From NCBI RefSeq assembly GCF_001194135.2, contig NC_068987.1, positions 42,814,560 to 42,846,838 of the forward strand: DNA of 32,279 bases, in the 5' to 3' direction. The position numbers and the translations under genes were made by a program. Each line of letters starts with the position of its first letter. Within the stretch, counting starts at the first letter, position 1. Origin of the DNA: Octopus bimaculoides. Lineage: Eukaryota. Of the stretch, positions 1-32,279 are shown one piece after another. The notes beneath the pieces were generated by a model. That model worked only from the letters and a program-made list of their open reading frames with translations, had not been told where the DNA came from and did no database searches.

Positions 1-520
1 CTCCTGCTAAAAGGGATTACTCTGCTATGTATAATCAGGGCAGCGCAAAAAGTTGTTTTGCACAAGCATTTCTATAGCCAATTGCACGGATGAAATTTAC
101 GTATGCTTAATAATTTTACGCAAAACAGCCTTCAGACTTTCCCTACTAATTTCATCGTCTTTTGAATTATGAACATATTTACATCATAAGGGTTTTTTCG
201 TTGTAAGGCTTTCTTTTTTAGTTGATTTTCAGCTAGCAAGACTTATCGTAGATGGCATAATAAGTCACACCCGGACAAGGTCGGGTTATACTGCTAGTAT
301 CTTCTATAGTTACTCCTTCGTCTAGTTCTTTCTTAAATTCTGTTATTGAGTTTGCAGCATAATCTGGTGAGAACATCTTTTCAGCATTTTTTGATGAGTT
401 ACTATTCATTAATTGTAGCATTGTTGCTGTAATAGTAATTGTTGTTGTTGTTCTTTCAGTTGTTGTTGTTGCTAGGATTGATTTGTTTGACTAAAATTCT
501 CCAAAGTAGTTCCCCAGTGT

Positions 521-2730
521 GTGAGAGAAAATCATGATGTCACTGGAGAGAAATGTGTCCACATGGATGATGGTTCACTTGCATTTAATGTTTCTGCAAA
601 GCAAGAGGCTTAGAAACACCATTATGAAAGGCTGCTAAATGTAGAGAATGAATGGGAGAAGGAGAGCTTGCCAAATGTTGACCCAACTGAGGGACCAGCT
701 ATCCGAATTGATAGTGGCTTAGTAAATAAAGCAGTTAAGGACATGAAGACAAGGAAAGCACAGGCCCATCAGGAATCACTGCAGAGATGCTTAAAATATC
801 TGGCAGTGTAGGTTATGGTTTAGTCACCCGTATTGTTAACCAAGTGGTACACGAAGGAGTCATACCCAATGGCTGGTGTAGCAGTACCATAGTCAACTGC
901 TACAAAGGTAAAGGTGATGTGTTAGATAGAAATAATTACAGAGCTATCAAATTGTTTGATCAGGTGATGAAAGTCATGGAGAGGGTCATAGCCCAACAAA
1001 TTAGGAAGTGAGTTAGTGTAGATGAGATGCAGTTTGGTTTTGTGCCAGGAAGAAGCACAATTGATGCTATATTTCTGGTAAGGCAGCTGCAGGAGAAATA
1101 CATAGTCAAAGATAAACCTCTGTACCTGGCTTTTGTTGACACGGAGAAAGCCTTTGACAGGGTCCCCCGATCCCTTATCTGGTGGGCAGTGTGGAAACTA
1201 GGGATAGACAAGTGATTGGTGAGAGCTGTAGAGGGATGTTGTCAGTGAGGTGAGTATAGTGAAGAATTCACAGTACAAATAGGGGTTCACCAAGGATCAG
1301 TCCTCAGCCTCCTCTTGTTCATCATAGTCCTCCAGGCAATAACAGAGGAATTTAAGACAGGCTGCCCCTGGGAGCTCCTCTATGCTAATGACCTTGTTCT
1401 TATAGCTGAATCACTACCAGAGCTAGAAGAAGTTTCAAATGTGGAAGCAAGGTTTAGAATTAAAGGGCCTTAGAGTTAACCTAGCAAAAACCAAAGTCTT
1501 AGTAAGTAGGAAAGCAGACAAATCACAACCCCACTCAGGTAGATGGCCCTGCTTGATCTATAGGAAAGGCATAGGTAGAAATTCCATAAGATGCATCTGG
1601 TGTAAACTATAGAGTATAAAAAGTGCAGTAATATCAGAGGAAGGTTAACAGGAAAAATAGTTTTTATGTGTGGAAGGTGCATCGGTATGATTAACACTAA
1701 AAATGTACAGAAAATAGACTCCATCAAATGCCAGAGGGAAAAACTAAAAGTAGTTGATAGCTTCTGTTACCTGGGTGATCAAGTGAGTAGCGGGGATTGG
1801 ATGCTCTGGAAGCATAGCTGCTAGAATAAGAATAAGTTGAGAAAAGTTCAAAGAGCTTCTACTTCTGTTGGTAACGAAGAGCCTCTCCCTCAGAGTGAAA
1901 GGCAGATTGTATGATGCCTGTGTGCAAATAGCCATGCTAAACAGCAGTGAAACATGGCCTGTGACTGCTGTGGACATGCGTAGGCTTCAAAAAAACGAAG
2001 CTAGTGTGCTTTGCTGGATGTGCAATGTCAGTGTGCATGCATGATAGAGTGTAAACATCTTGAGAGAAAAGTTGGGCATAAAAGGCATAAGATGTGGTGT
2101 GCAAGAGAGATGACTGCATTGGTATGGTCAGGTGATGCATATGAATGTGGACAGCTGTAAGAAGCAGTACCAGTGGAAGGAAGCTGTGGAAGAGGGAGAC
2201 CCAGGAAGACATGGGATGAGGTAGTGAATCATGATCTTCAAACACTGGGCCTCATGGAGGCAATGACTAGCGCCCAAGACATTTGGCGACATGTTGTACT
2301 TGTAAAAATCCATCAAGCCAAGTGAAATCATAGTTGTGGCCATTGTTGGTGTCAGGTAACTAGCACTCCTGCTGGTGGCATGTAAAAAGCACCTTTTGAG
2401 TATTGGGACTCATGGAGGCAATGATAAATGATTGAGACCTTTGACAATATGCTGTACTTGAGAAGGAAGATCCATTAAACTGAGTGAAATCATAGTTGTG
2501 GCAGATACTGGTGTCACACAACTGACACTCATGCCGGTGGCATGTAAAAGCACCCATTACACTTGGAGTGCAATGGGTGTTAAAAAGGGCATCCAACTGT
2601 AGAAACCATGCCAGATCAGACCAGAATCTGGTTTGGCCCCTCAGCCTATTAGCCCTGGTCAAATCATCCAATCCATGCCAGCATGGACAGCGAACATTAA
2701 ATTATGATGATGATGATGATGATGATGTAT
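521..2730 (+). mobile_element. Decayed, 5'-truncated RTE-clade LINE: reverse transcriptase, C-terminal region and 3' UTR ending in a (GAT)n tail
   Basis: Broken ORF2 reads ENHDVTGEKCV...HYERLLNVENEW...MLKISG...NCYKGKGDVLDRNNYRAIKL...MQFGFVPGRSTIDAIFLVRQLQEKY...AFVDTEKAFDRVPR...GVHQGSVLS...LLYANDL (YADD mutated). Several in-frame stops and deletions; TGA(n) tail near 2703-2727. Confidence 0.93.
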
Positions 2731-2757
2731 GTATGTATGTGTGTGTGTGTGTGTGTG

Positions 2758-3110
2758 TATCATCATTTAATGTCCATTGTCCATGCTGGCATGGGTTAGA
2801 TGGTTTGACTGAACTGGCACGCTGGAAGGCTGCTCCAGGCTCCAGCCTGATTTGGCATGGTTTTCTATGGCTGGATGCCCTTACTAATTCCAACCACTCT
2901 GAGAGTGTAATAGGTGCTCTTATGTGCCACCAGCATGGGTGCCATTTGCGTGACACTGGTATCTGCCATAACTATGATTTTGCTTGGCTTGATGGGTCTT
3001 CTTCTCAAGCATGAAATAATGCCAAAGATCTTGGTCATTGCTTCTGTGAAGCCCAACACTCTGAAGGAGCTTGGCCACTTTGCCTCCATGAAGCCCAACA
3101 CTCGAAAGGC
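2758..3110 (-). mobile_element. RTE 3'-end fragment in reverse orientation, tail-to-tail with the preceding copy
   Basis: Reverse complement of about 2395-2725 (e.g. tgtccatgctggcatgg, gacactggtatctgccataactatgatt); begins with a (CAT)n reverse tail. Confidence 0.85.
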
Positions 3111-5456
3111 GTTTGTTTTATGTTGTACTGTAAATGTGGGAGGTGTATGAGGTGGTATTGTCTCACTGTCTGTGTATGGTTGCTTAAGCCTGTCTATTGA
3201 GACAGTTACCTTTTTACCATTAATGTCTTTGGTATATAGTTTGTGTGCGACAGGATGCGATAGGGTCCTGTGTATGGAGGTGTGAGAGGGGTTTTCACAG
3301 CGTCATTTTGTAGAAACACATGGGTCCAAGAATCAATGTCTTTTAAAACTGATGCTTTAGTGGTTTGGTGTTGTGTTGACATGGATGGCATTTCTTGCAT
3401 GTATTTGCGAAGTTTGTGTATGTACATAGTGGGGTCTTGTGTGGACAGATCCACTGGGGCCAACATCTGGCCTGGCAACGAAAGAGGTATGCCATAAACA
3501 AGTTCTGCAGGGGAATAACTGAGATCCTTCTTTATCGAAGCTCAACAGCCAAGAAGGACTATTGGAAGATATTCACTCCAACGCTGCCGATTTGGGTAAG
3601 CATGCAAAGCAGCTTTCATTTGACGGTAGAATCGTTCCACCATACTGTTGGATTGTGCATGGTAACTGGTGGTTCAAATCTGATGTGCACCTATGGTCTT
3701 CGTGAGCTCGTGGAAGAGTTGTGATTCAAACTGTTTTCCATGGTTGGTAGTGATGGTGCTAGGGACTCCGTACTGTGATATCCATCCTGTGAGAAAAGCT
3801 TTGGCAACAGATTCTGCTGTGATATCTACTAAAGGAATAGCTTCTGGCCAACGTGTGAAATGATCAATGCAGGTGAGCAGGTAGGTACATCCCTGGCTGA
3901 CTGGCCAAGGTCTGACAGGGTTGATGTGTACATGGTTGAAATGCACATCTGTGCCAAGGGGTGCGCGGATGTGCCTATGCACCTTTGACTTCTGACAGGT
4001 GCTGGAAATGTTTGACTGCTAAATACATTGCTAACAGCCCCGCCCGAAAGTGTTGTAGCAAGTTTCAGCTGGTTTAAGCTGCTGAGAGAAAAAGGCAAGA
4101 GGCTGGAATTGTTGCTGGTGAAATTGTTGTAACACCGTGTCCATGGCAGTGTTGGATGCATCCATTACAAGGGATAGTTGAGTATCTGTGACAGGGTGGG
4201 CAAGAAGCGATGCCTGAGCGAGTTGCTGCTTTGCTGTGTTGAAGGAGTCGAGTTGGCTGGAGTCCAACGCTATCAGCTCATTCCTCTTTTTCCTATTCCA
4301 AAGGAGCATGTTTAGTGGATATAGGATTTCAGCTGAATGAGGAACAAAGTGCTGATAGATGTTAAATAGTCCCAAGAAATGTCGGAGCTGATGTAACGAG
4401 GTGGGTGGAGGTAAATCCTGCAATGCCTTCACCTTGTCAGGTAGTGGCGATATGCCTTTGGGGCTGATGACATGACCTAGGCTGGTCAAAGAAGATGCGC
4501 CAAAAACACATTTGGTAGGGTTGATCCACACTTGGTAAGTCTTGAACTGCTCGAACAGACGACATAAATGATAGAGATGTTCCTTGGGTGAGGCACTAGC
4601 TGTCAAGATCTCAGTGATGTATGCATAGACGAAGTCTAAGTCTCAGACAACTTCATCTATGAACCTTTAAAATGTGCTGGCTGAATTTTGTAAGCCAAAT
4701 GGCACAGTTAGGAATTTGAAGGCGCTAAAAGAAGTGGTTATGGCAGTCTTTGGAATATCTTTTGGATTCACAGGAATCTGATGATATGCCTTAACCAAGC
4801 CCAGTCTGGTGAATACTCTGCAGTTGTGGGGAGATGACGCAAAATCCTGAATGTGGGGTATTGGGTACTTGTCTGGCAGTTTAATCTCCTGTAGTCACCA
4901 GTGGGCCGCCAGTCCCCGGAATGCTTTGGAACCATGTGCAAGGACAATGCCCAGGGGCTATTAGAGGGACAGATGATGCCTAACTGGAGCATGTGGTTAA
5001 ATTCCACCTTGGCCATCTTTAGCTTCTCCAAGGAGAGGTGGTGAGGGCGAGAAAAAACCGGAGCACCTTTAGTTTCGATGAAATGGGTGATAGTGTGAGT
5101 TGGAGCAGCAGTAAAAAAATTTAGGTTAGTCAGCTCCGGATATGAGATTAAGAGTACATGGTATGGATTGTCGTGGCAGCAATGAAAAAGACTGTACCTA
5201 AGGCCACTGGGTTAGTGGCCTTTTACCTGGGATAGAAAGTTCTGTGGTTGTATCCCATAAGCACCAAGCGCATGTCCACAAGCAGGTGGAAGTGGTGCAA
5301 ATAGTCTGCACCTAATACTGGGTAAGGGAGATCTGTGACTGTAAAAATTCACATGAAGTCACGTTGCAGATCTAAATCCAACGAAAGAGATATCTGGCCG
5401 AAAGTTGGAATCGGTGAATGGTTTACCGCCTGTAGAGTCACTGGTGAGAAAAAAGT

Positions 5457-5510
5457 ACAGGGTTGGGTACATTTACATGCTGAAACTCCAAACTTGGCAT
5501 GGTACCAGCA
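5457..5510 (-). other. Gag CHCC zinc-knuckle motif (C-x2-H-x9-C-x3-C)
   Basis: Translation CWYHAKFGVSACKCTQPC; this spacing is characteristic of CsRn1-clade Gag (established knowledge). Confidence 0.85.
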
Positions 5511-6634
5511 TATGGATGAATCAGCAGAGGATGAGTGACAGCAAGGTGAGAAGGAGTGATCGAAAGAACGCTGTCTGGGTGAACATGACTTGGAAGTGAG
5601 AAAGAGCTGCACTTCTCTCATTAATTCAACTATCGTCTTTAGGATAGCAGCCAAAGCAAGGTTCTTATCACTGGAAACTGATGCTACTGGTGGGTGTGCA
5701 GAAGCATTCAGTAGTACTAGGGTAGGCTTGGTGGTGTTGCTGGTATACTTTATGATTCTGTTGGTGGTGGAGGCTATTTGCTTGGCGGGAGTCATCTCCA
5801 CCATAGAGGCTAGGATGACCTGGACATTAGAGGGCAACTGGGAAAAAAACAGTTGTTTCAATAAAGCCCAATCAGCAGGTGCATTTTGGGCCAATTCCTT
5901 CATGCGGTGCAGAAGTTGGGAGGATTTATGGTTGCCCAAGTGCTTGTCATTGACGAGGGTTTGAAATTTTCTTTCTTCCGACAAGGATGTGTGTTGAAGA
6001 ATCTCCTGCTTTATGCTCCTATACATGGCATCATGTGGGGAGTTATCAGGTCCCTCACAGTGGCTGTCAGGGATGGCAGTATTGCGCCAAGTAATATGTG
6101 GAGCTGTTGGGATTCGGAGGCAATATTGTTTGCGGCATATTTCGATTTGGTCTGTGCAAACCACACATGCATCACCCGTGAAGCAAAGTAAGGAACTGTT
6201 ATTCATGGTGAAATGTGTAACAAAGATGTCAATTACTAGAGAAAAGTTTGTAAAATGGCATGTGCTGTTAGATGTAACAGATAGCTCAGGCAGATGTGTT
6301 GTGGGGTATTCAAAATTAGCGCACATGTGTAGCTTGAGAAATGGCGTCAAAGTTTGTGAAGAAAGACAAAATGGCGATGAGCCACATGGTGTATCAATTC
6401 ACATGTACAAGAGAAAAAAATAGAACATTTGGCCATTTCTCCCCAATTTTTTTTTTTTTAAGCCCGACTCAGCTACAAGAACAAAAATGAATTATCTTTT
6501 GAGTGTCGACATCCTAGCAACAGATTGTTTGTATATGAAAATGTGTTGGTGTAAGTGCTGTGTATTTGTAAATGACTTTGGTGTGTGTTTCCTTAGTAAC
6601 AAGCATTTTTCTTTGAACAAGGCATCTGACGAAC

Positions 6635-6669
<35 letters not shown>

Positions 6670-6674
6670 ATATT

Positions 6675-6684
6675 GGGGTCACCA
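6675..6684 (-). promoter_or_regulatory. Primer-binding site complementary to the tRNA-Trp 3' end
   Basis: Minus strand TGGTGACCCC (plus ggggtcacca), upstream of gag and 3 nt from the candidate LTR end; 10-nt match only. Confidence 0.65.
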
Positions 6685-6687
6685 TTT

Positions 6688-7245
6688 TATAGTGGCTGTC
6701 ATTGGCTGTTCAAGTGCGTGTTATTAAATGGAAAAACAGTTAGTATGAATCACCATAAGACATTTTTGTGTATAAATATATTGTTTATTCTGTGTTCACC
6801 TTTTGTGGTGGAAGTATGTAGTATGATACAAAAACATGTGTGTATGTTTGTATGTAAACAAAGAAAGTTTTGATTTTTTGATTTTCATTGAAAGAAGTAA
6901 CAAATAATATTTGTGTTACAGTATGTATGCATGTGTGTGATGAGAACAGTCATTTTGAGAATGTGTGTGAGATAAAATATCTTCGTTTACGAACCATATA
7001 TATTGTGTCAAGGTGAATGGACATGTGAGTCACATGTTGGAGATTGCGCATGGAGCTGTAGAGAAGACGTATCTTTGACTGAAGCTTGGCAGGAACTGGG
7101 GACATTTCTGCAGTGGGGCTCAGAACGAGGCTACTGTACCAAAGTGAGGCGAGTGTATCAAAGCGAGGCTAGACGCTTCATCGATATACTCATCTGCTGT
7201 GCAGGTCGACTCACATATTACTATGTAGCTTGTAGCTCTGCTACA
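6688..7245 (-). repeat. Candidate 5' LTR of the Gypsy element (about 558 bp)
   Basis: Minus strand starts TGTAG at 7245 and ends CCACTATA (TG...CA with a C>T change) next to the PBS; contains AATAAA at 6784-6789. No partner LTR in the window, so the boundary is unconfirmed. Confidence 0.5.
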
Positions 7246-7261
7246 TGTGTGTGTGTGTGTG

Positions 7262-7497
7262 TGTATCTCTCTCTCTTTGTGTTTGCATTTGTTCCCCTTT
7301 CTCCACCATTTGACAACCAGTGTTGGTGTATTTATGTCCCTATAACTTATCAGTTTGGTGAAAAAGAGAATGATAGAATAGGTACCAGGTTTAAAAACAA
7401 AAAACAACTACTGGGGTTAATTCATTCAACTAAATTTCTTCAAGGCTGTGCCCTTGCATGGTTGTAGTCTAATGACTAAAATAAGTAAAAGATAAAA
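7262..7497 (+). mobile_element. 3' half of an abundant SINE-like repeat; related copy at about 27050-27260
   Basis: Shared blocks such as gacaaccagtgttggt..tttatgtccct, tagaata.gtaccaggtt, gcatgg...agtctaatgact.aaa.aagt. Confidence 0.7.
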
Positions 7498-7533
<36 letters not shown>

Positions 7534-7965
7534 TCTCTATGTGGCTTGTGTGTTTTCTGTACTCTGGTTATTATTATTTTCTTGTCTACATTTTGTTTGC
7601 AATGTCCTGTGCCCAGATATGCATCTATATATACAGGTAGACGTAGGTATGCACATACCTGTACGTATATATGCATATACTCATTTATTATTTGTTTTAT
7701 ATATATATAACAATTATTATGTAAGCTAACTGATTTGATGGTGTGAGGTTACTGATGAGTTCACGTGACTGAAAGAAGTAGGCTGTAATGTCTAGTGGCA
7801 GCAGGAATTGTATACCCTGCCATTATTTGTGCATTAGGCAGGTCCAGGGTGGCATATTGGGGTTATCAGTGGTCAAAGGCTTGAAATTTGTTAATGACCT
7901 GTCTTATTGTTGCCACCAGAGCTAAGCTCAACTAATTTCATAAAATCTTTGCCAATATTTTCCAG

Positions 7966-8082
7966 CAAGTTCAGATTCACAGTGATTCTGTGATCACCAT
8001 AGCTCCACAGGAAACATCCAAAAGTTCAATGTATTATGTAATGCAGCAACTGAAGAAAGAAATACCTGAAGTGATGATAAAA
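7966..8082 (+). CDS. POLR3A: RNA polymerase III largest subunit, internal exon ([39 protein letters not shown])
   Basis: tttccag acceptor, aaa|gtaagt donor, 117 nt, phase 0/0; resembles RPC1 ...[28 protein letters not shown] as I recall it. The upstream exon lies outside the window. Confidence 0.93.
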
Positions 8083-8770
8083 GTAAGTGGTTTCACAACT
8101 TGATCCTTGATTATTTTATAAAAGAAAAATTGTATTATTTTTACTGGGACAGCATTTGAAATACTGAGGTGGTATTAAGAAATACTGTGAAAATATGAAT
8201 AAATACTGCATACAGTGGGATGTGTCTGAATAGATCCTGAAATACTTTACGGATCTCTTGATTTAAGTTATTTCACTGCAGATCTGCCCAAAATACATAG
8301 ACCTATGATCGAAAGTGTTCCCACCAAGACAGCATTGCTATTTTTTCAAACATGGTGATTCTAGAACTGCATTATCTGGCATGTCCTTCCATTTTAAGAC
8401 AGTAAGGTGTGATTTGTGGGATATATTTCTTCTATTTCTTGCAGGTTATGTTGAGCAACCATATAAAAGCTACCTTGCTGGTTTGTGGTTCTTCTTTGAC
8501 TCATGTTAGTTTGTGTAATATTCTGTGATGAGCAGACGTCTTTCTCAACTAACAAAGTAAAATATTATTATCTATATATTATTAATTAGTTATTTAATTA
8601 GTCCAATCTTATACATGCTTGCATTTCAAGCAGTAGTTTGTTTCCAGTGTTCTTGATTGATTGCATGTTTTGTTTTTTTCCAGTTTATCAACAGCTTTCA
8701 GGTCTCCAGAAAAATTTGACACCATGTCATTTGTGGTTTTCCCTATCTTCTCATTCCTGTATTTTATATA

Positions 8771-9003
8771 AAGGTGGTGAGCTGGCAGAATTGTTAGCAT
8801 GCCAGACAAAATGCTTAGCAGCATTTGTTCCAGCTTTACATTCCGAGTTCAAATTCTGCTGAGGTCAAGTTTGCCTTTCATCTTTTTAGGGTTGATAAAA
8901 AAAGTACCGTTCAAGTACTGCTGTTGATATAATCGAGTATCCCTCTTCCCATAATTTTCAGGCCTTGTGCCTCTAGTAGAAACCATTATTATTATTATTA
9001 TTA
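8771..9003 (+). mobile_element. tRNA-derived SINE, near full length, (ATT)n tail
   Basis: A-box-like tgagctggcagaa, B-box-like gagttcaaattc, (att)n tail; further copies at 16695-17620 and about 30785-30900. Confidence 0.85.
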
Positions 9004-9418
9004 TGAAAACCATATAAATTATTGACATCCCACTGGACTGGTATTTTGCCTTTATTTCTGTTTATTTTTGATGTTTTCCATCCATACAAAATGCGAAAGT
9101 CCATGAATTCGGACATATTTTTACTTGTTGTTTTACATCCATAAATATATTGTCTAACTCTTGCCAACATGGAACATGGATGTGAAATAATGTGGGTAAT
9201 CGTCATCATCATCACTTTAAACTGAAGTATTTCTGAACTGATTGAATTTTGAGCAAAGAAAATTCATCATTATATAATATTGTCTTTAATCTTTCAGGCT
9301 ATGAAGAAATCACTGTATGATGGCTTTGTTGTAGGATGAATTCATATGTAATTAAATGAAACAAACAATCTCCACTTTTCAAAGCAATCTCTTTAATGTT
9401 GCTATTGTAATGTTGCAG

Positions 9419-9527
9419 GGAATTCCTTCAGTGACCCGGGCTGTTATTCATCAAGATGAAAAGAAAGCAAATCATTATAAACTCCTAGTTGAAGGTGACA
9501 ATTTGAGAGCTGTCATGGCTACACGAG
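9419..9527 (+). CDS. POLR3A: POLR3A exon ([37 protein letters not shown])
   Basis: tgttgcag acceptor, g|gtaaac donor, 109 nt, phase 0/1; conserved [15 protein letters not shown] motif. Confidence 0.96.
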
Positions 9528-9914
9528 GTAAACTACTTTTCACAATTTAAAACCATTAATGATAAGAGAAAAGAAGTTATGAAAGTACAACATATATTAT
9601 TATTGCTCTTAATCAGATGGCTAGAGGTGATTTAGTCACAGATGTTGCTGGTTGGAAAGTTAGGTATTTAAAAAGATCTCTTGACATTGATGGTAAAAGT
9701 GATAGTAGCATAGAGATGACAGTTGGATTTCTAGAGAATTTATTGTCATTTCTATGCATTTTATTATATTTATTTCAAATGTGAAAATCCATTTAGGAAA
9801 TAAAAACAGTGTGTGTGTGTTTTATATGAATTAGTACAAATAATCCTTTCACAACTGCAGTGATTTGAGGCCGAAGTTTAAATCCTGCAAAGCAAATATA
9901 TATATCTATACATA

Positions 9915-10640
9915 TTATTTAACATCCATTTTCCATGCTGGCATGGGTAGGACAGTTCAACAAAAACTGGTGTACCAGAGGACTGCATCAAGCTCTAATG
10001 TCTGCTTTGGCATGGCTTCAATGACTGGATGCCCTTTCTAATACCAATCACTTTACAGAGTGTACTGGGTGCATTTTTCATGTGAAATTACCAAGTAACT
10101 TGCAAGACAAGGTCCCCTCAACTTGTGTGGTTATAGTACCGAGAGAGGTGTCTTTATGCCAGGTGTTAAATGTTCAGGTATGATAGAGAGCTGGTGTCTT
10201 GCTGTAGAGAGATACATGGCTTTCTCTAGAAAGAGAGAAAAGAGATGGTGAGTGTATATCCTCAGGATACAAAATGAAGAGAGAATAAGACTAGAAGATT
10301 GGCAAGGGTGGGTGGGTTGATAAGTTCATGTGAAAGTGAAAAGAGAATGACTGATAGTTAGAGAAGGGGATGGAGATGGATGTAGTGAATGGAGTACATG
10401 GGCAGAAGCATGGTCATTGGTGCACATCAGTTTGTGATGTGTATGAAGGAAATAGGTGTTGGTCAAGGAAGAGGAGAAGGTGATAAGTGATGATAATAGG
10501 GAGATGATATGAAGTGTAGGGGGATGAATAGTATCATGTACAGCACCTGAAGGAGTAGTGCTGTGGTTAGAAGAGTAATGGAGTGATAGGTGTGGGGGAT
10601 GGTTTGACAGATTTGGTGCAGGGGTATAGACTTTAACAAT
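9915..10640 (-). mobile_element. Non-autonomous repeat with an RTE-type tail and GA-rich body
   Basis: Matches the reverse complement of about 11920-12660 (ccagaggactgca..aagctctaatgtctgcttt, gataagttca...gatagttagaga.gggg). Confidence 0.7.
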
Positions 10641-10689
10641 ATAATTTTAAGGTTTCATTTATCTGAGATGATTAGGACTTCTCAGGTAT

Positions 10690-11890
10690 AGTGTATCACT
10701 AGTTATTCAATCTTTTGTTATCTCTATGAGGTTCTTCACCACTTCATCCCATCATCCCACAACCTCCTGGGTCTTCTACAGGTTCTATCCACTTTTAGCA
10801 ATCAACACTTTATACAGTTCTCTTCATCCAGCTGTATCACATGACCATACCAGCACAGTCTTCTCTTTTGCACATCACATCTGATATCTCAATTTGCCTA
10901 ATTTACACTCTATTTTTCTCTCAGCACATTTGTACTTTGCACATTGACTTTGCACAACTGGCAGAACATGATAGCTTCATTTCTTTCTAGTTTTCGTATT
11001 TGCAGCTTAAGTTTCACAATCATATAACATTATTATTTGTATATGGGCATCATGCTCTCTGTCTTTCATACTGAGAGAGAGGCCTTTTGTTACCAGTACA
11101 GATAATAGCACTCTGAACTTACTTGCTAACCAGTTATCTAAGCAACTATCCTTTTACTTACTGCTAATTAGGTCTCCGAGGTAACAAAAACTATCTATTA
11201 CCTCCAGGGATCTTCCTGTGCATTCCCCAAAAATTTCTTTTTAGTGTGTTATAAGTGTTTACTGTTTCTACACATATGCCACAAAGTCTCCTTTCTCTGT
11301 TAATCTTCCTGTCATTCCACTGTACCTCTTATATGTCCATAGTTTGCACTGAGTACACTTTATGTAATTTCTACTTCCACCTTTTCTGCATATTTAGCAT
11401 GGATTACTGCCTATCTGTTTTCCTGCTTACTGGAGTTTTAGTCTGTTAATTTTAAAGCCCTTTGATTCCTGGTTTTGCCTCAACACCTAGAATTTCTTTT
11501 CTGATTCTTCTAATTTTAGCTATAAAAACAAGGTGATCATCATAGCTCCCATGGGCAACCAGTCTTAAATTTGTCTGTTATGACCTGGAAGACTGTCATA
11601 AATAGGAGGAGGCTGATAACTGAGGCATGGTGAACTCCTACCTGCACACCAAATTTGTTGCTGTAATCATTGCTAACTCTCATCTTATTAACAACATCCC
11701 TCTACATGGCTTGAATGCCTCTGACAAGCCATTTATTTACTCCTAACTTTCACAACAATCATCAGATGAGAGTGAGTAAGTGATCTTGTCAAAGTCTTTC
11801 TCCAGGTCGAGAAATGCCAAGTAAATTAGCTCACTTTTACCTAAATACTTCTGATGAATTTCGAAACCACTTCCTTTCAAAATTCATCCC
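10690..11890 (-). mobile_element. Old RTE LINE reverse-transcriptase fragment
   Basis: Minus strand reads QKYLGKSELIYLAFLDLEKDFDK near 11790-11860 and carries C-terminal blocks homologous to 1800-2250; heavily mutated. Confidence 0.8.
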
Positions 11891-11919
11891 TCATTCTCAA
11901 TATCATCCCTTCTTACCTA

Positions 11920-12660
11920 ATTTTCTACTGATAACTTTTTCCAGTTATCTCTCCCTCTCCTCTGATATGCATCTCTGAGATACATCTTGTCTTTAACACC
12001 TCTCTTATCTCCTATCATTCTCATCACCCTTGTCATAGCAGCCATCAATAACCTCTCCAACCTTTGTCTTCTATTTATTAGGGTCACTCCAACCTCTGAT
12101 CTCTATTACTGTACATCTCTCTCTTTGCGATTTACCTTTTCCCTATTCTCCCTCCCTGTACATCATCTCTATATTTTCTGATCTACCTACAGGCTCTTCC
12201 TGTACTGTGACTTATCTCCTCCTTCCTGAGCTACTCTGATCTTTACCCCCACCCCGCCCCATCTCTAACTATCTGTCACTCTGAACTTATCTATCCACTC
12301 ACACCTCTCCATCTTCAGTTCATATTCTCTCTTATAGTCTGTTGACACTACCAGCATTGTCTTCTTTCTGTCTGTCTGTCATACTTTAGTCCTCAACATC
12401 TGACATAAAGCCACCTTTCCATCTCTACTGCTACCACACTCAGTTAAGGAGGCTTTTCTTTTCTTGTGATGTTATTTGGTGACCTTTGTAATACCATGAA
12501 AAAAGCAACCAGTAAACTCACATTAAGTGATTGTCATTAGGAAAGATATCCATCTGTAGAAACCATGTCAAAGCAGACATTAGAGCTTAGTGCAGTCCTC
12601 TGGCTCATTCGATCCTGTCAAACCACCCAATCCATCCCATCAATGGAGGACAGACATTAA
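11920..12660 (+). mobile_element. Second copy of the 9915-10640 repeat, opposite orientation
   Basis: CT-rich body plus RTE-type tail ending ...cagacattaaaaaaaa; by-eye alignment to the reverse complement of 9915-10400. Confidence 0.7.
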
Positions 12661-13053
12661 AAAAAAGCAAAAATTGTAATGTGTGAAACAAAATAAATCA
12701 GGTATGAAACTGCACAAGTGCTAATTTGGTTACTGTATCTCATCTGCTAAGTGACCACATAGAAACATATTGGTTTGACCGATTTACTTTCTTTTTGGCT
12801 AGATGAAACTAGATCTGTAGTATTAAATGTCATCCTTAGTGAAATATTGGTGTGACTGCTGTGAGACATGAGCCACAGGCCAGTAGTCAAATACGTGAAT
12901 ATAACAAAGACATTCCATCTTCCTAAAGATGTCTTTTTAAATGAAGATCCTGACAATATTAGAAGTGACATTAATGAAGGTAATAATGTTGATGACAATA
13001 TTAAAGTGGGGAATGATAATTCTTGTTTTGTTTTCTCTTATTTTCAAACGTAG

Positions 13054-13226
13054 GTGTCAATGGAAGCTTATCAACTTCCAACAATACATGTGAAGTAGAA
13101 AAGACTTTAGGTATTGAGGCTGCTCGCACTACAATAATTGAAGAGATTGTCTACACCATGGTCAACCATGGCATGAGTATTGATATCCGACATGTGATGC
13201 TTCTTGCTGACCTGATGACTTGCAGA
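13054..13226 (+). CDS. POLR3A: POLR3A exon ([58 protein letters not shown])
   Basis: cgtag acceptor, aga|gtaagt donor, 173 nt, phase 1/0; LGIEAAR and [11 protein letters not shown] are hallmark motifs of RNA polymerase largest subunits. Confidence 0.98.
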
Positions 13227-14384
13227 GTAAGTGGCTTCTCGTTTCTTCAATGGAATGCTTCCTCCTTTTTTTCAATCTTTTTTTAAAAACAATAACTTCA
13301 TTTTTCTATAATGAAACATTTTTCTTATTCACAGTTGATAATTTGATTCTGTTGCGATTCTGGCCCTGTGTAAAAAATTTTAATCTTGCTTCAATCTTGT
13401 CGTTAAGCAAGGTAAATAACTCTGTGTTAATTTGGCTGAGTAACAATAAAAGGTTCTACTTTGAGCAGTCAAGTCTAAAAACGTTTCACACTGCAAAATC
13501 ACCCTACTTTGTGTAACATTAAAAAATGTATCTAAAATAACCAAAGAGAGTGATCTACCCAGTTAAATTTATATCTTCAGTCATTATATTGTGCTTGGGA
13601 GCAAGGTAGATAACTCTCTCTGACTCAGTGTTTGCCTAACAAAAACACGTTCGACTTTTGGTGAACAATGAAGGAAGAATTCCAGCTCTAAAAACGTTGA
13701 TTCCAACAAAATCACCTCTGCTGTATGTAGCTTTGAGAAAATGTGTATGCATGCATAAAGAACAATCATTTAAAGATAGCGATCTTTCCAGCTGATATCA
13801 ACAATAATGAAAATGTTTTTAATTTGAAACAAATTTTTGCTGTATATTTTGTGTATGAGAAATCCAAACATTTCAAATTGCTCTTTTATATTTGAAATGT
13901 TTGTACATCCAGTTTTCCATGATTGTATTGCTGGATAGTTCTCAGACTATTGATGTTTGAACTGTTGGAATGTATATTTTACAACAGTTATCATTTACCT
14001 CCCTTCTTTAAATATGTTAACACTAACTTAAATATCAAAGAATAATGTGTTCTTGGAATATTTCTATTTTCCACCATGACTGCAAATGTATATTTAATTT
14101 GTGATTCTCTTATCAATACTTTTACAAGCATGGGAAAAACTGAAACTTTACTGAGAAGCCCAGAAGCCCTACTAAGACTGAAATTTGTGTAGCTGGCTCC
14201 CTCATTTCCTGAAATAATATTAGTCAATGACTAATATTGACTTTCCTTCACATAATGTTGTCTACTTTGCTTTTTGATGGTCCCTGAATTAAATATGTTA
14301 ACACAAACTCGACTGTTTCAGTCATAACGTTTATGTTTGTCCTTTAATTAGGTTGACCTCCCATTATCTTTATTTTTGCGATAG

Positions 14385-14760
14385 GTAAAGACATAACTGT
14401 GTGATTAAGTAACTTGCTTTCCAATTATGTAGATTTAGGTCCAGCCCCACTGTGCAGCACCTAGGTCAAGTGTCTCTTTCAGTCTTGTGAGTGGTTTCAG
14501 TTGACAGAAACTGAAGAAACCTGTTTTACATATATATATATATATGAGTGTGCATATGTGTTTGTCACAATGTCACATGACAAGCAGATGATGATATTCA
14601 TTTCCAGTCTTCTGTGAAGAAGGTATCAAGCCAAGAGGAAATATTAGTTAACTTGGAAACAGGTGAGGGTTGGCAACAGGAAGAAATTCTGCTTCAAGGA
14701 ATTCCATCTTTTCATTCTTGCATTGAAAGGTGGACTTTAAAACAATGATGATAATGATGA
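14385..14760 (+). mobile_element. SINE of a second family, with internal microsatellite and (GAT)n tail
   Basis: Head ctgtgtgattaagtaacttgcttt...ccactgtgcagcacctaggtcaagtgtc; body matches 15440-15695. Confidence 0.7.
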
Positions 14761-15043
14761 TTTTGACATGTTAGCAGGATTTTTACAGGTTTGAACATTT
14801 GCTTATTGTTGGAGAAGATATTTTAGAATTTAGATATTTTTTCTATTACTAACCACTCAGTTGTAATTATATGAATAATACTTGTTAATAATTTATTGTG
14901 GGAAGTATCGGGCCTTGTTTATTTCTACAAGAGCAGTATTATTTATGGAGTAATTTTTGTGTTTTTCTTGATTTGTCTTTGGTATATTTTTTTAAGTCTT
15001 TCTATTATATTTCATATTGTATTTTTTTTAAAAACCTAACTAG

Positions 15044-15112
15044 GGTGAAGTACTTGGTATCACAAGATTTGGATTAAGCAAGATGAAAGAAAGTGTCCTA
15101 ATGCTTGCTTCT
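15044..15112 (+). CDS. POLR3A: POLR3A exon (GEVLGITRFGLSKMKESVLMLAS)
   Basis: ctaactag acceptor, tct|gtaagt donor, 69 nt, phase 0/0; near-invariant region H sequence. Confidence 0.98.
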
Positions 15113-15269
15113 GTAAGTTTAAAATTTCTGTTTCTATTAAGAATTGTGAGTTTTGAAAAGTAATTGTATTTGTAAAACCTTTGGAAGCATGTGATTTGTG
15201 GAACTTGCAAATATTTTATTGAATGTATATATGTATATCCATCTATCCATCTATCCATGCATGCATGCA

Positions 15270-15304
<35 letters not shown>

Positions 15305-15306
<2 letters not shown>

Positions 15307-15855
15307 TTGGCCTTGTGATTAAAAAGTTCATTTCCTAAACACATTGTTTCAGCTTCAGGCTTACTGTGTGTCACCTTGACAAAAAGCATTGTGAATAAAT
15401 TTGGTAGACAGCAACTAAAAAAAGCTGGTCATATAAATCTGTGTGTGTGTGTGAATCTTTGACTTGATATCACAAGATAGTTATAAATGAATGTCACCAT
15501 CATACAAGAAGTGTCTCTCATTTTCAGTCTTCTGTTGAAGCATGTTTGACTGTGGGGAATTATTACCTTGCTTGGCATCAGAAACAGATGAAGGTTGGTA
15601 ACAGGAAGGGCATCTGGAGCTGTAGTAAATCTGCCTCGATAAATTCCATCTGACTCGTACAAGCATAGGAGAGTGAATGTTAAAATGATGATGGCACAGT
15701 GGGTTTTGTACTGGTTCTGCCAACCAAATTCATTCACAAAGCATTTATTGGGCTGGGGGAATACATCAAGACACTTGACCAAAGGTGCCACACAGTGGGA
15801 CCAAACTTGGAATTACACGGTTGTAAAACAAGCTTCTTAACCACACAACTATGCA
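15305..15855. mobile_element. SINE (+, 15305-15695) followed by an inverted SINE head (-, 15696-15855)
   Basis: 15696-15855 is the reverse complement of the family head (aaccaaattcattcacaaagc...gacacttgaccaaaggtgccacacagtgggac). Confidence 0.7.
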
Positions 15856-16435
15856 TTGAGGTATTGTGTGGTCATGTAATATTTTCACTATTCACTAGGT
15901 CTTTACCCATTACTATGCTGCCAATGAAAATATTTGTTAATCATGCACGTACCTTTTTATAGTAGACTGTTATATAGTGAAAGCTTCGTTACTTACTATG
16001 CTGACAACACTCTACTTATCTAGCTATCTTTCACACACACACACACACACACATACACACACACACACACACATACACACACACACTCTCTCTCTCTCTC
16101 ACTGTATTTCTCTTTCAGTAACAACCTTCTTTTTTTTTTTTATGTTGAGTGGAAGGACGTTCATGGTAAACCAGCTGTTTACTCTCATTGTTAATTTTGT
16201 TACACAAACATGAATGTCACAAGCACTCATTTTCCTTTCCTGAGACCTGAGATCAAGCTAAAGCTAATTTCTAGTTCTTTTAAGTGAATGATTATTTCAA
16301 CATAATTGTTTCCATATCACCTTCCTTCTGCTGGAGGCTTTATAAACAAAAACAAAATGTAAATTTTTCAGTTGTGTGTGTGTGTGTGTGTGCTTATGAA
16401 ACAATAACTTTGAGTTTGTTTTTGTTCTTTTCTAG

Positions 16436-16499
16436 TTTGAAAAAACTGCTGATCATCTATTTGAAGCAGCTTTCCATGGACAAAAAGATGCCATCACAG
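16436..16499 (+). CDS. POLR3A: POLR3A exon (FEKTADHLFEAAFHGQKDAIT-G)
   Basis: ttctag acceptor, g|gttagt donor, 64 nt, phase 0/1; FEKTADHLF is typical of RPC1. Confidence 0.98.
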
Positions 16500-16694
16500 G
16501 TTAGTTCTTGCCTTTTTTGTTGAACCTGATGTACTAGACACCTGCACAACTACAAACCTTTAATTAATCACATTTAAACCTCATCCTTAAATTGATGGGA
16601 GATTTTTTGTCACATTCAGCACTGTGCTGGGAATAGTTAAAGGCCTATGAAAATGAATTTTATGAGATAATATAATACAGCTTATTATATTCTT

Positions 16695-17620
16695 TTCTAC
16701 TCTAAGCACAAGGCCCAACATTTTGGGGGAGGGGGTCAGTTGATTAGATTGACTCCAGTATGCAACTGGTACTTAATTTATCGATCCCGAAAGGATGAAA
16801 GGCAATTTGAATTCAGAACATAAAGATAAGCAAAACGCTGCTAAGCATTTCGCAGAAACACCAATAATCTTGGTCCTTTGACAGCTCCACTGTGTGGCTC
16901 ATTCCCATATCTTCCTGGATTTTCCTCTTCCTTAAGTTATATATAAGTCAAAAGTCTATAATTCATAAGTATGCCAGGCAAAATGCTTAATGGCATTTTG
17001 CCCATCTTAACATTCTGAGTTCAAATTCTGCTGAGGTTGGCTTTGCTTTTCAACTTTTCAGGGTCGATAAATGAAGTACCAGTGAAACATTGGAGTTGAT
17101 TGACATGATTGACTAGTCCCCTCCCCCAAAATTTCAGGCCTTGTGCCTTCAGTAGAAAGGATTATTATTATCATTAATAATAATAATGTGGTGAGCTGGC
17201 AGAATTGTTAGCACACTGGGAAAAATGCTTAGTGACATGTTTATGTTCTGTATTCAAATTCCACCAAGGTTGACTGTCTTTGCCTTTCATCCTTCTAGGG
17301 TTGATAAAATAAGTACTAACTGAGAACTAGGGTTGATATAATTAATTTACCCCCTCCTCTGCAGTTACTGGCCTTGTACCAAAAATTTGAAACTATTATT
17401 ATTTTTTAAATCATTAACTTACTGGGAAAAATGCTTAGTGTTATATTGTCTGTCTTTACCTTCTGAATTCAAATTCCACTGAGGTTGACTTTGCTGTTCA
17501 TCTTTTGTGGGTTGATAAAATAAGTACCAGTGGAGCACTGGGGTCAATGTAATCAGCTAGCCCCTTCCCCAAAATTTCAGGTTTTGTGCCTATGGTAGAA
17601 AGGATTTATTATTATTATTC
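16695..17620. mobile_element. Cluster of four tRNA-SINE copies: one minus (about 16695-16855), three plus (about 16965-17180, 17186-17400, 17420-17620)
   Basis: Each repeats aaaatgcttag...gttcaaatt...gaggttg.ctttgc.tttca.c.tt...gggt.gataaa.taagtac; (att)n tails between plus copies. Confidence 0.85.
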
Positions 17621-17649
17621 ATGGTATGCACAAATGTGTTGCACTTAGA

Positions 17650-18000
17650 GTCAATGTCCTTGACACTGGGCCACAGCCAGTTTCCTTATATACCAAGAAC
17701 CTTTCTTACAATCATTGCTGTTCTCGATAGAGCAGATTTCTGTAGTTACAGCAATCTCAATAAGGAAACTACCAAGTCTGCTGGTGGTGGTACCTAGAAC
17801 ACCTATAGCTACTGGGATTACTTTTGTAGAAACCCTCCATAGTCATTGCATTTGACTACTACATTCATGTCTGCAGATATAGCCACATCTATGATGATGC
17901 ACTTTTTTTCCCTTGTCCAGATCAATAATATCTGGTTGCATTGCTTGAAGTTTATGAACAGTTTGTACAGTAAAGTCCCATAAGACCTGAAACGGACTGT
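17650..18000 (-). mobile_element. 3' fragment of a non-LTR retrotransposon with a restriction-like endonuclease (R2/R4/NeSL-type)
   Basis: Minus strand: VLWDFTVQTVHKLQAMQPDIIDLDKG / KCIIIDVAISADMNV / KVIPVAIGVLGT...RKVLGI, across frameshifts and a deletion; matches the PD..D RLE motif pattern. Confidence 0.8.
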
Positions 18001-18589
18001 TTTCTGTTACACTCTCTAGTTGATGTTAGTATCATTTTCTGCCTGTTTCAAATCCTTTTGCCCTAGTATTTTCCCAGTGTATGTCTTGGTCTCTCAGCTG
18101 TGTCTGCATCTTTTTTCCTTCTGTGACAAAGGACTACAGGAGCTTATATGCATAACAGATTCTACATTCTCATCACATACTCTGCACTTAGCACTTTTAA
18201 CATGGGTTGCCCAGCTGGAGAGCTGCCTAGACTCCATTTGTCTGTTTTGGCATGGTTTCTATGGCTGGATGCCTTTGTTAATGCCAACCACTTTATAGAG
18301 GGTACTGGATGCTTTTATGTGACACCAGCACAGGTGCTTTACTTGTGTGGAACCTCAGGCAAGTGTCTTCTACTATAGCCCTAGGCCAACCAAAGACTAA
18401 TGAATGGATTTGGAAGACAGAAACTAAAAGAAGCTAGTCAGATATATGTCTAATTTCCCATTTACTTTGCTTTTGTCTAACTTCTCTTTGCAGTATCCTT
18501 TCTGTTCAATCCTTAATACATACATGTAGTGCAACGTACACCCTGTTTGTTTACTGGATTGTAAAAAATATTCCTTCAATATTCTTGTT

Positions 18590-18800
18590 CCACTCTTAAT
18601 TCTATCTCTACTCTTTCTCTATCTCCTTCCATCTCTACTCTTACTCTATCTCTTTCTCCACTCTTACTCTTTCCACCCTTGCTTGCCTCCCTTGCACCTT
18701 TCTCTTCTCTCTCTATCTCCCCTTCATACTCTCTCTCTCCCCATCTACTCTTACTGTCTCTTTCTCCATTCTTACCCTCTCATTCTGCCCTCGCTTGCCT
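18590..18800. repeat. CT-rich low-complexity tract with an imperfect direct duplication
   Basis: ccatct(ct)actcttact.t(at)ctctttctcca.tcttac...gcttgcct occurs twice. Confidence 0.7.
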
Positions 18801-19100
18801 ACCATGTGACTGATGTCCCGCAAAGGCAAGAGCTGGCGGCCAAGGCAGACTGTCACCACACCCATGCACATTTTTTTTTTTTTCCTACAGAAAACTATGT
18901 TTCTGGTTACAGAGATTCTGAATCTGTAAAAAAATTGGCATTTCAAAATTACAATTTTACCACCCCATCCGCCCCCACCCCCAATTTCCTCATTTCTTTT
19001 TTCAGAACTTCTTTTGGTGAAATACGAGGAAAAATATGGAGATTATGATTCTGAAAAAAAGAATTTTTTTTTTAATTTTCAATTTTTCAAGAAAAAAATA

Positions 19101-19176
19101 NNNNNNNNNNNNNNNNNNNNNNNNNNNNNNNNNNNNNNNNNNNNNNNNNNNNNNNNNNNNNNNNNNNNNNNNNNNN
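19101..19176. other. Assembly gap; other gaps at 21433-22160, 23126-23572 and 30592-30612
   Basis: Runs of N; the poly-X ORFs in the track are artefacts of these gaps. Confidence 1.
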
Positions 19177-20918
19177 TTTTCAACCTGCACATTAAATAAG
19201 CCTTCAAGCAGTCTTTCCACATGCCAGAAATAACAGCCAAATCTCCGAGAAACTCTTTTTGGCACACACCTACATACTTTGTAGGCATTCCTACACAAGA
19301 GTGCCCCCTCGACTTCTTTTCCTTGCATCTTTCAGAAAAATGGATATTTTTAAATAAAATTTCCTAAATATATGCTTCATATGGTGAAGATTCTGATTAT
19401 ATTGAAATTGAAATTCTGAAATGGCAATCTTTTTTAGAGACTTGGAGTCTCTGTAGCCAAAAACATAGGTTTTTGCAGAAGAAAAAGAAAATCAAAAGGT
19501 GTGTGGTGATTGTCCGCCTTGTCCACCTTTTTTTCTTATGTTGTATATAGCTGTAAGGCTTCATGCTATTATATATGTATAATATTTTGTCTGTTGTATG
19601 TATATAATGTCTTGTTTGTTTCTGTTTTAGTACACATTTACTAGCTTTTTCCCAGTAGCTTGATAAAAAGCACTGGTGCTGCAATATTGAGCAGTATCAA
19701 TTGTAATTGGTGCAAAACTGTTACGATATCTTGCATCGTTGACTGATGAGGAAAACTCAGCTGCAAATATTCTGTGTATTGTGTCTTTGTCTAATTTCGT
19801 CTCTGTTAAGTTTTCATCTAGTTTCCCGTTTGCTCTGCTTTTGTTTAACTTCTCCTTGTTGTAGTCTTATCTAGGACCAACATTACTTAGTGTATCTCCT
19901 TTTTCATAAGACTGTTGATGATTTGAGGGTGGTTTGGCCATGATTTCTGACAAGTCAAGCGATCGTATAGAGAATCTCCCATTGTCACTGCTTTGTAGAT
20001 TGCCACAATCTGTTATCCTTTGCTAAATCTATGTTAGGAAGATGACAGCTGATTTACTCCTTTTTATACCAAAGCTGTCTGAGACAGCTCTTGCTTCTAT
20101 GATTACAAACTTTCTGCTTTAAAGTATTCTAAATTATAACTTTCCATTAAAATTTTCCGTTAATTTGTGTTCCAAACAAATAACAATTATTTTACTAAAT
20201 TTTTCCTTATTTTCAAAATTAATTGCAATAAAGGTAGTAAATTTCAACAGGTTAAATATCATTTCAATCATAGAAAGATATTTAATTTGAAGTTTTAGGA
20301 CTTGAAGTAATTATTGCCCACTCACTTCCGCCAAAATTGAAGAGAGGTTTGAAAGGTTTGTTGATTGGTTGTTATATTAAGCAGGTCAAGCAACTAATCT
20401 CTGGCTTGACAATGTTATTTGCTGTTTAGCTTTCAGCTAGTATGAGAGAGTAGACTCATGATAAAAAGCATTCCAGCCATGACCGTCAAAACTTCATTTC
20501 AAGTATCACATACCTTTGACAACACTATCTAATGCGTTCTTTCTTTTTAAGCTAGTACTTTGAATTGAAGGAGATTTGGCTGCTATTTCTAGCTGGTCAA
20601 CAACCATGTAGAGGCTCCCTTGCTGGCTCAATATTCTTGGTAGTGGCAGTGATGGGGATGGTAGTAGTGATGATTGCAGTGGTGGTGATGATAATAGTAG
20701 AAGTGATGATGGTGATGTTTATAGTAGTAGTTGTGCATACTGGGTTGATTGCAGTTAGTCCTTTATTCCTTTATGTTTTTGTTGTTGTATTGACAGCAAG
20801 AGAAGGGTGTTTTTTTAGTAGCACAATATGTCTCTGCATGCAGCTAATGTGTGTTCAGTGTTGTACCTTGCCAAAGATGTCTGTATAATGTATATAATGT
20901 AACTTCTTGTCATTACAG

Positions 20919-20988
20919 GAGTCAGTGAATGTATCATTATGGGAATCCCAATGAGTATTGGAACTGGAATATTTAAACTACTTTACAG
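20919..20988 (+). CDS. POLR3A: POLR3A penultimate coding exon ([24 protein letters not shown])
   Basis: cattacag acceptor (phase 1); [16 protein letters not shown] motif; ends at tac ag|atatcctttt, a U12-type donor (phase 2). Confidence 0.96.
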
Positions 20989-21389
20989 ATATCCTTTTGA
21001 TTATTTGAATTACATCAATTGGGCATGTCTTTGATTTCACGGTGTGTTTGTTTGTTTGTGTGTGTGTGTCTGTGTGTAAGACAGGGAGTTGGTAGGTAAT
21101 GCATTATATTTTAGAATGTATTTGAAAGAGTGAAAATCTTGGATATAAAAGAATTAGGATGTATATATATATATATACGCACACACACACACATAGATAT
21201 ATAAATGTGAGTGTGTAGAGAGTGACAGACAAACATATAAATAGAAAGACAGATATACATTTCACACTTTGTACGCAATATTTGTATCCTTCTTTCTTAC
21301 ACATGCCCACTTATGCACACACACACACATATATATGTCTTAATTCTTTTATATCCAAGATTTTCCCACCGTTCCACTTATGCACACAT

Positions 21390-21432
<43 letters not shown>

Positions 21433-24352
21433 NNNNNNNNNNNNNNNNNNNNNNNNNNNNNNNNNNNNNNNNNNNNNNNNNNNNNNNNNNNNNNNNNNNN
21501 NNNNNNNNNNNNNNNNNNNNNNNNNNNNNNNNNNNNNNNNNNNNNNNNNNNNNNNNNNNNNNNNNNNNNNNNNNNNNNNNNNNNNNNNNNNNNNNNNNNN
21601 NNNNNNNNNNNNNNNNNNNNNNNNNNNNNNNNNNNNNNNNNNNNNNNNNNNNNNNNNNNNNNNNNNNNNNNNNNNNNNNNNNNNNNNNNNNNNNNNNNNN
21701 NNNNNNNNNNNNNNNNNNNNNNNNNNNNNNNNNNNNNNNNNNNNNNNNNNNNNNNNNNNNNNNNNNNNNNNNNNNNNNNNNNNNNNNNNNNNNNNNNNNN
21801 NNNNNNNNNNNNNNNNNNNNNNNNNNNNNNNNNNNNNNNNNNNNNNNNNNNNNNNNNNNNNNNNNNNNNNNNNNNNNNNNNNNNNNNNNNNNNNNNNNNN
21901 NNNNNNNNNNNNNNNNNNNNNNNNNNNNNNNNNNNNNNNNNNNNNNNNNNNNNNNNNNNNNNNNNNNNNNNNNNNNNNNNNNNNNNNNNNNNNNNNNNNN
22001 NNNNNNNNNNNNNNNNNNNNNNNNNNNNNNNNNNNNNNNNNNNNNNNNNNNNNNNNNNNNNNNNNNNNNNNNNNNNNNNNNNNNNNNNNNNNNNNNNNNN
22101 NNNNNNNNNNNNNNNNNNNNNNNNNNNNNNNNNNNNNNNNNNNNNNNNNNNNNNNNNNNNTAAAACGAAGCTATGGCTTAATCAGCCAAAGGAGTAAATG
22201 TAAACAACTGAATACTTGTCAGTGATTGGTTGAAATTATCGAAATAAGACAATTTTTTACATGAAATAAATTCGAATACAAAAATATTTTTCTGTTCTAT
22301 AACACAAAATAGATAAGTATATGAAGTTTGAAAGTCTTTCGGTACCAAAAACACTACGTAAAACATTAATGAAAAATGTGGCCCCCATTTTAAAAAAGAT
22401 CCAATTTATTTAATAAAATCACCATTGAGTTCAACCACAGCTCCAGACAACTTTGAAATCTGTCTGTCTGTCACCCACCAATGGGAAAAACAACACCATA
22501 ATGCAATTCACTCTTCCAGAAATTTGAAAATGACATGCGTACTGCTTGACACTCACGCTGGGAGCTCCAGTATGAATATTTCAGCATGTTTGGGTGTCAA
22601 TCTGAGGACAGTGTAATCTAAGAACATGTACCAAGAGTGATAAAAGCCAAACATCCAGTCAACACCCTATGTCTGGCAACAGGACTCTGCACCATACCAC
22701 ACAAGCAGGAGAACCCAGTCATGGCTGTCAGACAATTTCTGCGACCACATCAGCCCTAACATCTGGCCAACTAATTTCCCAGACTGCAGCCCCCATGATT
22801 ATTGTTTGGCACAGTTGAACAAGAGTCCAACAAAACTTCTTGTAACACCAAAGATGAACTGAAGGCAAGGATTATGGCAGCATTCACCAACTTAAACAAG
22901 GAGACCGTCCAGAAGAGTTGCAGGAGATTCTGAAGTTATCTGGAGGCCGTAGTTGAAGCCAATGGCCATTTTATTGAATGAATTCATTCTTTAGTATTTC
23001 AAGATATTTTTATGTAATTTTTGTAAATATATCTCTTAAAATGAGATGTCAGTGTTATTTTCATTTTTGTGCAATTTAGATGACAGTTTATTCACCACAC
23101 CCTGTATATATATATATATATATATNNNNNNNNNNNNNNNNNNNNNNNNNNNNNNNNNNNNNNNNNNNNNNNNNNNNNNNNNNNNNNNNNNNNNNNNNNN
23201 NNNNNNNNNNNNNNNNNNNNNNNNNNNNNNNNNNNNNNNNNNNNNNNNNNNNNNNNNNNNNNNNNNNNNNNNNNNNNNNNNNNNNNNNNNNNNNNNNNNN
23301 NNNNNNNNNNNNNNNNNNNNNNNNNNNNNNNNNNNNNNNNNNNNNNNNNNNNNNNNNNNNNNNNNNNNNNNNNNNNNNNNNNNNNNNNNNNNNNNNNNNN
23401 NNNNNNNNNNNNNNNNNNNNNNNNNNNNNNNNNNNNNNNNNNNNNNNNNNNNNNNNNNNNNNNNNNNNNNNNNNNNNNNNNNNNNNNNNNNNNNNNNNNN
23501 NNNNNNNNNNNNNNNNNNNNNNNNNNNNNNNNNNNNNNNNNNNNNNNNNNNNNNNNNNNNNNNNNNNNNNNNGGTCAAAATACAATAATAATAATAATAA
23601 TAATAAAATGAATGTATATATATCAACTATCAATAAATAACAAATGAATTTACTTAAAAATACTTATTTTACCAATAAATAAAAGAAAAACATTTAACAA
23701 TATTACTGAAAATAAATGCAATACTTATCTTATCAAAGAGAACTCTGACTTATCCATTATAATAGTGTGCTGTCACTACTAACAGCTAGAAGCTGTTAGC
23801 TAAATCTGATAATCATTTTCAGCAAAAATAAGTGACTTTGCTATGGGTACATCACAGAATCAGTGACTCTATTCAAACTTACCTCTTTGGCAATTAGTCC
23901 TGTGTTTTGTTCAGTCAATTCATTTGTGAATTCATTCACCATGTTAGGCGACCTCTATAAAATCTCAACCCTGCTTCACCAATCTCTTTGCAACTGTAAA
24001 TGTTACCACCACCCTACAACATACAATCACTGAACTATAAACCATAACAACATTGCAAACAGCGCTGCACATTGCGAGCCACTTCATCAGTAAAGCAAGT
24101 ACTTTGACAAACTGAAGTAAAGAACTGTAGTAACATTGGAAACACATACCTGCACTAAACCCTGTCTAATGACACTGCAAGCATAACACCAACCACACTT
24201 CACCCATTAACTAAATTTCCCTCTAACGATACTGCAGATAAGATACCAACCGTACTCCACTCTTTAATTAAATCCCTCTAATTACATTACAGGCACTCAG
24301 CATAACAAAATGCTGTTTCTAAAAAGTTGTTTTACTCCTTAACTGATTCCAC
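20989..24352 (+). other. POLR3A: U12-type (minor spliceosome) AT-AC intron, last intron of POLR3A
   Basis: 5' splice site ATATCCTTTT (20989-20998); branch site TCCTTAAC (24336-24343) about 10 nt before the terminal AC (24351-24352); no polypyrimidine tract; splicing restores an RPC1-like C-terminus in frame. Confidence 0.93.
22440..23104 (+). mobile_element. Internally deleted maT/mori (DD37D, Bmmar1-like) Tc1/mariner element
   Basis: YVWQQD(22683)SAPYHTSRRTQSWLSDNFCDHISPNIWPTNFPDCSPHD(22797)Y has exactly 37 residues between the last two Asp; ends LEAVVEANGHFIE* (22981); right terminus ...caccacaccctg followed by TA. Left TIR not visible. Confidence 0.85.
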
Positions 24353-24434
24353 AGCCAGCCATCCACCTACCCCTATCAACCGAGCCCTTGTGTTTGATCT
24401 GGAAGAACTACACACCCCAGAGTCACAATTATGA
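24353..24434 (+). CDS. POLR3A: POLR3A terminal coding exon (R-ASHPPTPINRALVFDLEELHTPESQL*)
   Basis: In frame only when joined through the AT-AC intron; aligns without gaps to the human C-terminus as I recall it ([23 protein letters not shown]); TGA at 24432-24434. Confidence 0.9.
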
Positions 24435-24470
24435 CACACAAACTTGTAGAATATTTATTTTCTGTTTTTT

Positions 24471-24476
24471 AATAAA
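24471..24476 (+). terminator. Polyadenylation signal of POLR3A
   Basis: AATAAA 36 nt after the stop, an A-run at 24491 as plausible cleavage point, and a U-rich tract at about 24514-24540. Confidence 0.7.
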
Positions 24477-24543
24477 GCCTTTTTTTCCCTAAAAAAAAAC
24501 TAAAAAATGCAAATTTTTATTTATTTGTTTATTATTTTCTTAA

Positions 24544-24768
24544 CCCTTTAGCATTTAAGCTGGTTATATCCAGCCCTGATATTCTACCTTGTTTTATGCT
24601 CAAACTGGCCAGGTTTGGCCTTTCACACTGACCTCAGCAATGTCATTTCAAAAAACTAAACAATCGCATCATTGAAATCTCAGAAGCTATGAAATAATGC
24701 AGGATTAATTCAAAACGATGTAAATAAATAAGCATTATATGTGACAGAATAATCTGAATGCTAAAGGG
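24544..24768. mobile_element. piggyBac-type MITE, 225 bp
   Basis: TTAA (24540-24543) | CCCTTTAGCATT ... AATGCTAAAGGG | TTAA (24769-24772): perfect 12-bp TIRs and TTAA target duplication. Confidence 0.9.
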
Positions 24769-24924
24769 TTAAATCCGAAAACAAGGAATGGACGAGTGTT
24801 GTAATTTTTGTCTTTTGTATAATTTTAAAATCATTTTTATTTATTTATTTTTTACTTACTGGGTCTGAAGAAAGGACCAGTGCCCATTCTTTTTGTTTGT
24901 TTGTTTGTTTGTTTAATATTATTA

Positions 24925-25866
24925 TAGGCACAGGTGTGGCTGTCTGGTAAGAAGTTTGCTTCCCAGCAATATGGTTTTGGGTTCAGTCCCAAAACCATAT
25001 TGGGCAAATGTTTTCTACTGTAGCCCCAGACTGACTGATGCTATGTGAGTGGATTTGGTAAACAGAAACTCTATCTCTTACTCTCTCTCAGCTGTGTGAA
25101 AAAGTGTCACACCCTAGCAGTTGAGGGAACCTGTGGAAGAGGTAGACTCAGGAAGATCTGGGATGAGGTGGTGAAGCATGACCTTCGAACATTGGGCCTT
25201 ACTGAGGCAATGACTAGTGACCAAGACCTTTGGAGATATGCTGTGCTTGAGAAGATGCAACAAGCCAAGTGAGACCATAGCCCGTGGCCTATGCCAGTGG
25301 GTGTAACCAGCCCACTTATGAGTACCCCTCATTCATTGGACAATAAACTTTGCTTGCGAAGACCTAGTGGGGCAAGTGAAATCAAATCAAAATCGCTGAC
25401 GTGGCCTGATTGGCACTCATGTCAGTGGAACGTTAAAAGCACATCCGAGCGTGATCATTGGCAGGGACATAGATTGGCTCCTGTGCCAGTGGCACATAAA
25501 AAGCACCATTCAAACATGATCGTTGCCAGCTTCGCCTTACTGGCACATGTGCTGGTAGCACGTGAGAAACAACATTTGAGATTGGTCGTTGCTAGTGCTG
25601 CTGGGCTGGCACCCGTGCAGGAAACATGTAAAAAACACCTTTTGACCATGGTCATTGCCAGAACCACCTGACTGGCCCTTGTGCTGGTGGCATGTAAAAG
25701 CATCCACTGCACTCTTGGAGTGGTTAGTTTTAGGAAGGGCATCCAGCTGTAGAAACTTTGCCAGCTCAGATTGAGCCTGATGCAGCCTTCTGACTCATCA
25801 GTCCTCAGTCAAACCGTCCAACCCATGCCAGCATGGAAAGTGGACGTTAAACAACAATGATGATGA
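24925..25866 (+). mobile_element. SINE head (about 24925-25075) abutting an RTE 3' end (C-terminal ORF, 3' UTR with internal repeats, tail)
   Basis: Head ggcacaggtgtggctgtctggtaagaag...gggttcagtccc; then VEGTCGRGRLRKIWDEVVKHDLRTLGLTEAMTSDQDLWRYAVLEK*, homologous to 2170-2324. Confidence 0.85.
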
Positions 25867-25874
25867 GGATACCA

Positions 25875-26100
25875 TCATCATCATTTGGTGTCTGCTTTTC
25901 ATGCTGGCATAGGCTACAGTTTGATTGGAATTGGTTAGCTGGTGAGCAGTACTATGTGCTAGTCTGATTTTGACTTGGTTTCTATGACTGGATGCCTTTC
26001 CTAATGCCAACCATTCCAAGAGTGTAGTGGGTGCCTTTAATGTGTTGCCAGCACAGGTGTTTCTACATGTCACTGGCACGGGTACTTATACATGTCACTG
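25875..26100 (-). mobile_element. RTE-type tail in reverse orientation, directly after the plus-strand tail
   Basis: Reverse complement of about 25680-25866 (catgctggcat, ctggatgcc.ttcctaa, ccaagagtg.agtgg.tgc). Confidence 0.8.
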
Positions 26101-26115
26101 GCATGTATTAATATA

Positions 26116-27012
26116 TGAAGTCTGATCAATAAGTATCCGGACTGTTGCCATAGTAACAAAACTAAAGCATGCAGAGTGAAGCTGCATGGTACAGATTGAT
26201 CTTGAACTCTACTGTGCATGCACACTAAGTTTTAACATTCTAGCTCACTTCTGCTGTTTATAGTAGTGCTTGGAAGGAAGGTGTGTAGAGTGTGATCATT
26301 GCATTGGCGATGACAGAGAAAGTTGTCATGGTGATACCTGCTCAGAGGCCTATGCAAGGTTGCAGAAAGTGTATGGAGAGCAGTGTATGAGCCGCACACA
26401 AGTGTATGAATGGTTCAGACATTTCCAAGATGGCCAAAAAAATGTTGATATTGACAAACGTTCTGAGAGACCTGCAACCAGCAGAACTGAAAAAACATTG
26501 CAGATGTGTGTGTGCAGCTATGAGGGAAAATCATCGAATTACCATCTGTGAGTTATTAGAGGATGAGCAAGATTAGTTACAGTTGAGTTCAGTCCTTTAT
26601 CACTGAAGATTTGGGTATGAGACATATGTCTGCCAAGTTTGTGCCAAAACTGCTTTCAGCTGACCAAAAGGATATGGGGTTTTCAGTCACACAAGGTCTC
26701 CTTGATTGTGTCGAGAATGATGAAAACTTTTTGAAAACTTTGCATAGGCCTCTGAGCAGGTATCACCAAGCTTTTGGCAAAATTTGATGCAGATTCTCTG
26801 CTCAACTTTCTCTGTCATGATCAATACAATGATCACACACTACACACGTTCCTTCCAAGCACTGCTGTAAACAGTGGAAGTGAGCTAGAATGGTAAAACT
26901 TAGTGCACATGCACAGCAGAGTTCAAGGTCAATCTGTGCCAAGCAGCTTCACTCTACGTGCTTTAGCTTCGTTACTATGGCAATAGTCCAGATACTTATT
27001 GATCAGACCACG
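26116..27012. mobile_element. Non-autonomous mariner derivative with about 250-276-bp inverted arms
   Basis: Termini ta|tgaagtctgatcaataagtatc ... gatacttattgatcagaccacg; internal transposase N-half (GDTCSEAYARLQKVYGEQCMSRTQVYEWF...DLGMRHMSAKFVPKLLSADQK...ENDENFLK). Confidence 0.92.
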
Positions 27013-27929
27013 TGTATATATATATATATATATATATATTAATACATAGCTGTATCTCTGTGTTTGTTCCCTATCACTGCTTGGCAACCAGTGTTGGTTT
27101 GTTTATGTCCCTGTAATTTAGCAGTTCAGTAGAATAAGTACCAGGTTAAAAAAATAAATAAGTGCTGGGGTTTATTTGTTCAACCGAAACCCTTTAAGTT
27201 GGTACCCCAGCATGGCTACAATCTAATGACTGAAACAAGTGGCAGATGAAAGATTAAAAATATTAAGCTTTTTATTTTCAATTAATTTCTTTTGTTTCTA
27301 CTTGCTGGGCCTGGAGTATGGAGCGATACTCATAACTTTTATGTACTTCTATAATTTTCAGTTTACTTATTCTTCTCACTTGCTGGGTCTGGAAGAAGGG
27401 GCAGTGCCCTTGGTTTTTGCAGGACCTCCAAGAGCAGTAATATTGATGTGTTTAATTGAAACTGTTGCTACTCCACACCTGTAGAGAAGATCTTAATAGG
27501 GGGAAGATTCCAGAGTTGTTGTTTAATCCCAAGATAAACTTGATCGAGTAAATATGTGATCAAAGACATTTTAGCTGTGACCATCTTTCTTTTTAGTGTA
27601 TGTAAGATTATGTCCTTTGTTGTCTCCTTTTCTTAGAAGTGTTATTTCTAGCAGGTCAAACACCCGTGTAGAGACAGTAGAAGGTAAATTCCTGAGGAGA
27701 TGGGTTTCACTGGAATAAAAGCTTGTTTAACTCCAAGTTAGCTAAGATCAAAGCCTCTCTATCTATGACCATCCCATCTTTTTCCTGTGTAAAGAATTCA
27801 GGACTACATTATGCACATCCTTTTCTAGGTGTTTGGCAGTTCTAGAGAGCACATAAAGGCATCTTCCTTGGTTTGAGTGAAATGTGTTAATAGATGGTAG
27901 TGATTTTTGGTAGTCATAGTCAACTCTAC

Positions 27930-28583
27930 CTCAGTACACATGTAGCACCAATGAAAAATTCTTATGTGTGCATGTAATATTGAGTTAGCTTCCTCAGTAC
28001 ATAAGTACTGAGGAATTACAACTTTCCTACATCACATACAGCAGAGATGTAAATTCTTCAGTATGCATGTAGAACCAGTGAAGATTCCTCAACACATATG
28101 TAACACCAATGTAGCTTCATTAATGACATATAACTTCATTAATAATGTGTACCAATCATGTACATTTCCTGGTGTACATGTAATGCTGATGTAGCTTTCT
28201 GAATATGCATATAGGTTTCTCAATATGCTGGTTCACATGTAGTATTGATGTAACTTTGTTGGTACACATTTTGCACTGATGTAACTTTATTTCTACACAT
28301 GTGCTGAAGTAACTCCCTCTGTGCACATACACCTGATATGGTTTTCTTGGCACACATTTAGCTCTGATTTAGCTTCATCTGTTCACACATAGCTCTGTGT
28401 AGTGAGGAGTTACATTGATACTACATGTGTATTGAGGAAGATACATCAGTATTACATGTAAATCGAAGAATTTACATCAGTACTATATGTGTGCTGAGGA
28501 AGTTACAGTATTTTACTCCTGCTAATGAGTGTGCCTCTACGTGCTCATTAAACCTGGTAGAAGTTGCAGCCAAGCCTCTCAGC

Positions 28584-28657
<74 letters not shown>

Positions 28658-29480
28658 TTATGCGTATATATATATATATATATATATAGTACACATGTTG
28701 CACTGATCAAGTTTCCTTTGTACACATATAACACGCATGTATCACAGTTGTAAATTCATCAAAATGCATGTGGTACCAATATAACTTCTTCGATACACAT
28801 GTAACACTGGTTTAGATTCTTCAGTACACATGTAACATTGTGAATATATATGTAAGACTGATGTAGCTTCCATAGCATGCATGTTGTCCTGATGTAGTTT
28901 CTCAGTATGCGTAGCTTCGTTTGTACGTGTGTAGCATCGATGTAACACCATCGGCTCACATGTAGCATCGATGTAGTTTCTGCAGTGCATATGCAGCACT
29001 AATGTAGCGTCGTTAGTACACGTAGCATTAATGTAACTTTCTAAGTGTACGTGTAACATTGATGTAGCATCATCTCTATATGAGTAGTAATGTTGTAACA
29101 ACTTAATGTAACCCTGATTTAACATCTTTGGTATGCATGTAGTACTGATGATTCCTCAACATGTATGTAGCACCAATGTCGAACTGTAGAACTGTTGTAA
29201 ATTCCTCTGCTCGTGTAGCACCAATGTAGCTTCCTCAATACGCATGTTGCATTAGAGTAGCTCTCCCAGTGTGCATATATTGTACTGATCTAAGTTTCTC
29301 AGGACAAATGTAGCACGGTTGTAGCTTCATCTGTATATATGTAGCTTCAATGTTACTTAGTACACATGTAACATTGATGTACCTTTCTCACTATGTATGT
29401 AGCAGTGAAGTAATTTTCTCAATATCAATGTATCAACTGATGCAGATGTTTCAGTGTGTATGTAACGTCCTAAACACCCA
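27930..29480. repeat. Degenerate minisatellite with a unit of about 31 bp (approx. cagtacacatgtagcactgatgtagcttcct)
   Basis: Consecutive units near 28930-29060 measure 31, 31, 29 and 31 bp; interrupted by an inverted block, a short repeat fragment and (TA)n(TG)n at about 28588-28690. Confidence 0.85.
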
Positions 29481-30477
29481 TGTAATAAAAAGATAAAAAT
29501 GTACACATACTTATATATGTCTTTATATCATTTACACATATATAAATATAACCATAAATACAATCAAAGAAGAAAAAATTCTAACGTACTATCTAGGAGT
29601 ATTCTTGCTTCAGTTGTTATATTTATATGACATCTCTCCCTCTCCACATATCTCTCTCTCTCTCTCTTTCTTTCACACACACACATACACACTTAACGTC
29701 TGTATTTAGACTATTGGACTGACTGCAAGAGTAGATTGTGATGTGTGCACAAGAGATTAATGTCTGCGGCTAGATTGTAGGACTGGCACCAAGAGAAGAT
29801 TGCGACGTGTGTGCAACTAACCGCTGGATTGGCAGCAAGGAAGATTGTTGAGTGAACTAAAAGTATTTCAACTTTTAGTTTCCCTCTTCTTCGTTTTGTG
29901 GTCGTCTTGACTTTACTTTCTCATCTCTTCCAAGACAGAGAGCCAGTTCTGGAGTTGATCCAACCAACTCTGTAACTACCATAGCGTATTTAGTATTGTG
30001 CTCAATCAAATGAAATCAATATTTTATTTTAGGAGGATTGTATTATCAAGTGTAGTGTTAGATATATGACAGAAAATTTGATGGGTGATCACAGATGTTC
30101 AACGTATCCTATTTAAAAGACACTAGGCGTGATTTGAGGGAAATTTGGTAACTATTTTTAGCAGGTCGAGTGACCAGGTAAAACCTCCTTCATAAGCTTG
30201 AATGTTAGGAAGTTCTGTGTGAGTTATATTAGTTGTCATGTAGATATTGGAAATCAATAGATTGTGTGTATTATTTCATATATTTCTCCCTATATTAGAG
30301 TTATGGGTACTGCCGAGTCGATAGTAATGAACTACTGTTTAAAGCATTAAAGGTTCAGTTCTTATCAACGGTGCAGTTACGAAAACGCCTTATGCCAACG
30401 TGCATTTGTCGCTTGTTTATCCCTCATCTCCAACCTTAACGTAATAGCTTCTCTTCTGATAATATCTTTCTTTCATT

Positions 30478-30630
30478 TACTAGCGTATCTAAAGTGTCTG
30501 CCACCCTAAGCGGCCCTTCCGTTTGCCGTCCCCGGACCCCACAAAGAAAAAAAACAACACATTGCCTACAGCAGATCCAAAAGCGCCAGGGNNNNNNNNN
30601 NNNNNNNNNNNNCCCCCCGATACGCTAGTG
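30478..30630. mobile_element. Small GC-rich MITE-like element, superfamily unassigned
   Basis: Inverted ends actagcgtatc (30479-30489) and gatacgctagt (30619-30629), flanked on both sides by CATT; contains an N gap. Confidence 0.5.
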
Positions 30631-31039
30631 CATTCACTCTCAAAATCTCATCTCCCTGGAATTTGCTTTTTGTTCATTTTTTCGCCCAACCAATAATTTG
30701 CAAGGGTTCAAACCAAACATAAAGAAAAATACTAACGGTGATTGTCCCCAGCAACTTAAATACTCAAACACTTTATGAGTGTGTGTGCAGGGTGGAGCAG
30801 ATTGAGCTCACCGAGTATATCACTGGTATTTATTTCATTGACATGGAAGAATGAAAAGCAAAATCAAACCCTCAGATTTGGTAGGATTTGAAAAAAAGAA
30901 TGCAGTGGGATATTTAATCAAACATGAATGTGCTCCATTATTCTTCACTGTAAGACTTATATTATTTGGAGTAAATTATTAAGCGTCATTTTATAACTAA
31001 TTTAACCACTTTCTCTTCCAACCCACTTTTTCAGCATTC

Positions 31040-31067
31040 TCAAATCTCATCATCATTATCATCATAC

Positions 31068-31100
<33 letters not shown>

Positions 31101-31285
31101 TCACATTACTACAATCATCATGGTCGTCGTCGTCATCATCACGACCACCATCACTCAAAACCACCATCATCGTAATCATCATTATCACTATCACCATACA
31201 CATAACCACAACAACCCCCACCGCCCGGTCACCACCACTACCATCATCATCATCATCATCAACAACAACAACGCCATTCTAGTAC
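31040..31285. repeat. Compound trinucleotide tract (CAT/CAC/CGT/AAC)
   Basis: Direct reading; a comparable GTA/GTG/ATG tract lies at about 20640-20740, and many (TA)n, (TG)n and (CA)n runs occur throughout. Confidence 0.9.
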
Positions 31286-32279
31286 GATCACCATCATGTC
31301 AACCCATATTTATTTTGTGTTGAGTTGATGAAATTATACAAAAGAAATAGCAACGACATCGAAATTAAAGACTTTCTTTATTTATAACTTCTTTTTAGCA
31401 AGATTGAAAGCTGCTCATTTCAATTGGCAAACTATGACAGAATTTGAAAAACGTCGCCACACATCGTCGTATTCATAGTCGATTGGAAATTTGATTGATT
31501 AACCAGTATAACCGCATTCAGTTTTGAAAAGATATTCATTGCTTTCCTCTGTCGCTGCATCTGTCTAATTTGGCTTTCGTATTCATTCGTTTAATATGCA
31601 ATCATTTCATTCGTTTGTTCCATTGTCATTTCTGATGTATTCATCGATTCAGTCCACCGCCAGTTGTCATACAGTTATAACGTATTCATCAGTACAGCGC
31701 CGTGTGAACTGATAGCACTCAACTAAAGTGGGGTATTTGTATAGAACAAATTAGATGTAGCAAAGATATATTTTGCCATTTATCATAAAATTTAAGCAAT
31801 GGAAAAATGTTACGATTGTTTTAATTTTAAAAAATTTTTGTTGCTCTTCTTATACTTTTGATTGAAAAGTTCACAGAAGCAAGGAAACATATTGTCTACG
31901 TTGAGCAGGGATAGCAAACTTTGTATATCATTGATGCCGTTCGCCGATCCCAGCTCTAAGTAGACTGTTGTATTCCTCTCGGGAGACTCGCAGAGATAAC
32001 ACAACGAGTTGTACAATTTAATTATTACATTTATTATTCAATTACATACAAAGAACGCACTCACCGAAAGTTCGATGTTAATAAACATGAGTCATGTCCG
32101 CCATATATATCAATGACATTTTACTACCCCAGTCATTCAGAATAACAACGAAAACAAGGAACTCAGACGAACCACACTGAAACATGAGACGTCAGACGAA
32201 TAAATCTAACAGTCCCTATAACACCTCCCCACTGAAATTGATGCTACACAAGAAGTATCAACAGCAAAGTCTCTCTTGG

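What the first reader, a model, noticed from the sequence alone, without database searches (positions are those of the whole stretch)
20989..24352. Minor-spliceosome AT-AC intron splits the C-terminus of the Pol III largest subunit
Seen directly: perfect U12 donor ATATCCTTTT right after ...FKLLY-ag, branch TCCTTAAC, AC acceptor about 10 nt later, and an 82-nt exon that continues in frame as RASHPPTPINRALVFDLEELHTP and is followed by AATAAA. As I recall, human POLR3A encodes VSECIIMG through the stop in one exon, so this intron would be either ancestral and lost in vertebrates or a lineage-specific U12 intron; U12 gains are considered rare. GT-AG-only gene predictors would probably give a wrong C-terminus. 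I cannot tell whether it is already catalogued.
Basis: partly seen in the sequence, partly recalled or inferred. Interest (0 to 1): 0.85.

Follow-up and report, generated by a model that had tools for sequence, protein, structure and literature searches.

The report
Ancient minor-spliceosome intron in Pol III gene
The last intron of this animal's RNA polymerase III largest-subunit gene is a genuine AT-AC "minor spliceosome" intron, but it is an old one shared with corals, spiders and insects and lost in vertebrates, so it is a tidy example of a known kind and not a new gain.

Summary
The penultimate coding exon of a POLR3A/RPC1 gene ends at 20988. ATATCCTTT starts at 20989, TCCTTAAC lies at 24336-24343 and AC at 24351-24352. 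Only the AT-AC junction gives ..FKLLYRASHPPTPINRALVFDLEELHTPESQL*, which aligns with the human RPC1 tail. Both assembly gaps lie inside the intron. No reading frame crosses them, so only the intron length (3364 nt, 1175 of them N) is uncertain.

The intron is not lineage-specific. Genomic DNA of an octocoral, a spider and a leafhopper carries a U12-type intron in the same codon and phase. A cockroach shows the donor only. So do 26 animal-like metagenome contigs, 19 with an ATATCCTT donor and 7 with GTATCCTT. A fish, a snake and a moth lack it. A kiwifruit has a U2-type GT-AG intron at the identical position.

It is therefore at least as old as the cnidarian-bilaterian ancestor and was lost in vertebrates. 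Three public gene models in other species read through it into wrong C-termini. No RNA from the source species could be checked, and that species was not identified. I found no paper that describes this intron. Interest is modest: a new member of a known kind.

The parts
9419..9527 (+). POLR3A/RPC1 coding exon ([36 protein letters not shown].), flanked by GT-AG introns
   Evidence: tblastn with orthologue fragments. The joined CDS translates cleanly.
13054..13226 (+). POLR3A coding exon (..[57 protein letters not shown])
15044..15112 (+). POLR3A coding exon ([23 protein letters not shown])
16436..16499 (+). POLR3A coding exon (FEKTADHLFEAAFHGQKDAIT.)
20919..20988 (+). Penultimate coding exon: (G)[22 protein letters not shown] plus the first two bases (AG) of the split Arg codon
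   Evidence: It is preceded by a normal U2-type acceptor, tcattacag.
20989..20997 (+). U12-type AT-AC 5' splice site, ATATCCTTT
   Evidence: Read directly. It is the only + strand copy in the window. The same motif sits at the same codon in orthologues.
20989..24352 (+). Phase-2 AT-AC intron, nominally 3364 nt of which 1175 are N
   Evidence: It is the only junction that keeps the homologous tail in frame.
21433..22160 (.). Assembly gap inside the intron, with (AT)n on its left edge
23126..23572 (.). Assembly gap inside the intron, with (TA)n on its left edge
24336..24343 (+). U12 branch-point motif TCCTTAAC; the presumed branch A (24342) is 10 nt from the intron end
24351..24352 (+). AC 3' terminal dinucleotide of the intron
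24353..24434 (+). Coding part of the last exon: (R)ASHPPTPINRALVFDLEELHTPESQL, stop TGA at 24432-24434
   Evidence: It aligns with human RPC1 1364-1387. A tail-only HMM gives E 2.7e-6 and this is the only hit in the window.
24471..24476 (+). AATAAA poly(A) signal, 36 nt after the stop codon
   Evidence: There is no AATAAA or ATTAAA in the first 444 nt of the intron.

Best explanation
The window holds the 3' part of the gene for the largest subunit of RNA polymerase III (POLR3A/RPC1) of an unidentified animal.

Shown:
- Its last intron (20989-24352) is a U12-type, AT-AC, phase-2 intron. The five introns upstream of it are ordinary GT-AG introns.
- Joining 20988 to 24353 completes an Arg codon and appends a 26-residue tail that is conserved from cnidarians to vertebrates (..R.L[LIV]FD..[ED][FL]H.P).
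- The intron is old. It sits in the same codon and phase, with U12 signals, in an octocoral, a spider, a leafhopper, a cockroach and many unnamed animals. It therefore predates the cnidarian-bilaterian split.
- It is precisely absent in a fish, a snake and a moth. Some animals carry the GT-AG subtype of the same U12 intron.

Inferred:
- The minor spliceosome removes it: U11 pairs with ATATCCTTT, U12 pairs with TCCTTAAC, and U4atac/U6atac-U5 carry out catalysis.
- The junction is used in this species.
- Vertebrates lost it, probably through reverse-transcript-mediated deletion at the 3' end of the gene.
For: - **Signals and frame:**
- **Uniqueness:** the two motifs occur once each on the + strand.
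- **Homology of the last exon:** phmmer against human RPC1 runs through [27 protein letters not shown]. The tail-only HMM gives E 2.7e-6 and has one hit in the window.
- **Orthologous U12 introns in genomic DNA**:
  - Paramuricea clavata L001 1723-2190
  - Stegodyphus mimosarum L004 30601-31733
  - Homalodisca vitripennis L007 6764-9046
  - Diploptera punctata L002, donor only, at 17113
- **Metagenome contigs:** 26 of 26 contigs that match the exon-plus-donor pattern are true orthologues. For 15 of them the branch motif, AC or AG end and last exon were also located.
- **Spliced mRNA in a relative:** mRNA-type contigs of another octocoral run straight through ..LLNK|SNITT...
- **Absence:** Garra rufa, Naja naja and Chilo suppressalis lack the intron.
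- **Read-through is unlikely to be the product:** read-through peptides in other species (KYPFI*, KYPLQHIKILYSFIF*, KYPFIALNF..) share only the residues forced by the donor motif. The window has no poly(A) signal near the read-through stop.
Against: - No RNA from the source species was available, so use of the 20988/24353 junction is inferred.
- Two assembly gaps lie inside the intron. Physical linkage of the last exon to the rest of the gene rests on the scaffold.
- The species was not identified. The best protein match is 74% identical. Presence of minor-spliceosome snRNAs in its genome could therefore not be checked.
- The Diploptera contig ends before the last exon.
Confidence: 0.9

Rival explanations
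1. The U12 intron is a recent gain specific to this lineage.
For: The intron is absent from the vertebrate orthologues examined.
Against: The same codon and phase carry U12-type signals in a cnidarian, a spider, two insects and 26 further animal contigs. Independent gains of such an information-rich intron at one site in all these lineages are not credible.
Confidence: 0.02
2. The intron is mostly retained, and the main protein ends ..[20 protein letters not shown] (stop at 21029-21031). The downstream piece would be unused or only a minor isoform.
For: The read-through frame stays open for 14 codons. From general knowledge, minor introns are often spliced slowly. A retained last intron would escape nonsense-mediated decay.
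Against: The protein would lose a tail conserved from cnidarians to humans. The read-through peptide has no counterpart in other species beyond the Y-P-F/L forced by the donor motif. No AATAAA or ATTAAA occurs in the 444 nt before the first gap, while AATAAA follows the last exon. Spliced mRNA contigs exist for an octocoral relative.
Confidence: 0.05
3. Scaffolding artefact: the segment after the second gap (23573 onward) does not belong here, and the apparent last exon is a stray or pseudogene fragment.
For: Two gaps of estimated length lie between the exons. Continuity cannot be tested with the tools at hand.
Against: The exon is on the right strand and in the right order. It is the only tail-like sequence in the window. 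A consensus U12 branch motif and AC precede it at the exact base that restores the frame. A poly(A) signal follows it. Orthologues have the same layout with introns of 143-2283 nt.
Confidence: 0.03

Closest known systems
U12-type (minor spliceosome) AT-AC introns as a class
   Same: 5' end ATATCCTTT, branch motif TCCTTAAC about 10 nt from the 3' end, no polypyrimidine tract between the branch and the 3' end, AT-AC termini, and a non-zero phase.
   Different: Nothing structural. It is a further instance in a gene that the searchable literature does not discuss as carrying one.
Orthologous last intron of POLR3A in Paramuricea clavata, Stegodyphus mimosarum, Homalodisca vitripennis and Diploptera punctata, and in 26 animal-like metagenome contigs
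   Same: Same codon (24th from the G of GVSE), same phase 2, and U12 donor and branch motifs.
   Different: Length ranges from 143 nt to 2.3 kb; here it is about 3.4 kb with transposon-like filler and gaps. Seven contigs have the GTATCCTT donor of the GT-AG subtype; three of them were confirmed through to the AG end. The split codon is Arg (AG|A) here and Lys (AA|A or AA|G) in all the others.
Last intron of the plant Pol III largest-subunit gene (Actinidia rufa, L006)
   Same: Identical position and phase..GTGILKVRQ AG|..|A GTT GAA.
   Different: It is U2-type: GTATGTAAAT donor, pyrimidine tract and CAG acceptor. The tail it adds (RVEDIPQLNYGLHSIIN) does not resemble the animal tail. The pattern fits either minor-to-major conversion of a very old intron or an independent insertion at an AG|R site.
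Vertebrate POLR3A (Garra rufa, Naja naja; human protein 7a6h_A)
   Same: The protein tail is homologous.
   Different: There is no intron here. GVSECIIMG through the stop is one exon in the fish and the snake. Human POLR3A is missing from the minor-intron gene tables of PMC6865273, which do list BRF1 and POLR3H.

Membership tests
U12-type (minor) intron, AT-AC subtype | 5' splice site matching /ATATCCTT | tested here: met
   ATATCCTTTT at 20989-20998. It is the only + strand copy in the window.
U12-type (minor) intron, AT-AC subtype | Branch-point motif TCCTTAAC close to the 3' end (about 10-15 nt) | tested here: met
   TCCTTAAC at 24336-24343. The presumed branch A is 10 nt from the last intron base. 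Orthologues show 10-13 nt.
U12-type (minor) intron, AT-AC subtype | AC at the 3' end, giving an in-frame product | tested here: met
   AC at 24351-24352. The AG two bases further on shifts the frame and loses the homologous tail.
U12-type (minor) intron, AT-AC subtype | Same intron type kept in orthologues | tested here: met
   Octocoral, spider, leafhopper and cockroach (donor only), plus 26 metagenome contigs.
U12-type (minor) intron, AT-AC subtype | Spliced junction present in mRNA of this species | not testable with these tools
   No protein or transcript of the source species is in the collections. The only indirect support is spliced mRNA contigs of a second octocoral.
U12-type (minor) intron, AT-AC subtype | Removal depends on U11/U12/U4atac/U6atac snRNPs | not testable with these tools
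   This needs an experiment. No snRNA gene is in the window (Rfam scan, 0 hits).
RNA polymerase III largest subunit (POLR3A/RPC1) | Sequence homology to RPC1 and not to RPB1 or RPA1 | tested here: met
   Human RPC1 E 9e-47 and yeast RPC1 7.6e-29, against RPB1 about 1e-9 and RPA190 3e-7. Database hits are named RPC1 and carry PF04998.

The most novel reading that the evidence does not exclude
The intron could couple Pol III output to minor-spliceosome activity. U6atac, the limiting minor-spliceosome snRNA, is itself a Pol III transcript (general knowledge). In most non-vertebrate animals, the mRNA for the Pol III catalytic subunit would then need the minor spliceosome to acquire its conserved C-terminal tail. 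Slow or regulated removal of this last intron would escape nonsense-mediated decay and yield a tail-less RPC1. That would form a feedback loop, one that vertebrates gave up at this gene. [quoted passage not shown]
Probability: 0.1. Interest if true: 0.6.

Novelty: new member of a known kind. Interest (0 to 1): 0.3.

Why it matters
There are three reasons.

1. **Annotation.** Gene finders that allow only GT-AG introns truncate or garble the C-terminus of an essential, highly conserved protein. Three public models in other species (P0008, P0108, P0165) show exactly this error.

2. **Intron evolution.** This is a clean, easily aligned case of a minor intron older than the cnidarian-bilaterian split. 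It shows precise loss in vertebrates and a moth, AT-AC to GT-AG subtype switching among animals, and a U2-type intron at the identical site in a plant. It is therefore a useful marker for studies of loss versus conversion.

3. **Link to the minor spliceosome.** In many animals it places the catalytic subunit of the enzyme that makes U6atac among the minor spliceosome's own substrates. That suggests, but does not show, a regulatory link.

Tried and rejected
- **Alternative junctions.** The AG acceptor at 24353-24354 gives ..LLYSQPSTYPYQPSPCV*, which is out of frame with the homologous tail. No GT lies in the last codons of the exon that could serve a U2-type donor without deleting conserved residues (read).
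- **Read-through product.** Rejected as the main form; see the rival explanations.
- **Same-species protein or transcript.** Two homologue searches with the window's RPC1 C-terminus found nothing above 74% identity. The tool lists only hits up to 1.75 times the query length, so full-length proteins were out of reach.
- **Naming the species through its LINE reverse transcriptase.** This returned only unnamed ENA contigs.
- **Literature.** Searches for POLR3A with U12 or minor intron, and for Pol III largest subunit with U12-type, found nothing relevant. The supplement tables of PMC6865273 lack POLR3A. No supplements are held for PMC11347168.
- **Loci that could not be obtained.** The Cherax model is not on record. 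The Diploptera contig ends before the last exon. The Ixodes persulcatus locus is an intronless copy and is uninformative.
- **A wasted scan.** The first metagenome pattern had the wrong spacing and matched nothing, not even the window. The corrected pattern worked.
- **Other scans.** The Rfam scan of the window gave 0 hits. Pfam gave no hit on the transposase-like pieces inside the intron.

Full report
**1. What is in the window**

The + strand carries the 3' part of a gene for the largest subunit of RNA polymerase III. Orthologue fragments map by tblastn to exons at 9419-9527, 13054-13226, 15044-15112, 16436-16499, 20919-20988 and 24353-24434. A further exon ends at 8082. Joined, these exons give a clean 220-residue reading frame ending ..[50 protein letters not shown].

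phmmer against PDB chains gives human RPC1 at E 9e-47 and yeast RPC1 at 7.6e-29. RPB1 and RPA190 score far weaker. The five introns upstream of the last one all begin GTAAGT, GTAAAC or GTTAGT and end in a pyrimidine tract plus AG. The window is 38% G+C, is full of transposon debris, and has four N gaps.

**2. The observation**

The exon 20919-20988 ends ..CTACTTTACAG and is followed directly by ATATCCTTTT. TCCTTAAC lies at 24336-24343 and AC at 24351-24352, and coding sequence resumes at 24353.

- The 20988/24353 junction completes an Arg codon (AG|A) and yields the tail ASHPPTPINRALVFDLEELHTPESQL, with the stop at 24432-24434.
- The AG two bases downstream gives a frameshift.
- Read-through gives [15 protein letters not shown].
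- AATAAA follows at 24471-24476. No AATAAA or ATTAAA lies in the 444 nt of intron before the first gap.

On the + strand, each of the two U12 motifs occurs once in the 32-kb window, precisely at the two edges of the homology break.

The last exon is not an accident of frame. Human RPC1 aligns through it ([27 protein letters not shown]). An HMM built only from 96 orthologue tails picks out +24306-24431 alone among 1365 six-frame pieces (E 2.7e-6, next best 0.21).

**3. The gaps**

Gaps 21433-22160 and 23126-23572 lie entirely within the intron, so no codon spans them. The donor, branch motif, acceptor and both exons are all in sequenced DNA. Both gaps start at (AT)n microsatellites.

Two things remain unknown: the true intron length, and strictly whether the three sequenced intron pieces are contiguous. 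The three pieces have no copies elsewhere in the window. Order, strand and layout match the orthologues.

**4. Related sequences**

The first clue came from truncated public gene models. An octocoral model ends ..FSLLNKYPFI and a cockroach model ends ..FKLLHKYPLQHIKILYSFIF. These are translations of ATATCCTT read in phase 2. A leafhopper model reads ..KLCQKYPFIALNF.. before rejoining the true tail.

Genomic DNA confirmed a U12-type intron in the same codon. That codon is the 24th from the G of GVSE, with no alignment gaps, and the intron is phase 2.

| Species | Locus and coordinates | Length | Branch motif and 3' end |
|---|---|---|---|
| Paramuricea clavata (octocoral) | L001 1723-2190 | 468 nt | TTCCTTAAC .. 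AC |
| Stegodyphus mimosarum (spider) | L004 30601-31733 | 1133 nt | TTCTTTAAC .. AC |
| Homalodisca vitripennis (leafhopper) | L007 6764-9046 | 2283 nt | CCCTTAAC .. AC |
| Diploptera punctata (cockroach) | L002, donor at 17113 | not known | contig ends first |

A pattern scan of metagenome contigs searched for the exon plus [AG]TATCCTT at the right spacing.

- It found 26 contigs. All 26 translate to ..GVSE.IIMG..GTG.F[KQ]LL[HQ] followed by aa|[AG]TATCCTT.
- 19 contigs have ATATCCTT and 7 have GTATCCTT.
- In 15 contigs the last exon was located with the tail HMM.
- The AT-type introns end in AC, 10-11 nt after TCCTTAAC or TCCTTAAT.
- The GT-type introns end in AG, 12-13 nt after TACTTAAC, TCCTTGAC or TTCCTGAC.
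- All the peptides are animal-like. None that resembled plant or fungal sequences carried the U12 donor.

Two short mRNA-type contigs from another octocoral align exon by exon to the Paramuricea gene. They run straight across the junction (..LLNK|SNITT..), which shows the spliced form at RNA level in a relative.

**5. Where it is missing or different**

In Garra rufa (fish) and Naja naja (snake), GVSECIIMG through the stop is one exon. In the moth Chilo suppressalis, this intron and the one before it are both absent.

In the plant Actinidia rufa there is an intron at exactly the same position and phase, but it is U2-type: AG|GTATGTAAAT .. ttctctttcggcAG|A. Several truncated plant-like models ending ..RQRYE* or ..KQRYTQ* look like read-through of a similar GTA.. 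donor.

**6. Interpretation**

The intron is a genuine minor-spliceosome intron that predates the cnidarian-bilaterian split. Absence from both vertebrates sampled without any change in protein length, and absence together with its neighbour in the moth, both look like precise deletions. The moth case in particular fits reverse-transcript-mediated loss biased toward the 3' end of genes. Larue and Roy discuss that mechanism as the dominant route of minor-intron loss (PMC10639083). The same paper reports that molluscs and arachnids are relatively rich in minor introns and that minor-to-major conversion is assumed to be one-way.

The plant intron at the identical site fits either such a conversion of a still older intron or an independent insertion at an AG|R site. 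I could not decide between these.

**7. Known or new**

Full-text searches found no paper that connects POLR3A or the Pol III largest subunit with a U12 intron. The minor-intron gene tables of PMC6865273 list BRF1 and POLR3H but not POLR3A, as expected if humans lack it.

Some public annotations splice the intron correctly (the spider model P0076 and the octocoral model P0119). Large automated catalogues probably therefore contain it for some species, but I could not query them. I rate it a new member of a known kind.

**8. Limits**

- The source species was not identified.
- No RNA from the species was available.
- Human genomic DNA was not examined.
- The taxa behind the metagenome contigs are inferred only from peptide similarity.
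- One metagenome scan was wasted on a mis-spaced pattern.

Noticed in passing
window 739-2322 (+) and 25039-25269 (+): Decayed non-LTR retrotransposon. Reverse-transcriptase ORF pieces interrupted by stops hit Pfam RVT_1 at E 6.6e-20. Its C-terminal motif (..GRGRPRKTWDEVV.HDL.TLGL.EAMTS.QD.WR..V) recurs as a second copy downstream of the gene.
   Followed up: partly
window 26267-26784 (+): Mariner-type transposase remnant. Pfam HTH_48 (Mos1 HTH) hits at E 3.6e-8 on 26267-26548, followed by further broken ORF pieces.
   Followed up: partly
window 22644-22990 (+), inside the AT-AC intron between the two gaps: Frame-shifted ORF pieces (..QQDSAPYHTSRRTQSWL.. and ..NTKDELKARIMAAFTNLNKETVQKSCRRF) look, from memory, like the C-terminal part of a Tc1/mariner transposase. 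Pfam gave no hit at E<=0.01.
   Followed up: partly
window 21132-21168 and 21329-21365: A 37-nt inverted repeat (92% complementary) in the first sequenced part of the intron, bracketing (CA)n and (TA)n microsatellites. (AT)n runs also abut both intron gaps (21400-21432, 23105-23125).
   Followed up: no
window 31006-31320 (+): Long low-complexity stretch that translates as His/Thr/Ile-rich repeats in all three + frames. A similar one lies at 20612-20760. Probably simple repeats and not coding.
   Followed up: no
P0008 (Paramuricea clavata), P0108 (Diploptera punctata), P0165 (Homalodisca vitripennis); loci L001, L002, L007: Public gene models read through the AT-AC donor and carry false C-termini (..NKYPFI, ..HKYPLQHIKILYSFIF, ..QKYPFIALNFKQ..). 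In Paramuricea, a correctly spliced model (P0119) sits on the same contig.
   Followed up: yes
L020, L028, L032 (also L013, L021, L026, L029): In some unnamed animals the same intron is the GT-AG subtype of U12: GTATCCTT donor, branch motif 12-13 nt before AG. So AT-AC to GT-AG subtype switching has occurred at this site.
   Followed up: partly
L005 10001-10561 (Ixodes persulcatus): The whole last 186 residues of RPC1 are encoded without any intron. This is either a processed retrocopy or wholesale 3' intron loss in this tick. The same protein is also on 60 short contigs.
   Followed up: no
P0226, P0334: Proteins 56-73% identical to this animal LINE reverse transcriptase are deposited as Escherichia coli and Salmonella enterica proteins on contigs of 586 and 1515 nt. 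They are most likely eukaryotic contamination of bacterial assemblies.
   Followed up: no
P0095, P0179 (Taxus chinensis): Both gymnosperm models break down exactly at the codon where the intron sits (..LKIRQ end, and ..IRQRRPHLHRHDEQ..). This could mean a non-canonical intron there. The DNA could not be fetched.
   Followed up: no

What the first reader, a model, noticed from the sequence alone, without database searches (positions are those of the whole stretch)
20989..24434. Hypothesis: Pol III - U6atac - POLR3A feedback loop
Established: U6atac, the catalytic snRNA of the minor spliceosome, is a Pol III transcript and was reported in human cells to be unstable and limiting for minor-intron splicing. 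Seen here: the complete catalytic subunit of Pol III needs removal of a minor intron. Inference: falling Pol III output would lower U6atac, increase retention of this intron and further reduce full-length POLR3A, a positive-feedback switch coupling tRNA/5S synthesis to minor splicing.
Basis: inference. Interest (0 to 1): 0.7.

Follow-up and report, generated by a model that had tools for sequence, protein, structure and literature searches.

The report
Ancient minor-spliceosome intron in octopus POLR3A
The last intron of the octopus gene for the catalytic subunit of RNA polymerase III is a textbook AT-AC minor-spliceosome intron, conserved from sea anemones to hemichordates but lost in vertebrates; this makes the proposed Pol III - U6atac - POLR3A loop physically possible, but the sequence does not show that it regulates anything.

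Summary
The window carries the last seven coding exons of POLR3A/RPC1. Spliced, they give 227 aa, 100% identical to residues 1166-1392 of Octopus sinensis RPC1. The last intron (20989-24352) has a perfect U12 donor (ATATCCTTT), a perfect branch site (TCCTTAAC) 10 nt before the acceptor, and an AC end. The five introns upstream are ordinary GT-AG. Both N gaps lie inside the intron, 444 nt and 763 nt from the splice signals. No residue is missing across the junction, so reading frame is not in question; only the intron's length and content are unknown.

An intron at the same codon and phase, with U12 signals, occurs in a bivalve, a hemichordate and a sea anemone. It is absent from a snake, and POLR3A is not among human or mouse minor-intron genes. 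The three invertebrates also carry a second U12 intron, in the trigger-loop region.

The feedback-switch idea remains untested. The wiring exists, and mammals have equivalent wiring through POLR3C, POLR3H, POLR2E and POLR2K. Against it, vertebrates dispense with this intron, and human POLR3B-deficient cells showed more U6atac, not less. Most likely this is an ancient, routinely spliced minor intron: a new member of a known kind.

The parts
7966..8082 (+). POLR3A coding exon A (RPC1 residues about 1166-1204); first POLR3A exon found in the window
   Evidence: tblastn with O. sinensis RPC1 P0121, 100% identity; boundaries ..ccag|CAAGTT and ATAAAA|gtaagt
9419..9527 (+). POLR3A coding exon B
   Evidence: flanked by ..tgcag| and |gtaaac
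13054..13226 (+). POLR3A coding exon C
   Evidence: about 97% identical in the exon to a contig of a related species, L002
15044..15112 (+). POLR3A coding exon D
16436..16499 (+). POLR3A coding exon E
20919..20988 (+). POLR3A coding exon F ([23 protein letters not shown] + AG of the split Arg codon); penultimate coding exon
20989..24352 (+). Last intron of POLR3A: U12-type, AT-AC subtype, phase 2; nominal 3364 nt of which 1175 are N
   Evidence: Boundaries fixed by reading frame and by 100% identity of the spliced product to P0121. Orthologous U12 introns in L004, L005 and L006
20989..20997 (+). U12-type 5' splice site ATATCCTTT (9/9 match to consensus)
   Evidence: only + strand copy in the window; 0.49 expected on both strands
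21032..21034 (+). In-frame TGA reached if the intron is retained. The product would end ...[18 protein letters not shown], with the last 26 residues replaced by 14
21433..22160 (.). Assembly gap 1 (728 N), inside the intron, preceded by (AT)14
23126..23572 (.). Assembly gap 2 (447 N), inside the intron, preceded by (TA)n
24336..24343 (+). U12 branch-point sequence TCCTTAAC (8/8); 10 nt from the second A to the last intron base, with no polypyrimidine tract between
24351..24352 (+). Terminal AC of the intron. The AG two bases further on would shift the frame and end the protein early
24353..24434 (+). Last coding exon G (third base of the Arg codon + ASHPPTPINRALVFDLEELHTPESQL + TGA)
24471..24476 (+). 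AATAAA polyadenylation signal 37 nt after the stop, fitting the gene's 3' end

Best explanation
The feature is the last intron of the octopus POLR3A (RPC1) gene. It is an ancient AT-AC U12-type intron in phase 2, sitting between the conserved GVSECIIMG...FKLL segment and the 26-residue C-terminal tail.

Shown:
- The minor-spliceosome signals.
- The exact splice junction.
- Conservation of position, phase and U12 signals in Cnidaria, Mollusca and Hemichordata.
- Absence in a snake.

Inferred:
- U11/U12 recognise the donor and branch site, and U4atac/U6atac-U5 catalyse removal.
- The intron is spliced routinely and has persisted because these slowly evolving lineages lose minor introns slowly.
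- It makes POLR3A mRNA production depend on the minor spliceosome, and therefore on Pol III-made U6atac. That circular dependency is real as wiring but has no demonstrated regulatory role.
- If the intron is retained, the transcript would encode a protein lacking the conserved tail, or would be held and degraded in the nucleus as reported for other unspliced U12 transcripts.
For: - Identity: E=2.9e-50 to human RPC1; 100% over 227 aa to O. sinensis RPC1.
- Signals: ATATCCTTT ... TCCTTAAC + 10 nt ... AC, while the five upstream introns are GTAAGT-type GT-AG. Both motifs are rare in the window.
- Orthologous introns at the same codon and phase:
  - Potamilus: AA|ATATCCTTT ... ACCTTGAC + 11 ... 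AC.
  - Ptychodera: AA|ATATCCTTT ... TCCCTAAC + 12 ... AC.
  - Actinostola: AA|ATATCCTTT ... GCCTTAAC + 10 ... AA.
- Gene models from Paramuricea and Actinostola end in the read-through peptide K-YPF(I), the translation of A|TATCCTTT.
- Losses: Naja naja has one fused last exon. An unidentified invertebrate contig has no intron there, and one ENA contig carries an intronless gene. POLR3A is not in the human/mouse minor-intron lists.
- Molluscs, including O. sinensis, are documented as rich in minor introns.
Against: - No RNA data from octopus were available, so actual splicing, its efficiency and any retention are unobserved.
- Keeping the U12 type at this site, plus a second U12 intron in the same gene, over more than 600 My (my own dating) could reflect selection rather than slow neutral loss.
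- Intron content is one-third unread (gaps).
- The Actinostola AT-AA acceptor is inferred from reading frame only.
Confidence: 0.7

Rival explanations
1. One reading: the intron closes a positive-feedback loop. Less Pol III gives less U6atac, more retention of this intron and less full-length RPC1. The loop would act as a switch coupling tRNA/5S synthesis to minor splicing.
For: - The wiring exists: a consensus U12 intron in the catalytic-subunit gene.
- It is deeply conserved, together with a second U12 intron in the same gene in three phyla.
- Retention would remove a conserved tail.
Against: - Human POLR3B-deficient fibroblasts and edited HEK293 cells had increased U6atac while tRNA precursors, 7SL and BC200 fell.
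- A snake has lost the intron, and POLR3A is not a human/mouse minor-intron gene.
- U6atac instability is shown only in human cells.
- Self-reinforcing loss of an essential enzyme is a risky design, and Pol III complexes probably outlast U6atac by far, so loop gain is likely low (inference).
- A pan-eukaryotic survey finds minor-intron patterns largely explained by neutral processes.
Confidence: 0.1
2. The intron is a one-way throttle rather than a loop. It would be a slow or U6atac-limited splicing step that lets stress or growth signals (for example p38-type stabilisation of U6atac) tune POLR3A output, along with other minor-intron genes of the transcription machinery, without bistability.
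For: The Younis model for about 200 human genes. Other polymerase subunit genes are minor-intron genes in mammals: POLR3C, POLR3H, POLR2E, POLR2K, POLR1E. Two U12 introns occur in invertebrate POLR3A.
Against: No expression data here. A perfect-consensus donor and branch site suggest efficient rather than weak recognition. A snake manages without the intron.
Confidence: 0.17
3. Artefact: the two sides of the gaps are wrongly joined, or the intron is really removed by the major spliceosome.
For: Two gaps of estimated size lie between the exons. No independent octopus DNA for this intron could be fetched, because the gene range was too long.
Against: - Exon order, orientation and junction match the O. 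sinensis protein exactly, and a probable transcript contig of a related cephalopod reads across the same junction.
- A poly(A) signal follows the stop.
- The same exon pair, separated by a U12 intron, occurs in three other phyla.
- The donor has no GT, and the signals are U12 consensus, not the U2-type AT-AC pattern.
Confidence: 0.03

Closest known systems
U12-type (minor-spliceosome) introns of the AT-AC subtype, as catalogued in U12DB, MIDB and the intronIC surveys
   Same: Donor ATATCCTTT, branch site TCCTTAAC about 10 nt from the acceptor, no polypyrimidine tract, AC end. It is a single minor intron among major ones (within the window), with position and type conserved across phyla.
   Different: The host gene POLR3A is not a minor-intron gene in human or mouse. 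This intron survives in invertebrate lineages only, as far as sampled.
Minor introns in other RNA polymerase subunit genes of mammals: POLR3C, POLR3H, POLR2E, POLR2K, POLR1E (MIDB, PMC6717393)
   Same: They create the same circular dependency: Pol III subunits need the minor spliceosome, and the minor spliceosome needs Pol III-made U6atac.
   Different: Different genes and positions. Here it is the catalytic subunit itself, and in the relatives checked it is interrupted twice.
[quoted passage not shown] 2013, PMC3728624)
   Same: The proposed mechanism, U6atac level setting the output of a minor-intron gene, is exactly that model. The paper already describes the minor spliceosome as a sensor of Pol II/III activity.
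   Different: That work is in human cells and does not close the loop back onto Pol III. Nothing is known for cephalopods.
Autoregulation of minor-spliceosome proteins U11-48K and U11/U12-65K through a U11-bound splicing enhancer (from my own knowledge, not checked here)
   Same: A feedback loop that runs through the minor spliceosome.
   Different: That loop is negative (homeostatic) and acts through alternative splicing and decay of the spliceosome's own protein genes. It is not positive and does not run through a polymerase.

Membership tests
POLR3A / RPC1 (largest, catalytic subunit of RNA polymerase III) | Sequence orthology to RPC1 rather than to RPB1 or RPA1 | tested here: met
   Best solved-structure hit is human RPC1 at E=2.9e-50, against about 1e-5 for RPB1/RPA190. 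100% identity over 227 aa to O. sinensis RPC1, which carries Pfam Rpb1_1 to Rpb1_5.
U12-type intron | 5' splice site /[AG]TATCCTT directly at the exon end | tested here: met
   ATATCCTTT at 20989-20997, immediately after the last in-frame exon base.
U12-type intron | Branch-point sequence TCCTTAAC-like, about 10-20 nt from the 3' splice site, without a polypyrimidine tract | tested here: met
   TCCTTAAC at 24336-24343, then CTGATTCCAC to the junction: 10 nt.
U12-type intron | Terminal dinucleotides AT-AC (or GT-AG) that give the correct reading frame | tested here: met
   AT...AC gives ...LLYR|ASHPPTPINRALVFD..., matching all orthologues. The nearby AG shifts the frame to an early stop.
U12-type intron | Orthologous introns at the same position also carry U12 signals | tested here: met
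   Potamilus L004, Ptychodera L005 and Actinostola L006; read-through signature in Paramuricea.
U12-type intron | Removal depends on U11, U12, U4atac and U6atac snRNPs | not testable with these tools
   Needs knockdown or in vitro splicing. The minor spliceosome and minor introns are documented for molluscs including O. sinensis.
U6atac-regulated 'molecular switch' minor intron (Younis 2013) | U6atac is unstable and limiting in the organism | not testable with these tools
   Shown only for human cells. No U6atac gene in the window (Rfam).
U6atac-regulated 'molecular switch' minor intron (Younis 2013) | The intron is measurably retained, and mRNA output follows U6atac level | not testable with these tools
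   No RNA-seq access. Only the consequence of retention could be computed: a stop after 14 intron codons.
Positive feedback loop Pol III -> U6atac -> POLR3A | Lower Pol III activity lowers U6atac | not testable with these tools
   The only data found point the other way: U6atac rose in human POLR3B-deficient cells. ActD/DRB treatment lowers it.
Positive feedback loop Pol III -> U6atac -> POLR3A | The loop is maintained wherever Pol III and the minor spliceosome coexist | tested here: not met
   A snake lacks the intron, and POLR3A is not a human/mouse minor-intron gene, although other Pol III subunit genes are.

The most novel reading that the evidence does not exclude
Ancestral animal POLR3A carried two U12-type introns, one in the trigger-loop codon ...VASM|NIT... 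and one before the C-terminal tail. Together they would form a conserved mutual-dependence circuit between Pol III and the minor spliceosome, acting as a growth/stress switch in non-vertebrate animals. Vertebrates would have moved this coupling to other subunit genes (POLR3C, POLR3H, POLR2E, POLR2K).
Probability: 0.1. Interest if true: 0.7.

Novelty: new member of a known kind. Interest (0 to 1): 0.4.

Why it matters
Why minor introns persist is a long-standing question. An intron that ties the catalytic subunit of Pol III to a spliceosome whose catalytic RNA Pol III itself makes is a clean, testable case of circular dependency. Here that intron sits at the same site with U12 signals from cnidarians to hemichordates, and a second U12 intron sits in the same gene. 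If retention of these introns tracks U6atac, it would link tRNA/5S output to minor splicing in most animal phyla. If it does not, this is one more long-lived minor intron, consistent with neutral persistence. It also has a practical use: two deposited gene models (Actinostola, Paramuricea) end in the tell-tale read-through 'K-YPF'.

Tried and rejected
- A first homologue search with the 138-aa exon peptide returned only proteins of 241 aa or fewer. Padding the query with X to about 900 aa brought in full-length RPC1 proteins.
- Genomic look-ups failed for Cherax, Paramuricea, Mizuhopecten and Lingula (not on record). The look-up for O. sinensis itself also failed because the gene range of about 208 kb is too long. 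The gaps therefore could not be closed against another octopus assembly.
- The last look-up hit an intronless gene on an unidentified ENA contig, which says little.
- Rfam found no RNA gene in the window, so no snRNA gene is present.
- The other [AG]TATCCTT matches (18493, 21284 on +, 26675 on -) are not at exon ends and fit chance expectation.
- The stretch between the gaps looks to me like a decayed Tc1/mariner transposase tail, but Pfam gave no hit.
- Literature searches for POLR3A with 'minor intron' or 'U12-type', and for U6atac with Pol III subunit genes, found no paper describing this intron or the loop. The held supplements of the two large intron surveys contained no gene lists.
- Use of the AG at 24353-24354 as acceptor was rejected because it shifts the frame to an early stop.
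Full report
WHAT IS IN THE WINDOW

The + strand carries the 3' end of a POLR3A/RPC1 gene. A peptide joined from three open stretches hit human RPC1 at E=2.9e-50, far above RPB1 or RPA190. tblastn with fragments found by homology search, followed by inspection of the boundaries, gave seven coding exons:
- A 7966-8082
- B 9419-9527
- C 13054-13226
- D 15044-15112
- E 16436-16499
- F 20919-20988
- G 24353-24434, with stop TGA at 24432-24434

The spliced 684 nt encode 227 aa. These are 100% identical to residues 1166-1392 of Octopus sinensis RPC1, P0121. That gene spans about 208 kb in the O. sinensis assembly, so the window holds about one sixth of the coding sequence, not the whole gene. An AATAAA lies 37 nt after the stop. 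Bases 1-7900 and 25000-27000 hold transposon remains: LINE-type reverse transcriptase, LTR-element RNase H and integrase, and a Mos1-type HTH.

THE INTRON

The five upstream introns begin GTAAGT, GTAAAC, GTAAGT, GTAAGT and GTTAGT, and all end in AG. The last intron (20989-24352) is different:
- It begins ATATCCTTT.
- It carries TCCTTAAC at 24336-24343, followed by CTGATTCCAC.
- It ends in AC.

These are the full consensus donor and branch site of the minor (U12-dependent) spliceosome. The spacing is the short one typical of U12 introns, and there is no polypyrimidine tract.

Each motif is expected 0.5 and 1.0 times in the whole window on both strands. Having them exactly at the two exon borders is therefore not chance. 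The other [AG]TATCCTT matches in the window are not at exon borders. Using the AG two bases downstream would shift the frame to an early stop.

THE GAPS

Both N runs (21433-22160 and 23126-23572) lie inside the intron. Each comes directly after a (TA)n microsatellite. The donor is 444 nt before the first gap, and the branch site is 763 nt after the second.

Across the junction the protein reads ...[10 protein letters not shown]|ASHPPTPINRALVFDLEELHTPESQL. This is collinear with every orthologue examined, with no residue missing. A 4.7-kb Logan contig from a related cephalopod carries an uninterrupted 1392-aa open reading frame and reads straight across the same junction (P0122). I infer from its length that it is a transcript; its source was not looked up.

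So no exon is hidden in the gaps, and reading frame is not at stake. What remains unknown is the true length and content of the intron and, strictly, the scaffold join. I could not fetch independent octopus DNA for this intron.

RELATIVES

Padding the query to full length brought in full-length RPC1 proteins. Their genes were read where the collection allowed.

| Species (locus) | Upstream exon end and donor | Branch site, spacing, intron end | Next exon begins |
|---|---|---|---|
| Potamilus streckersoni, bivalve (L004) | ...CAT AA / ATATCCTTT | ACCTTGAC + 11 nt, AC | A GTT GAG |
| Ptychodera flava, hemichordate (L005) | ...CAC AA / ATATCCTTT | TCCCTAAC + 12 nt, AC | A TCT GAG |
| Actinostola sp., sea anemone (L006) | ...CAC AA / ATATCCTTT | GCCTTAAC + 10 nt, AA | G CCA ACC |

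Notes on these:
- The Actinostola intron is 162 nt. Its acceptor is inferred from reading frame only.
- The deposited Actinostola model and a partial model from the octocoral Paramuricea both end in the peptide K-YPF(I). That is the translation of A|TATCCTTT.
- Position (the same codon), phase (2) and U12 signals are thus shared by Cnidaria, Mollusca and Hemichordata. The intron therefore predates the cnidarian-bilaterian split.

It is absent elsewhere:
- In the snake Naja naja one exon runs from GVSEC... to the stop.
- An unidentified AT-rich invertebrate contig has no intron there.
- One ENA contig has an intronless gene.
- The supplementary tables of the Minor Intron Database paper list POLR3C, POLR3H, POLR2E, POLR2K and POLR1E as human/mouse minor-intron genes, but not POLR3A.

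A SECOND U12 INTRON IN THE SAME GENE

The same three invertebrates have a second U12-type intron. It splits the Asn codon of the trigger-loop motif FHFAGVASM|NIT:

| Species | Donor | Branch site, spacing, intron end |
|---|---|---|
| Potamilus | GTATCCTTT | TTCCTTAAT + 10 nt, AG |
| Ptychodera | ATATCCTTT | TCTTTAAC + 11 nt, AC |
| Actinostola | GTATCCTTT | TTCTTAAC + about 9 nt, AG |

In octopus this position lies upstream of the window.

HOW IT MOST LIKELY WORKS

Shown: the signals, the junction and the conservation.

Inferred from established knowledge of the minor spliceosome: U11/U12 bind the donor and branch site, and U4atac/U6atac-U5 carry out catalysis.

If the intron is not removed, translation continues for 14 codons to a TGA at 21032. 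The last 26 residues would then be replaced. These include the widely conserved ...[RK]xL[LIV]FD..[FL]H.P tail. Because it is the last intron, exon-junction-dependent decay would not be triggered. However, unspliced U12 transcripts are reported to be held in the nucleus and degraded by the exosome (title and abstract of PMC4066798).

The intron therefore makes POLR3A output depend on the minor spliceosome. If octopus U6atac is a Pol III product, as it is in other animals, that is a genuine circular dependency.

THE FEEDBACK-SWITCH HYPOTHESIS

Its premises are partly in print. U6atac has a half-life under 2 h and is limiting in HeLa cells. [quoted passage not shown] Closing the loop through a Pol III subunit gene was not found in the searchable literature.

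Several points argue against a dedicated switch:
- In human POLR3B-deficient fibroblasts and edited HEK293 cells, pre-tRNAs, 7SL and BC200 fell but U6atac rose. That rise was reversed by restoring POLR3B.
- A snake has lost the intron, and POLR3A is not among human/mouse minor-intron genes.
- The same wiring exists in mammals through four other subunit genes, so it is not special to this intron.
- A survey of more than 3000 genomes argues that minor-intron distribution is largely neutral. It also notes that molluscs are simply rich in minor introns.
- Self-amplifying loss of an essential enzyme seems a poor design, and the loop would be slow if Pol III outlives U6atac. This point is my inference.

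One observation keeps the idea alive. The U12 type is held at two sites of one gene across three phyla. At a genome-wide frequency of about 0.3-0.5%, two minor introns among roughly 30 is unusual (rough estimate, below 1%).

VERDICT

The thing itself is an ancient, conserved AT-AC minor intron in POLR3A, a new member of a known kind. The regulatory loop is possible wiring with no evidence for or against it in this organism, and with indirect evidence against it from vertebrates.

Noticed in passing
L004 77027-78419; L005 32413-33231; L006 36792-37101: A second U12-type intron in POLR3A orthologues splits the Asn codon of the trigger-loop motif FHFAGVASM|NIT. It is GT-AG in the bivalve and the sea anemone and AT-AC in the hemichordate, an example of subtype switching. 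In octopus this site lies upstream of the window.
   Followed up: partly
L006 41068-43026: In the Actinostola assembly the small exon for RPC1 residues about 1146-1167 sits in roughly 24 tandem copies of an 82-bp unit. The exon after the trigger-loop intron is also duplicated (37101 and 37252), and the exon before it seems to lack one base (GCT CGA TGA instead of GCT TCG ATG A). These are probably assembly errors and explain the truncated 1271-aa gene model.
   Followed up: no
protein models P0244 (Actinostola) and P0096 (Paramuricea): Both deposited gene models stop inside the AT-AC intron and end in the read-through peptide K-YPF(I). This peptide is a handy protein-level marker of an unrecognised ATATCCTTT donor in phase 2.
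   Followed up: yes
window 600-6400: The intron upstream of exon A is filled with transposon remains: LINE-type reverse transcriptase on + (about 787-1612), LTR-element RNase H and integrase on - (3674-4606), and a 333-aa ORF on - (5349-6350) with no Pfam match. GC content here is 0.43-0.46, against 0.32-0.38 elsewhere.
   Followed up: partly
window 26270-26548 (+), and 25045-25272 versus 2173-2325: There is a Mos1/mariner-type HTH_48 domain downstream of the gene. Two similar short ORFs (...GRGRxRKxWDEVVxHDLxTLGLxEAMTS...) indicate a repeated element on both sides of the POLR3A exons.
   Followed up: partly
window 22600-22960: Between the two gaps the + strand reads like the C-terminal part of a decayed Tc1/mariner transposase (...WPxNxPDCSPxDY...). 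Pfam gave no match, so this is unconfirmed. A transposon insert flanked by (TA)n runs would explain why the assembly broke here.
   Followed up: partly
L007 1501-5661: An ENA contig of 926 kb carries an intronless 1386-codon POLR3A gene. Its protein resembles the ascidian Phallusia sequence. The organism was not identified.
   Followed up: no
L002 (Logan SRR11869390) versus window 12700-13900: A contig from a related species aligns at 84% mean column identity through the introns around exon C and is nearly identical in the exon. It shows long conserved intronic stretches next to the exon.
   Followed up: no
window 19101-19176 and 30592-30612: Two further short assembly gaps lie outside the finding. 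The first is in the intron between exons E and F.
   Followed up: no
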